From the NCBI GenBank assembly GCA_965200965.1, contig OZ241744.1:3424001-3488000 (forward strand): a DNA stretch of 64,000 nt, given 5' to 3'. A model generated the notes under the pieces. It saw only the letters and a list, made by a program, of their open reading frames with translations, made no database searches and was not told the origin of the DNA. Positions 1 through 64,000 of the stretch are shown here, piece after piece. Source of the stretch: an uncultured Candidatus Binatia bacterium (lineage in GTDB: Bacteria > Desulfobacterota > Binatia > Bin18). The stretch's first letter is position 1. Every line of letters starts with the position of its first letter. A program made the position numbers and the translations under genes.

Positions 1-432
1 CGGATCGATGGCTTTGGTGGCCTTGCCTCGGTCATGCCGGTGTATACCGGGGTTGTGGCCCTGGCCTTCTTTGCCGCGATGGGTTTACCCGGACTGTCGG
101 CCTTTATTTCTGAGGTCCTGGTACTGCTTGGGGCGTGGCAGAAGTATAAGATCCCCACTATCCTGGGCGCGGTAACCGTCATTTTTACCGCCGCCTATCT
201 GCTCTGGACGATCCAACAGATGTTCCTTGGTCAGCCTAGGGATGACTATGAAGAGATACATCTGAGCGAGATCTCGAAGCGCGAACTCAGTACCCTGGTC
301 CCGCTGGGGGCGATTGTGATTATCCTTGGGGTCTACCCACACGCCGTCCTGGATTTGATGGATGCATCGCTCCAGCATTTGAACAGTCTTATTGAGGCGG
401 CGGTCTCAGGCAGCGCGGTTGCGCTTCGTTAG
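1..432 (+). CDS. nuoM: NADH-quinone oxidoreductase subunit M (5' truncated by window edge)
   Basis: Frame open from base 1 (RIDGFGGLASVMP...); motifs AMGLPGLSAFISE and YLLWTIQQMFLG; directly upstream of nuoN. Confidence 0.93.
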   Translation, partial: RIDGFGGLASVMPVYTGVVALAFFAAMGLPGLSAFISEVLVLLGAWQKYKIPTILGAVTVIFTAAYLLWTIQQMFLGQPRDDYEEIHLSEISKRELSTLVPLGAIVIILGVYPHAVLDLMDASLQHLNSLIEAAVSGSAVALR

Positions 433-461
433 GAGCGCACAGGCCCAAGACCGCGGAGCGT

Positions 462-1976
462 ATGATGAATCTTGGAAGTGTTGAGAGCCTTCCGTATTTC
501 TATCCCGAAGGGATTCTCGTCCTGGCTATTCTTGTCATCTTCGTTGCCGACCTGTTTGTTGAAGAAAAGGAACGGCTGGGGAATATCGCCCTGATTGGTG
601 TGACCCTGGCCCTCGTCTTTACCTCTGGACTGTCCGTGTTTGGGTTCCGCTTGATTGCCGGACTCCCCGGGGCTGGCGAAGGCTGGCTGTTTCACCGCAT
701 GGTAGCGCTCGACAATTTTGCAATTTTCTTCAAAGTGATCCTGTCGCTGTCTGCCGTGGGAGCGATATGGATGTCTTTGAGCTCACGAGAGATCGAGGAC
801 TCGGATCAAGGCGAGTATTACGCCATCCTGTTGGCCAGCACCTTGGGCATGTTTTTCATGGCCTCGGCGACAAATTTGCTGATTGCCTATGTGGCGCTCG
901 AGTTTGTCAGCCTCACCTCGTACATCCTGACCGGCTATCTGCGGCATAACCGTCGCTCTGGCGAAGCTGCGCTGAAATATCTGATCTACGGGGGGGTAGC
1001 TTCGGGCACAATGATCTATGGCATGAGCTGGATTTTCGGTCTGGCCGGCAGCCTGGATTATGCCGAGATTAATGCCGCTCTGTTTCAGAGCAACCCCGAT
1101 CAGCTGACGGTTTTCATTGCGCTCGTCCTCATTCTGGCCGGTTTTGGCTACAAAATTGCTGCTGTGCCTTTCCATATGTGGGCCCCCGATGTCTATCACG
1201 GAGCGCCCATTCCGGTCACCGCCTTTCTGGCGGTTGGCTCAAAGGCCGGCGGATTCGCGTTGCTGATGCGTTTCTTCTATCCCGCCCTCTCCCAGCTGAA
1301 CGAAGATGGAGCCTGGCAGTTCCTGCCTGGAGTGGAATGGCCGCAGTTTATGCTGGTGATCGCCATGATTACCATGACGCTGGGCAATTTAGCCGCGCTT
1401 AATCAGGGGAATGTGAAACGCCTCCTGGCCTACTCCAGCATCGCCCACGCGGGCTATATCCTGATGGGATTTGTGGTCTTGAGCAACGACGGTTTGCGGG
1501 CGATGCTGTTCTACCTGATTGTCTACTATCTGATGACCTTGGGCTCTTTTGTCGTTGTTCTTGTCGTCGCCAATACGACCGGGCGTGAGGACCTTGACGG
1601 ATTCCGGGGCTTGGCGTGGCGTGGGGGGACGCTGCCGGCCATTGCGATGGGCATCTTCCTGTTCTCGTTGACAGGTCTACCCCCGCTGGGCGGATTCATT
1701 GGCAAGTTTTACTTGTTTGCCGCGGTCGTCAAAGAAGAGTTTTACTATCTTGCCGTCGTTGGTATCCTCAATAGTGTTGTCTCTCTGTACTACTACGCCC
1801 GTATTGTGAGGACGATGTTCCTTGACGATCCGGTTGGGACAGAGGGCGAGGTGAGGCTCGACCTGCATAACGGCTCAATCTTGGCCCTCCTAAGTGTCGC
1901 CACGGTCGTTGTAGGCGTCTACTGGGCTCCGGTTTTTGATTTTGCCGACCGCTCAACCCGTTTCTTTCTTGGCTAG
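462..1976 (+). CDS. nuoN: NADH-quinone oxidoreductase subunit N
   Basis: EAALKYLIYG, FGYKIAAVPFHMWAPDVYHGAP, KRLLAYSSIAHAGY, GLPPLGGFIGKF. Confidence 0.96.
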   Translation: MMNLGSVESLPYFYPEGILVLAILVIFVADLFVEEKERLGNIALIGVTLALVFTSGLSVFGFRLIAGLPGAGEGWLFHRMVALDNFAIFFKVILSLSAVGAIWMSLSSREIEDSDQGEYYAILLASTLGMFFMASATNLLIAYVALEFVSLTSYILTGYLRHNRRSGEAALKYLIYGGVASGTMIYGMSWIFGLAGSLDYAEINAALFQSNPDQLTVFIALVLILAGFGYKIAAVPFHMWAPDVYHGAPIPVTAFLAVGSKAGGFALLMRFFYPALSQLNEDGAWQFLPGVEWPQFMLVIAMITMTLGNLAALNQGNVKRLLAYSSIAHAGYILMGFVVLSNDGLRAMLFYLIVYYLMTLGSFVVVLVVANTTGREDLDGFRGLAWRGGTLPAIAMGIFLFSLTGLPPLGGFIGKFYLFAAVVKEEFYYLAVVGILNSVVSLYYYARIVRTMFLDDPVGTEGEVRLDLHNGSILALLSVATVVVGVYWAPVFDFADRSTRFFLG

Positions 1977-2007
1977 CGGGGGAGATGAGCCAGGGCCAGA
2001 CTGGGAC

Positions 2008-2036
2008 TTGCCTGCGGTGTCGGACGCAGGTATGAT
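2008..2036 (+). promoter_or_regulatory. sigma70-type promoter of tRNA cluster
   Basis: TTGCCT-17 nt-TATGAT, 15 nt upstream of tRNA-Pro. Confidence 0.65.
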
Positions 2037-2051
2037 GGCCCTTCCTCTGGT

Positions 2052-2125
2052 CGGGGCGTAGCGCAGCCTGGTAGCGCACCTGCCTTGGGAGCAGGGGGTC
2101 GGCCGTTCAAATCGGCTCGCCCCGA
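2052..2125 (+). tRNA. tRNA-Pro(TGG)
   Basis: Acceptor CGGGGCG/CGCCCCG; anticodon arm CCTGC-CTTGGGA-GCAGG; GTTCAAATC; no encoded CCA. Confidence 0.96.
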
Positions 2126-2173
2126 TGGAAAGAATGTCAGGGATGAGGGTCCTCAGACTCTCGGCTGGTGAGG

Positions 2174-2247
<74 letters not shown>

Positions 2248-2250
2248 TAT

Positions 2251-2324
2251 GGTGGGTGTAGCTCAGTTGGTAGAGCACTTGGTTGTGGCCCAAGTGGTCG
2301 AGGGTTCAAGTCCCTTCACTCACC
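2251..2324 (+). tRNA. tRNA-His(GTG)
   Basis: G-1 plus GTGGGTG/CACTCAC, C discriminator; CTTGG-TTGTGGC-CCAAG. Confidence 0.96.
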
Positions 2325-2398
2325 CTTTTGGTAAGAGTCTGTTCCGCAGGCCGGACGCATGGTGGAGTTTTGCCTGGGATGAAACAGGCTCTTCCTCT

Positions 2399-2471
<73 letters not shown>

Positions 2472-2514
2472 TCTTTTGACCCGCATTGCCTGGAGAGGGA
2501 TTGGGGCGTATTCT

Positions 2515-2598
2515 GCGAGAGTGGCGAAACTGGTAGACGCGCTAGACTTAGGATCTAGTCCGCTTGTGCGGATGGGGGTTCAAGTCCCCCCTCTCGCA
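2515..2598 (+). tRNA. tRNA-Leu(TAG)
   Basis: GCGAGAG/CTCTCGC; CTAGA-CTTAGGA-TCTAG; long variable arm. Confidence 0.96.
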
Positions 2599-2637
2599 CT
2601 GCCCTGAGCCCGGCCTGCTCTCCACAGTGGTTCCAGT

Positions 2638-3969
2638 ATGAAAGTTTCTATTGATTCCGTTGATGCTGTTCAGAAAAAACTCGCTTTTGAGATTCCCGCC
2701 GAGCGGGTAAACCAAGAGCTTGAAAAGGCATATCGGACAGTCCAGCAGCAGGCTCGGCTGAAGGGATTTCGACCCGGAAAGGTCCCCCGGCCTGTTCTCA
2801 ATCGGTATTTTGGGGAGCAGATTGCTCAGGAAGTGAGTTCCTTGCTGGTGCAGGAGTCTTACCCCCGTGCCGTGGAAGAGCACGCCCTGCATGTCGTGAC
2901 ACAGCCCCAGATTGTGACAGAGAAACTCACCCCCGGTCAGCCGTTTTGCTATTCGGCAACGGTCGAAGTGCGGCCACAGGTGAATATTGCGGACTATGCC
3001 GGGATTGCGGTCGAAAAACCGCGGGAAACGGTGACCGAGGAAGAGGTTGAGGCGTCGCTGCAACGCCTCGCCGAAGCGATGGTCCAACTCGCTCCGGTTA
3101 CTGACCGGGACCGTGTTGAGGCTGGCGATGTGGTGACGCTCGATTATGTTGGGCTGCGGGGGGGGCGTCCGGTGCCGGGGTTTGAGGCCAAAGGCCGCCT
3201 CGTTGAGATGGGACGTGAGAGCGTACTGCCTGGCTTTCAGGATAACCTTCTTGGCGCACAACGGGGGAGGGTGCTCCAGTTCCCGGTGTCTCCGCCGCAG
3301 CCTGAGGGACAGGCGGGACAGACTGAGCCAGCCCCAGAAAGTGCCCAACCCATGCTCTTTCGGACTACCATCCACGACATCGCGCGCAAAGAAATCCCGG
3401 TCCTGGATGACGATTTTGCCAAAGACCACGGCGAGTGCGACACTCTGGAAGAACTCAGAAACAAAATTCGGGACAATCTGCGTCGGGCCGCGGACCGTCG
3501 GGCAGAAAATCAGCTCCACGAGGCGCTCCTGGCCGGGGTGTATGAAAAGAATCCGTTTGAGGTACCGCCCGGTTTAGTGCGTGAACAGCTCCGTCAGCTC
3601 TTTGTTGAGGCCGGTATTCAAAGACCCGAGGAAGACGTGTCGGTCGGGGAGGGCCGCTTGACAGACGAACTGCGTGACCAGTTCACGGTCCGGGCTCGAC
3701 AAAACGTTCGGGCCGTATTTATCGTTGATGCCCTGGTTGAGCAGCTGTCCTTGTCTGTGTCTGAAGAAAGCCTGGGTCAGAAGATTGAGGAACTGTTTTC
3801 TGCCAACCCGGAGCAAAAACAGCAGCTTGAGAATTTCTATGCCAAGGCTGAGAATCGGCAGACTCTGGAGCGTCAGTTGTTACGGGAGAGAGCGATCCAG
3901 GCTGTCGTTGCCAAGGCTGAGATAAAGCCAGTAGACAAGGCCGTTGCTGGTCTGCTGGAAAAAGACTAG
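2638..3969 (+). CDS. tig: trigger factor
   Basis: GFRPGKVP ribosome-binding motif; tRNA-Leu-tig-clpP-clpX-lon synteny. Confidence 0.95.
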
Positions 3970-3986
3970 GGGGGATGGATCTCGCC

Positions 3987-4571
3987 ATGAACCTGATTCC
4001 CATCGTTGTAGAACAAACTGGCCGCGGGGAACGGGCGTACGATATCTTCTCGCGTCTGCTCAAAGACCGCATCGTCTTTCTCGGCACCGCTGTCACGGAT
4101 GAGGTCGCTAACCTCATCTCCGCAGAATTGCTCTTTCTCGAATCTGAGGACCCTGATGAGGATATCCGCTTCTACATCAATTCCCCCGGTGGTTCGGTCA
4201 CTGCTGGTCTTGCTATCTACGATACAATGCAGTACATCGGGCCGGATGTCTCGACTCTGTGCTTGGGCCAGGCGGCCAGTATGGCCGCCTGGTTGCTGGC
4301 GGCGGGCGCAAAGGGCAAGCGCTCTGTCCTGCCGCACGCCCGGGTCATGATTCATCAGCCCCTGGGTGGCGTCCAAGGGCAGGCCGTTGACATTGATATT
4401 CAGGCCCGCGAGATGCTACGGATACGGGAGCAGATGAATGAAATTCTGGTCAAGCACACCGGACAATCGCTCAAGAAGATTGAGCGTGACACTGACCGGG
4501 ACTTCTTTTTCGAGAGCAAACAAGCCGTGGACTACGGGCTGGTTGATGATGTGGTGGTAAACCGGAAATGA
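3987..4571 (+). CDS. clpP: ATP-dependent Clp protease proteolytic subunit
   Basis: [37 protein letters not shown]; alternative ATG at 3975. Confidence 0.97.
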
Positions 4572-4591
4572 CAGAACGGTGAGGAGCGGAT

Positions 4592-5842
4592 ATGGCCAGA
4601 CAGAGTGACGATCGCCCAGGAAACTTAGTGTGCTCCTTTTGTGGCAAAAGCCAGGACGAGGTGCGAAAACTCATCGCTGGCCCCACCGTCTATATCTGCG
4701 ACGAATGTATCGATCTGTGCAACGATATCATCGCCGAGGAGTGTGATCAGGAAGAATCCTTTACAGCAACCTCCGCTGTTCCCAAGCCGTCCGAAATTAA
4801 ACGCGTCCTCGATCAGTATGTGATTGGCCAGGAGCGGGCCAAGAAGATCCTGTCTGTGGCCGTCCACAACCACTATAAGCGGGTTGACTCGCAAATGGTG
4901 GCCAACGACATTGAGCTGCAAAAGTCGAATATTCTGTTGATTGGCCCCACCGGCTCTGGCAAGACACTTCTGGCCCAAACCTTAGCCCGTTTCTTGCAGG
5001 TGCCGTTCACCCTCGGGGATGCGACCAGCCTGACTGAGGCGGGCTATGTGGGCGAAGATGTTGAGAATATTATTCTGAGCCTGCTCCAGAATGCCGACTA
5101 CGATGTGGAGAAATGTCAAAAAGGCATTGTCTACATTGATGAAATAGACAAGGTTGCCCGCAAGGGGGACAATCCCTCCATCACTCGTGATGTGTCAGGG
5201 GAAGGCGTCCAACAGGCGCTGCTCAAAATCATTGAGGGAACGGTCGCCAGTGTCCCACCAAAAGGGGGTAGAAAGCACCCCCAACAAGAGTTTGTCCAGG
5301 TCGATACGACGAATATCCTCTTTATCTGCGGCGGAGCCTTTGTCGGACTTGACGATGTGATCCGCAGCAGGACCGGGGGGAAAAACATGGGCTTCGGGGC
5401 CGATGTCAAGGCCAGTTCAACTCGGAGCGGGAGTGCCCTGCTTACCGAGGTCCAGCCGGAAGATTTGCTGAAATTCGGCATGATTCCGGAATTTGTGGGT
5501 CGCCTGCCCGTCCTGGCAACGCTTGAGGAGTTGGACGACCAAGCCCTCGTGCGCATCTTGAAAGAGCCAAAAAATGCCCTCGTGCGGCAATATCAAAAGC
5601 TATTTGATCTGGAGAATGTCCACCTCCGGTTTGAGGAAAAAGCGCTTGAAGCCATTGCCAAAGAAGCCCTGACACGGAAATCCGGGGCCCGAGGTCTGCG
5701 GGCGATTATGGAAAACATCATGCTTGACGTGATGTACGATATTCCTTCTCAGCCAAACATCCGAGAGGTTGTTATTTCTGAAGAAGTGGTTACACACAAT
5801 GAACAGCCTCGTATTGAGCGCAATCTCAAAGCCACCGCATAA
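4592..5842 (+). CDS. clpX: Clp protease ATP-binding subunit ClpX
   Basis: CSFCGK zinc finger, [14 protein letters not shown]. Confidence 0.98.
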
Positions 5843-5934
5843 GGCCCGGTCATGGTCTGGCTGGCCGGGGGGGCGAGGATCGTCCCGCACTGGGGCGGTG
5901 TGAGAAAAAGGACCATCGCGACACAGGAGGGAAC

Positions 5935-8340
5935 ATGCGACTTCCGCTTTTACCCCTGAGGGATATTATCGTTTTTCCGCATATGGTCGTTCCGCTTTTT
6001 GTCGGAAGGCAACGCTCTATCAAGGCCCTTGAGGATGCAGTTGCCGGCGATAAGCTGATTTTTCTGTCCACTCAACGCGACGCTAAGGTCAACGATCCAA
6101 CTCCCCAGGATATCTATCAGGTCGGGACCATGGGAACGGTGGTCCAGCTGTTACGCCTGCCAGACGGAACGGTCAAAGTCCTTGTTGAAGGCAAACAGCG
6201 GGGACAGATCGTTCAACATGTTGATCATCCGGACTTCTTCGCCGTTGATGAAGTGGAGGAGATTCCAGAGACGAATAATCGCCCGGCGGAGTTGGACTCG
6301 CTGGTGAAGAGTGTGAACTCGACATTCGAGAACTATGTCCGGCTCAACAAAAAGATTCCGCCCGAAATGATCATGACCGTGGCGGCGATCAATGACCCCT
6401 CCCGTCTGGCGGACACAATCATTGCCCACCTCGGCATCAAGCTTGAGGATAAGCAGACGCTGCTGGAGACGATTGACCCAGCCGATCGCCTCGAAAAAGT
6501 GCTGGGCTACATGCGCTCTGAGATTGAGATTCTCGAGGTTGAGCGTCGTATTCGCAATCGGGTCAAAAAGCAGATGGAAAAGACCCAGAAGGAATACTAT
6601 CTCAACGAGCAGATGCGGGCGATCCAAAAAGAACTCGGCGAGAAGGACGAGTTCAAAAACGAACTCCAGGAGCTTGAAGAGAAGATTCGCCAGAAAAAGA
6701 TGTCGGCCGAGGCACGGGACAAAATCGAAAAAGAGCTCAAGAAGCTCAAGATGATGTCTCCGATGTCAGCCGAGGCAACGGTTGTCCGCAACTATATTGA
6801 CTGGCTCTTGTCTCTGCCGTGGTACGAATACACCGAGGACAAGCTTGACATTCAAGAAGCCGAGAAGATTCTTGAAGAAGACCACTACGGTCTGGAAAAG
6901 GTCAAAGAACGGATCCTCGAATATCTGGCCGTTCAGAGTCTGGTCGGCCAGATCAAAGGCCCCATCCTGTGTTTTGTGGGTCCTCCCGGAGTTGGGAAAA
7001 CCTCATTGGGCAAGTCGATTGCGCGAGCGACCGATCGGAAGTTTGTCCGCGTCTCGCTCGGCGGAGTCCGCGATGAAGCCGAGATCCGTGGACATCGCCG
7101 GACATATATCGGGGCGATGCCGGGCAAAATTATTCAGGGTATGAAAAAGGCCGGCTCTGGTAATCCTGTCTTTCTGCTGGACGAAATTGATAAGATGTCA
7201 ACCGATTTTCGGGGTGATCCGTCTGCAGCCTTGATGGAAGTACTTGACCCCGAACAGAACGCCGGCTTCAACGATCACTACCTTGATGTGGATTATGATC
7301 TGTCCCAGATCCTCTTTATCTGCACGGCCAACAATCTCGAACGCATTCCCCGTCCTTTACAGGATCGTATGGAAATCATTCGTCTTCCGGGCTACACGGA
7401 ATACGAAAAGCTGCATATTGCCAAACGCTATCTGGTGAAGAAGCAGCGCGACGCCAACGGGCTGACCGAGAAGAATATCGATCTGCCGGACAGCGTGTTG
7501 TCCTCGGTCATACGGTCGTACACCAAAGAGTCGGGGGTCAGAAGTCTTGAGCGCGAAATCGGTACACTGTGCCGCAAGGTTGCGGTTGAGGTGGTCAAGA
7601 AAGACCGGGAGACGCATATTCGGCTGAATACCAAAAACTTGCAGAAATACCTCGGCCCACTGAAGTTCCGCGTGAGCAAAGCGGAGCAGGAAGACAAAGT
7701 GGGAGTGGTGACTGGCCTGGCCTGGACCGATGTTGGCGGCGAGTTGTTGGCGACCGAGGTGACGGTCCTGCCGGGCAAGGGCAAACTCACCATTACGGGG
7801 AAGATTGGGGATGTTATGCAGGAGTCTGCCCAGGCCGCGATGAGCTATGTACGCTCACGCTCAGCCGAGCTTGATCTGGATAAAGATTTCTACCAGAACA
7901 TTGATATCCACCTGCATATTCCTGAGGGCGCAATTCCAAAAGATGGCCCGTCAGCCGGTGTGACGATGGCCACCTCAATTGTGTCCGCCCTGGCAAAGAT
8001 CCCGGTCCGCCACGATGTTGCCATGACTGGAGAGATTACCCTGCGTGGACGGGTCTTACCCATAGGCGGTCTGAAAGAGAAGATTCTGGCCGCCCATCGA
8101 GGCGGGCTTAAGCGGGTCATTATCCCGGCAGAAAATGAAAAAGATCTCCAGGATGTGCCGGCTCCAATTCTGAAAGCGGTTCAGGTTGAAATGGCTGAGC
8201 ACGTTGATGAAGTGCTGCGCAAAGCGCTCGCCCTGAGCGAGCCTGAGCAGTTTCTTATTGCCGGAACCTCGGCCGTTGACCAATCCCTGTATCCGCCAGA
8301 ACCCGATGTCCCACATCCTTCGGAGGTGGTGACTCATTAG
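5935..8340 (+). CDS. lon: Lon endopeptidase
   Basis: [32 protein letters not shown]; SD GGAGG. Confidence 0.98.
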
Positions 8341-8371
8341 GCGGGCAGTCGGATCGCAAGGGCTTTGGGGA

Positions 8372-8400
8372 TTGACACGATGGTGTGGCAGTGGTACTGC
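8372..8400 (+). promoter_or_regulatory. possible sigma70 promoter for tRNA-Val/Asp-rplM-rpsI
   Basis: TTGACA-17 nt-TACTGC with extended TG; -10 element imperfect. Confidence 0.5.
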
Positions 8401-8461
8401 TCTCCCCTCCCGGAGAGGAGAGCCTTCGCTCCGCCACACCCGTCCCTCAAGACTCGCTCAA

Positions 8462-8533
8462 GGGCGGTTAGCTCAGTGGAAGAGCATCGGCCTTACAAGC
8501 CGAGGGCCATCCGTTCAAACCGGATACCGCCCA
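8462..8533 (+). tRNA. tRNA-Val(TAC)
   Basis: GGGCGGT/ACCGCCC; TCGGC-CTTACAA-GCCGA. Confidence 0.94.
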
Positions 8534-8537
8534 GGGT

Positions 8538-8614
8538 GGGGTCGTAGTTCAGCTGGTTAGAACGCCGGCCTGTCACGCCGGAGGTCGCGAGTTCGAGTCT
8601 CGTCGGCCCCGCCA
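8538..8614 (+). tRNA. tRNA-Asp(GTC)
   Basis: GGGGTCG/CGGCCCC; CCGGC-CTGTCAC-GCCGG; encoded CCA. Confidence 0.97.
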
Positions 8615-8658
8615 CCTCATCTCCACTGTTTATTTACAAAGGACGCCAGGGTGCAAGC

Positions 8659-9099
8659 ATGAAGAAAGAGACCTCCACACGTCCACGAAGAGCCGCTCTG
8701 GCCGCCCGCCGCTGGTATCTTGTTGATGCTGAGGGGCAGAGGGTCGGCCGTCTGGCCAGCGCGATTGTCCAAGTCCTGCGCGGAAAAAACAATCCCGCTT
8801 TTTCTCCCCATATTGATAACGGAGACTTTGTCATTGTCATCAATACCGACCAAGTTCGCTTTTCCGGGAATAAGTGGCAGCAGAAAGTCTATTATCGCCA
8901 TACCGGGTATCCCGGAGGAATCCGCCAAATCTCGGCCGAAGAAATGTTAGCAAAACATCCTGAAGCCATTGTGAAAAAGGCGATTATTGGTATGCTGCCC
9001 AAAAATGCGCACGGCCGAGCGCTCGCCACAAAACTGAAAATTTATGCGGGACCTGATCATCCTCACGCCGCCCAGCAACCAATGCCGTTGGCCGTTTGA
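8659..9099 (+). CDS. rplM: 50S ribosomal protein L13
   Basis: [26 protein letters not shown]. Confidence 0.97.
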
Positions 9100-9113
9100 G
9101 GAGAAGCGAAGAC

Positions 9114-9512
9114 ATGGCTGAGCAAAGGACCGAATATTGGGGAACCGGGAAACGCAAGACCGCGGTTGCCCGCGTCCGCCTTTCTCCTGGAGAGGGTAAG
9201 TACACGATTAACCGCCGTGATCTGAATACATATTTTGGGCGGGAAACCGTTCGCATGATTGTGCAGCAACCCCTGACCCTGATTCAGGGGCAGGACAAAT
9301 ACGACATTATCGCCAATGTCAAAGGTGGGGGCAATTCTGCCCAAGCCGCGGCCATTCGGCATGGGATCACCCGCGCCTTGCTGGAGATGAACCCCGATCT
9401 GCGCCCGACTTTGAAGAAGGCCAAGTTCACTACCCGGGATTCCCGCCAAGTCGAACGGAAAAAATACGGAAGACACAAGGCTCGGAAACGGCCGCAATAC
9501 TCCAAACGGTAA
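9114..9512 (+). CDS. rpsI: 30S ribosomal protein S9
   Basis: [12 protein letters not shown] ... RKRPQYSKR. Confidence 0.98.
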
Positions 9513-9521
9513 AACAGCCTG

Positions 9522-10700
9522 CTAATCAACGCCTAACAGGAGGAAGACTCCATACAGTCCGGCCAATCCATTGGCCAGCCAAGCCGCGAGTTGAGGCGGT
9601 ATTGCGCCGCTGTGCCCGAGAGAGACACTGAGCGCCAAAACGATCCAGTAGCCGAACCCTGTTATGAGGGCCAAGCCCAAGACCGTCGGCAGAGTGTGCT
9701 GTCTGGAACTGGGAATGGTCAGGGCAATGCCAATGAATGTCATCACCAGTGCCGCAAACGGCACGGCGCTTTTGAGGTGTAAATCAACCAGGTACTCGCT
9801 CGTATCAAGTCCTTTTCGCTGGAGGCCGCGAATATACCTGCGGAGTTGCTCTGAAGAGAACTCCTCGGCTTTCATGTCGATCAGTGAAAAGTCTTCTGGT
9901 GTTTCCTGGAACTGGAGATTCAGCCCCTGGAGTTGGGCGTGCTCCTCACCGGTCAACGATGTTTCCTGAACTGCGGTGAGTTGCCACTTGTCTTCCTTCC
10001 ACTCTGCCCTGGCGATTTCGACCAGGGAGCGTACGCGAAAGCGCTGGTCAAGCGTATACATGGTCAGCCCTGAGATAATTTTTTTCTGCGAATCAAAATG
10101 TTCAATATGGTAAAAGGCACCGTCCCCGCGGTACCAGAAGCCATGTTCGTGAAAGAGCCCTTTGAACGGCCGTTGTTTAATTTCAACCGTGTTAATGTAA
10201 CGGGAATGGTGAAAGGCGGCCGGGACGACCCACTCGTTCCAGGCTCTGACGGCCAAGCTCAAAAGACCAGCCGTCAGGAGGAGCGGGAGCGTCATTTGCC
10301 ACGGACTCATGCCACACGCTTTGAGCGCGATCAGCTCACGGTTTTTTGACAGCAAACCGCAGCCAATGAGAGCCCCGGCCAGGGCTGCGGCTGGGGCAGC
10401 CTGGGTCACGAAGAGGGGAATTTTGAACACAAGATAGCGGACAGTTGCTGACACCGAAGCGCCGTACCTGATGAAGTTATCGAGCCGATCAAAAAAATCG
10501 ACCAGCAAGGACAGGCCAAGCAATAAGACCAGGGTGAACAGGAAAAAGCGTAGATACTCAATGCACAGGTAGAAGCTCACAAGACGTGTCAGCCCGAAAT
10601 GGCCAAGGAGTGGGGAGAAGCCGGCCCAAGCGTTTACGGGCGGGCTATCGGCAGCCAGGCTTCTGGTTTTGGGACGGAGCTTCGTTTCCATATCGGACAT
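9522..10700 (-). CDS. lptG: LPS export ABC transporter permease LptG (start uncertain)
   Basis: LptF/G (YjgP/Q) pattern: ELIALKACGMSP, AAWLANG; paired with lptF. Confidence 0.85.
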   Translation of the reverse strand: MSDMETKLRPKTRSLAADSPPVNAWAGFSPLLGHFGLTRLVSFYLCIEYLRFFLFTLVLLLGLSLLVDFFDRLDNFIRYGASVSATVRYLVFKIPLFVTQAAPAAALAGALIGCGLLSKNRELIALKACGMSPWQMTLPLLLTAGLLSLAVRAWNEWVVPAAFHHSRYINTVEIKQRPFKGLFHEHGFWYRGDGAFYHIEHFDSQKKIISGLTMYTLDQRFRVRSLVEIARAEWKEDKWQLTAVQETSLTGEEHAQLQGLNLQFQETPEDFSLIDMKAEEFSSEQLRRYIRGLQRKGLDTSEYLVDLHLKSAVPFAALVMTFIGIALTIPSSRQHTLPTVLGLALITGFGYWIVLALSVSLGHSGAIPPQLAAWLANGLAGLYGVFLLLGVD

Positions 10701-11815
10701 TTGAAAAGGGGCTTTTCCTGCCGGGCGCGCTCAAAGAGGTAGAGGCCGACAATCCCCAGTATGATGTTCGGCAGCCACAGGGCGATGCCCGGTGGAAGGA
10801 CTGCCTTTTTGCCGAGCGCTTCCCCCACGGTGAGCAGCAGATAGTAGGTAAACAAGACCGCCATTGTCAAGGCACAGCCGTGCGAGTGTTGCGCTCCTCT
10901 GATCTGGAGGCTCAGGGGAAGTGCGAGAAAGCTGAAGACCACGCAGGCAAACGGCACGGACAGGCGACGGTGCAGTTCTATCAGGGCGTCATGTTTCTGC
11001 TTTGTGTGGGCTTCGCTTTGGGCGATCGTATTGAGCAGCTGTCCGAACAACATTTCTTTTGGCTTCCACACCGGCTCTTTCACATTGGCCAGGATCGCGC
11101 TGACATTCAGGCTCACATCATAGACAGAAAAATGGGTGGTATGATAGACACGGCCGGGCTGTTCAAAGCTGTGGAGTGAGCCATCCATCAAACGGAATGT
11201 CAGGGTTTCCCGATCCTCTGCGGTCAGAATGGTCCCGCGTTCGGCAAAGATCGTATGCTGGCTCTGGGCGTACCGATTGTCGGCAATCATGATGCCTTCC
11301 AGGTGCGTGCCTGGTGGCCGAACTTCTTCCGCATAAATGACGAGTCCAGCAAAGTCAGTGTTAAACGTTTTCTCTTTCAAGCCAGCCGAGGCGTGGGTTG
11401 TCGCAATCATATGCAGTGCCCGTTTGAGGGCGGCGTTACTCCAGGGGCGGACATAGAGGGTGAGGATAGATGTGATACACAGCAGGACGGCCGCGAATAT
11501 CCAGACGGGAATCACGATCTGAAACAGACTGATCCCACAACTCTTGAGCGCGATCAATTCCCGGTCCGCGGACAGCCGTCCAAGCCCCCATAACAGGGCT
11601 AATAAGAAGGCCATCGGAACGGTGATCTCAAAAAAGGCGGGTAAAATATAGGCGAAAGTTTCGAGCAGTTGGGAAACCGGAACCCCCCGATTTACAACCA
11701 GGTCAACGAGTTTGAGGCTACGAAGGATAAACAGCAGAATGGTAAAAATCAGCAGGCCGATGAGAAATGGGGGCACGACCTCACGAGAGACATAACGAAA
11801 GAGGATGCGGCCCAT
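10634..11815 (-). CDS. lptF: LPS export ABC transporter permease LptF
   Basis: ILFRYVSRE, GRLSADRELIALKSCGISL, ELHRRLSVPFAC, WLPNI. Confidence 0.9.
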   Translation of the reverse strand: MGRILFRYVSREVVPPFLIGLLIFTILLFILRSLKLVDLVVNRGVPVSQLLETFAYILPAFFEITVPMAFLLALLWGLGRLSADRELIALKSCGISLFQIVIPVWIFAAVLLCITSILTLYVRPWSNAALKRALHMIATTHASAGLKEKTFNTDFAGLVIYAEEVRPPGTHLEGIMIADNRYAQSQHTIFAERGTILTAEDRETLTFRLMDGSLHSFEQPGRVYHTTHFSVYDVSLNVSAILANVKEPVWKPKEMLFGQLLNTIAQSEAHTKQKHDALIELHRRLSVPFACVVFSFLALPLSLQIRGAQHSHGCALTMAVLFTYYLLLTVGEALGKKAVLPPGIALWLPNIILGIVGLYLFERARQEKPLFKCPIWKRSSVPKPEAWLPIARP

Positions 11816-12566
11816 GACTGTCAATCCTAGAAAAAAAAGGCAGGCTTGTAAACCAAGAACCGTGTATGGGCTTCATCCGGTTCGGGAGTATCTCCGGGCT
11901 GCGCCTGAGACGATGCAGCATATTTTCCTCTCGCCGAATCTGAAGCGATCACTGATCGACACCCTGGCCCGTCAACACGCTATTCCTTTGTCGTATGAAG
12001 CCCCCTCTTTTTTTCATACCTTGGCTCCAGACGGCGGACATCAGGGGGCCGCCGCTCACTTACAGCCTTTTCCCTACACCCCGCTGCCCCACATCCTGGA
12101 GCACCACGCCAACCTGCTCCTGGTACTCGACAGTATTCTTGATCCCCGCAACCTCGGGGCTCTTTTACGCACCGCTGAGGCGGCAGAGGTCGGGGGCGTG
12201 GTGCTCCCCCGGCGGCGGGTCGCTCCTCTTTCTGCCGTTGTTGAAAAAACCGCGGCAGGGGCAAGCGCGTATCTGCCGATCTGCCAGGTCAGCAATCTTG
12301 CTCGCTCGCTGGATGCTATCCAGGCCGCGGGCTATTGGCTGGTTGGACTTGCCCCCGAAGCACCCCAAACCTTGTATGACTTAGGTCCGCAGCGCAATAT
12401 CGCGCTGGTGCTTGGGGGAGAGGAAAAAGGGCTGAGGCGTGTGGTGCGGGCCCGGTGCGATTGTCTGGTTGCGCTTCCCATGCGGGGGGAAATCGGGTCC
12501 TTGAATGTGGCCGTGGCTGGGGCTATTGCCCTGTATGAGATTTTACGCAGAAATCTGACGAAGTAG
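11814..12566 (+). CDS. rlmB: 23S rRNA Gm2251 2'-O-methyltransferase RlmB (start 11814 or GTG 11862)
   Basis: YGLHPV, DPRNLGALLRTA, GGEEKGL, SLNVAVAG (SpoU motifs). Confidence 0.9.
   Translation: MTVNPRKKRQACKPRTVYGLHPVREYLRAAPETMQHIFLSPNLKRSLIDTLARQHAIPLSYEAPSFFHTLAPDGGHQGAAAHLQPFPYTPLPHILEHHANLLLVLDSILDPRNLGALLRTAEAAEVGGVVLPRRRVAPLSAVVEKTAAGASAYLPICQVSNLARSLDAIQAAGYWLVGLAPEAPQTLYDLGPQRNIALVLGGEEKGLRRVVRARCDCLVALPMRGEIGSLNVAVAGAIALYEILRRNLTK
11824..11852 (-). promoter_or_regulatory. sigma70-type promoter of lptFG (near-leaderless), T8 tract in spacer
   Basis: Minus strand: TTTACA-17 nt-TAGGAT-8 nt-ATG. Confidence 0.5.
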
Positions 12567-12618
12567 GGCCGCTCTTTCAGGCGGTTTGGAGGCGGTGAGA
12601 TGCCCACCTTGACGCTAC

Positions 12619-12647
12619 TTGACTTGTCCGGGGAAACGGGCTAGGCT
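12619..12647 (+). promoter_or_regulatory. sigma70 promoter of tRNA-tuf cluster
   Basis: TTGACT-17 nt-TAGGCT. Confidence 0.55.
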
Positions 12648-12720
12648 GCATCGTCTGTCTGCGAACTGAAATATACCTTCCCGTAGTGGGAGGTTGACGG
12701 CTGGAAAAATACTCTCTACT

Positions 12721-12792
12721 GCTGGCGTAGCTCAACGGTAGAGCAGCTGATTTGTAATCAGCAGGTTGTAGGTTCAAGTCCTATCGCCAGCT
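12721..12792 (+). tRNA. tRNA-Thr(TGT)
   Basis: GCTGGCG/CGCCAGC; GCTGA-TTTGTAA-TCAGC. Confidence 0.96.
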
Positions 12793-12826
12793 TTCTCCTG
12801 AGTGGCAAGGAGAGTCAATATGGTGC

Positions 12827-12909
12827 GGAGAGGTGCCCGAGCGGCCAAAGGGAGCAGACTGTAAATCTGCCGGCGTATGCCTTCGAAGGTTCGAATCCTT
12901 CCCTCTCCA
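12827..12909 (+). tRNA. tRNA-Tyr(GTA)
   Basis: GGAGAGG/CCTCTCC; GCAGA-CTGTAAA-TCTGC; long variable arm. Confidence 0.97.
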
Positions 12910-12931
12910 TTCCTCAGGGACGAATCCCAGG

Positions 12932-13008
12932 GCGGGAATAGCTCAGTTGGCTAGAGCGCGAGCCTTCCAAGCTCGGGGTCGCGGGTTCGAGTCCCGTTTC
13001 CCGCTCCA
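12932..13008 (+). tRNA. tRNA-Gly(TCC)
   Basis: GCGGGAA/TTCCCGC; CGAGC-CTTCCAA-GCTCG; encoded CCA. Confidence 0.97.
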
Positions 13009-13074
13009 TGCGCCTCACAGGATGAGCCGAAGGACTTCCCAGTTGCGCCTGCATGTGCTTACGATCACGCAAGG

Positions 13075-13147
13075 GCCCAGGTAGCTCAGCAGGTAGAGCA
13101 CGTCCTTGGTAAGGACGAGGTCGGCGGTTCAACCCCGCTCCTGGGCT
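13075..13147 (+). tRNA. tRNA-Thr(GGT)
   Basis: GCCCAGG/CCTGGGC; CGTCC-TTGGTAA-GGACG. Confidence 0.96.
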
Positions 13148-13160
13148 GATTTTTTGCTGA

Positions 13161-14394
<1,234 letters not shown>

Positions 14395-14420
14395 ATGTCG
14401 TGGTCACTCCGTGACGATGT

Positions 14421-14495
14421 GGGTCAGTAGCTCGAATTGGATAGAGCACCGGACTCCAAATCCGGGGGTTGCAGGTTCGAAGCCTGCCTGACCCG
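14421..14495 (+). tRNA. tRNA-Trp(CCA)
   Basis: GGGTCAG/CTGACCC; CCGGA-CTCCAAA-TCCGG; upstream of secE. Confidence 0.95.
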
Positions 14496-14567
14496 CTTTC
14501 CCGCTCCCGACGCCGACCGTTTCAGAAAAGTCTCAGCTTATGAGAACAGACAGAGGAGACCGGCAAA

Positions 14568-14777
14568 GTGAGTAGCGCGATACGGGCCGGCTTTGCCACC
14601 GCTCGGGCATTTCTGCAAGAAGCCTGGGCCGAGTTGCAACGGGTGCATTGGCCCGCCCAAAAGGAAGTCCGGGCAGCAACCTGGGTGGTGTTGGTTCTGG
14701 TGAGTATTGTTGCGCTCTACCTGTTCGTTGTTGATGCTTTTCTCGCTTGGCTCTTACGCCTGCTGCTTGGCTATTAA
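14568..14777 (+). CDS. secE: preprotein translocase subunit SecE
   Basis: ELQRVHWP..KEV plus one TM helix; synteny. Confidence 0.93.
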   Translation: MSSAIRAGFATARAFLQEAWAELQRVHWPAQKEVRAATWVVLVLVSIVALYLFVVDAFLAWLLRLLLGY

Positions 14778-14804
14778 GTCTTCATCGGGATGACAGGCTA
14801 CGCT

Positions 14805-15341
14805 ATGGCCAAGCAATGGTACATTGTCCATACCTACTCCGGGTATGAGTGGAAAGCCAAGGCAGCTCTTGAAGAACGCATCCGTACGCTCGGCAAGGAA
14901 GACCTGTTCGGCGATGTCCTGGTTCCCGAAGAGCAGGTGGTTGAGCTTGTCAAAGGCCACAAACGGACCTCGGCCCGCAAGTTTTTTCCCAGCTACATCC
15001 TGGTCCAGATGGAGATGAGTAACGAGACTTGGCATGTTGTCAAATCAACGCCGAAAGTCACCGGCTTTGTCGGAGGCTTTGATCCCCAAACCATCCCCCC
15101 GGTGTCTGAGGCCGAGGTGGCAGCGATTCGGAACCAGGTCCAGGAAGGGGCCCTACGACCAAAGCCCAAGGTTTTGTACGAGGTTGGTGATGGGGTGAAG
15201 GTAGTGGACGGACCTTTTCAGGATTTCACCGGCAAGGTTGAAGAGGTCAAGCCGGGCAAAGGAAAATTGCGGGTGTTGATCAGCATCTTCGGTCGGGCAA
15301 CCCCGGTTGAACTCGACTTGGTACAAGTCGAGAAAACCTGA
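14805..15341 (+). CDS. nusG: transcription antitermination factor NusG
   Basis: [14 protein letters not shown] motif [18 protein letters not shown]. Confidence 0.98.
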
Positions 15342-15357
15342 AGGAGGCACAGGAGAA

Positions 15358-15783
15358 ATGGCAAAGAAGGTGATGACTGAGGTCAAGTTGCAGATTCCTG
15401 CCGGACAGGCGACTCCCAGTCCGCCGGTTGGACCTGCGCTTGGGCAGCGGGGGGTCAATATCATGGAATTCTGCAAGGCGTTTAACGCCAAGACGCAGGC
15501 TCAACAGGGGCTGATCATTCCTGTTGTGATCACCGTCTATGCAGACCGTTCTTTTTCTTTTATTACCAAGACCCCCCCGGCTTCCGTCCTGATTAAGAAA
15601 GCGATGGGGATTGAAAAGGGTTCCCAGGAGCCGGCCAAGGATATTATCGGGTCAATCTCGCGTGCCCAGATAGAAGAGATCGCAAAGACAAAGATGCCCG
15701 ATCTGAATGCCAGTGATATTGAGGGAGCCCGAAAAATCATTGAAGGAACAGCCCGGAGCATGGGCGTCAGCGTGGTGGACTGA
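15358..15783 (+). CDS. rplK: 50S ribosomal protein L11
   Basis: [21 protein letters not shown]. Confidence 0.98.
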
Positions 15784-15784
15784 T

Positions 15785-16486
15785 ATGGCAAAGAAAAGTA
15801 AAGGATACCGGGCCGCGGTCGAGAAAGTTGATCGTGAACAACGCTACCCTTTGGCGCAAGCCGTCGGCATGGTCAAGGGAACCGCCCGGGCGAAATTTGA
15901 CGAAACGGTGGAGATTGCGGTCCGGCTTGGGGTTGACCCGCGCAAGGCCGATCAAAACGTGCGGGGCACGGTGGTGTTGCCGCACGGAACAGGAAAATCC
16001 GTTCGGGTGGCCGTCTTTGCCAAAGGCGACAAAGCCCGCGAGGCCGAAGAGGCGGGTGCCGATGTCGTTGGAGCCGAGGAGTTGGTGGCGCGGATTACCG
16101 ACGAAGGCTGGCTTGAGTTTGACAAGGCGGTGGCTACGCCAGACCTGATGGGTGTGGTTGGCCGGATTGGAAAAATCCTCGGACCCCGGGGCTTGATGCC
16201 CAACCCCAAAGTCGGGACGGTGACTACGGATGTTGCTCAGACCGTTCGTGATCTCAAGGGCGGAAAGGTTGAGTATCGGGTCGATAAAGTTGGCAATGTC
16301 CATATCCCGGTCGGAAAAGCGTCGTTCAGCGAACAACAACTGCTTGAAAATGCCAGTTCGCTGATTGAGGGTTTAGTTCGGGCCAAGCCGGCTTCTGCAC
16401 GGGGGACCTACCTCCAAGGCGTGTGCCTCAGTACCACCATGGGGCCTGGTGTGCGGGTGGAGCCATCAACGGTCCAGCGTGGCTAG
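15785..16486 (+). CDS. rplA: 50S ribosomal protein L1
   Basis: [25 protein letters not shown]. Confidence 0.98.
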
Positions 16487-16536
16487 CCGTATTCCTCAGA
16501 CCGGCAGGGCACCGACACAAGGGGAGGGCGAGCATT

Positions 16537-17094
16537 ATGGAGCGTTACGAGAAAGAGCAAGCTGTTGCCGACTTACACGGGGTCTTTCAGAATGTCCACA
16601 CCGCGGTGATCGCTGAATACAAGGGCCTCAGCGTTGCCGACTTACACGCGCTGCGATGCGAGTTGAGAGAGGTCGGAGGCGAGTACCGGGTCGCAAAAAA
16701 TACCCTGGTCTCCTTAGCGGTTGAAGGAACTCCGTATCTCTCACTCAGAGAGTTGCTCACAGGCCAAAATGGTCTGGTGCTCGGCTACGGTGAGGCTGTT
16801 GACTTGGCCAGAGCCGTGACGCGCTACGCCAAAGACCATCAGAAGTTTACCGTCAAAGGCGGGGTCACTGAAGGGCAGTTCCTGGACGCCCCCCAGGTTG
16901 AGGCGCTGGCCAGTTTGCCGAGCCGGGACGTATTGCGGGCGCAACTGCTCGGCGTGCTGTCTCAGACCGCCACGCAACTGGTGGGCGTGCTTGCCGCTCC
17001 CGCCTCGCAGCTGGCCCGTGTCCTTGATGCAAGGAGGGCAGAGGGCGACGCTCAAGCCACACCCCCGGCGTCAGCGAATGGAGCGGACGCCTGA
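16537..17094 (+). CDS. rplJ: 50S ribosomal protein L10
   Basis: YKGLSV..LR, VAKNTL, LASLPSR; synteny. Confidence 0.95.
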   Translation: MERYEKEQAVADLHGVFQNVHTAVIAEYKGLSVADLHALRCELREVGGEYRVAKNTLVSLAVEGTPYLSLRELLTGQNGLVLGYGEAVDLARAVTRYAKDHQKFTVKGGVTEGQFLDAPQVEALASLPSRDVLRAQLLGVLSQTATQLVGVLAAPASQLARVLDARRAEGDAQATPPASANGADA

Positions 17095-17127
17095 GGGTGA
17101 TACAGACAACGGAGAAAGGAGAAACGC

Positions 17128-17520
17128 ATGGCTCTCAGCGCCGAAAAGATGGAAGAGCTTGTCTCAACCCTGTCTGATTTGACCATTCTCGAGGTCTCGG
17201 ATTTGGTCAAACATCTGGAGGAAAAATGGGGGGTGAGTGCAGCCGCCCCGGTTGTTGTGGCGGGTGGTAGTGCGCCGGCTGGCGATGCGCCGGCCGAGGC
17301 TGAAGAGAAGGACGAGTTTGATGTTGTTCTGACCGGCCCTGGCGAAAAGAAGATCCAGGTTATCAAAGCCGTCCGGGAAATCACCGGTCTCGGGCTGAAA
17401 GAGGCCAAAGAACTGGTTGATAACGCGCCCAAGCCGATCAAGGAAGGGATTACAAAGGCCGAAGCCGAAGAACTCCAGAAAAAGCTTGAAGAAGCCGGGG
17501 GATTGGTGGAACTGACATAA
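17128..17520 (+). CDS. rplL: 50S ribosomal protein L7/L12
   Basis: [23 protein letters not shown]. Confidence 0.98.
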
Positions 17521-17550
17521 GGGCGTCTGCGCCAAAGGAGAAAAGGGGAG

Positions 17551-20500
17551 ATGACCTTGCAGCTGGCAGATAATTTCCGCTTCCGCCGGAAGTTCGGCCA
17601 AATCGGCGAAATCACCCAGATTCCACACCTGCTGGAGATCCAACGGCTCTCGTATGAGAAATTCCTCCAGGGGGAGCCAGGCCCGGAAGAACGGATGGAA
17701 TCCGGGCTTCACGGGGTCTTTCGCTCGGTTTTTCCGATCAAGGATTTCAATGAAACCGCTTCTCTGGAGTTTGTGAGTTATACGCTTGGAGAGCCAAACT
17801 ACACGGTGGAGGAATGCCATCAGCGCGGGATGACCTATGCCGCCCCCCTGAAAGTGACCATCCAACTTGTTCTTTGGGATGTTGATCCGCGGACAGAAGC
17901 CCGCACGATCAAAAATGTCAAGGAGCAGGAAGTCTATTTTGGCGAGATCCCGCTGATGGCCTCGTATGGCACGTTCATGGTGAATGGGACCGAGCGGGTT
18001 ATTGTGAGCCAGTTGCACCGCTCGCCCGGGGTCTTCTTCGATCACGATAAGGGCAAGACCCACCCCAGTGGAAAATTCCTCTATTCCGCCCGGATCATTC
18101 CGTCCCGGGGATCGTGGATTGACTTTGAGTTTGACCCGAAAGACATCCTGTATGTCCGTATTGACCGCCGCCGCAAGTTCCACGCAACGGTGTTGCTGCG
18201 GGCTTTGGGGATGACGGTCGAGGACCTGCTCACCTACTTTTATCCGACCGATACCATTACTGTTGAGGGCGGTCGTGCCACCAAAAAATTCCAGCCGCAG
18301 CTCCTGCTCGGTCTGCGCGCGACCCACGATGTCCGACATCCGAAAACCCAGGAGGTGCTGGTCAAAGAAGGACGCCGGTTCACCCGTAACGCGATCAGAC
18401 AGATGGAGGCCGCCGAGGTTGAGCAGATCCCGATTGGCCTTGGAGAGATTGCAGGCTCGGTCACAGCCCATGATGTGCTTGACCCGGAGACACAGGAAGT
18501 CCTGCTTGAGTGCAACCAGGAGTTGAGCCAGGACGACCTTGACCGCCTGATTGAGCGCAAGGTCTCGACCATAGAGACATTCTGTATTGACGAGTCCCCC
18601 ATTGGTCCATCCCTGCGGAAGACCTTGCTCCAGGACATCCAGGACAAAATTGTTTCTCCCGAAGAGGCCAAGAAGGAGATTTATCGTCGCCTCCGTCCCG
18701 GAGATCCGCCAGCGGCCGAGGCGGTAGGGGTTTTCTTTGAAAACCTGTTCTTCAACGCCGAGCGTTACGATCTGTCCAAGGTTGGCCGCCTCAAACTCAA
18801 CTATAAACTCCAACGTGATACTCCGCTCGATCTGGGGACCCTGCGCAAAGAGGATATCCTTGAGGTCGCACGGTATCTGTTTGAGTTAAAAAACGGCAAC
18901 GGGGTCGTTGATGATATTGACCATCTTGGCAACCGGCGGGTGCGGGCGGTCGGGGAGTTGGTTGAGAATCAGTTCCGGATTGGCCTGGTCCGCATGGAGC
19001 GGGCGGTCAAAGAGCGCATGAGCCTCCAGGATGTCGAGACCCTGATGCCCCAGGAACTGGTCAACTACAAGCCTGTGTCGGCCGCGCTGAAGGAATTTTT
19101 TGGATCGAGCCAGTTGTCGCAGTTCATGGACCAGACCAACCCCTTGTCTGAAGTGGCCCATAAGCGGCGTCTGTCGGCCCTCGGACCGGGCGGCTTGACC
19201 CGGGAGCGGGCCGGTTTTGAGGTCCGGGATGTGCATCCGACCCACTATGGACGGGTGTGTCCTATCGAGACACCCGAAGGGCCGAATGTCGGGCTTATTG
19301 CAAGCCTGTCAACCTACGCCCGGGTGAATGAATTCGGCTTTATTGAGACGCCGTACCGCAAAGTTGAGGATGGTCGGGTGACGCAGGATGTGCAGTATTT
19401 GTCTGCCCTTGAAGAAGAGACGCAGACTATTGCCCCGGCCGACGCCCCAATTGACGAGGACGGGCGGTTTATCCCAGACCGCCAAGGCCAGGTTTCTTCC
19501 CGCCAGCGCGGCGAACCTGAGCAGGTCCAGCCTGATCAGGTCCAGTTGATGGACGTGTCTCCCACCCAGTTGGTGAGTGTTGCCGCGGCCCTGATTCCCT
19601 TTCTGGAACATGACGATGCGAACCGCGCCCTGATGGGTTCGAACATGCAGCGCCAGGCAGTTCCCCTGCTGCGAACCGAAGCGCCGCTGGTTGGCACTGG
19701 GATGGAACAGGTCGTTGCCCGGGATTCCGGCGTGACGGTCGTCGCCCGCCGGAGCGGCTTTGTTGAAAGTGTCGATTCCAGACGTGTTGTGATTAAGGCG
19801 GATACGCCGCTCACTGCCGGCGATGCCACGGTCGATATCTACCCGCTCATCAAGTACCAGCGTTCCAATCAGAACACCTGTGTGAACCAGCGGCCGATCG
19901 TCAAAGTTGGCGACTCTATCAAGGCCGGCGATGTGATTGCCGATGGACCGGCCACCGACATGGGGGAGTTGGCCCTGGGCAGGAATGTCCTGGTCGCGTT
20001 CATGATCTGGGAGGGCTACAATTTTGAAGACTCCATCCTGGTCAGCGAGCGTATGTTACGCGAGGATGTGTTCACTTCGGTGCATATTGAAGAATTTGAA
20101 TGCGTTGCCCGCGACACCAAACTCGGTCCAGAAGAGATCACCCAGGATATCCCGAATGTCGGTGAAGAAGCCCTCAAGGACCTTGACGGCAGCGGTATTG
20201 TCAGGATCGGCGCTGAGGTGAGGCCGGGCGACATTCTGGTCGGCAAGATCACACCCAAAGGCGAGACCCAGCTCTCTCCCGAAGAGAAGCTGCTCCGCGC
20301 CATCTTCGGCGAAAAAGCCGGAGAAGTCCGCGATACCTCGCTGCGTATCCCTCCCGGTGTTGAGGGCACGGTGATCAATGCGCGCGTCTTCTCTCGCAAG
20401 GGGGTGGAGAAAGATGAGCGGAGCCAGAGCATTGAGGACGAAGAGGTTGAGCGACTCCGCAGAGACCAGGAAGATGAAATCCGGATTGTCCAGGAGAGCA

Positions 20501-21669
20501 CATTCGGAAAAGTCCGCGACCTGACGCTGGGCAAAGTTCTGACCGTTCGGATCCGCGACGAGGAGACCCGGAAGGTCCTGTTTCCCAAAGGCCACGAGAT
20601 TAGCGAAGAGGTGCTGCGGGCCATTCCCCCCGCATACTGGGGCCGGCTCAGGCTTGGCGATGAGGCGATTGAGGACGAACTGAGCCAGAGCGTCGCCGCC
20701 ATGCTGGAGCAGATTGGCCGGATTCGTGAAGAGTCTGAGAAGAAGGTTGAGAAGCTCCGCGGTGGGGACGAGCTGGCACCCGGCGTCACCAGGATGGTGA
20801 AAGTCTTTGTCGCCATGAAACGCAAACTCCAGGCCGGCGATAAGGTGGCTGGGAGACACGGCAACAAAGGCGTACTGTCCCGGATTGTGCCCGAAGAAGA
20901 TATGCCGTATCTGGCCGACGGGACCCCGGTTGATGTCGTCCTCAACCCGCTGGGCATGCCCTCACGGATGAATCTCGGGCAGATTCTTGAGACCCATCTC
21001 GGCTGGGCCGTGCGGGGCCTCGGCGAGCAGATGGGCAACAGCCAGCCGACGCAGTGCAAAGACCGCCGTGCCCGACTCCAGGATGTCTATGACAACAAAG
21101 ACCTTGTTGACACAATTCAAGCCTTGCCGGCGTCTGATCTGAACCGCCTGATTGAGCGCGCCCAGACCGGGGTGCATGTGGCAACGCCCGTGTTCGACGG
21201 TGCTCCGGAAAAAGAAATTTCTGACCTGCTGCAAAAGGCCGGCTTGCCCGAATCTGGACAAACCGTGCTCTATGACGGGCGAACCGGCGAGCGTTTCGAT
21301 GGAGATATAACGGTTGGGGTGATGTACATCCTGAAGCTCCACCATCTTGTTGAGGACAAAATCCACGCCCGCTCTACCGGCCCCTATTCGCTGGTGACCC
21401 AGCAGCCCTTGGGCGGCAAGGCCCAGTTTGGCGGACAGCGGCTGGGAGAGATGGAAGTGTGGGCTCTTGAAGCCTATGGTGCGGCCTATAGTCTGCAAGA
21501 AATGCTGACGGTCAAGTCGGACGATGTGGCCGGTCGGACCCGTATCTATGAGGCGATTGTGAAAGGAGACAATGTACTGGAACCAGGGCTTCCCGAATCG
21601 TTCAATGTCATGGTCCGAGAACTGCAAAGCTTAGCGCTCAACGTCGAACTGCTTGAGGACGACGAATAG
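17551..21669 (+). CDS. rpoB: RNA polymerase beta subunit
   Basis: [27 protein letters not shown]. Confidence 0.99.
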
Positions 21670-21688
21670 AGTACGCTGGGGGGGAAAG

Positions 21689-24600
21689 ATGGAAGATCTT
21701 CTTGGCCTTTTTGAGAAGCCTCAGAATCCGGTCCGTTTTAATGCTATCCGGGTCGCGCTGGCCCCTCCCGATATGGTTCGTTCCTGGTCGCACGGAGAGG
21801 TCAAGAAGCCTGAAACCATCAACTACCGCACATTCAAGCCCGAGCGCGACGGCCTGTTCTGCGCCAAAATTTTTGGTCCGACCAAAGATTACGAGTGTAA
21901 CTGCGGCAAGTACAAACGGATGCGTCACCGTGGGGTCGTGTGTGAAAAGTGTGGTGTTGAGGTGATTCAGTCCAAAGTACGCCGGGAGCGGATGGGGCAT
22001 ATCCCCCTGGCCAGCCCTGTCACCCATATCTGGTTCCTCAAAAGCCTGCCGAGCCGGATTGGCACCCTGCTGGATATGACGCTCAAGGATCTTGAACGGG
22101 TCCTGTATTTTGAGTCGTATATTGTGACCGACCCGCTCCAGACGCCGCTGAGCAAGAAACAGGTCCTGTCCGAAACCCGCTACCGGACACTGCTTGAGGA
22201 GTTCGGTTCTGGCAGTTTTCAGGCTGGAATGGGAGCCGAGGCGATCCGGCTGTTGTTACAGGAGTTGAATCTGGAAAAACTGGCCGAAGAGTTGCGCGCC
22301 GAGCTGATGGAAACGGGGAGCGAGGCGCGCCGCAAAAAGATCACCAAACGCCTCAAGGTCATCAACGCGTTTCGGCACTCCGGCAATCTGCCCGAATGGA
22401 TGATCCTGGAAGTGGTTCCGGTCATTCCTCCCGACCTCCGCCCCCTCGTGCCTCTGGACGGCGGGCGCTTTGCCACCTCCGACCTGAATGATCTGTATCG
22501 GCGGGTGATCAACCGCAATAACCGCCTCAAACGCCTGATTGAGTTGAGCGCGCCCGACATCATTGTTCGCAATGAAAAGCGGATGCTCCAAGAGGCAGTT
22601 GATGCCTTGTTTGACAATGGCCGGCGCGGGAAGCCCTTGACCGGGCCCAGTAAACGGCCGCTCAAGTCCCTGTCCGATATGCTCAAAGGCAAAGGCGGAC
22701 GTTTTCGGCAGAACCTGCTCGGCAAACGGGTGGACTATTCGGGCCGGTCCGTCATTGTGATCGGTCCCGAGTTGCGCCTGCATCAGTGCGGGTTGCCCAA
22801 GCATATGGCCTTGGAACTGTTCAAGCCCTTTATCTACAACAAGCTCGAAGAACGGGGCTATACTACGACCATCAAGAGCGCCAAAAAGATGCTGGAACAA
22901 GAGCGCCCGGAAGTCTGGGATATCCTGGACGAGGTTATCAAGGAGCATCCGGTTCTGCTCAACCGTGCCCCAACCCTGCACCGGCTGGGCATCCAGGCGT
23001 TTGAGCCCGTCCTGATTGAGGGCAAGGCAATTCAACTCCATCCCCTGGTCTGCACGGCCTATAACGCCGATTTTGACGGCGACCAGATGGCGGTTCATGT
23101 GCCCCTCTCGGTCGAAGCCCAGGTCGAAGCCCGTACCCTGATGATGTCAACCAATAACATCCTGTCACCCACCCACGGCAGGGCGGTTATCGCCCCGACC
23201 CAGGATATTGTGATGGGCCTGTATACCATGACCCGTGAGCGGCCCGGGGCAAAAGGTGAGGGGAAAATCTTCAGCGGTCCAGACGAAGTTCGTATTGCCT
23301 ACGATCAGGGTCAGGTCGCACTCCAGGCTCAGATCAGGGTCCGCATGGACGGACAACTGGTCGAGACAACGGTCGGGCGGATCGTGCTGTATGATATCGT
23401 GCCGCCTGAGATTCCGTTTTCTGAAGTCAACCGGACGATGAAGAAAAAGGAGTTGGGCAGCCTGCTGGACAGCGCCTTTCGCAAAGCCGACAACAAAGCC
23501 ACCGTCATTTTTGCCGATCGTCTGAAGGATATGGGCTTTGAGTACGCAACCAAAGCCGGAATCTCATTCGATATTCGAGACATGGTGATCCCCAAGAAAA
23601 AAGAGGAACTGCTCAACACCGCCCAGGCGGATATCCAGGAGATCCAGGAGCAGTACTACAAGGGGCTTATCACCGATGGCGAGCGTCATAACAAAGTCGT
23701 TGATACCTGGGTCACGGTCACCGATGAGGTGGCCGATAAAATGCGCATCGGTTTTCGGGAGGATCGTCAGGGATTCAACCCTGTCTTCATGATGGCTGAC
23801 TCGGGGGCGCGGGGTAGCACCCAGCAGATGCGCCAACTGGCCGGGATGCGCGGGCTGATGGCAAAGCCATCCGGCGAGATCATTGAAACGCCGATCACTG
23901 CCAACTTCACAGAGGGACTGTCTGTCTTGCAATACTTCATTTCAACCCACGGGGCACGCAAGGGTCTTGCCGACACCGCCCTGAAAACAGCCAACTCGGG
24001 CTATCTGACCCGCCGTCTGGTTGATGTGGCCCAAGACTGCATCATCAGCGAACACGACTGCGGCACAATTGACGGCATTGAGATGGGCCCGCTGGTTGAA
24101 GGCGGAGAAATCATTGAGGGGCTGGGCGAGCGCGTCCTCGGCCGGGTTGCCCTTGATGATATCCGCGATTCGTTCTCCAACGAAGTCTTCGTTCCGGCCA
24201 ACGAAGAGATTGACGAGGAGCGGGTGCAGCGGATTGAAGACACCGGTATTGAAAAGCTCTCGATTCGCTCGGCTTTGACGTGTCAGAGCCGACGCGGGGT
24301 GTGCATCAAGTGCTATGGGCGTGACTTGGCGCGTGGGCGTATGGTCAACATCGGTGAAGCGGTTGGCATCATGGCGGCCCAGTCAATTGGCGAGCCCGGC
24401 ACCCAGCTTACGATGCGGACCTTCCACATCGGTGGAGCGGCCAGTGACGAGGCAAAAATAGCGGACCGGTCCACCCGCAACGGGGGGACGCTGCGCTATA
24501 TTGCTCTCAAGACGGTCAGCAACCGTGAGGGCGATCAGGTCGTCACGAATCGGAACGGTAAGGTCGCTATTGTGGACAGTTCATCAGGTCAGGATCGGGA

Positions 24601-26374
24601 GTTGGAGCGTCATTCGATTGAGTACGGGGCGAAGCTCAAGAAAAAGGACGGGTCCACAGTCGAACCGAAGGAACTGATTGCGGAGTGGAACCCCTACATG
24701 GTTCCTATCCTGACCGAGGTCGCCGGCACGATCAAATTCGTTGACATCAGTGAAGGCATTAATATGGAGGAGAAGGTTGATGAGGCTGGTTTATCGACCC
24801 GGGTCATCATCCCAATTCAGACTGATTCGTTGGCTGAGAAGATACACTCTTGTACCGAGGAGATAACCAAACTGGAGGAGGAGCAACATCCAGAGGAGAT
24901 TCGTAAGAAGTACACAGGGAGGATAAGAAGTCAGAAAACCAAGAGGGCTGCTCTGCAGGACGAGTTGAAGCAGATGCAAAAACCCAAGCCTCCTGATGTT
25001 GAGTGGTTTTTCGGGCTTCAGATACACTCTTGTACCGAGGAGATAACCAAACTGGAGGAGGAGCAACATCCAGAGGAGATTCGTAAGGCGTACACACGGA
25101 GGATAGAAAGCAAGAGGGCTACTCTGAAGGGCGAGTTGGAGCGGATTCGTAAGGCGTACACACGGAGGATAGAAAGCAAGAGAGCTACTCTGCGCGAACG
25201 GGAGGACGAGTTGGAGCAGATGCAAAAACTCAAGCCTCCTGATATTGAGTGGTTTTTCGGGCTTCAAATGCTTGAGGAGATACGCTCTTGTACCGAGGAG
25301 ATAACCAAACTGGAGGAGGAGCAACAGGAGGAGATTCGTAAGGCGTACACACGGAGGATAGAAAGCAAGAGAGCTACTCTGCGCGAACGGGAGGACGAGT
25401 TGGAGCAGATGCAAAAACTCAAGCCTCGCATCTTGATCAAGGACGATAAGGGGAAAACAGCCAAGCTGCCCAGCGGTCCTGATGCGGTCTATACGCTTTC
25501 TGCTGGTACCCGTGTTGACGTGGTTGAGGGCCAGCAGGTTGAAGCGGGTGACGTGCTGGCCAGGATTCCTCGAACCACTTCACGCAAGACGAAAGATATT
25601 ACGGGCGGTCTGCCTCGAGTGGCAGATCTGTTTGAAGCCCGAAAACCCAAGGAATTTGCCGTCATCAGCGAAATTGATGGCATGGTGTCTTTTGGCAAGG
25701 ATACCAAAGGCAAGCAGAAGGTTGTCATCACGCCGGATGTGGGAGATCCGCGTGACTATCTTATCCCGCGTGGAAAACATATCAGTGTCCGCGAGGGTGA
25801 TTATGTCCGGGCCGGCGACCCCCTGATGGACGGCTCGCCCAATCCGCACGACATCCTTGGCGTGCTCGGAGAAAAGGAACTCGCCAAGCGGTTGGTTGAT
25901 GACGTGCAGGAGATTTATCGCTTGCAGGGTGTCCATATGCACGACAAGCATATTGAGGTCATCATTCGCCAGATGATGCGCCGGGTGGCTGTCACCCAGG
26001 TCGGCGATTCTGATTTTCTGCTTGGCGAGCAGGTCGAAAAATGGCGATTCCAGGAGGAGGTCGAAAAGGTCCTGGCCGAGCAAGGTCAACCGCCCGAGGC
26101 GAAATCACTCCTCATGGGTATCACCAAGGCCAGTCTATCGACCGACAGCTTTATTTCCGCGGCTTCATTCCAGGAAACGACCAAGGTGCTGACCGAAGCC
26201 GCCATCAATGGGAAGGTCGATATGTTGTCGGGGCTCAAAGAAAACGTCATTATGGGCCGACTGATCCCAGCCGGGACCGGCAACCCCAGTTATACTGCAA
26301 TTGAGGCCGAGACTGTCGAAGCGCCGGGTGATGAAGAACAGGGTCAACTGCCGCCGATAGTTGAGGCGTCGTAA
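21689..26374 (+). CDS. rpoC: RNA polymerase beta' subunit with ~200-aa repeat insertion in SI3
   Basis: [25 protein letters not shown]; 1561 aa from ATG 21689. Confidence 0.99.
24840..25427 (+). repeat. in-frame mosaic tandem repeat inside rpoC
   Basis: AGATAC(A/G)CTCTTGTACCGAGGAGATAACCAAACTGGAGGAGGAGCAAC at 24840, 25020 and 25278; ATTCGTAAGGCGTACACACGGAGGATAGAAAGCAAGAG x3 plus one variant. Confidence 0.95.
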
Positions 26375-26385
26375 GTGGAGAAGAC

Positions 26386-26757
26386 ATGCCGACAATTCAG
26401 CAACTCGTCCGAAAAGGCCGGGAGCAGCAGCGCGAGAAGTTGACTGCGCCGGCCCTGCAAGCCTGTCCGCAACGCCGTGGGGTGTGTACGCGGGTATACA
26501 CCACAACGCCCAAGAAGCCCAACTCGGCTCTGAGAAAAGTGGCCCGGGTGCGGCTCACGAATGGGATTGAAGTCACGGCCTATATCCCAGGTATCGGACA
26601 TAACCTCCAGGAACACTCCGTCGTCCTCATTCGCGGCGGACGGGTGAAGGACTTACCCGGGGTGCGTTACCATATCGTGCGCGGTACCCTCGATTCGATT
26701 GGAGTCCAGGAACGCAAACAGAGCCGCTCGAAATACGGAGCAAAGCGACCCAAATAG
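26386..26757 (+). CDS. rpsL: 30S ribosomal protein S12
   Basis: [22 protein letters not shown]. Confidence 0.99.
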
Positions 26758-26776
26758 GCCGCAAGAAGAGGGACCA

Positions 26777-27247
26777 ATGCCACGCAAAGGACCAGCCCCA
26801 AGGCGAGAAGTGCTTCCCGACCCCAAATATCACGATACGGCGGTGTCAAAATTCGTGAATATGATGATGCAGAACGGCGCAAAAGGGGTGGCTGAAAAAA
26901 TTCTGTACAGCGCAATGGAACTAAGCGGAACGCGGAGTGGTGAAGACGCACTCGAAATCTTCAAACGGGCTTTAGAAAACGTGAAGCCCATTGTGGAGGT
27001 TCGCTCGCGTCGAGTAGGCGGCGCAACCTACCAAGTGCCTGTTGAGGTCCGTCAAGTGCGGCGCAACTCTCTGGCCATGCGCTGGCTCGTCCAGTCCGCG
27101 CGCAGCAGACCCGAGAAAGGGATGAAAGAGAAGCTCGCCGCAGAGTTGTATGAAGCCTCACAGAACAGGGGTGGGGCGGTGAAAAGGCGAGAAGATACGC
27201 ATCGGATGGCAGAGGCAAATAGGGCGTTTGTCCACTATCGGTGGTAA
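26777..27247 (+). CDS. rpsG: 30S ribosomal protein S7
   Basis: [26 protein letters not shown]. Confidence 0.99.
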
Positions 27248-27295
27248 AGATGGGCACGGGCGGGCTCTTTCCAGTCGGTATGGGGTACAGGCTAG

Positions 27296-27323
27296 TTGAC
27301 TCTTGTGAAATAGTCCGTACAAT
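27296..27323 (+). promoter_or_regulatory. sigma70 promoter for tuf2 and the S10 operon
   Basis: TTGACT-16 nt-TACAAT in the rpsG-tuf spacer. Confidence 0.65.
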
Positions 27324-27418
27324 TGCCATCCCTTGAGCGGAGCGTTGGGAAGAGAGCAGGGGACAGGAAACGGCCGCTGAGCGAAGAGAATCCGACCTCT
27401 GTCACAGGGATTCCTCCC

Positions 27419-28652
<1,234 letters not shown>

Positions 28653-28707
28653 CAGGAGCCTGCACTCGGCTGAGATCTTTCTTGCTAGAAACAATGGGGC
28701 CGTTTGC

Positions 28708-29025
28708 ATGAACATCATGAACGAAAAGATCCGGATCCGCTTAAAAGCGTACGATCACCGTGTCTTGGACCAGTCTGTCAAAGAGATTGTCGAGACGGTG
28801 AAGCGGACCGGGGGGAGGGTAGCCGGCCCCATTCCTCTACCGACACATACAGAGCGCTTCACAGTAAACCGCTCTCCGCATGTGGATAAAAAGTCGCGTG
28901 AACAATTTGAAATCCGGACCCATAAACGCCTCTTGGATATCCTTGATCCTACCCAGCAGACGATTGATGCGCTGGGAAAACTTGAACTAGCCGCCGGCGT
29001 TGATGTGGAAATCAAGCTTGAGTAA
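28708..29025 (+). CDS. rpsJ: 30S ribosomal protein S10
   Basis: [29 protein letters not shown]; alternative start 28717. Confidence 0.98.
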
Positions 29026-29034
29026 GGAAGTGCT

Positions 29035-29667
29035 ATGAATGGCCTCATCGGCCGCAAACTGGGCATGAGTCAGGTTTTTATAGAACAGGGGACGCTGGTT
29101 CCGGTGACTGTTATCCAGACGGGACCCTGCACGGTCGTCCAAAAGAAAACCGACCAAAAAGACGGCTACACCGCGCTCCAGCTCGGCTTTGGCAGCCGCA
29201 AACCTCAGCGGGTGAGCAAACCCGTCCTGGGTCACTGCCGCGCCTCCGGGACGGGCCCGTTTGAGGTGTTACGCGAGTTTCGGACTGCTGACGTTGACCA
29301 GTACGAAGTCGGACACCAGATAACCGCTGAGCAAATTTTTCAGCCTGGGGAACGGATCGTCGTTGTTGGCAAGACAAAGGGGCGAGGTTATACCGGTGTC
29401 ATAAAACGCCACGGCATGGGTGGCGCTCCCGCCAGCCATGGCACCCATGAATACTTTCGGCACGGCGGTTCCATTGGGAACTGTGCATATCCGGGCAAAA
29501 TTTTTAAGGGCAAGGCCATGGCCGGCCAGTATGGCGACAGTTGTACGACGATCCAGAATCTCCGTATTGTTGACATTCGCCCCCAAGAGCATCTGGTCCT
29601 CGTCCACGGGGCCATACCGGGCGCGCGCGGTGGCATAGTCACGCTCAGCAAAACACACAAGGGATAA
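29035..29667 (+). CDS. rplC: 50S ribosomal protein L3
   Basis: [23 protein letters not shown]. Confidence 0.98.
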
Positions 29668-29672
29668 GAGCG

Positions 29673-30314
29673 GTGGACGCGCAAGCAGTACGGATTCCGG
29701 TGCTCTCTCCTGAGCGCGAGGCGGTCGGTGAAATCGAACTCCCCTCCGTTGTTGTGTCGCAACCCCCGCGCGAGCATCTCCTGTATGAAGTGGTCAAGAT
29801 GCAGCGTGCCAATAGGCGGGCTGGAACAGCCTCTACAAAGACGCGCGGACAAGTCCGCGGCGGAGGGAAAAAGCCGTGGCGCCAGAAAGGGACTGGTCGG
29901 GCGAGATCTGGCAGCCGCCGCTCCCCGTTGTGGGTCGGGGGAGCAACCGTCTTTGGCCCGCAGCCACGCTCGTACGCCTACCGCCTGCCCCGGAGTGCGC
30001 GTCGCACCGCCCTGTGTGCCGCCCTGGCCCACAAACAGCGCGATGGCAACCTGACTGTTGTCAACCAGATCGCCCTGCCCGAACCGAAAACCAGATACAT
30101 GGTGGAGTTTTTATCCGGCCTGGAACTCAAAGGCGGCGTCCTGGTCGTGATTGTCGATGCGGATCAGACGCTCGAACGGGCGGCCCGGAATCTGCCCCAC
30201 GTCAAAGTCTTACGCTGTATTGGTCTCAATGTGTACGACCTCTTGCGCTATCAGCACTGTCTGTTCACCCAAGCGGCACTTGAGCAGATCAGCCAAAGGC
30301 TGACAACACCATGA
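29673..30314 (+). CDS. rplD: 50S ribosomal protein L4
   Basis: KPWRQKGTGRAR, FGPQPR. Confidence 0.98.
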   Translation: MDAQAVRIPVLSPEREAVGEIELPSVVVSQPPREHLLYEVVKMQRANRRAGTASTKTRGQVRGGGKKPWRQKGTGRARSGSRRSPLWVGGATVFGPQPRSYAYRLPRSARRTALCAALAHKQRDGNLTVVNQIALPEPKTRYMVEFLSGLELKGGVLVVIVDADQTLERAARNLPHVKVLRCIGLNVYDLLRYQHCLFTQAALEQISQRLTTP

Positions 30315-30604
30315 GTCGGAATCTCTACACCGTTCTCGCCTCCCCGCTGATTACCGAAAAGGCGACCCTGGTCAATGCACTCGGCAACCAGGCAGTCTTT
30401 AAGGTGGACCCTCGGGCTAACAAAATCGCGATCAAGAACGCCGTTGAGCAGCTCTTTCAGGTCAAAGTGATCCAAGTGCGAACCATCCAGTATATGGGCA
30501 AAAAGCGACGAGTTGGACGCTCGGTCGGACGCAAACCGGCCTGGAAAAAGGCGTATGTGACCCTGGCCGCCGGGGACACGATTGATTTCTTTGAAGGAGC
30601 CTAG
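30311..30604 (+). CDS. rplW: 50S ribosomal protein L23
   Basis: [15 protein letters not shown]. Confidence 0.98.
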
Positions 30605-30607
30605 CCG

Positions 30608-31429
30608 ATGGCGATCCGTGTTTACAAACCGACCTCACCCGGCCGTCGCTCGCAGAGCGTATCGAGTTCCCGAGAATTGGGCAAAAATTCGCCCGAACGT
30701 TCTCTGCTCGCTCCGCTCCATAAGCGCGGTGGCCGCAACAACCGCGGTCGTCTCACCAATCTGCACCGGGGCGGCGGCCATAAACGGCGCTATCGGATTA
30801 TCGACTTCCACCGCGCAAAAGATGGCATCCCGGCCACAGTCGCCTCCATTGAATATGATCCCAACCGTTCTGCCCATATCGCTCTGCTCCACTACCGGGA
30901 CGGCGAGAAACGCTACATTCTCGCTCCAGTTGGACTCACTGTTGGTAGCCAAGTGATATCCGGAGAGGGGGCCGATATCCAGCCTGGCAATACCCTGTCG
31001 CTGCGCAATATCCCGCTTGGAACCCTCGTCCATAACATTGAGATGAAGATCGGGGCCGGCGGACAGCTGGCACGCGGGGCGGGCACCTCGGCCCAGTTGA
31101 TGGCCAAAGAGGGTGACTATACGACGCTCAAAATGCCGTCTGGAGAGATGCGGCTGATCCATCAGCGGTGTCGGGCGACCATAGGTCAGATCGGCAATAC
31201 CGACCACGAAAATGTGAGCTATGGAAAAGCCGGGCGTTCACGCTGGTTTGGTATCCGACCGCATGTGCGCGGTATTGCCATGAATCCTATTGATCACCCC
31301 CACGGTGGCGGTGAAGGACAGAGCAAAGGCAACCACCCCCAGAGCCCGTGGGGGGTGTTGGCCAAAGGTCATAAAACCCGCCAGAACCCGCGGACCGATA
31401 AGTACATCGTGCAGAAGAGAAAGAAATAG
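30608..31429 (+). CDS. rplB: 50S ribosomal protein L2
   Basis: [17 protein letters not shown]. Confidence 0.99.
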
Positions 31430-31432
31430 CTT

Positions 31433-31714
31433 ATGCCACGCTCGGTGAAAAAAGGTCCCTTTGTGGATGACCACCTGATGAAAAAGGTGCAGGCCGTACT
31501 GGACAGCGGAGACCGGAAGGTTATTCGGACTTGGTCTCGGCGTTCAACCATCATTCCAGAGATGATCGGCTGTACCTTTGCCGTCCATAACGGTCGCCGG
31601 TTTATCCCGGTCTATGTCACTGAAAATATGGTCGGTCATAAGTTCGGTGAATTTTCTCCGACCCGCACATTTTATGGCCATGCTGGTGACCGAAAAGGCG
31701 AGAGAAGGCGATAG
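31433..31714 (+). CDS. rpsS: 30S ribosomal protein S19
   Basis: [16 protein letters not shown]. Confidence 0.99.
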
Positions 31715-31727
31715 CTAGGGACCCGCT

Positions 31728-32063
31728 ATGGAAACAAAAGCCATCGCCCGCCAAGTGCGGATGTCCGCCCGCAAAGCCCGCTTGGTTGCCGACCTGATCC
31801 GCGGCAAACGGGTTGAAGAAGCACTGCTCGTTTTGCGTTTCACCCCTAAGAAGGCGGCCAGCATTCTGGCCAAGACTCTCCGTTCCGCTATTGCCAACGC
31901 CACCGATACCCAAAACGTTGATCCTGACGACTTGTACGTCAAACGGGTCTACATAGACGGCGGCGCTACGCTGAAACGTTTTCGGCCACGGGCCCATGGG
32001 CGGGCCACACCGATTCGGAAACGCACCAGCCACTTCACGGTTGTTGTTGACGAAGGAAAATAA
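31728..32063 (+). CDS. rplV: 50S ribosomal protein L22
   Basis: [19 protein letters not shown]. Confidence 0.99.
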
Positions 32064-32072
32064 GAGAAACGC

Positions 32073-32735
32073 ATGGGCCAGAAAGTTCACCCCAAAGGAT
32101 TTCGTCTTGGCGTGCTGGAGAGTTGGGAATCCCGCTGGTTTGCCGAGAAAGAATACGCCGACCTGTTGCACGAAGACCTCCGCCTCCGGTCCTTTATCAA
32201 GAAGCGTCTCTACCACGCAGGTCTGGCCAAGATTGAGATCGAACGGGCGGCCAATAAAGCCAAAATCAATATCTATACCTCGCGGCCGGGTATCGTGATC
32301 GGTAAAAAAGGGGCCGAGATTGATAAGCTCAAGTCGGAGTTGTCGGGTTTGACCGAGCGCGAGGTCTATCTCAATATCCACGAAGTGCGCCGGCCCGATC
32401 TCGACGGTCAGCTCGTAGCTGAAAACGTGGCACTCCAACTCGAGCGCCGGGTCGCGTTCCGTCGGGCGATGAAAGAGAGCGTTGCGCGGACGATCCGGAT
32501 GGGTGCCCAGGGAGTCAAGGTTCGGTGTTCGGGTCGGCTGGCCGGGGCGGAAATTGCTCGGACCGAATGGTACCGGGAGGGCCGCGTTCCCCTCCATACC
32601 CTGCGGGCCGATATCAGCTATGGCACGGCAGAAGCCAAGACGACATACGGGATTATTGGGGTCAAGGTGTGGATTTTTCGCGGAGAGGTCCTCACCCGTG
32701 AAGAGGAGCAGCAACGCAACGCGGTGGGTGCCTGA
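32073..32735 (+). CDS. rpsC: 30S ribosomal protein S3
   Basis: [23 protein letters not shown]. Confidence 0.99.
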
Positions 32736-32768
32736 AGCGATTCGGCCGAGGAAGAAGAGATTTGCTCA

Positions 32769-33197
32769 ATGCTTGCTCCCAAAAAAGTCCGATATCGGAA
32801 ACACCACCGGGGAAAGATGCGCGGTACCGCAGGGCGCGGCAACTCCCTGGCTTTCGGAGAATACGGCTTACAATCAACCGAACTGGGCTGGATCACCGCC
32901 CGCGAAATTGAGGCGGCCCGGATTGCGCTTACCCGCCATGCCCGACGTGGCGGGCAAATCTGGATCAGGGTCTTTCCCCACAAACCAGTAAGCAAAAAGC
33001 CCGCCGAAACCCGGATGGGAAAAGGCAAGGGCGGCCCGGAGTTCTGGGTTGCGGTGGTCAAGCCCGGCCATATGATATTTGAGATGGAAGGGGTGCCTGA
33101 AGAGCTTGCCCGCGAAGCCCTGCGGCTCGCCTCGCACAAGCTGTCGGTCGGCACCCAAATTCGAGACCGGAGTGAGACCCCCTATGCGAGCCAGTGA
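32769..33197 (+). CDS. rplP: 50S ribosomal protein L16
   Basis: [16 protein letters not shown]. Confidence 0.99.
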
Positions 33198-33396
33198 GAT
33201 ACGGGACTTCACAGAAGACGAGGCCCGCCAAAAAGAGCGCGAGCTGTCCGAAGAACTTTTCCGGCTCCGTATGCGAAAAGGGACCGGCCAGGTTGATAAC
33301 CCTATGCAGATACGCAAATTCCGCCGCGACTTGGCCCGGCTGAAAACCATTCAACACGAACGCGCGCGCGCTCAGGCCGGGCCGGCGGAAGAGTAG
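33184..33396 (+). CDS. rpmC: 50S ribosomal protein L29
   Basis: [22 protein letters not shown]. Confidence 0.95.
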
Positions 33397-33403
33397 GCAA
33401 ACC

Positions 33404-33661
33404 GTGGCTGGACATAGAAAAACACGCCAAGGAACCGTCGTCAGCGATAAGATGGACAAGACCGTCGTCGTGCGGGTAGAGCGCTTGGTGCAACACCCCA
33501 TGTACCGCAAATACGTCCGTCAGCGAAAAAAATATAAAGTGCATGACCCTGAGAACCGTTGTCGCTTTGGAGATCAGGTTTCCATTATTGAAACACGGCC
33601 GCTGAGCAGAGAGAAAAACTGGCGGGTTCAGACAATTCTCAGACCGGCAAAGGTGGATTGA
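33404..33661 (+). CDS. rpsQ: 30S ribosomal protein S17
   Basis: [15 protein letters not shown]. Confidence 0.98.
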
Positions 33662-33679
33662 GGGATAAAGGAGTCCGGG

Positions 33680-34048
33680 ATGGTCCAGGTTGAAACCGTG
33701 CTTGATGTCGCCGATAACTCCGGCGCTCGTGCGGTCCGCTGTATCCGTGTCCTGGGCGGAACGCGGCGGCGCTACGCCTCTGTTGGTGATGAGATCATCG
33801 TTTCGGTGCGCGAGGCACAGCCCAACACCAAGGTCAAAAAGGGCGATATCATGCGCGCCGTCATTGTCAGGACAGCTAAGGAAATTGGGCGGCCAGACGG
33901 ATCGTATATCCGCTTTGATACAAACTCGGCGGTGTTGCTTGACAACCAACGTGAGCCGATTGGGACGCGTATTTTTGGGCCGGTCGCTCGGGAACTGCGC
34001 GCCAAGCGTTTTATGAAAATCATTTCGCTGGCCCCCGAGGTGCTCTAA
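33680..34048 (+). CDS. rplN: 50S ribosomal protein L14
   Basis: [26 protein letters not shown]. Confidence 0.99.
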
Positions 34049-34069
34049 GACGCACCCGAGAAGACACAC

Positions 34070-34609
34070 ATGGCACGCCTCAAAGACCTCTATCGCAACC
34101 AAGTGTTGTCTGCCCTCAAGCAAGAGTTGGGCTATCGCAATATCATGCAAGTCCCGCAGTTGAAAAAGATCGCCCTCAATATGGGTTTGGGAGACGCCGT
34201 CCAGAACGCCAAGCTGATCGAAAGCGGGGTGGCCGAGTTGAGCCTGATTGCCGGCCAGAAGCCGGTGGTGACAAAGGCCCATAAATCTATCGCCAATTTT
34301 AAACTGCGCGAGGGTACGCCTATTGGCTGTGCGGTGACCTTGCGTGGCGAGATGATGTACGAATTTTTTGACCGCCTCGTCAATGTCGCCCTGCCCCGGG
34401 TACGGGACTTTCGTGGCGTTTCTGACCGCGCTTTTGATGGGCGCGGCAACTACTCGCTGGGGATCCGGGAGCATACTATTTTTCCTGAGATTAATCTGGA
34501 TAAGGTTGAACAGGTCAAAGGCTTGACCGTCACCATGGTTACCTCGGCCCAGACCGACGCAGAGGGGCGTGCCCTGTTGCGGACCATGGGGATGCCCTTT
34601 CGGAGTTAA
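34070..34609 (+). CDS. rplE: 50S ribosomal protein L5
   Basis: [22 protein letters not shown]. Confidence 0.99.
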
Positions 34610-34610
34610 T

Positions 34611-34796
34611 ATGGCGCGTACATGTCTGCGGATAAAAGCTGAACGCAAACCACGATTCAAGGTCCGCCAGTACAACCGCTGTCCCTTATGTGGACGCTCG
34701 CGCGGTTTTTATCGGCGCTTTCAGATGTGCCGCCTATGTCTGCGGGATCTGGCGCTGATAGGACAGATCCCTGGACTGACCAAGGCCAGTTGGTAG
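34611..34796 (+). CDS. rpsZ: 30S ribosomal protein S14, zinc-binding type Z
   Basis: 61 aa, RCPLCGR...[13 protein letters not shown]. Confidence 0.97.
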
Positions 34797-34804
34797 AGGA
34801 AGGT

Positions 34805-35200
34805 ATGATCGCAGACCCGATTGCAGACATGTTGACCTGTATGCGGAACGCGCTGCATGCACGCAAAGAGCGTGTGGATTTTCCTTGGTCGCACATCAAG
34901 GAGGCGATCGCGGCGGTGATGAAGCAGGAAGGCTATATTACCGACATGAGCACTGTCCAAGACGGTCCCCGCCGGATATTGCGGGTTCAGCTCAAATACG
35001 ACGCGGGCAGTCGTCCGGCCTTGCTCGGACTGCAGCGCGTGAGTAAACCGAGCCTGCGCAAATACGTTGGAGCGGGCGAGATTGCTCTGGTGCGCAACGG
35101 CCTTGGGGTCAGTATTCTCTCGACCTCACATGGCGTACTTGTCGATCGTGAGGCGCGCAAACGGCACCTTGGCGGGGAGATCTTGTGCAGTCTGTGGTAA
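34805..35200 (+). CDS. rpsH: 30S ribosomal protein S8
   Basis: DPIADMLT, RVSKPSLR.Y, GGEILC. Confidence 0.98.
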   Translation: MIADPIADMLTCMRNALHARKERVDFPWSHIKEAIAAVMKQEGYITDMSTVQDGPRRILRVQLKYDAGSRPALLGLQRVSKPSLRKYVGAGEIALVRNGLGVSILSTSHGVLVDREARKRHLGGEILCSLW

Positions 35201-35219
35201 AGCGGAAGAGAGGAGCGTC

Positions 35220-35768
35220 ATGCCGGGTATTGGACGTTGGCCCGTGCCTGTTCCGGACTCAGTAAGAGTGTATGAACACGCTGGAACTGTGACTGCCGAA
35301 GGCCCAAAAGGTAAACTGGACTTCAGCGTTGACCCCTGCCTGTCTGTCCAGATCACGCCGGGACAGGTGACGATAAGGCGTCAGGACGACTCCCGCAAAG
35401 CCAAAGCCCTGCATGGTCTGACGCGGAAGTTGATTGCTAATATGGTCCAGGGCGTGAGCAGCGGGTTTTCGCGTATGCTCGAGGTCAACGGCGTAGGGTA
35501 TCGGGCCGAGAGCACGGACGATAGCATCGCCTTCACCCTTGGCTATTCTCACCCCATTATCTTTCAGCTGCCCCCGGGTATTCGGGCCAAGATTGAGCGA
35601 CAGACCGAGATCACACTTGAAGGGATTGATAAACAACTGTTGGGCGAGGTCGCGGCCGCCATTCGCCGCCTCCGTCCGCCCGAACCGTATAAAGGCAAAG
35701 GCATCAAATACGCAGAAGAGCGAATTCGGAGAAAAGCCGGCAAAACTGCCGCCGGAGGAGCGCAATAG
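35220..35768 (+). CDS. rplF: 50S ribosomal protein L6
   Basis: GVGYRA, LGYSHP, PEPYKGKGIKY. Confidence 0.98.
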   Translation: MPGIGRWPVPVPDSVRVYEHAGTVTAEGPKGKLDFSVDPCLSVQITPGQVTIRRQDDSRKAKALHGLTRKLIANMVQGVSSGFSRMLEVNGVGYRAESTDDSIAFTLGYSHPIIFQLPPGIRAKIERQTEITLEGIDKQLLGEVAAAIRRLRPPEPYKGKGIKYAEERIRRKAGKTAAGGAQ

Positions 35769-35772
35769 GACG

Positions 35773-36138
35773 ATGGCGCGGACACATATCCGGGAACACG
35801 GCAGACTGATCCGGAAAAAGCGGGTTCGTCGAGGCGTGCGAGGAACAGACAAGCGTCCTCGTTTGAGCGTCTACCGGAGCAGCAAACACCTGTATGTCCA
35901 GGTGATTTCCGACCAGAGTGGGCACACCCTGCTAGCCGCCTCAACCCTGTCGAAGGAGTTTGACCAAACCAGGAAAGCCGCCGACATTGATGCGGCCAAG
36001 GAAGTTGGGATGCTGATTGCCCGCAAGTGCCACGAACGGGGTATTGAACGCGTTGTTTTTGACCGCAACGGCTTTCGGTACCACGGACGAATTCGGGCGG
36101 TTGCCGAAGCCGCCCGCGAGGCTGGATTGCAATTCTAA
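35773..36138 (+). CDS. rplR: 50S ribosomal protein L18
   Basis: [20 protein letters not shown]. Confidence 0.98.
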
Positions 36139-36148
36139 GGAGCAGAGT

Positions 36149-36670
36149 GTGACTCCCGCTGATGAACGAATCAATGCCGATAAACTCGATATTAAAGAGC
36201 GTGTTGTCCATATCAACCGGGTCAGCAAGGTGGTCAAAGGAGGGCGGCGCTTCAGCTTCAGCGCGGTTGTCGTGGCTGGGGACGGAGAGGGTCATGTCGG
36301 CTATGGACTCGGAAAGGCGCATGAAGTTCCGGAAGCCATTCGCAAAGGGGTGGAAAAGGCAAAAAAAGCGTTGATTCATGTGCCGCTCATTGAGGGAACG
36401 CTGCCCTGCGAGGTGATTGGCCGACACGGAGCCGGACGGGTCCTGTTGAAACCGGCTTCACCGGGGACCGGCCTGATCGCCGGCGGTGGAGTCCGAGCTG
36501 TCATGGAACTGGCCGGGGTGCGCAACGCGCTCACAAAATGCCTGGGCTCCACTAACTCTCACAACTCGGTCCGGGCTACCCTGGAAGCGTTGCGTAGTCT
36601 GGCCCTGCCCGAACAGGTTGCCGAACGTCTGGGAAAGAGCGTTAGGGAATTACAGGGCGAAGTGTTATGA
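36149..36670 (+). CDS. rpsE: 30S ribosomal protein S5
   Basis: [14 protein letters not shown]; GTG start with SD AAGGAG. Confidence 0.98.
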
Positions 36671-36864
36671 GTGAAACACCGGCCGTGCTGGAAATTACGC
36701 TCAAGCGGAGCGGGATCGGTCGCACCCGTCGCCAACGTGAGACGCTGCGTGGTCTTGGCCTGACTCGCCGAGAAAAGACCGTAGTACGCAACAATTCACC
36801 CTCACTGCAGGGCATGATTCGAAAGGTCCATCATCTTATTGAGGTACGGGCGCATGGATCTTAG
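36667..36864 (+). CDS. rpmD: 50S ribosomal protein L30
   Basis: [26 protein letters not shown]. Confidence 0.96.
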
Positions 36865-37291
36865 TCATCTCAAACCGGCCGCCGGGTCAACAAAAAACCG
36901 CAAACGGATCGGCCGTGGGCCCGGCTCGGGTCAGGGCAAGACCGCTGGGCGGGGCCATAAGGGCGAGGGCTCGCGCTCCGGGGCCACGCTGTCGCCCGGC
37001 TATGAGGGCGGTCAAATGCCGCTTGCTCGACGCCTGCCCAAGCGTGGGTTTCATAACCCGTTTCGGACCGAGTATCAGGTCGTCAACCTGCGGAGTCTCG
37101 AACGTTTTGAGGCGGGAACGCGCGTTGACGCCGAGGTGCTGCGCCGGTCGGGCTTGGTTCGGGGCAAGAAAAAGATCAAAATCTTGGCAAACGGCGAGCT
37201 CGCCAAAGCGTTGACCGTTAGAGCCGACGCCTTTAGCCGACAGGCGCGGGAGAAAATCACCGCTGCCGGAGGAGTGGCTGAGGTCGGATAA
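36854..37291 (+). CDS. rplO: 50S ribosomal protein L15
   Basis: [33 protein letters not shown]. Confidence 0.98.
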
Positions 37292-37293
37292 TC

Positions 37294-38604
37294 ATGCTCG
37301 AAGGTTTTCAAAACGCTGCCAAAATTGCAGAACTGCGCCGCCGCCTGTTTTTCACCCTGGGCATGTTGGCGGTGTACCGCATTGGTGTGGCTATCCCCAC
37401 GCCGGGCATTGACGGAGAAGCGCTGGCCACCTTTTTTGAACAAGCGGCGAGCAGCGTCTTTGGTCTGGTCAATCTCTTCTCCGGCGGAGCCCTGGAGCGC
37501 TTTTCAATCTTTGCGCTGGGCATTATGCCCTACATCAGCGCTTCCATCATCCTGCAACTCCTGACCGTCGTAGTTCCAACCCTCGAACGCCTGTCCAAGG
37601 AGGGTGAGCTGGGCCGACGAAAAATCACCCAGTACACGCGCTACAGTACAGTTGGGCTGTCGCTGCTGCAAAGCTTTTTCATCAGCGTCGGCCTGGAGCA
37701 GATCCAGGCTCCGGGCGGCAGTTCGGTGGTATTTGAGCCCGGTTGGGGGTTCCGCATCATGGCCATGATTACTCTCACCGCTGGCACGGCTTTTATCATG
37801 TGGTTGGGCGAGCAGATTACCGAGCGGGGCATTGGCAACGGTATCTCCCTGGTCATTTTTGCCGGTATCGTGGCCAGTATTCCCTCAGCGGTGACCGCGA
37901 CCACCGAATTTGTACGCGAGGGCGAACTGGGTATTCTGACCGTGGTCCTGCTGCTGGTGGGCATGGTGGCCATCGTTGGGGCGGTGATCTTCATGGAACG
38001 CTCCCAGCGTCGCATCCCGGTTCAGTACGCAAAACGGATGGTCGGGCGAAAGGTTTACGGTGGTCAGAGTTCGCATTTGCCGCTGAAGATCAATACCGCT
38101 GGGGTCATTCCGCCGATTTTCGCCTCTTCTGTTCTCATCTTTCCGGTGACCATAGCCGGATTCTCCGAGCATCCGTGGGCGCAAACCGTGGCTGATATCC
38201 TGGCTCCGGGGAGCGCGCTCTACAATCTGGCGTATGTCGCCATGATTATCTTCTTCTGTTATTTTTATACCGCGGTGGTCTTTAACCCCACCGATGTTGC
38301 CGACAACATGAAGAAATATGGGGGGTTTATCCCTGGTATTCGACCGGGCCAGCGGACGGCCGAGTACATTGACCGGGTGCTGAGTCGCATCACCCTTAGC
38401 GGCGCAATCTATGTGGCCATTATTTGCGTGATTCCCAATCTGCTGATCAGTTCCTTTAACGTGCCCTTCTTCTTTGGCGGCACAGCGCTGCTGATTGTCG
38501 TTGGTGTTGCCCTCGATACGGTGGGCCAGATGGAAACCCAGATCATGATGCGGAACTATGACGGGTTTATGAAACGGGGCCGCATTCGGGGCCGAAGAGG
38601 ATAG
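37294..38604 (+). CDS. secY: preprotein translocase subunit SecY
   Basis: SIFALGIMPYISASII, GIGNGIS, IPGIRPG. Confidence 0.99.
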   Translation: MLEGFQNAAKIAELRRRLFFTLGMLAVYRIGVAIPTPGIDGEALATFFEQAASSVFGLVNLFSGGALERFSIFALGIMPYISASIILQLLTVVVPTLERLSKEGELGRRKITQYTRYSTVGLSLLQSFFISVGLEQIQAPGGSSVVFEPGWGFRIMAMITLTAGTAFIMWLGEQITERGIGNGISLVIFAGIVASIPSAVTATTEFVREGELGILTVVLLLVGMVAIVGAVIFMERSQRRIPVQYAKRMVGRKVYGGQSSHLPLKINTAGVIPPIFASSVLIFPVTIAGFSEHPWAQTVADILAPGSALYNLAYVAMIIFFCYFYTAVVFNPTDVADNMKKYGGFIPGIRPGQRTAEYIDRVLSRITLSGAIYVAIICVIPNLLISSFNVPFFFGGTALLIVVGVALDTVGQMETQIMMRNYDGFMKRGRIRGRRG

Positions 38605-38625
38605 GCACGGTCCGCACCCCCCATT

Positions 38626-39393
38626 ATGATCTTCCTCAAGTCGCCACACGAAATCGCACTCATGCGCAAAGCCAACCGGATCGTGAGCGAGGTCCTGGCG
38701 GAGTTACGGGAAGAGGTGCGGCCCGGCGTCTCCACAGGCGACCTCGATCGCCGGGCCGCGGAGTTGATTCGGAAAAAGGGGGTGCGGTCCGCCTTCAAAG
38801 GCTATACCATGCGGAACGGAGCCGTGCCGTTTCCGGCCACGATCTGCGTGTCGATAAACGACGAGGTGGTGCATGGGATTCCGCAGAACACCCGGATCAT
38901 CCACGACGGCGACTTGGTGAGTCTTGACTTTGGCGTCATCTTTGAGGAGTTTTATGGGGACGCTGCTATCTCCTTCGTGCTTGGCTCCGGCCAGGAGCGG
39001 GTCCACAAACTCCTGACCACAACGGCCGAGTCGCTTGAAGCAGGCATCGCCCAGGCCCAGGTCGGCAACCGGCTCGGCGATGTGTCAGCCGCAATCCAGG
39101 AGCGCGTTGAACGGGCGGACTTTTCCATTGTGCGTGAGTTTGTCGGCCACGGTGTAGGGCGACGCCTGCATGAGGACCCTGCCGTGCCCAACTATGGCCC
39201 AAGAAATCGCGGGGTTCGTCTCCGCGAGGGCATGGTTCTGGCCATTGAACCTATGGTCACGATGGGACGGGCGGAGGTTACGATGAAAGACGACGGCTGG
39301 ACTGCGGTGACACAAGACGGCAGCTTGTCGGCTCATGTTGAGCACTCGATTGCAATTACCGAGCGTGGGCCACAGGTCCTGAGCCAACTCTAA
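38626..39393 (+). CDS. map: type I methionine aminopeptidase
   Basis: SINDEVVHGIP, GHGVG..LHEDP, AIEPM, SAHVEH. Confidence 0.97.
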   Translation: MIFLKSPHEIALMRKANRIVSEVLAELREEVRPGVSTGDLDRRAAELIRKKGVRSAFKGYTMRNGAVPFPATICVSINDEVVHGIPQNTRIIHDGDLVSLDFGVIFEEFYGDAAISFVLGSGQERVHKLLTTTAESLEAGIAQAQVGNRLGDVSAAIQERVERADFSIVREFVGHGVGRRLHEDPAVPNYGPRNRGVRLREGMVLAIEPMVTMGRAEVTMKDDGWTAVTQDGSLSAHVEHSIAITERGPQVLSQL

Positions 39394-39401
39394 GATCGTC
39401 A

Positions 39402-39448
39402 AGGTGAATCATCTTGCCTTCCTCTCGACCGGCTAAGATGATTCACCT
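39402..39448. repeat. 14-bp perfect inverted repeat (hairpin) between map and rpmJ
   Basis: AGGTGAATCATCTT (39402-39415) / AAGATGATTCACCT (39435-39448), with an extra GCC/GGC pairing inside. Confidence 0.85.
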
Positions 39449-39465
39449 GTAGGGAGGAGGCGTGT

Positions 39466-39579
39466 ATGAAGGTTCGGGCCTCAGTCAAAAAGATGTGTCG
39501 GAAGTGCAAGCTGATTCGCCGCTTTGGAAAAGTGCGCGTTATTTGTGAGAATCCGCGCCACAAACAACACCAGGGCTAG
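39466..39579 (+). CDS. rpmJ: 50S ribosomal protein L36 (below ORF-track size cut-off)
   Basis: [37 protein letters not shown]; SD GGAGG. Confidence 0.97.
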
Positions 39580-39605
39580 CACCGGCGAGGACAGGGAGAA
39601 GAACT

Positions 39606-39986
39606 ATGGCACGAGTCGCCGGGATCGAATTGCCCCGGAATAAGCGGATCGAAATCGGTCTGACCTACATCCACGGAATTGGCCGCAAGACGGCAGCCGA
39701 CATCCTTGCTGCGGCCAGTGTCCCACCGGAGCGGAACACCGATGAGTTAAGCGATGATGAGGTCGCCACTATTCGCCGTGTTCTTGAGGAAAGCTATCGG
39801 GTTGAGGGCGACCTGCGCCGGGACGTGACCGGGAATATCAAGCGCTACATTGATATCGGCTCTCACCGGGGCATCCGTCACCGCAAGAACCTGCCGGTCC
39901 GAGGCCAGCGGACCAAGACAAACTCGCGGACGCGGAAAGGCCCGAAACGTACGGTGGCTGGGAAAAAGCAGGTGCCGGCCCGCTAG
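39606..39986 (+). CDS. rpsM: 30S ribosomal protein S13
   Basis: [18 protein letters not shown]. Confidence 0.99.
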
Positions 39987-40011
39987 TCCGCAGTTGTAAG
40001 GAGAACATGGC

Positions 40012-40410
40012 ATGGCCAGAGCCGGCGAGCGTGCTTCGACACGCAGGAAACGCATTAAGCGGTCTGTCCCGGAAGGTGTCGTTCACATCTACTCAACCTT
40101 CAACAACACCATTGTGACCATCACCGACACCCAGGGGAACTCCGTAGCCTGGGCCAGCTCGGGCAGTGTGGGCTTCAAAGGCTCACGCAAAGGCACCCCG
40201 TATGCCGCCCAAATGGCGGCTGAAAGCGCGGCTCGGAAAGCGGCTGATGCCGGGATGCGTTCCGTTCAGGTGCATGTAAAGGGACCAGGGGCGGGGCGGG
40301 AATCGGCCCTGCGCTCGCTTCAAGCCACCGGGTTTGCCGTAAGCGTCATCCGGGATGTCACCCCGATTCCGCATAATGGGTGCCGTCCTCCAAAACAGCG
40401 GCGGGTATGA
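40012..40410 (+). CDS. rpsK: 30S ribosomal protein S11
   Basis: [23 protein letters not shown]. Confidence 0.99.
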
Positions 40411-40519
40411 GACGGCTGAGGAAGACAGGCGAGTCACAGGGCACAGGGCAAAACCCATACGGGAGAGAGTGAGCTACCCCTAAGCTCCCCACCGAGGTAT
40501 ACGGAAGCTGGAGGATTTT

Positions 40520-41152
40520 GTGGCGCGATACAGCGGGCCAGTCTGTCGCCTGTGCAGGCGAGAGGGAATTAAGCTCTTCCTCAAGGGAGAGCGCTGCTAT
40601 ACTGATAAGTGTGCGATAGAACGGCGGAGTTATCCGCCGGGACAGCACGGCCAGGGACGGGGGCGGAAGGCAACCGAGTATAGTATCCAGTTGCGCGAGA
40701 AGCAAAAGCTCAAACGCATCTACGGAGCCCTGGAGAAGCCCTTTCGGCGAATGTTCTCCTTAGCCGAACGCCAACATGGCGTCACTGGAGAGAATCTGCT
40801 GTTGCTCTTAGAGCGCCGTCTTGACAATACGGTGTACCGGATGGGATTTGCGACCTCCCGCTCAGAAGCTAGGCAGCTCGTCCAGCACGGCCACTTTCTG
40901 GTCAACAACCGTCGCGTGACCATCCCCTCCTACATGGTCGCCGTCGGTGATGAGGTCCAGGTCCGGGAGACCAGTCGCAAAATCACCCGTATCCAGGAAG
41001 CGGCCGAGTTGGCCCAACGCCGCGGCGTGCCAGAATGGCTAGAGGTTGAGAAGGATACATTTGTTGGCAAAATGAAAGCTCTTCCCGAACGAGCCGAGCT
41101 CACCGTTCCGGTCAACGAACAACTGATTGTTGAGCTCTACTCAAAGGTCTAG
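40520..41152 (+). CDS. rpsD: 30S ribosomal protein S4 (Cys/Zn type)
   Basis: [31 protein letters not shown]. Confidence 0.99.
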
Positions 41153-41172
41153 CGTCACGGTGACGGGGTATT

Positions 41173-41385
41173 ATGACATCTCTGACTTTCTTTGTAGCGG
41201 CGTCGCTGCTCGCATACTACCTTCAGTTACTCCTGATCGGTGGTAGACTGTTCATGATGCATCGAGCCGGCCTGCGACGCGATCGGCAACTTGATGTCAT
41301 GGAGGCCGGGTCGCAGGCACGGTCTCGCGCTTTGGACGAGCAGACTCAGTTATTGCGCGAGGCGACTCAGTCGCTAGCGGAGTAG
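41173..41385 (+). CDS. small hypothetical protein (N-terminal TM plus coiled coil), possibly truncated by TAG
   Basis: ATG with GGGG SD; hydrophobic N-terminus; frame stays open for 17 codons after the TAG, to TAA 41437-41439. Confidence 0.55.
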   Translation: MTSLTFFVAASLLAYYLQLLLIGGRLFMMHRAGLRRDRQLDVMEAGSQARSRALDEQTQLLREATQSLAE

Positions 41386-41555
41386 AACCGGTCATTGGAG
41401 AGCCGGGTGCTGGGAGAGCTACTGCGGCGGACGGGATAACTGAAACGGCCGGGTTGTTTGATCAGCCCCGTATGTTAACGCCAAAACGGCGGTTCGGTGC
41501 TATTGCCGCCGCATAATCTGTATGGGCGACACCACGACAGCGGAGGAACATCTCT

Positions 41556-43247
41556 ATGGCAACACCTGGGAAAATGAGCGTTGAGAAGGGAAGGAAGTTT
41601 GAGGACTGGTGCGAGGACCATATCCGCGACGAAGTGTTTCCTAACGAGGACTATTTCAGAATCAAGCGCCAACATCATCCCGGCGGGAATTTGGAGAGGG
41701 TGGACTTTCACGTCCAGCTCAAGAAAAAACCTGGAAACCAAGGTTTGGTCATTGAGTGTAAGAATTATGGGAAATCTTCACTGGAATTGAGAAAGGCGAT
41801 TCGTCAAGTAAAGGAATATAAGAAGGCTACTGGGGCAAAGTGGGCGATGATATGGATAAGCAACGAGAGTGTGCCTTCCCCCGAATTTTTGAAGGATGCC
41901 AGCGATGCCGGAATTGAAGTTCATCAAATCGATATGTCTTTTATCCAGAAAGTGCCGATATTGAGGAACTTCAGAAAGAAACACAGGATCCTGAATCGGA
42001 ATAAGGAGGATGCCACATACATCGATCGCATGCACCGCGAATTAGCGGAGTATCTTGCAGAGGAGAACCAATCTAGCATAGCGGAAGCTCTGAATGAGAT
42101 GGAAATGGAAGTCGAGAGGGACTATAGAGCCTTTCTTGAACTCGTCGATATACCGGACGAGATGGGTGTTACGGAGGACTCTGGAGACTTCCTTTCTTCC
42201 CCGCATATGCAACCTGAAAGAGCCACAATGCAGAAGATTGATCTCATCAAGCCCGAGGAAATCATCGTTGATAAAGAAACCCTGACCGCAACCTATGGTC
42301 GCTTTACCGGGGAGCCTTTTGAGCGCGGGTTTGGCCTAACCCTGGGGAATGCCTTGCGTCGGGTCTTACTCTCCTCGCTGACCGGCGCGGCCATTACCAA
42401 GGTGCGCATCAACGGGGTCCTGCACGAGTTCTCAACCGTGTCCGGCATGACGGAAGATGTCACCGACCTCTTACTAAACCTCAAAGAAATCCGCTTCCGC
42501 CTTGAGGACACCGACCAGGAGACGATCCGGCTTGACGTGCAAGGCCAAGGGGAGGTCACCGCGGCCGACCTGAAAACCGATGCCCAGGTCGAGATCCTGA
42601 ATCCTGACAAGCACTTGGCCAGCCTCGGTAAAGACGCCAGCCTCGAGTTTGAAGCCGTCGTCCAAACCGGCCGGGGATATGTGACTACCGAGCAGCACAA
42701 ATCTGAGGACGACCCCCTTGGCACAATTCCGCTGGACGCGGCATTTTCTCCGGTGCGCAGGGTCAATATCACAGTCACCAACGCGCGCGTAGGCCAACGG
42801 ACCGATTATGAGCGGCTGGCCCTTGAAGTGTGGACCGACGGCAGCCTGAGACCAGAAAAAGCGGTTGCGGAGGCGGCCCGGATTATTCAAGACCAGTTCA
42901 GCGTTTTTGTCGGCCCAAGTGAGGAACAGGAATGGCGGGCCGAGACCAGGGAAGAGCCGGCTGGGGTCGTGAATGAAAATCTGCTGCGGCCGATTGAAGA
43001 ATTGAACCTGTCGGTGCGGTCTGCCAACTGTCTCCAGAGCGCCGACCTGCGCTATGTCGGCGAACTCGTCCAGCGCACCGAGCCAGAGTTGCTCAAGACC
43101 AAGAACTTTGGTCGAAAGTCCCTGAACGAAATCAAGGATACCCTCCAGAACATGGGGCTTGAGTTGGGTCTTCAACTCGGCGATTTTCCTTCGCGCGAAG
43201 AGTTGGACCGTAGGCGAGCAGAATACGAGCCAGAACTCAGTTCCTAG
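41556..43247 (+). CDS. rpoA: RNA polymerase alpha subunit with N-terminal PD-(D/E)xK endonuclease-like domain (RpoA portion from ATG 42228)
   Basis: RpoA: [46 protein letters not shown]-terminal 224 aa: KGRKFE..VDF..VIECKNY..IRQVKEY. SD GGAGGA before 41556. Confidence 0.95.
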
Positions 43248-43281
43248 ATTTCAGGCACTCTGGGACACGAGATACACAGTC

Positions 43282-43659
43282 ATGCGACACCTCAAAACCG
43301 GACGAAAACTGAACCGCACCGCGGCTCATCGTCGAGCGCTGATCCGCAACCTGCTCAAGGCGCTCATCCAGCGTGAGCAAATCCAGACGACCGACGCCAA
43401 GGCCAAAGAACTCCGCCGTTGGGCTGACCGTATTGTCACCTTGGGCAAGCGGAATACCCTGCACGCCCGCCGTCTGGCCTACGCGCAATTAGGCAGCCGG
43501 GCCTTAGTCTCGCGTGTATTTGACGACATTGCCCCCCGTTTTGAAAATCGTGTCGGCGGATATACCCGCATTATCAAGCTTGGCCCTCGACGTGGCGACG
43601 CGGCTCCGCTATCCTTAATTGAGTTCACCGAACGCGAGGCAGAGCCGGCAACCGACTAA
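43282..43659 (+). CDS. rplQ: 50S ribosomal protein L17
   Basis: [26 protein letters not shown]. Confidence 0.98.
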
Positions 43660-43741
43660 AGGTCAGAGCCGAACGGCGGTGTGAGAGGCGAGCCAGCCGT
43701 GGGGGCGGGCCCGCCCGAGTGTTGGAGGAGGGGAGGAGCAG

Positions 43742-44386
43742 ATGGCACAACGACATTATCGCTTACAGGTGAATGTGCTTGAAGGAAGCATGCTGGTGGT
43801 GAGTTGCCTGTTTGCTTCTTTGCTCATTTTTGTCTTTGGGGTCTATGTCGGGAAAGAGGTTCAAGCCCAGAAAACGTTCAAACAGGCCAAACCGCTTCGT
43901 GTGCCTGTCGGGGGGGTAAAAACCGCTCTCCTTGACCGGTCGCCTGCCTCTCCGCTCGGTCCTCGGCCTGTAGTCTCAACCCGGGAACGAGCGATCCCAC
44001 ACCGCGTTCAGCAGCCCAAACCCATCTCGCTGCCGGCTGCCGCCGTCCTGGCCAAAGCTGGACCCCCTGCTTCCTCCGAGGCCAAGCCCCGGACTAGACC
44101 CACGACCCGAGAACGGCCGGCGGCCGCGCCTCCTCCAAAACCACCCGCCAAACCGAGACCGTGGAGCGTTCAGGTCCAGGCTACGACCCGGGAGAAAACG
44201 GCTCGGCGCACAGCGCAACGCCTGCGTCAGCAGGGCTACAGCCCCTCGCTCAGCAAGGTCATCCGACAGGGCAAGGTGTGGTACCGGGTCCGGGTCGGGC
44301 CTTTTACCGAGAGAGAAGCCAAGGCCGCGATCTCGCGCTTTCGACGCCAGAAAATGTTTGCCCAAGCCTACCCCGTTTCGCACTAA
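43742..44386 (+). CDS. SPOR-domain membrane protein (FtsN/DedD-like)
   Basis: N-terminal TM, Pro/Ala-rich linker, WSVQV...WYRVRVGPF. Confidence 0.85.
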   Translation: MAQRHYRLQVNVLEGSMLVVSCLFASLLIFVFGVYVGKEVQAQKTFKQAKPLRVPVGGVKTALLDRSPASPLGPRPVVSTRERAIPHRVQQPKPISLPAAAVLAKAGPPASSEAKPRTRPTTRERPAAAPPPKPPAKPRPWSVQVQATTREKTARRTAQRLRQQGYSPSLSKVIRQGKVWYRVRVGPFTEREAKAAISRFRRQKMFAQAYPVSH

Positions 44387-44389
44387 GAT

Positions 44390-45409
44390 ATGACGGTACG
44401 AGAGGCCATCGCCCGTGTGGTCAGCGGCCATGACCTGAGCGAACAGGAGATGGCCGCCGTCACCGCCGAACTCATGGACGGTCAGGCCACCCCGGCCCAA
44501 ATCGGTGCCCTCCTGACCGGCCTCCACATGAAGGGCGAGGTCGTCGCCGAGATTGCCGGTGCGGCCCGGGTGATGCGAGACCGTGCCAGCCGGGTTGAGC
44601 CACCCGGACCGGTGATTGATACCTGTGGCACAGGTGGGGACGGCTGCCACACCTTTAATATCTCTACCGCGGCGGCCTTTGTCGTTGCTGCGGCTGGCGG
44701 CAGTGTGGCCAAGCACGGCAACCGTGCCATGTCCGGGCCGGTTGGTGGCGCGGATGTCCTGCAAACGCTCGGGGCGCGTGTCGAACTGAGGCCCGACCAG
44801 GTTGCCCATTGTTTGCGGACGGTCGGCTTTGGCTTCTTCCTGGCACCGGCCTTTCACCGGGCGATGCGCTACGCCGCTGGGCCGCGTCGAGAAATCGGAG
44901 TTCGGACGATCTTCAACCTGCTCGGCCCGCTGACCAATCCGGCCAGGGCTGAACACCAGCTCATCGGCGTTTTTGCCCGTCGCTGGGCGGTACCGTTGGC
45001 CGAAGCCTTAGGCCGTCTGGGGAGCAGCCATGCGCTGGTCGTACATGGCGCGGACGGCCTTGATGAACTCTCGCTGTCCAGTCCTAGCCATGTTGCCGAG
45101 TGGGTTGAGGGGCGGGTGAAGACCTACACGATTCAGCCCCAGGAGTTTGGCTTCTCCCCCTGCCGGTTGTCCGACCTCCAGGTGCGTAGCGCCCAGGAAT
45201 CGGCCGCGGTCATCCGCCACATCTTTGCCGGCCAACCCGGGCCGGCGCGGGATATTGTGTGTCTCAACGCCGGAGCCGCGCTGTACGCCGGCGATCTCGT
45301 CCCGTCTGTGAGCGCAGGCGTCAGCCGGGCCCAAGCCACCATCGACAGCGGGGCCGTGGCGCGGACCCTTGACGGCTATATTTCTCTGAGCCTCACGGAA
45401 GCGATATGA
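44390..45409 (+). CDS. trpD: anthranilate phosphoribosyltransferase
   Basis: DTCGTGGDG..FNIST, AKHGNR, RTIFNLLGPL.NP. Confidence 0.97.
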   Translation: MTVREAIARVVSGHDLSEQEMAAVTAELMDGQATPAQIGALLTGLHMKGEVVAEIAGAARVMRDRASRVEPPGPVIDTCGTGGDGCHTFNISTAAAFVVAAAGGSVAKHGNRAMSGPVGGADVLQTLGARVELRPDQVAHCLRTVGFGFFLAPAFHRAMRYAAGPRREIGVRTIFNLLGPLTNPARAEHQLIGVFARRWAVPLAEALGRLGSSHALVVHGADGLDELSLSSPSHVAEWVEGRVKTYTIQPQEFGFSPCRLSDLQVRSAQESAAVIRHIFAGQPGPARDIVCLNAGAALYAGDLVPSVSAGVSRAQATIDSGAVARTLDGYISLSLTEAI

Positions 45410-46185
45410 TTCTTGATGACATTGTTGCCCACAAACGGGCTGAACTGGCCGTCCGCAAACAGACGCTTTCCCTCGCCCAACTGCAAGACTCGGCCCACTT
45501 CCGGGCAGTACCGACCGCGTTTTTGCCGGCGCTTCAGCGCCACCCCGGCCGGGCAATTATCGCTGAGGTGAAAAAAGCTTCGCCGTCAAAAGGCGTTATC
45601 CGGACTGATTTTGATCCCTTGCGGCTGGCGCGGACCTACGCCGCGGCCGGTGCCGCGGCCATCTCGGTGCTGACCGATCAGAAGTTTTTTCAGGGCCATC
45701 TGGACTATTTGGCCCTGATTCGCCGCCACCTCAATCTGCCGCTGCTGCGCAAGGACTTTGTGTTTGATCCCTACCAGGTGTATGAAGCCCGGTCGTATGG
45801 GGCGAGCGCCATCCTCCTGATCGTCGCCATTTTGTCAGACACCCAACTCCAGGAGTTAGCGGCCCTGGCCGACGCTCTGGGGCTAGATTGTCTTGTTGAG
45901 GTACACGACGAGGCAGAACTCGAACGCGCCCTGGCCGGCAAGGTCTCCCTGCTCGGCATCAATAATCGAGACCTGCGGACGTTCCAGACCAGCATTGAGA
46001 CGAGCGAGCGCCTGCTGCAGTCCATTCCAGCCGGGGTGACTGTTGTATCAGAGAGCGGCCTGTCGCAGGCCGGGCAACTGGCCCGGCTCGAAGCGCAGGG
46101 CGTCAGAGCGTTTTTGATCGGTGAGACCTTTACGGCCGCCCCAGACCCAGGCGAACCCCTCCGGGCGATGCTGGCCGCTCCATGA
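45406..46185 (+). CDS. trpC: indole-3-glycerol phosphate synthase
   Basis: IAEVKKASPSKG, LLRKDF, GINNRDL, VSESG. Confidence 0.98.
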   Translation: MILDDIVAHKRAELAVRKQTLSLAQLQDSAHFRAVPTAFLPALQRHPGRAIIAEVKKASPSKGVIRTDFDPLRLARTYAAAGAAAISVLTDQKFFQGHLDYLALIRRHLNLPLLRKDFVFDPYQVYEARSYGASAILLIVAILSDTQLQELAALADALGLDCLVEVHDEAELERALAGKVSLLGINNRDLRTFQTSIETSERLLQSIPAGVTVVSESGLSQAGQLARLEAQGVRAFLIGETFTAAPDPGEPLRAMLAAP

Positions 46186-46203
46186 GCCGCCCCTCAGTAC
46201 CAG

Positions 46204-46824
46204 ATGAGTATCCGGGTCAAGATCTGTGGCATCACCACAGTTGAAGACGCCCGTCTGGCGGTTGAGGCTGGTGCCGATCTGATTGGCCTCAACTTCTACC
46301 CGCCCAGCCCGCGGAGTGTGTCCGAGCAAACCGCCCGTGTCATCTGTGCGCTCCTCCCGCCTCCGGTCTGGCGGGTCGGGGTTTTTGTGAATGCTCAGCG
46401 AGAGTGCGTGGCAACACTGGCTGAGCAGCTCGGTCTGCACGCCCTCCAGTTCCACGGCGATGGAACCCCAGCAGAGTGCAGCGGCTGGCGGCAGAAAACG
46501 ATCAAAGCCGTGCGTATCGGCTCTCAGCCGCTCTCCCCGGACTGGCAGGCCCATCCGGCCGACTATCTGCTGCTTGACACCTACCATCCGGGCCGATACG
46601 GAGGGACCGGGGTCAGCTTTGCCTGGTCACGGTTGGCCGCGCTGACCGAAGACCAGCGCAAGCGCCTTATTCTGGCCGGCGGCCTCACGCCTGAGAATGT
46701 CGCCGCCGCAATCCGTGCCGTGCGGCCCTGGGCGGTTGATGTTGCCAGCGGTGTAGAGAACGCCCCGGGCCACAAAGACCCCGACAAACTCCGCGCCTTT
46801 ATTCAGTATGCCAAGACAGCCTGA
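46204..46824 (+). CDS. trpF: phosphoribosylanthranilate isomerase
   Basis: [25 protein letters not shown]. Confidence 0.98.
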
Positions 46825-48016
46825 CAGCCGTGGTCATTTTGGTCCGTATGGGGGCCGGTATGTTGCCGAAACCCTGATGCCGGCGCTGATTGAGCTCGAG
46901 GACTTGTACCGTCGGTCTCGGCGCGACCCAAGGTTTCAGGCCGAGTTGCGCGCCCTGCGTCAAGAATATGTCGGCCGTCCAACCCCCCTGACCTTTGCCG
47001 AGCGTCTGACCCAGCGTCTGGGCGGGGCCAAGGTCTATCTCAAGCGAGAAGACCTGTGTCACACCGGGGCGCACAAAATCAACAACACCATCGGCCAAGC
47101 CCTGTTGGCCAAACGGATGGGCAAGCGGCGGCTGATTGCCGAGACCGGGGCCGGCCAGCACGGCGTGGCGACCGCCACGGTTGCCGCCCTGTTTGGCTTT
47201 GAGTGTGAGGTCTTCATGGGCAGCGATGATATTGTGCGCCAGGCACCAAATGTCTTTCGGATGCGCCTGCTCGGTGCCAGGCTGCGTGAGGTGGCCGCGG
47301 GGACACGCACCCTCAAAGACGCCATGAACGAGGCCCTGCGAGACTGGATCACCCGGGTCAGCTCCACGTTTTATGTGATTGGAACCGTGGCCGGGCCGCA
47401 CCCCTATCCCATGCTGGTCCGCGACTTTCAGTCGGTGATTGGCCGCGAGACCAAGCGACAGATACGCACCCAGACCGGCCGTTTGCCCGGCTATCTGATT
47501 GCCTGTGTCGGCGGCGGCAGCAACGCGATGGGTTTATTCTCCCCCTTTGTGTCGGCACCTCAGGTGCGCATGATCGGGGTCGAGGCCGGTGGCCTGGGGT
47601 CTGGACAGAACGCCGCCTCGATCAACGGTGCCCATGTCGGTGTCCTGCACGGCAGCAAGAGTTATGTGCTCCAAGACGAAATGGGCCAGATTCAGGACAC
47701 CTATTCCCTGGCCCCCGGCCTGGACTATCCCGGGGTGGGACCAGAGTTGAGCTATCTGAACGATCAGAGGCGCGTCCGGTATGTCACGGTCACGGACGAC
47801 GAAGCCGTTGCCGCCATTCAGCTGCTCGCCGAAACAGAGGGTATCATCCCTGCCCTGGAGAGCGCCCACGCCATTGCCTACGCGGCCTCTCTGGCCCCGC
47901 GCCTGCGGCCCGAGGAGACCGTGGTGATTAACGTGTCGGGGCGGGGTGACAAAGACCTGGAGAGCGTCGCCCGCTATGTGGAACAGTCACGCCACACTGG
48001 AGAGGGGAGGGAATGA
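46808..48016 (+). CDS. trpB: tryptophan synthase beta
   Basis: [27 protein letters not shown]. Confidence 0.99.
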
Positions 48017-48840
48017 CGCGGATCACCGACACCTTTGCCGCCCTGCGCGCGCACCGGCAAGCCGCGCTCATTCCCTATATTACGGCCGGCGATCCTGACC
48101 TGGAGACTACTTTTGCGCTCGTCCATGAACTGGCCCGGCAGGGGGCCGATATGATTGAACTCGGCGTACCCTTTTCTGATCCAATGGCCGACGGGCCAAC
48201 CCACCAACGGGCGGCTGAACGCGCCCTCCAGAGCGGCACTTCGCTGGCCGGTATTCTTGAGTTAGTCCAGCGCCTCCGCCGGTCGCTTGACCTGCCGATC
48301 ATTCTGTTCAGCTACTATAATCCGATCTTTCGCTATGGCGGCCACCGCTTTGCCGGCGACGCGCAGGCCGCGGGGGTGGACGGCGTGTTATGCGTAGACC
48401 TGCCTCCCGAGGAGGCCCCTGAACTCAAGCGCGAGACCGACGGGTGCGATATTGACCTCATCTTCCTGCTCGCGCCGACCAGCTCCCTAGACCGGGCCAG
48501 CACCGTCCTCAGCCACGCCCGCGGCTTTGTCTATTATGTTGCCGTGACCGGCGTGACCGGTGCCCGCGCCTCGCTGCCGGCCGATTTATCAGGCATGGTG
48601 CGGCGGCTCCGGGCCGTTTCGCCGGTTCCGGTTGGCGTAGGATTTGGCATCTCGTCGCCCCAGCACGCGGCCGAAGTGGCCCAGATTGCCGACGCCGTTA
48701 TTGTCGGCAGCGCCATATCGCAGGTTATTGAGACCCATCAGGGACAGGCTGCTCTCCTCCCCCAGGTCGGGCAATTTGTCGCCAGCCTCAAACACGCCCT
48801 GTGCCAGTCGGCCAGCCCGGACGCGACTGGCACGAGATAG
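48013..48840 (+). CDS. trpA: tryptophan synthase alpha
   Basis: [27 protein letters not shown]. Confidence 0.98.
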
Positions 48841-48880
48841 GAGGCCAGGGAGGAGCGGTGGAGAATGGCAGGAGACAAAG

Positions 48881-49702
48881 ATGGAACTGAAAGTCATGCT
48901 GTATCAGGTCACAGACGGCATTGCGACCCTGACCCTCAACCGTCCGCGGCGGCGGAATGCGTGGACCGGACGGATGCACGCCGAATACCGCTGTGCGTTG
49001 GAGCGGGCCGATCGCGACCCCGCGGTGGGGGCGATTGTTGTCACCGGGGCTGGTGACACCTTCTGCGTTGGCGCAGACTCCCGGGCCTTGGAGGGGCATG
49101 TGGACAAGGGTGGCTATGATCCGGGCACGCCGCAGGACATGGCCCGGCCCGGCTATGGTGTGCGGCCGGAGTTTGACGCGGATTTTGCCTGTCAGTTTGG
49201 CATGACGAAGCCGGTGATTGCGGCTATAAACGGGGCCGCGGCCGGGGTCGGCTTGGTCATCGCCTGTTATGCCGACCTGCGTTTTGCCGTGACCGGTGCC
49301 AAGTTGACAACGGCCCACGGCAAGCTGAACCTGCCGGCCGAGTTTGGCCTGTCGTGGCTGTTACCGCGTTTGATCGGACTGACCAGGGCCAACGATGTGC
49401 TGCTGTCGAGCCGCGTGTTTTTGACCGATGAGGCCTATGAGATGGGGCTGGTGAATGCAGTCCTGGCAGCCGACGAGTTGCTGCCGCATACCTATGCCTA
49501 TGCACAGCATCTGCTCGCCAGCGTTTCCCCCGGATCGCTGCGGGCGACAAAGCGCCAGATTTATGCCGATCTGCACCGGGATGCCAAATCAGCCGTTGAG
49601 AGTGCCAACAGCCTGATTCGAGAAATGGCCAAACAGGACGATTATGCCGAAGGCGTAGCCGCTTTTGTGGAAAAGCGCCTGCCACGCTGGTCTGGTTCGT
49701 AA
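48881..49702 (+). CDS. enoyl-CoA hydratase/isomerase family protein
   Basis: TLNRPRRRNA, FCVGAD, KPVIAAINGAAAGVG, EGVAAFVEKR. Confidence 0.93.
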   Translation: MELKVMLYQVTDGIATLTLNRPRRRNAWTGRMHAEYRCALERADRDPAVGAIVVTGAGDTFCVGADSRALEGHVDKGGYDPGTPQDMARPGYGVRPEFDADFACQFGMTKPVIAAINGAAAGVGLVIACYADLRFAVTGAKLTTAHGKLNLPAEFGLSWLLPRLIGLTRANDVLLSSRVFLTDEAYEMGLVNAVLAADELLPHTYAYAQHLLASVSPGSLRATKRQIYADLHRDAKSAVESANSLIREMAKQDDYAEGVAAFVEKRLPRWSGS

Positions 49703-49768
49703 GACGAGCCCGCGCGGGGCCAGTCAGGGCCGCTCCTTGGGGCCAGGACTCTTCTATACCAAGCCGGC

Positions 49769-50335
49769 CTAGTCCTGGTGGCCGGTCTCCCTGCCCGGCC
49801 TTGGGGACTGGGGGAGCGGTGAGCCTGCCACACCGGCAGTGGAGGGCTTGACCCGCTCGCTCATCTCCATTGAGACCCACATCACCCCGGCACTCAGGGC
49901 GATGCTCAGGACGGTGAAGAGTTGGATGCGTTTGAGCAGCCCGGGTAGCTTTTGCGGATCAAAGACCTCACCCCGCAGTTCAATGCGCACCAGGCGATGG
50001 CCCATGCCAAGCGTGGCCGAGGTACTGACAAGAATCAGCACGAAGACCAACAGCAACTTCAGGCCCAACACGCCGCCCAACAGGGCAAAAAACTGCGGGC
50101 CGAGTTGTTGCTTATACGAGGTCAGGTTGAACGCGCCGGTCATAATAAGAACGCCCAGCGCGCCAATGCTGAGCGGATTGTAGGATTTGAGCCCCTGGGC
50201 CAGAAACTGCTGCTTTTCCGCCGGCGAGGAAATCCGGGCGGCCATCGGCAGCAGGACGACAAGCACGGTAACGGCGCTGCCCACAAAAACAGTAATCGCC
50301 AGCAGGTGGAGCCACAGGGTGAGTTGGTCGGTCAT
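49769..50335 (-). CDS. 4-TM membrane protein, CopD/DUF4149-like
   Basis: WLHLLAITVFVG, LIMTG, LGLKLLLV pattern. Confidence 0.65.
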   Translation of the reverse strand: MTDQLTLWLHLLAITVFVGSAVTVLVVLLPMAARISSPAEKQQFLAQGLKSYNPLSIGALGVLIMTGAFNLTSYKQQLGPQFFALLGGVLGLKLLLVFVLILVSTSATLGMGHRLVRIELRGEVFDPQKLPGLLKRIQLFTVLSIALSAGVMWVSMEMSERVKPSTAGVAGSPLPQSPRPGRETGHQD

Positions 50336-50391
50336 CTGGCCGGCTGTTAAACCAGAGGCCGCGGAACATGTAAATGCCCGAGCTTCCTCCG

Positions 50392-50420
50392 TTGACACCG
50401 AAAACCGGGGCCGATATCCT
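50392..50420 (+). promoter_or_regulatory. sigma70 promoter of nuoFG
   Basis: TTGACA-17 nt-TATCCT. Confidence 0.6.
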
Positions 50421-50510
50421 CCCCGTGACGCCTGAGATGCGAATCCGGGGCCGTTTTGAGCGGCTGCCGTTCGCCGATTGGGCACAAGCCGATACAACGA
50501 GGCAAAAAAC

Positions 50511-51800
50511 ATGGCTGACCGAATACTCCTGCGCCACCTTGATGTTCCAGACATTCGCAAACTTGAGGTCTATGTTGAACACGGCGGGTATGAAGCGGCC
50601 CAAAAAGCCCTCGCCAACCTCAGCCCGCAGGATGTCACCGCCCAGGTCAAAGACGCCAATCTGCGCGGCCGGGGTGGGGCCGGATTTGTGGCCGGGATGA
50701 AATGGGGCTTTTTGCCAAAAGACTCGGATAAACCGGTGTACCTGTGCGCCAATGCGGATGAGAGCGAACCGGGGACCTTCAAAGACCGGGCGCTGATTGA
50801 ATGGAATACGCACACCTTGCTTGAAGGCATTGTGATTTCCGCCTACGCCATCAATGCCCATACGGCCTATATCTATATTCGGGGAGAGTTTGCCCTTGGT
50901 GCCAAACGACTCCATGAGGCAATTGAGGCGGCCTATGCCGGTGGCTTTTTGGGAAAGAACATCTTTGGCAGCGGCTTTGACCTTGATGTGTATGTCCACC
51001 GTGGGGCGGGAGCCTATATCTGCGGCGAAGAAACCGGATTGATTCAATCCCTTGAGGGCAAGCGTGCTTATCCGCGCATCAAACCGCCCTTTCCTGCGGT
51101 GTACGGTCTGTTCGGCTGTCCGACGATTGTCCAGAACGTCGAAACCCTGGCCTGTGTGCCGTCCATCATCCACAAGGGCCCGGTTTGGTTCAAGGCCATT
51201 GGTCCAGAGACCGGCCCGGGTCCCAAGATATACTGTGTGAGCGGCCACGTTGAAAAGCCGGGCCTGTACGAGTTGCCGATGGGCATGTCGCTGCGCGAGC
51301 TGATCTACGACTATGCCGGCGGCATTCAGGGCGGAAAACACCTGAAAGCCGTCATGCCCGGCGGCTCGTCGTTTCCCATCCTCACCCCGGATGAAATCGA
51401 CGTGAACATGGACTTTGATTCCATGCGGGCGATCGGTGCCTTTCTGGGCACGGCCGGGATCATTGTCATGGACGAAGACACCTGCATGGTCCAGGCGCTC
51501 GAAATCATTGACCGCTTCTACCATCACGAATCGTGCGGGCAGTGTTCGCCGTGTCGAGAGGGTACCGGCTGGCTGCACAAGCTGCTCGTCCGCCTTGAAG
51601 AGGGCAACGGCCAACCCGAGGATATTGACCTGCTCGATCAGATTTGCACCAACATGACCGGTAATACCGTGTGTGTGCTGGCCGATGCCGCGGCCATGCC
51701 GACCCGGAGCTACCTGAGCAAGTTCCGTGACGAATTTGTCGCCCATATCACCCAGGGCGGGTGTCCGCTGCGGAACGACAGGCAGCCTCGGGCTGCGTGA
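50511..51800 (+). CDS. nuoF: NADH-quinone oxidoreductase subunit F
   Basis: LRGRGGAGF, NADESEPGTFKDR, GAGAYICGEETG, ESCGQCSPCREG. Confidence 0.97.
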   Translation: MADRILLRHLDVPDIRKLEVYVEHGGYEAAQKALANLSPQDVTAQVKDANLRGRGGAGFVAGMKWGFLPKDSDKPVYLCANADESEPGTFKDRALIEWNTHTLLEGIVISAYAINAHTAYIYIRGEFALGAKRLHEAIEAAYAGGFLGKNIFGSGFDLDVYVHRGAGAYICGEETGLIQSLEGKRAYPRIKPPFPAVYGLFGCPTIVQNVETLACVPSIIHKGPVWFKAIGPETGPGPKIYCVSGHVEKPGLYELPMGMSLRELIYDYAGGIQGGKHLKAVMPGGSSFPILTPDEIDVNMDFDSMRAIGAFLGTAGIIVMDEDTCMVQALEIIDRFYHHESCGQCSPCREGTGWLHKLLVRLEEGNGQPEDIDLLDQICTNMTGNTVCVLADAAAMPTRSYLSKFRDEFVAHITQGGCPLRNDRQPRAA

Positions 51801-51807
51801 GGTGTGT

Positions 51808-53424
51808 ATGCCAAACATTGAGATTGACGGGCAGGAGATTACAGTCGAGGCTGGGCTTAACCTCATACAGGCGGCCGAGCGGCTGGGTATTGAGGTGCCC
51901 CACTATTGCTACCATCCGGGTCTCAGCATCTCGGGCAACTGCCGGATGTGCCTGGTTGAAATTGAAAAAATGCCCAAGCTGCAAATCGCCTGCAACACGC
52001 GGGTGAATGAGGGCATGGTCATCCGTACCACCAGCCCCAAGGTCAAGGCCGCCCAGGCCGCGGTGCTGGAGTTCCTTTTGATCAACCACCCGGTGGACTG
52101 CCCTATCTGTGACCAAGCCGGCGAGTGCAAGCTGCAAGACTACTACATGGACTATGGGGCGTATAAGAGCCGGATGCCGCTTGAGGCCAAGGCCGCAAAA
52201 GACAAGGCGGTCGAGATCGGCCCCCAGGTCATGCTTGACCAGGAACGCTGCATTCTGTGTGCCCGCTGCACCCGCTTTCTGGATGAAGTCACCAAGACCG
52301 GCGAGTTGGGGATTTTTGAGCGGGGCGACCACTGCAAGATCGACCTGTTCCCCGGCAAAACGCTGGACAACCCATACTCAATGAATGTCGTTGATGTGTG
52401 TCCGGTCGGTGCTCTGACGGCCAAAGATTTTCGGTTTCAGGCCCGCGTCTGGTACCTGGAGAAGACCGCATCTATCTGTACCCGCTGCGAGACCGGCTGC
52501 AATATCGACATCTACCACCGCCGCGGCCGGATGTACCGTTTTCGGCCCCGTCAGAATATGGAGGTCAACGAGTTCTGGATGTGTGACGAAGGCCGGCTGT
52601 CCTACCGGGCCTTGCAGCAGGAGAGCCGCATCCTCCAGCCGCTGGTCCGGGCCGAGACGGCGTTTCGTCAGACCTCCTGGGACGGTGCCTTGCAGCAGCT
52701 TGTTGAGATTCTCAGGCACGCCGCGGCCGAGGGCGGCCGCGGCGCGGTAGCTGCCCTCATCGGGGCCAAGGCCAGCAACGAAGAAGCCTATCTGTTAGCG
52801 CGTATTCTCAGACACCAACTGGGTACGCACCAAGTCGCCGGCCTGTCGTGGTCACCCGACATGGCCGCCCACGACGGTCTGCTGATCCGGGCGGATAAGA
52901 ACCCCAACACGCGCGGACTCAAAACCCTGGGCTTGCTGAACGGGGGTGGTGAGGCCGAGCAGATTCTGTACGCCGCCGACCAGGGCACAATCAAAATCCT
53001 GTTTGTATTTGGCATCGACCTTGTTGCTGCGGTGGGCCAGGCCACAGCCGAGGCCGCCCTGGCCGGGGTCAAGCTCATCCTGCTGGATACCGACTACACC
53101 GATACGACCGAGTATGCCGACTTGGTGCTGCCGATCGCTGCCGCTCCCGAAACCGACGGAAGCTGCATCAACTATGCCGGTCGGGTCCAGCGCTTACGCC
53201 AAGCCTTCCCTCCGCCGGGCCAAGTCAAGACCGGCTGGGAGGCGCTGGCACTGCTCAGCACCAGGCTCGGCGGCCCGGACAGCGTATCGATCAGCGAAGT
53301 GTTTGCCGAACTGACCGCCGCGGTGCCGGCCCTGGCCGGACTGACCTACGGCAAGATCGGCCCCCACGGCCTCCCCCTGCCGGCCCTCCAGCCCGAACCC
53401 AACGCAGCCGAAGCGCTGGCATAG
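51808..53424 (+). CDS. nuoG: NADH-quinone oxidoreductase subunit G (short form)
   Basis: CYHPGL..GNCRMC, NHPVDCPICDQAGEC, CILCARC, CPVGAL. Confidence 0.92.
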   Translation: MPNIEIDGQEITVEAGLNLIQAAERLGIEVPHYCYHPGLSISGNCRMCLVEIEKMPKLQIACNTRVNEGMVIRTTSPKVKAAQAAVLEFLLINHPVDCPICDQAGECKLQDYYMDYGAYKSRMPLEAKAAKDKAVEIGPQVMLDQERCILCARCTRFLDEVTKTGELGIFERGDHCKIDLFPGKTLDNPYSMNVVDVCPVGALTAKDFRFQARVWYLEKTASICTRCETGCNIDIYHRRGRMYRFRPRQNMEVNEFWMCDEGRLSYRALQQESRILQPLVRAETAFRQTSWDGALQQLVEILRHAAAEGGRGAVAALIGAKASNEEAYLLARILRHQLGTHQVAGLSWSPDMAAHDGLLIRADKNPNTRGLKTLGLLNGGGEAEQILYAADQGTIKILFVFGIDLVAAVGQATAEAALAGVKLILLDTDYTDTTEYADLVLPIAAAPETDGSCINYAGRVQRLRQAFPPPGQVKTGWEALALLSTRLGGPDSVSISEVFAELTAAVPALAGLTYGKIGPHGLPLPALQPEPNAAEALA

Positions 53425-53489
53425 GGCTTGCCACGATGCTGCCTCCCCTCCGTGCGGTTCCTGCTTACGCCCAGATACGGTACTGAGCC

Positions 53490-54266
53490 GTGCGTATTGC
53501 TACCTGGAACGTCAATTCCATCCGCGCCCGCAAAGATCGGACCCTGGCTTGGCTGGAGGAGCACCGGCCCGAGGTGGTGTGCCTGCAAGAAACCAAAGTA
53601 AGCGATGACATCTTCCCCCGGGCCGAGTTTGAAGCCTTGGGCTATCAGGTCACGGCCTGCGGACAAAAGAGCTATAACGGAGTGGCCCTACTCTCCCGTG
53701 TCACGCCGACCGAGGTAGTGCGGCGATTTGACGACGATGACGAGCAGCCCGAGGCCCGTTTTCTCTCCGCCCGGATTGCCGGGGTGCATGTCATCTGCGT
53801 CTATGTGCCAAACGGCCAGACGGTCGGCAGCGACAAATACCGCTACAAGCTGGCTTGGCTCGGCCAGCTCCAGCGCCATCTCGATCGGCACTGCGACCCC
53901 GACCAGCCCCTCGCCCTGTGCGGCGACCTGAATATCGCGCCCGGCGATCGTGATGTGTGCGATCCGCCAGCCTGGGCCGAGACCGTGTTGTGCGCGCCGG
54001 CTGTCCGGGACGCCTTCCGGCGGCTGTGCGGCTGGGGGCTGCACGATGCCTTCCGCCTCCACCATGAGGCGGGCAAACTCTACACTTGGTGGGACTACCG
54101 GCAGCTCGCCTTTCAGAAGAACCAGGGCTTGCGCATTGACCATATTCTCGTCACCCCGGCCCTGGCCCGACGCTGCGCCGGGGCGCAGATCGACCGCCAG
54201 GCACGCAAGGGCGAGGGGGCTTCAGACCACGCCCCTGTCCTTGCTGACTTCTCGGATAACAGCTAG
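53490..54266 (+). CDS. xth: exodeoxyribonuclease III
   Basis: ATWNVNSIR, LQETK, GDLNIAP, TWWDYR, GLRIDH, SDHAP. Confidence 0.97.
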   Translation: MRIATWNVNSIRARKDRTLAWLEEHRPEVVCLQETKVSDDIFPRAEFEALGYQVTACGQKSYNGVALLSRVTPTEVVRRFDDDDEQPEARFLSARIAGVHVICVYVPNGQTVGSDKYRYKLAWLGQLQRHLDRHCDPDQPLALCGDLNIAPGDRDVCDPPAWAETVLCAPAVRDAFRRLCGWGLHDAFRLHHEAGKLYTWWDYRQLAFQKNQGLRIDHILVTPALARRCAGAQIDRQARKGEGASDHAPVLADFSDNS

Positions 54267-54276
54267 AAAGGACAAC

Positions 54277-54799
54277 ATGGCTGTGTCAACCCGCCACAGA
54301 ACTGAAAGATACTATCAACACAGACACAAGGAGTCTGGTTATATTGTCTCTTATCACTGGAGGAATCTATCCAACCCTATGGATTCAGAAACATTGTTCA
54401 AGCATTGAAAGAATCACGAAGGCGAAGATTGCAGATGAAACATTCATTATATGGCTTGCTGTTTGTCTTGGACTCAACTACACCCTCGCCTACTGGGGTA
54501 CCGAACTGGGCCTTGAACCGGGCCTCGCCCTCAGGCGCATAGAGGACCTTGCAGGGCTTGCATGGTTAGGTCTCCTTATTTATTGGTCTTTCAAGGCAAG
54601 AAACGCTCTCCAAGAGTATGCGTTGACCGAACTCAGGATTGATTTGAAAATGAATGTATTGCACACAGTTCTGTTTGATATCTTCTACATAAATTATTGT
54701 ATCAACGACTTACCTGAAGAGTATCGGCGGCAACAGGTCCTAAACTCCCGAATGGATAAGGACGAGGGACCAGATGGTGAAGATGATGACACGCGGTGA
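54277..54799 (+). pseudogene. AT-rich membrane protein gene (DUF4234-like), apparent +1 frameshift near the 5' end
   Basis: The SD-preceded ATG 54277 is out of frame with the long frame TELKDTINT..LSLITGGIYPTLW..YINYCINDLPE; removing one C of ACCC (54289-54292) restores MAVSTATELK... Confidence 0.6.
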
Positions 54800-54817
54800 A
54801 GCGGTCCCCTGGTGTCT

Positions 54818-55675
54818 TCAGTTCTTGCCAATCTTGCCAATCAACTCATCGCCGGTTCTGTTGACATAGGCGAGCCAGTCGGCCTCGGTTTTTGCCGCCT
54901 TAAACGGAATCAGCCGGTCCACGCCGAGTTCGGCAAAGCGTTTGACCGTGTTGGCATCGAGCCGCCCCTTGGGCGTCACGCTGATCTCCAGTGCGCCTAA
55001 CTCGGCGGGACGCGCGACCTGTTGGGCAGCGTGTTTGATGCCCAACAGGCATTGGGCGGTGGCCTCGACATCAAGGGCAAAGCCAAACCAGCCCGTGCCG
55101 TGGCGCACGCTGCGTTTGTAGGCTTGTGGGGTATGGCCGCCAAAGACCACCGGCGGGTGGGGCTTCTGAAGCGGTTGGGGACGAGACTGAATATCGCTGA
55201 ACGAGACAAACTCACCCCGGTGGGCCGGCTCGTCCTGGGTCCAGACGGCTTTCATGGCTCGCAGATAGTCAATGGAACGCGGGCCTTTGTGGCTGAACGG
55301 AATGCCGAGCGCGTCAAACTCCGGCTTGAGATAGCCGATGCCCAGACCAAAGATGAGCCTCCCGCCAGACACCACGTCAAGGCTGGCCAGCTCTTTGGCC
55401 AGCACCAGGGGATTCCGCTGGGGCAGGATGATGATGCCAGTGCCCAGCTTGATCGTTCGGGTCTGCCCGGCCAGAAAGGCCAGGGTAACGGTCGGGTCAA
55501 GCATCGGGTAGTGAGGTGGGAGCGGGGAGGGCGGGGCCTGAGGATCGGGCAAGACCACATGCTCACCGGTCCAGATTGATTCAAAACCGGCCGCTTCAGC
55601 CGCCTGGGCGACCCGCACCGAGGCTGCCGGGTCACTGGCGATGCCCATATTGATGCCAAACAGTCCAAATTTCAT
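54818..55675 (-). CDS. LLM-class (luciferase-like), probably F420-dependent oxidoreductase
   Basis: AEAAGFESIWTGEHVVLP, PQRNPLVLAKELASLD.VSGGR, PLQKPHPP. Confidence 0.88.
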   Translation of the reverse strand: MKFGLFGINMGIASDPAASVRVAQAAEAAGFESIWTGEHVVLPDPQAPPSPLPPHYPMLDPTVTLAFLAGQTRTIKLGTGIIILPQRNPLVLAKELASLDVVSGGRLIFGLGIGYLKPEFDALGIPFSHKGPRSIDYLRAMKAVWTQDEPAHRGEFVSFSDIQSRPQPLQKPHPPVVFGGHTPQAYKRSVRHGTGWFGFALDVEATAQCLLGIKHAAQQVARPAELGALEISVTPKGRLDANTVKRFAELGVDRLIPFKAAKTEADWLAYVNRTGDELIGKIGKN

Positions 55676-55836
55676 ACGCGCTCCCTCCTGCTCGGGTCTT
55701 CTCCTGGACGCCGGGAGCCTAGCCGGTTCTCGCGTGCCGCGCAAGATTGCCGGCCACACCGCGAGGTGTTCTTGGACCGTGCCTGGCGTTGCATTCCAGT
55801 GAAAAAATTGTCAGGTTAGAGGCTTTGGAGGAAGCC

Positions 55837-56718
55837 ATGTCACACACGGTCAATTACATCACCCGCATCACCAACACCTATGCCAAGCTCGGCTACAAGC
55901 CCTACACATGGGTCCACAACCCCCACCCGCCGCCGTGGGTACCGCTGGGCAAGCCGCTGTCCGAATGCCGGCTGGGTTTGATCGCCTCCGGCGGGCTGTA
56001 CATGACGGGTCAGATCGCCTTCCACTTCAAAGACGACCTGTCGTTCCGGGCGATTCCCACCGATGTGGATACGCGCGAGCTGCGCACCGCCCACTTTGCC
56101 TATGACCAGACCGACGCCCGCAAAGATCCCAATGTGGTTTTTCCCATTGACCCCCTGCGCCGGCTGGTCAAAGAGGGTGCGCTTGGCGGGCTGGCCACCC
56201 ATGCCTACACCTTTATGGGCGGTATTTATTCGTCCCGGCGGGTGCGTGACGAGCTGGCCCCGCAGCTGACCGAGCGTCTGCTGGCCGAGCGGGTTGACGC
56301 CGCGCTGCTGGTCCCGGTTTGACCGGTATGTCATCAGTCCGTGGGACTGATCGCCCGCCACGCCGAGGCCGCCGGCATCCCGACCCTGAGCATGGGCAGC
56401 GCCCTGGACATCATGCGGGCAGTAAACCCGCCGCGGGCCGCCTTTCTCGATTTTCCCCTGGGCCATACCATCGGCGAGCCGCACCAACCAGCCCTCCAGC
56501 GCGCCATTCTGCTCCAGGCGCTGGACGGCTTCATGTCTCTGACCACGCCGGGCAGCATCAAGCGCCTACCCTTCCGCTGGTCACAGGGGGACGGCTGGAA
56601 AGAGACAGCCTCAAACGACGGCGACACCCGCACCGAGCGCTACGACACGCCGCAGTACCAGATGGAAGAAGACCGCCGGCTGGCCGAGCAGAAGAGTTGC
56701 GAGACCTGTTCGGTCTGA
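55837..56718 (+). CDS. GrdB/PrdB-family selenoprotein (UGA 56320-56322 read as Sec; UxxC)
   Basis: Two in-frame ORFs joined by a single TGA: LLVPV-U-PVCHQSVGLIARHAEAAGIPT; DPNVVFPID motif; SECIS-like hairpin follows the TGA. Confidence 0.88.
56333..56351 (+). promoter_or_regulatory. bacterial SECIS-like hairpin
   Basis: ATCAGTCC-GTG-GGACTGAT, separated from the TGA by 10 nt, G at the start of the apical loop. Confidence 0.8.
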
Positions 56719-56735
56719 AGGAGGGTGGGATAAGG

Positions 56736-57716
56736 ATGCGAGAGATGCGCACCACAGCCCTGATCACGGGTGTGGCCCTGGCCGGCCTGCTGCTACTGGC
56801 CGGTGTGGCGCGGGCCGACGGCGACCGCCGCGGCTTCTATATCGGGGGTGAACTGGGTCTGGCCAACGGCCTGTCTTCGGATTCCTTTCTGTCGGGCATC
56901 AGCCACCCGACCCGCTGCGATACCCTGCTGTACGCCGACCCGAGCCAAGCCCCCCAAGACGCCCGCTGCACGACCCGGGAGCCGAGAAAAATCTACACAA
57001 CCGACTTTGAGCCGGGCATCGGCTTTGCCGGGGCGGTCAGTGCCGGCTACGCCCTGGAGGCCGGGCTGCGCTTTGAAATTGAGTATCTGTACCGCACCCA
57101 GGGCGGCGACGCTTCAACCCTGCCGGCGGCCCGGGGCAATGAGACGACCCAGACCAAGTCGAATGAGTGGCTCAGGCCGCCGGCGGCCCGCTTTGCCAAC
57201 TTTCACAGCCACCAAGTCTTTCTGAACGCCTACTATGACCTTGCGAACGCCTCGCGCTGGACGCCGTATCTGGGGGCCGGCATTGGCTGGAGCCGGACGA
57301 GCACACGCTACAGCAACCGTTTCCTGCGCCAGACGGTCAGCGGGGGCTATCTGGATGCGTTCCGGTCAACCCTCAACGAGGACCACTTGGCCCACTTCAG
57401 GCAGGTCGGGCTTGACCCGGACGAGGTGGCGCGGGCCGCGGCCGGCACCAGCAGCTATCTGAGCAGTCGGCTGAGCGACGATCTGTTCGGCTTTCAACTG
57501 CTGGCCGGCCTGGATTACGCCCTGGGGGAGCGGACCTCCATCGGGCTGAAGGTCCGCTGGGCCAATTTTGAGGACATGAGTGATAGCGCGGTCTGGGACG
57601 TGGTCCGCAGCCATGCCCCGGTGCTGGCCGACGGCAAGACCCCCTACAAGGTCAGGATCAAGACCGACACCATCCGGTACTGGGCCGTGACCTTTGGGCT
57701 GAAATACCATTTCTAG
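56736..57716 (+). CDS. outer-membrane beta-barrel protein (Opa/OmpA-TM/Msp2-like)
   Basis: Signal peptide ending ARA, GFYIGGELG, LRFEIEY, FLNAYYD, PYLGAGIG, C-terminal GLKYHF. Confidence 0.85.
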   Translation: MREMRTTALITGVALAGLLLLAGVARADGDRRGFYIGGELGLANGLSSDSFLSGISHPTRCDTLLYADPSQAPQDARCTTREPRKIYTTDFEPGIGFAGAVSAGYALEAGLRFEIEYLYRTQGGDASTLPAARGNETTQTKSNEWLRPPAARFANFHSHQVFLNAYYDLANASRWTPYLGAGIGWSRTSTRYSNRFLRQTVSGGYLDAFRSTLNEDHLAHFRQVGLDPDEVARAAAGTSSYLSSRLSDDLFGFQLLAGLDYALGERTSIGLKVRWANFEDMSDSAVWDVVRSHAPVLADGKTPYKVRIKTDTIRYWAVTFGLKYHF

Positions 57717-57752
57717 CAGGCCGGTTTAGCGAAGCGCGGGGCCGGGTGTAGC

Positions 57753-58061
57753 TCAGAGTTGGGCTACCAGCTTTTCGACTTCGCCCCATTCGACAATCGG
57801 GGTCAGCCGGCGCTTTTCAATCAAGCCGCTGGAGACGATTTTGCCGAAGACCTGGAAGGTCGGGGTGTGGTCGGGAATGTCGACCAGAAAGATGACCTTG
57901 GGCTCTTCGTTGGAGAACCACGGGCCGCCGGCAAAGCGGACTTCCTGGGGCGCGCCAACTGAGGCCGGGCTTTTGGCCGCGGCACCAATGAGCCGGGTAA
58001 ACTCCTTCATCCGGTCGGGGCTGGGATCTTTGAGCCATACTTCGTCGAGATAGAGTGCCAT
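57753..58061 (-). CDS. small hypothetical protein (DUF3303-like)
   Basis: ATG with SD AGGAGG; GPW...LTPIV.W pattern. Confidence 0.7.
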   Translation of the reverse strand: MALYLDEVWLKDPSPDRMKEFTRLIGAAAKSPASVGAPQEVRFAGGPWFSNEEPKVIFLVDIPDHTPTFQVFGKIVSSGLIEKRRLTPIVEWGEVEKLVAQL

Positions 58062-58092
58062 ACGGTTTCCTCCTTTTTCGCAGGCGGGGCCG

Positions 58093-58347
58093 TCAGTCGG
58101 CCAGCAGTTCGTCTAGCTCGCCGCACCTCTCCAGTTCGTTCAACTCGGAGAAGCCGCCGAGCGACTGATCGGCAATAAAAATCTGCGGCACGGTGGGCTG
58201 GCCGGAGCGTTCTCTGAGTTCCTGGCGCAGGGCCGGCTTGCCGGTGGCGTCGATCTCTTCAAACGGCACGCCTTTTTTGGTCAGCAAGGATTTGGCCGCG
58301 GTACAGTAGGGACAAAACAGGGTGGTGTATATTGTGACTGGCTTCAT
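58093..58347 (-). CDS. grxC: glutaredoxin 3
   Basis: VTIYTT..CPYC, TVPQIFI, GG. Confidence 0.93.
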   Translation of the reverse strand: MKPVTIYTTLFCPYCTAAKSLLTKKGVPFEEIDATGKPALRQELRERSGQPTVPQIFIADQSLGGFSELNELERCGELDELLAD

Positions 58348-58418
58348 GGCTTTCCGTCCTTTGGGTCGTGGGGCTGCTCTGGTTGTATGCCATGAGCCGG
58401 TCGGACTCAAGGGGTGGC

Positions 58419-59903
58419 TCAGGGCAGGTTGGTGCTGCCCATCAGATAACGGTCGCACTCGCGGGCGGCACCGCGGCCTTCGTGGAGCGCCCACACGACG
58501 AGGCTTTGGCCGCGACGGGCGTCGCCGGCGGCAAACACGCCCTTGACGCTCGTAGCGTATGTGCCATACTCGGCAGCTATGTTGGAGCGGTTGTCACGCT
58601 CCACGCCCAACTCTTCCAGGATGGGGTCTTCCGGCCCCAGAAAGCCCATAGCCAGCAGCACTAGCTCGGCCGGCCAGACCCTTTCGGTGCCTGGGAGAGG
58701 CTTGGGAACGAAGGCACCGTTATCGTTTGTGGTCCACTCGACCTGAACGGTGTGGAGTTCCTTGACCCGCCCGTTTTCGTCTCCGACAAACTTTTCGGTC
58801 TGGATCAGGAATATCCGCGGGTCAACCCCAAACCGGGCCAGGGCCTCTTCCTGGCCGTAGTCAACGCGAAAGATTCGGGGCCATTCCGGCCACGGGTTGT
58901 CGGCCTGGCGTACTGCCGGCGGTCGGGGCAGGATTTCAAACTGGGTCAGGCTTTTGCATCGGTGACGCATGGCGGTGCCAACGCAGTCGGTGCCAGTATC
59001 GCCGCCGCCAATGACAATCACATGCTTGTCGGTGGCTGAGATGTACGCGCCGTCGGCGTGCTTGGAGTCGAGCAGGCTCTTGGTGTTGGCGTGCAGAAAC
59101 TCCATTGCAAAGTGAATCCGATTGAGGTCGCGGCCCTCAATCGGAAAATTTCGGGGTTTGGTTGCCCCGCAGCACAAGACGAGGGCGTCGAACTCCTCAC
59201 GCAGCCGGACGGCCGACACATCGCTGCCAACCGCGGTGTTGGTGACAAAGCGCACGCCTTCAGCGGCCAACTGCTCAACTCGGCGTTGGACTTGCTGCTT
59301 ATCGAGCTTCATGTTGGGGATGCCGTACATCAGCAGGCCGCCAATGCGGTCGGCCCGCTCATAGACCGTCACCCAATGACCGGCCCGGTTGAGCTGGGCG
59401 GCGCAGGCCAAGCCGGCCGGACCGGAGCCGACCACGGCGACTGTTTTGCCGCTGCGTTTGGTCGGCAGTTCTGGGATGACCCAGCCCTCGGCAAAGCCGT
59501 GGTCAATAATTGAACACTCGATGTTTTTGATGGTGACTGGCGGGTTGGTGATGCCGAGCACGCACGAGCCTTCGCACGGGGCCGGGCACACCCGGCCGGT
59601 GAACTCTGGGAAGTTGTTTGTCTTGTGCAGGCGCTCCAGGGCCTCTTTCCACAGGTCACGGTAGACGAGGTCGTTCCATTCGGGGATGAGGTTGTTCAGC
59701 GGACAGCCCGAGGCCATGCCACTCAGCAGGATTCCGGTGTGGCAGAAGGGGATGCCGCAGTCCATGCAGCGTCCGCCCTGTTGCCGGAGTTTGTCTGCGG
59801 GCAGATGGGCGTGAAACTCCTGCCAGTCGTTGGCCCGTTCCAAGGCAGAACGGTCGGCCGGCAACTCACGCTGAAATTCCATAAATCCGGTTGGCTTACC
59901 CAT
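58419..59903 (-). CDS. gltD: glutamate synthase small subunit
   Basis: [39 protein letters not shown]; alternative ATG 59912. Confidence 0.97.
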
Positions 59904-59933
59904 GTCGGTCATCTGCTCCTTTGGTCTGCACGC

Positions 59934-62900
59934 TCAGTTGCCGCTGACACGGGCGGCGTCATTCTTATTCGCCTCAAAGGCGGCCATTACCGCGTCTTCG
60001 CCGGCCAGCCCTCCCCGCTCGGCCCGCCCGATGGCTTCGAGCATACGCTGGTAGTCTTTGGGCATGACCTTCACAAACTTTGCGGCCGCGGTGGGCCACC
60101 TGGCCAGCTCTTGCCGGGCGTGTTGGCTGTGGGTGTAGCCGGCGTGACGGCGGAGCAGCGCTTCGAGTTCTTGCAAATCGTCGGCGCTGGGGACCTGGAG
60201 GGAGACGGTCTCCAGGTTGCAGTGGTCCTGGAAGTCGCCGTCCTCGTCATAGATGTAGGCCACGCCGCCCGACATGCCGGCCCCGAAGTTCCGCCCGGTC
60301 TTGCCCAGCACCACAACCCGGCCGCCGGTCATATACTCGCAGCCGTGGTCGCCGACACCCTCGACAACGGCCCGCACGCCACTGTTGCGGACGCAGAAGC
60401 GCTCGCCGGCCATCCCCCGGATATAGGCTTCGCCGCTGGTGGCACCGTAGAAGGCGACATTGCCGATGATGATGTTGTCTTCGGGCCGAAAGCTTGAGCC
60501 GTGGGGCGGATAGGCGATGATTTTTCCACCCGATAAACCCTTGCCGCAGTAGTCGTTGGCGTCGCCCTCTAGCTCCAGGGTGATGCCGGGCGGGACAAAC
60601 GCGCCAAAGCTTTGGCCAGCCGAGCCGTGCAGGTGAAAGTGGATGTGATCTTCGGGCAAGCCCTGGGGACCAAACCGCCGGGTCAGCTCGCTGCCCAGAA
60701 TCGTGCCCGCCACCCGGTCGGTATTTTTGATCGGCAGGCTATGTTTGACTTTTTCGCCGTGCTCCAGGGCGGGGGCGGCGAGTTTGAGCAGGGTGGTGTT
60801 GTCAAGGGCTTTGTCAAGGCCGTGGTTCTGGTCAATCTGACAATAGCGGCCGACCTCCGGGTCGGCTTCCGGCTGGTAGAGTATGGCCGAATAGTCCAGC
60901 CCTCTGGCTTTCCAGTGATCAACGGCGCGGCGGACCTCGAGCCGGTCGGTCCGACCGATCAGGTCATTCACGCTGCGGAAGCCGAGCCGGGCCATGTACT
61001 CGCGCATTTCCTGCGCGATGAAGCGCATGAAGTGTACCGTGTAGGCCGGGTCGCCCATGAACTTGTTGCGCAGGACCGGGTTTTGGGTGGCTACCCCAAC
61101 CGGGCAGGTATCGAGGTGACACACCCGCATCATGATACAGCCGAGGGTGACGAGGGCGGTGGTGGCAAAGCCGTACTCTTCTGCGCCGAGCAGGGCCGCC
61201 ACGATCACATCGCGGCCGGTTTTGAGTTGGCCGTCGGTTTCAACCACGATGCGGCTGCGCAGGTCGTTCAGCACCAGGGTTTGATGGGTCTCGGCCACCC
61301 CCAACTCCCAGGGCAAGCCGGCGTGTTTTATGCTGGTCTGGGGCGAGGCACCGGTGCCGCCGTCGTGGCCGCTGATCAACACTACATCGGCGTGGCCCTT
61401 GGCCACCCCCGCGGCGATTGTGCCGACCCCGACTTCCGAGACGAGCTTGACACAGATGCGGGCGTGATGGTTGGAGTTCTTGAGATCGTGGATCAGCTGG
61501 GCCAAATCTTCAATTGAATAGATATCGTGGTGAGGCGGTGGGGAGATGAGGCCCACGCCGGGCGTGGACAGCCGGACTTTGGCGATCCAGGGGTAGACCT
61601 TGCGCCCCGGCAGCTCGCCGCCTTCGCCCGGTTTTGCACCCTGGGCCATCTTGATCTGGAGTTCCTGGGCCTGGGTCAGGTAGTAGCTGGTCACGCCAAA
61701 CCGGCCCGAGGCGACCTGCTTGATCGCGCTGTTGCGCGAGTCGCCGTTGGGGTCGAGGGTGTAGCGTGCTGGGTCCTCCCCGCCTTCGCCGGTGTTGCTC
61801 TTGCCACCGATCCGGTTCATGGCAATGGCGAGGGCTTCGTGGGCTTCTTGACTGATTGAGCCGTAGGACATGGCCCCAGTCTTGAACCGCCTGGTAATGG
61901 CTTCGACCGGTTCGACCTCATCAATGGGGATGGGGTCGGGGGCATACTTGAAGCCCAACAGACCGCGCAGCGTGGCCAGTCGCTGGGACTGGTCGTCAAT
62001 CAGGCCGGAGTATTGCTTGAAGGTGGTGTAATCGTTGGTGCGGCAGGCTTTCTGGAGCAGGTGAATTGTGCGCGGGTTGAACAGGTGGAGTTCACCGTCT
62101 TTGCGGTACTGGTACTGACCGTAGACCTCAAGGGTCCGACCGTTGACCGGAATCTCGGGAAACGCTTTGGCGTGTTGGCGTTCGGCCTCCGCGGCCACTG
62201 CCTCGAGGTCGGTCCCGCCGACCCGGGACGGGGTCCAGGTAAAATAGCGGTCGATCAGCGCTTGGCCGAGCCCTACGGCCTCAAAAATCTGGGCCCCGCA
62301 GTAGGACTTGATGGTCGAAATGCCCATTTTTGACATGACTTTGACCACCCCTTTGACCACGGCTTTTTTATACCCAGCGACTGCCTCGTCATAGCTGATG
62401 TCCTTCAGCATGCCCTGGCCGATCATGTCGCTCAGGCATTCGTAGACCATATACGGATTGAAAGCCTGAATGCCGTAGCCGAGCAGCAGGCAGAAGTGGT
62501 GGACCTCGCGCGGCTCGCCGGACTCCAGGACGAGGCCGACCCGCGTTCGGCTGCCAGTCCGAATCAGGTGATGGTGGAGGCCGGACGAGGCCAGCAGGGC
62601 CGGGATGGGCGCATGGTCGCGATCAACGCCCGTATCGGACAGGATGAGAATTGTTGCCCCGTTGGCAATGGCGCGGTCGGCGGCCTGGTACAGCCCTTCC
62701 AAGGCCTGTTCGAGGCCAGCTTTGCCGCTGCCGGGCGGAAACAGGATGGGCAGCGTTGTGACGTGCAGGCCGGCGAGATCAAGGCGACGCAGCTTTTCCA
62801 GCTCGCCGTTGCTCAGGATCGGGGTTGACAGACGTAGTTGGCGGCAGCTTTCCGGCTGGGGGTCAAGCAGATTGCCCTCCGCGCCCAGGGTGAGGGTGGT

Positions 62901-64000
62901 TGAGGTGATGAGTTCTTCTCGAATCGGATCAATCGGCGGGTTGGTCACCTGGGCGAACAACTGCTTAAAATAGCTGTACAGCAGTTGTGGCTTGTCGGAT
63001 AGCACGGCCAGCGGCGTATCCGTTCCCATTGAGCCGACCGGCTGGATGCCGTTCACAGCCATGGGACCAATGTTAATGCGCAGGTCTTCAAAGCTGTAGC
63101 CAAAGGCCTGGAGGTGTTGCAGGCTGGCCTCGTGATCGTAGGCCGGCTGAGGGTCGTCAAAGGCCGGCAGTGCATCAAAGTGGACCAGGTTGGCGTCCAG
63201 CCAGTCCTGGTAGGCGTGCTCGGTAGCAATGTGCCGCTTGAGTTCTTCGTCGCTGATGATACGGCTCTGTTCGGTATCAACCAGGAACATCCGGCCCGGC
63301 TGGAGACGGCGCTTTTCCAGTACGCGCTCAGGCTCGACCTCCAGCACGCCCACTTCCGAGGCCATAATCACTAGATCGTCCTTGGTGACGTAGTAGCGCG
63401 AGGGGCGCAGGCCGTTGCGGTCGAGCACGGCCCCGACACGCAGCCCGTCGGTAAACGCAATGGAGGCCGGACCGTCCCAGGGTTCCATCAGGCTGCTGTG
63501 GTATTCGTAAAAGGCGCGCTTGGCCGGGTCCATGCTGGCGTGGTTTTCCCACGGTTCGGGGATCATCATCATCATTGCGTGGGCCAGTGAGCGGCCGCTC
63601 AGGGCCAGGAACTCCAGACAGTTGTCGAACTTGGCCGAATCGCTGCCGTCCTCCAGGATAATCGGAAAAATTTTGGGCAGATCGCCACGAAACAGCCCGG
63701 TTGCCAGAATGGACTGCCGGGCGTGCATCCAGTTCTCATTGCCGCGCAGGGTATTAATTTCTCCGTTATGAATGATGTAGCGATACGGGTGCGAGCGCTC
63801 CCAACTCGGAAAGGTGTTGGTGCTGAAACGCGAGTGGATCAGACAAATTGCCGTTTCTACACGCGGGTCGGTCAGCTCGGGGTAGAAGACGGCCACCTGC
63901 CGGGGCGTTAACATGCCTTTGTAGATCAGGGTCCGACACGACAGGCTGGGGATGTAGAAAAACTCTCCGCCAGGGGTGTCGCCATACCGAATCGCATTGG
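59934..64000 (-). CDS. gltB: glutamate synthase large subunit (5' end outside window)
   Basis: [53 protein letters not shown]. Confidence 0.98.

Follow-up and report, generated by a model that had tools for sequence, protein, structure and literature searches.

A repeat-built insert in SI3 of RNA polymerase and putative nuclease domains fused to polymerase subunits in sponge Binatia

The RNA polymerase of an uncultured Candidatus Binatia bacterium carries, within the trigger-loop insertion SI3 of its beta-prime subunit (RpoC), a large insert built from shuffled repeat modules, which is real, in-frame and not an assembly artefact. It is encoded in the stretch of DNA analyzed here (the window: 64,000 nucleotides of contig OZ241744.1, assembly GCA_965200965.1), in which a second addition to the same enzyme, a putative nuclease domain fused to the alpha subunit, lies 16 kb downstream. 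Few enzymes are as conserved as core RNA polymerase, and its insertions are regarded as stable marks of lineages and, in the trigger loop, as SBHM repeats; here, SI3 appears to change faster than nearly all the rest of the sampled proteome. We tentatively favor the reading that the insert is a coiled-coil arm serving as a steric shield of a fast-changing face of the polymerase against binders encoded by phages or plasmids, and regard it as a serious possibility that falls somewhat short of probable.

The insert and its place in SI3

In the following, G000 denotes the genome of the window, P0003, P0004, P0007 and P0008 are assembled RpoC proteins, and X numbers are sequencing runs. The positions of the features are given in Table 1. 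The modules of the insert occupy residues 1052-1246 of RpoC, between LSTRVII and KPRILIKD, in the order A-B'-C-D-A-B-B-C-D-A-B-C, and the mapped coordinates agree with the layout described by the first-pass annotation, which had read the letters alone; the module sequences that it listed are mostly correct, with the small amendments that the third A copy starts with IRSC and the first C copy differs from the form given. The periods of 180 and 258 nt reported there were recovered for one repeat family, the other being spaced by 180, 66 and 189 nt, all multiples of 3. Identity between repeat copies reaches 98% over 101 nt, far beyond chance, and the array was not reported by Tandem Repeats Finder. 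The purine richness that had set this DNA apart from the flanking rpoC is also evident (64%, as compared with 53% in rpoC outside the insert, where the richest 600 nt reach 57%), and charged residues make up 44% of the insert.

Compared with the RpoC of the congener G006, the net gain in length is 196 aa. When aligned with P0003 and 30 relative loci, the insert falls in a loop of ~7 residues in the second SBHM, in agreement with the earlier claims that the site is inside SI3 and that the homologous loop is normally short; the insertion point falls between about residues 1062 and 1072 of E. coli beta-prime, the second limit being read from a Pseudomonas alignment.

Table 1. Features of the window, with positions counted from its first nucleotide.
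Feature	Position	Strand	Remarks
rpoC, RNA polymerase beta-prime, 1561 aa from ATG	21689..26374	+	One open frame
SI3, trigger-loop insertion (residues 917-1302), insert included	24437..25594	+	Two-SBHM core predicted intact, fast-evolving
Insert (type I), net 196 aa, surface loop of second SBHM	24815..25420	+	Predicted long antiparallel coiled coil
Module A, three copies	24842..24886, 25022..25066, 25280..25324	+	
Module B variant (B')	24899..24955	+	Nearest is the B module of sister protein P0003
Module B, three copies	25079..25126, 25145..25192, 25334..25381	+	
Module C, three copies	24959..24991, 25205..25237, 25394..25426	+	
Module D, two copies	24992..25021, 25238..25267	+	Not in P0003
70-aa ORF between rpsD and rpoA	41173..41385	+	Hydrophobic stretch and helix; common to three genomes of another genus
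Mrr-like PD-(D/E)xK nuclease domain (putative), in-frame fusion to RpoA N-terminus	41556..41990	+	E16, D50, E67, K69
Linker of ~79 aa, nuclease to alpha	41991..42227	+	
RNA polymerase alpha core, 339 aa	42228..43247	+	Own ATG retained

The first-pass annotation had allowed for an assembly artefact, which does not apply. The unique junctions of the insert are matched by contigs of 4/4 runs from three studies, of which X3 and X4 are labelled sponge metagenome, while X1 or X2 is possibly the sample from which the assembly derives; among the pieces listed, the seven from X1 contain zero mismatches and those from X3 and X4 a few. Two further assemblies (P0007 and P0008) show the same module layout with substitutions of their own, and the insert copies are set apart by fixed substitutions. 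A mis-joining of repeats could be suspected from the fact that no contig piece, among those listed, crosses the whole insert, and from one X7 contig with one unit fewer (depth 4.7 and patchy cover, too weak to count), but the junctions recovered in three studies, the substitutions that distinguish the copies, the concordant assemblies and the homologous insert of the sister protein P0003 make it very improbable.

The insert had also been described as actively expanding, a claim that stands only in part. In its favor, P0003, 91% identical in core RpoC, contains A, B and C modules in another arrangement and without D (net 105 aa), indicating that the unit was already in the common ancestor and was amplified separately in each lineage. 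Against it, one and the same layout is seen in all three assemblies available for the species, so that the copy number within the species looks fixed. P0004 is a C-terminal fragment starting in the last unit. Furthermore, a deep X2 contig from a related strain has the flanks joined by 58 letters instead of 643, that is an empty site, and within strains an identical pair of substitutions is present in two insert copies at once, a sign of copy homogenization.

AlphaFold2 modeling of SI3 with the insert, from a 32-row alignment in which only one homologous row covers the insert, gave a mean pLDDT of 81 and a pTM of 0.61, with the SBHM core mostly above 90. The model predicts that SI3 still folds and that the insert projects from it as an antiparallel coiled-coil arm up to about 8 nm long, in line with the charged coiled coil previously envisaged, now as a prediction. 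The modeled core superposes on E. coli SI3 (4IQZ) with Z 21.2 and rmsd 2.0 over 176 residues. The helices of the insert (model residues 139-188, 205-216, 222-273 and 280-336) have pLDDT values of about 60-93, falling below 50 at residues 189-208; the longest comprises 57 residues, or ~8.5 nm at the 0.15 nm per residue by which an alpha helix rises. The ends of the insert are predicted to pair with each other at the base, while the second D module (Trp-Phe-Phe) would be at the turn forming the tip. The insert is all-helical also in a single-sequence model, which is poor (pLDDT 52). A fold search with the insert returned only generic antiparallel coiled coils, with Z up to 9.4, and a fold-family call was rejected on this ground.

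Turnover of SI3 and of its inserts among relatives

The distribution of the insert was followed in a family set of 55 genomes, 46 of which have an SI3 match. Large SI3 inserts are present in 5/46 and absent in the remaining 41, so that the insert is not a lineage-wide extension of SI3, which had been considered as an alternative. The insert described above (type I) was found in 1/46 genomes, that of the window, and otherwise only in P0003, P0004, P0007 and P0008. Another insert, type II, which is helical and 212-238 aa long, is located ~10 residues downstream in G002, G004, G005 and G056; homology between the two types was rejected (best E 0.028). The genome G005 carries the type II insert together with an alpha-fused nuclease, and G006 and G001, 98-99% identical to it in core RpoC, have neither; G007 and the related strain in X2 have a fast-changing SI3 and no insert, and in G039 ~21 extra residues are tolerated in the same SI3 loop. 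As far as these sequences tell, inserts come and go between near-identical relatives. The GC3 of the type II insert is below that of the host genes, and no clear tract of co-conversion was seen around the type II site of G005 (11/120 differences there vs 1-8 elsewhere). Two of 30 Atlas matches of the type II insert are mitofusin-like at 0.92, a lead only. Other subunit additions were observed in G060 (an insert of ~138 aa in beta) and in G047 (a Cys-rich insert of 27 aa in beta-prime). The long open frames of G014 and G057 are upstream read-through and the split match of G003 is a frameshift; none of them was retained as an insert.

Searches for the source of the type I unit gave no second copy in its own genome (blastn and tblastn; best outside match E 0.043), no relatives other than P0003 and P0004 when 7093 and 7993 candidates were examined, no relative of the first 62 insert residues among 1.84 billion representatives, and none in the Atlas, PDB sequences, annotated phages or the accessible records of JGI metagenomes. 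Its Pfam matches are all below the cut-off and its PHROGs matches are weak and coiled-coil-like (best E 5.6e-5 over 21 residues); a likeness to phage Mu Gam is unsupported by these scans.

The surroundings of the inserts are themselves unusual. In this clade SI3 changes its amino acids ~5 times faster than the rest of RpoC: between G000 and P0003 its core is 65% identical, with 91-100% in the rest of the protein, and between G000 and G007 it is 55% identical, as compared with 81-99% in 11 control pairs. Between G000 and G007, an SI3 segment is among the 8/782 segments at or below 65% identity (median 91%). Of 83 SI3 residues conserved in the class, 56 are kept in G000, 59 in P0003, 64 in G007 and 70-83 in 29 others; several of those lost in G000 are charge changes, yet the predicted fold is intact. 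Between strains, the differences amount to 13 and 9 in the 184 residues of the SI3 core, 11 and 9 in the 202 of the insert, and 18 and 11 in the 1175 outside SI3.

The main rival to the shield has to be considered here. According to this alternative, the insert is a relic that is merely tolerated. A helical unit, possibly a former stalk without its cargo (see below), would have landed in a loop that accepts additions, within an SI3 under loose constraint, and been amplified by unequal recombination in a drift-prone symbiont; the essential nature of rpoC would be the sole reason for keeping the frame, the arm itself being useless. Among the codon changes listed between strains, the SI3 core has 10 non-synonymous and 0 synonymous, the insert 13 and 3, and the part after SI3 0 and 2; the insert changes are compatible with neutrality, and when pooled 23/26 are non-synonymous, with p 0.10 vs neutrality. 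The SI3 dN/dS between G000 and G007 is 0.33/0.41, below 1. Positive selection is unsupported and the insert varies as fast as the SI3 core, both points against the shield. The median dN/dS between the same genomes is high (0.24 over 280 gene pairs; rpoC, with 0.42, ranks 29, several apparent shadow frames standing above it), and selection in this clade is relaxed genome-wide. The sign of copy homogenization in strains, a second duplication, of 24 aa, elsewhere in the RpoC of P0003, and the viability of small SI3 deletions in E. coli (PMC11077087) point in the same direction. On the other side, SI3 is an outlier even against the relaxed background, the same SBHM was struck by two unrelated inserts, and three assemblies agree in their layout, even though an array of copies this similar to each other is prone to collapse. 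Large inserts, moreover, are concentrated on RNA polymerase in a genome otherwise prone to sequence loss. In fact, when G000 was compared with G006 over 1.2 of 5.4 Mb (1427 ORF pairs when shadow frames are counted, 587 of them non-overlapping), the insert was the only G000-longer indel of at least 100 aa, and indels of at least 8 aa numbered 12 G000-longer vs 26 G006-longer, by which a genome-wide proneness of G000 to insertions was rejected on this sample. We regard this relic reading as possible but rather doubtful.

A different proposal, building on an idea of the first-pass annotation, is a regulatory retuning, in which the arm would alter SI3 movement, pausing or the access of Gre and DksA, as a symbiotic adaptation with no outside antagonist. 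SI3 in E. coli moves with every nucleotide addition and sets pausing (10.1101/2021.01.27.428476; PMC4227799; PMC11077087), and among the 28 genes of the window cluster rpoC, rpoA, nusG and rpoB have high dN/dS between G000 and G007, both points in favor of this proposal. However, Gre and DksA are both present in 8/8 genomes of the genus and barely change, so that a loss of either accompanying the insert was rejected, and a one-off change predicts neither ongoing turnover at the level of strains nor unrelated inserts in near-identical relatives. Retuning is, in our judgment, unlikely.

Putative nuclease domains on alpha, beta and beta-prime

The first-pass annotation saw the SI3 insert alone, and missed that RNA polymerase has received several independent additions in this family, including one in the same window. 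The frame of rpoA (41556-43247) encodes 563 aa, of which the last 339 are RpoA, and GGAGG precedes its ATG; since the native ATG of alpha is also kept in G000, plain alpha may be made too. In G007 and G058 the native start of the fused subunit has no ATG, and an in-frame GTG or ACG could still serve. The catalytic motif E...D...(E/D)xK is intact in the G000 domain, and D, C and K are invariant in 9/9 members, 8/9 of which match Mrr_cat at E up to 0.01 (cut-off 21 bits; G000 19.3, G041 25.1). From its motif, the alpha-fused domain would be an Mrr-like nuclease with putative activity. The motif is unchanged in nine full-length strain proteins, in which the variable positions are 3/145 in the nuclease vs 8/339 in alpha. 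In PADLOC, 1/9 members matches LmuA (E 0.0004) and the G000 domain has no match; viral contigs and annotated phages gave no match to the nuclease, and outside the class pattern searches of low reach retrieved only free-standing or unrelated matches.

The nuclease domain is found in 9/55 family genomes and 10/401 class genomes, with 9/10 matches within two genera. It is fused to alpha in G000, G007, G005 and G056, is placed at the N-terminus of beta in G058 and inside beta-prime in G041, and is free-standing in G061, G051, G059 and G120. Polymerase fusions and inserts are all within the two genera, and the other family genomes with a match have none. The fused domains are 22-40% identical to each other, and one origin of the four alpha fusions was rejected with p-AU 0.0004, for a group named after the first tree and including two long branches; those to beta and beta-prime bring the count to at least four fusion events. 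Linker-like sequences without nuclease precede alpha in G004, G020 and G062, indicating that cargo loss happens, an observation that also favors the relic reading of the SI3 insert.

A possible connection between the two kinds of addition is offered by G041, in which a 240-aa insert at residue 553 of beta-prime consists of a coiled coil, an Mrr_cat domain matching positions 41541-41966 of the window (E 1.4e-14) and a second coiled coil. An SI3 insert and a nuclease fusion co-occur in 3/5 vs 3/41 genomes (Fisher p 0.012, for kin that are not independent); a nuclease without insert is found in G007, and an insert without nuclease in G002 and G004. Without anchoring, the type I insert showed no significant likeness to the G041 stalk (E 0.075 and 0.089). 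When the sequences were compared end with end, in a test chosen after the likeness was seen, the score of P0003 was above 99.98% and that of G000 above 99.5% of pairs drawn at random from a set of 407 real helical 32-mers, and both exceeded heptad-preserving shuffles (p 0.0045 and 0.0095, respectively); the signal of G000 comes from the C-terminal end alone, its N-terminal end being equaled by 42% of controls. On balance, a shared origin of the type I insert with the nuclease stalk is about an even call.

A selfish behavior of the nuclease itself could also be imagined. A nuclease cassette on a coiled-coil stalk, similar to homing endonucleases but without splicing, would spread in frame into essential polymerase genes, from which it is hard to lose, and the SI3 insert would be its duplicated scar. 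The near confinement of the nuclease to two genera, its occurrence both free-standing and fused at three subunits, a GC content lower than that of the host genes, its appearance and disappearance between close relatives, the adjoining small ORF common across genera and the stalk likeness of the insert ends are all in keeping with such a cassette. Three insertion sites, however, would require as many target specificities, a fusion at the N-terminus can readily be lost, features of inteins or introns are lacking, and the type II insert and the amino-acid turnover of SI3 are left unexplained. We consider the spread of such a selfish cassette improbable.

The proposed shield and known systems

Bulky additions recurring at one SBHM, a surface that turns over while its fold stays intact, and the constancy of Gre and DksA are best accounted for by an outside binder, and for this reason the shield remains our preferred, if tentative, explanation. 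Two unrelated large inserts ~10 residues apart in the same SBHM appear to fit it. The reading proceeds in steps. At the tip of the short loop there is a unit absent from relatives, which two sister lineages have each duplicated in frame on their own. SI3 is predicted to keep folding with the insert jutting out as an antiparallel coiled coil. The unit may be, with moderate support, a cargo-less relative of the coiled-coil stalk of the Mrr-like nuclease in G041 beta-prime. SI3 has changed fast and gained unrelated bulky inserts twice, and the nuclease domain has been gained repeatedly by alpha, beta and beta-prime. An outside protein binding SI3 or the entrance of the secondary channel may drive these changes, and the arm, which would move with SI3 at each nucleotide addition, would obstruct this binder while Gre and DksA still work.

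A broader and more speculative picture, possible but on the doubtful side, joins all of these additions. The RNA polymerase of sponge Binatia would be an armed and guarded target, in which the tethered nuclease cuts DNA on a foreign or modified template or upon seizure of the polymerase by a phage protein, coiled-coil arms and the rapid change of the SI3 surface block phage binders, and the insert is the amplified stalk of the same cassette. If true, the core transcription machinery would have immunity built into it. More generally, if a conflict underlies the changes, they point to phage or plasmid proteins targeting SI3 and to defence tethered to transcription; in any case, these natural variants bear on the standing question of what SI3 and its outer SBHM do, and reveal a loop accommodating 200 extra residues.

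Gp2 of phage T7 binds the jaw. In E. coli, SBHMb of SI3 is in contact both with the jaw and with TraR, a plasmid factor that has relatives in phages and plasmids, where they are common (PMC6970531). Like the SI3 of the window, that of E. coli (beta-prime i6; PDB 2AUK, 4IQZ) consists of two SBHMs within the trigger loop, and the model superposes on it with Z 20.5-21.2 over 176-181 residues; its loop at this point is short, whereas that of the window carries 196 aa.

Other in-frame additions to essential proteins are inteins and Rickettsia palindromic elements. Inteins are recognized by a Hint splicing domain, a terminal Cys/Ser and His-Asn; a Pfam scan of RpoC up to E 1 found no intein family, and its translation has no such ends. 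Rickettsia palindromic elements are dispersed in many copies, unlike the insert, which is single in its genome. The alpha-fused domain and its relatives share the catalytic motif with the Mrr family (Mrr_cat, PF04471), but have no Mrr N-terminal domain and are fused to RNA polymerase subunits. Titles and abstracts of the literature searched contain no rpoA-Mrr fusion and no RNA polymerase inserts of Binatia or sponges, while subscription insert catalogues and supplements could bear on novelty; nor did the papers searched mention a nuclease fused recurrently to the three subunits.

As for the insert, a 2021 preprint describes the known trigger-loop insertions as all made of SBHM repeats (10.1101/2021.01.27.428476); the addition in the window is instead predicted to be all-helical and is repeat-built, within a host domain of two SBHMs. 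The cyanobacterial Si3, of 645 aa and eight SBHMs, can shield the site of secondary-channel factors (PMC10895346), and is therefore similar as an enlarged SI3 able to shield that site; it is however an SBHM-repeat protein region, phylum-wide and accompanied by the absence of Gre and DksA, whereas that of the window is helical, species-level and found where Gre and DksA are kept. Finally, the lineage-specific insertions of RNA polymerase (Lane and Darst, as cited in PMC6970531) measure 50-500 aa and are located in non-conserved surface spacers, as are the 196 aa of the window in a variable surface loop, and the mycobacterial beta-prime coiled coil (5UH7) matches with Z 8.3, among many generic coiled coils. 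Judged on sequence, a helical and species-level insert is new among these surface insertions: the known ones are stable marks of whole lineages, while those described here, nuclease domains included, differ between genomes 99% identical in RpoC.

Nuclease domain on polymerase subunits

In the window the alpha subunit carries at its N-terminus an Mrr-like domain, a putative nuclease of the PD-(D/E)xK type, whose catalytic motif is intact in sequence. Six genomes of the family have a domain of this Mrr-like kind joined to one of the subunits alpha, beta and beta-prime; the table collects the positions of features in the window and in family genomes. The product of the small ORF upstream of the fusion gene comprises one hydrophobic stretch and one helix; its homologues, located at the same place in three genomes of another genus (G056, G020 and G062), are longer and repeat-expanded, and in the window's own genome (G000) a stop codon truncates the copy before the end common to the homologues.

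Coordinates of the features in the window and in family genomes
Feature	Location	Remark
70-aa ORF	window 41173-41385	between rpsD and nuclease-alpha gene
Mrr-like nuclease and RpoA	window 41556-43247	one frame, nuclease N-terminal
Coiled coil-nuclease-coiled coil insert, 240 aa	L057:5944-6711 (G041 rpoC)	at beta-prime residue 553
Type II SI3 insert, 212-238 aa	L031, L032, L033, L055 (rpoC of G002, G004, G005, G056)	
Regions with high polymerase/nusG dN/dS	window 17551-26374, 14790-15341, 42228-43247	

Divergence and gene order

Between G000 and the family genome G007, dN/dS reaches 0.46 in rpoC, 0.31 in rpoA, 0.28 in nusG and 0.25 in rpoB, all above the values of the ribosomal proteins (about 0.03-0.16), and RpoC downstream of SI3 is likewise diverged in G007 (72-78%). 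Within the sample compared between these two genomes, the most diverged windows (27-58% identity) lie in a large ORF at G000:C1:3178412-3181855. At window 26386-28645, a tuf copy comes immediately after rpsL and rpsG, with no fusA-sized ORF in between; a second tuf-sized ORF (392 aa) is located at 13209-14387.

Other inserts in beta and beta-prime

The type II SI3 insert is helical, with a Gly/Ala-rich hydrophobic stretch and low GC3. A search for its relatives outside RpoC found none, and a mitofusin/dynamin-like character is a weak lead. Elsewhere, the sister RpoC P0003 contains an internal duplication of 24 aa at residue 575, and P0004 is a 367-aa RpoC fragment whose called start is a Met inside the last repeat unit, which may reflect a broken assembly or else a split gene. 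In beta, an insert of ~138 aa is present near residue 1004 in G060 (L177), and the rpoC of G047 (L058) has at residue 210 a 27-aa insert which, with its two CxxC pairs, appears by eye to resemble a zinc ribbon.
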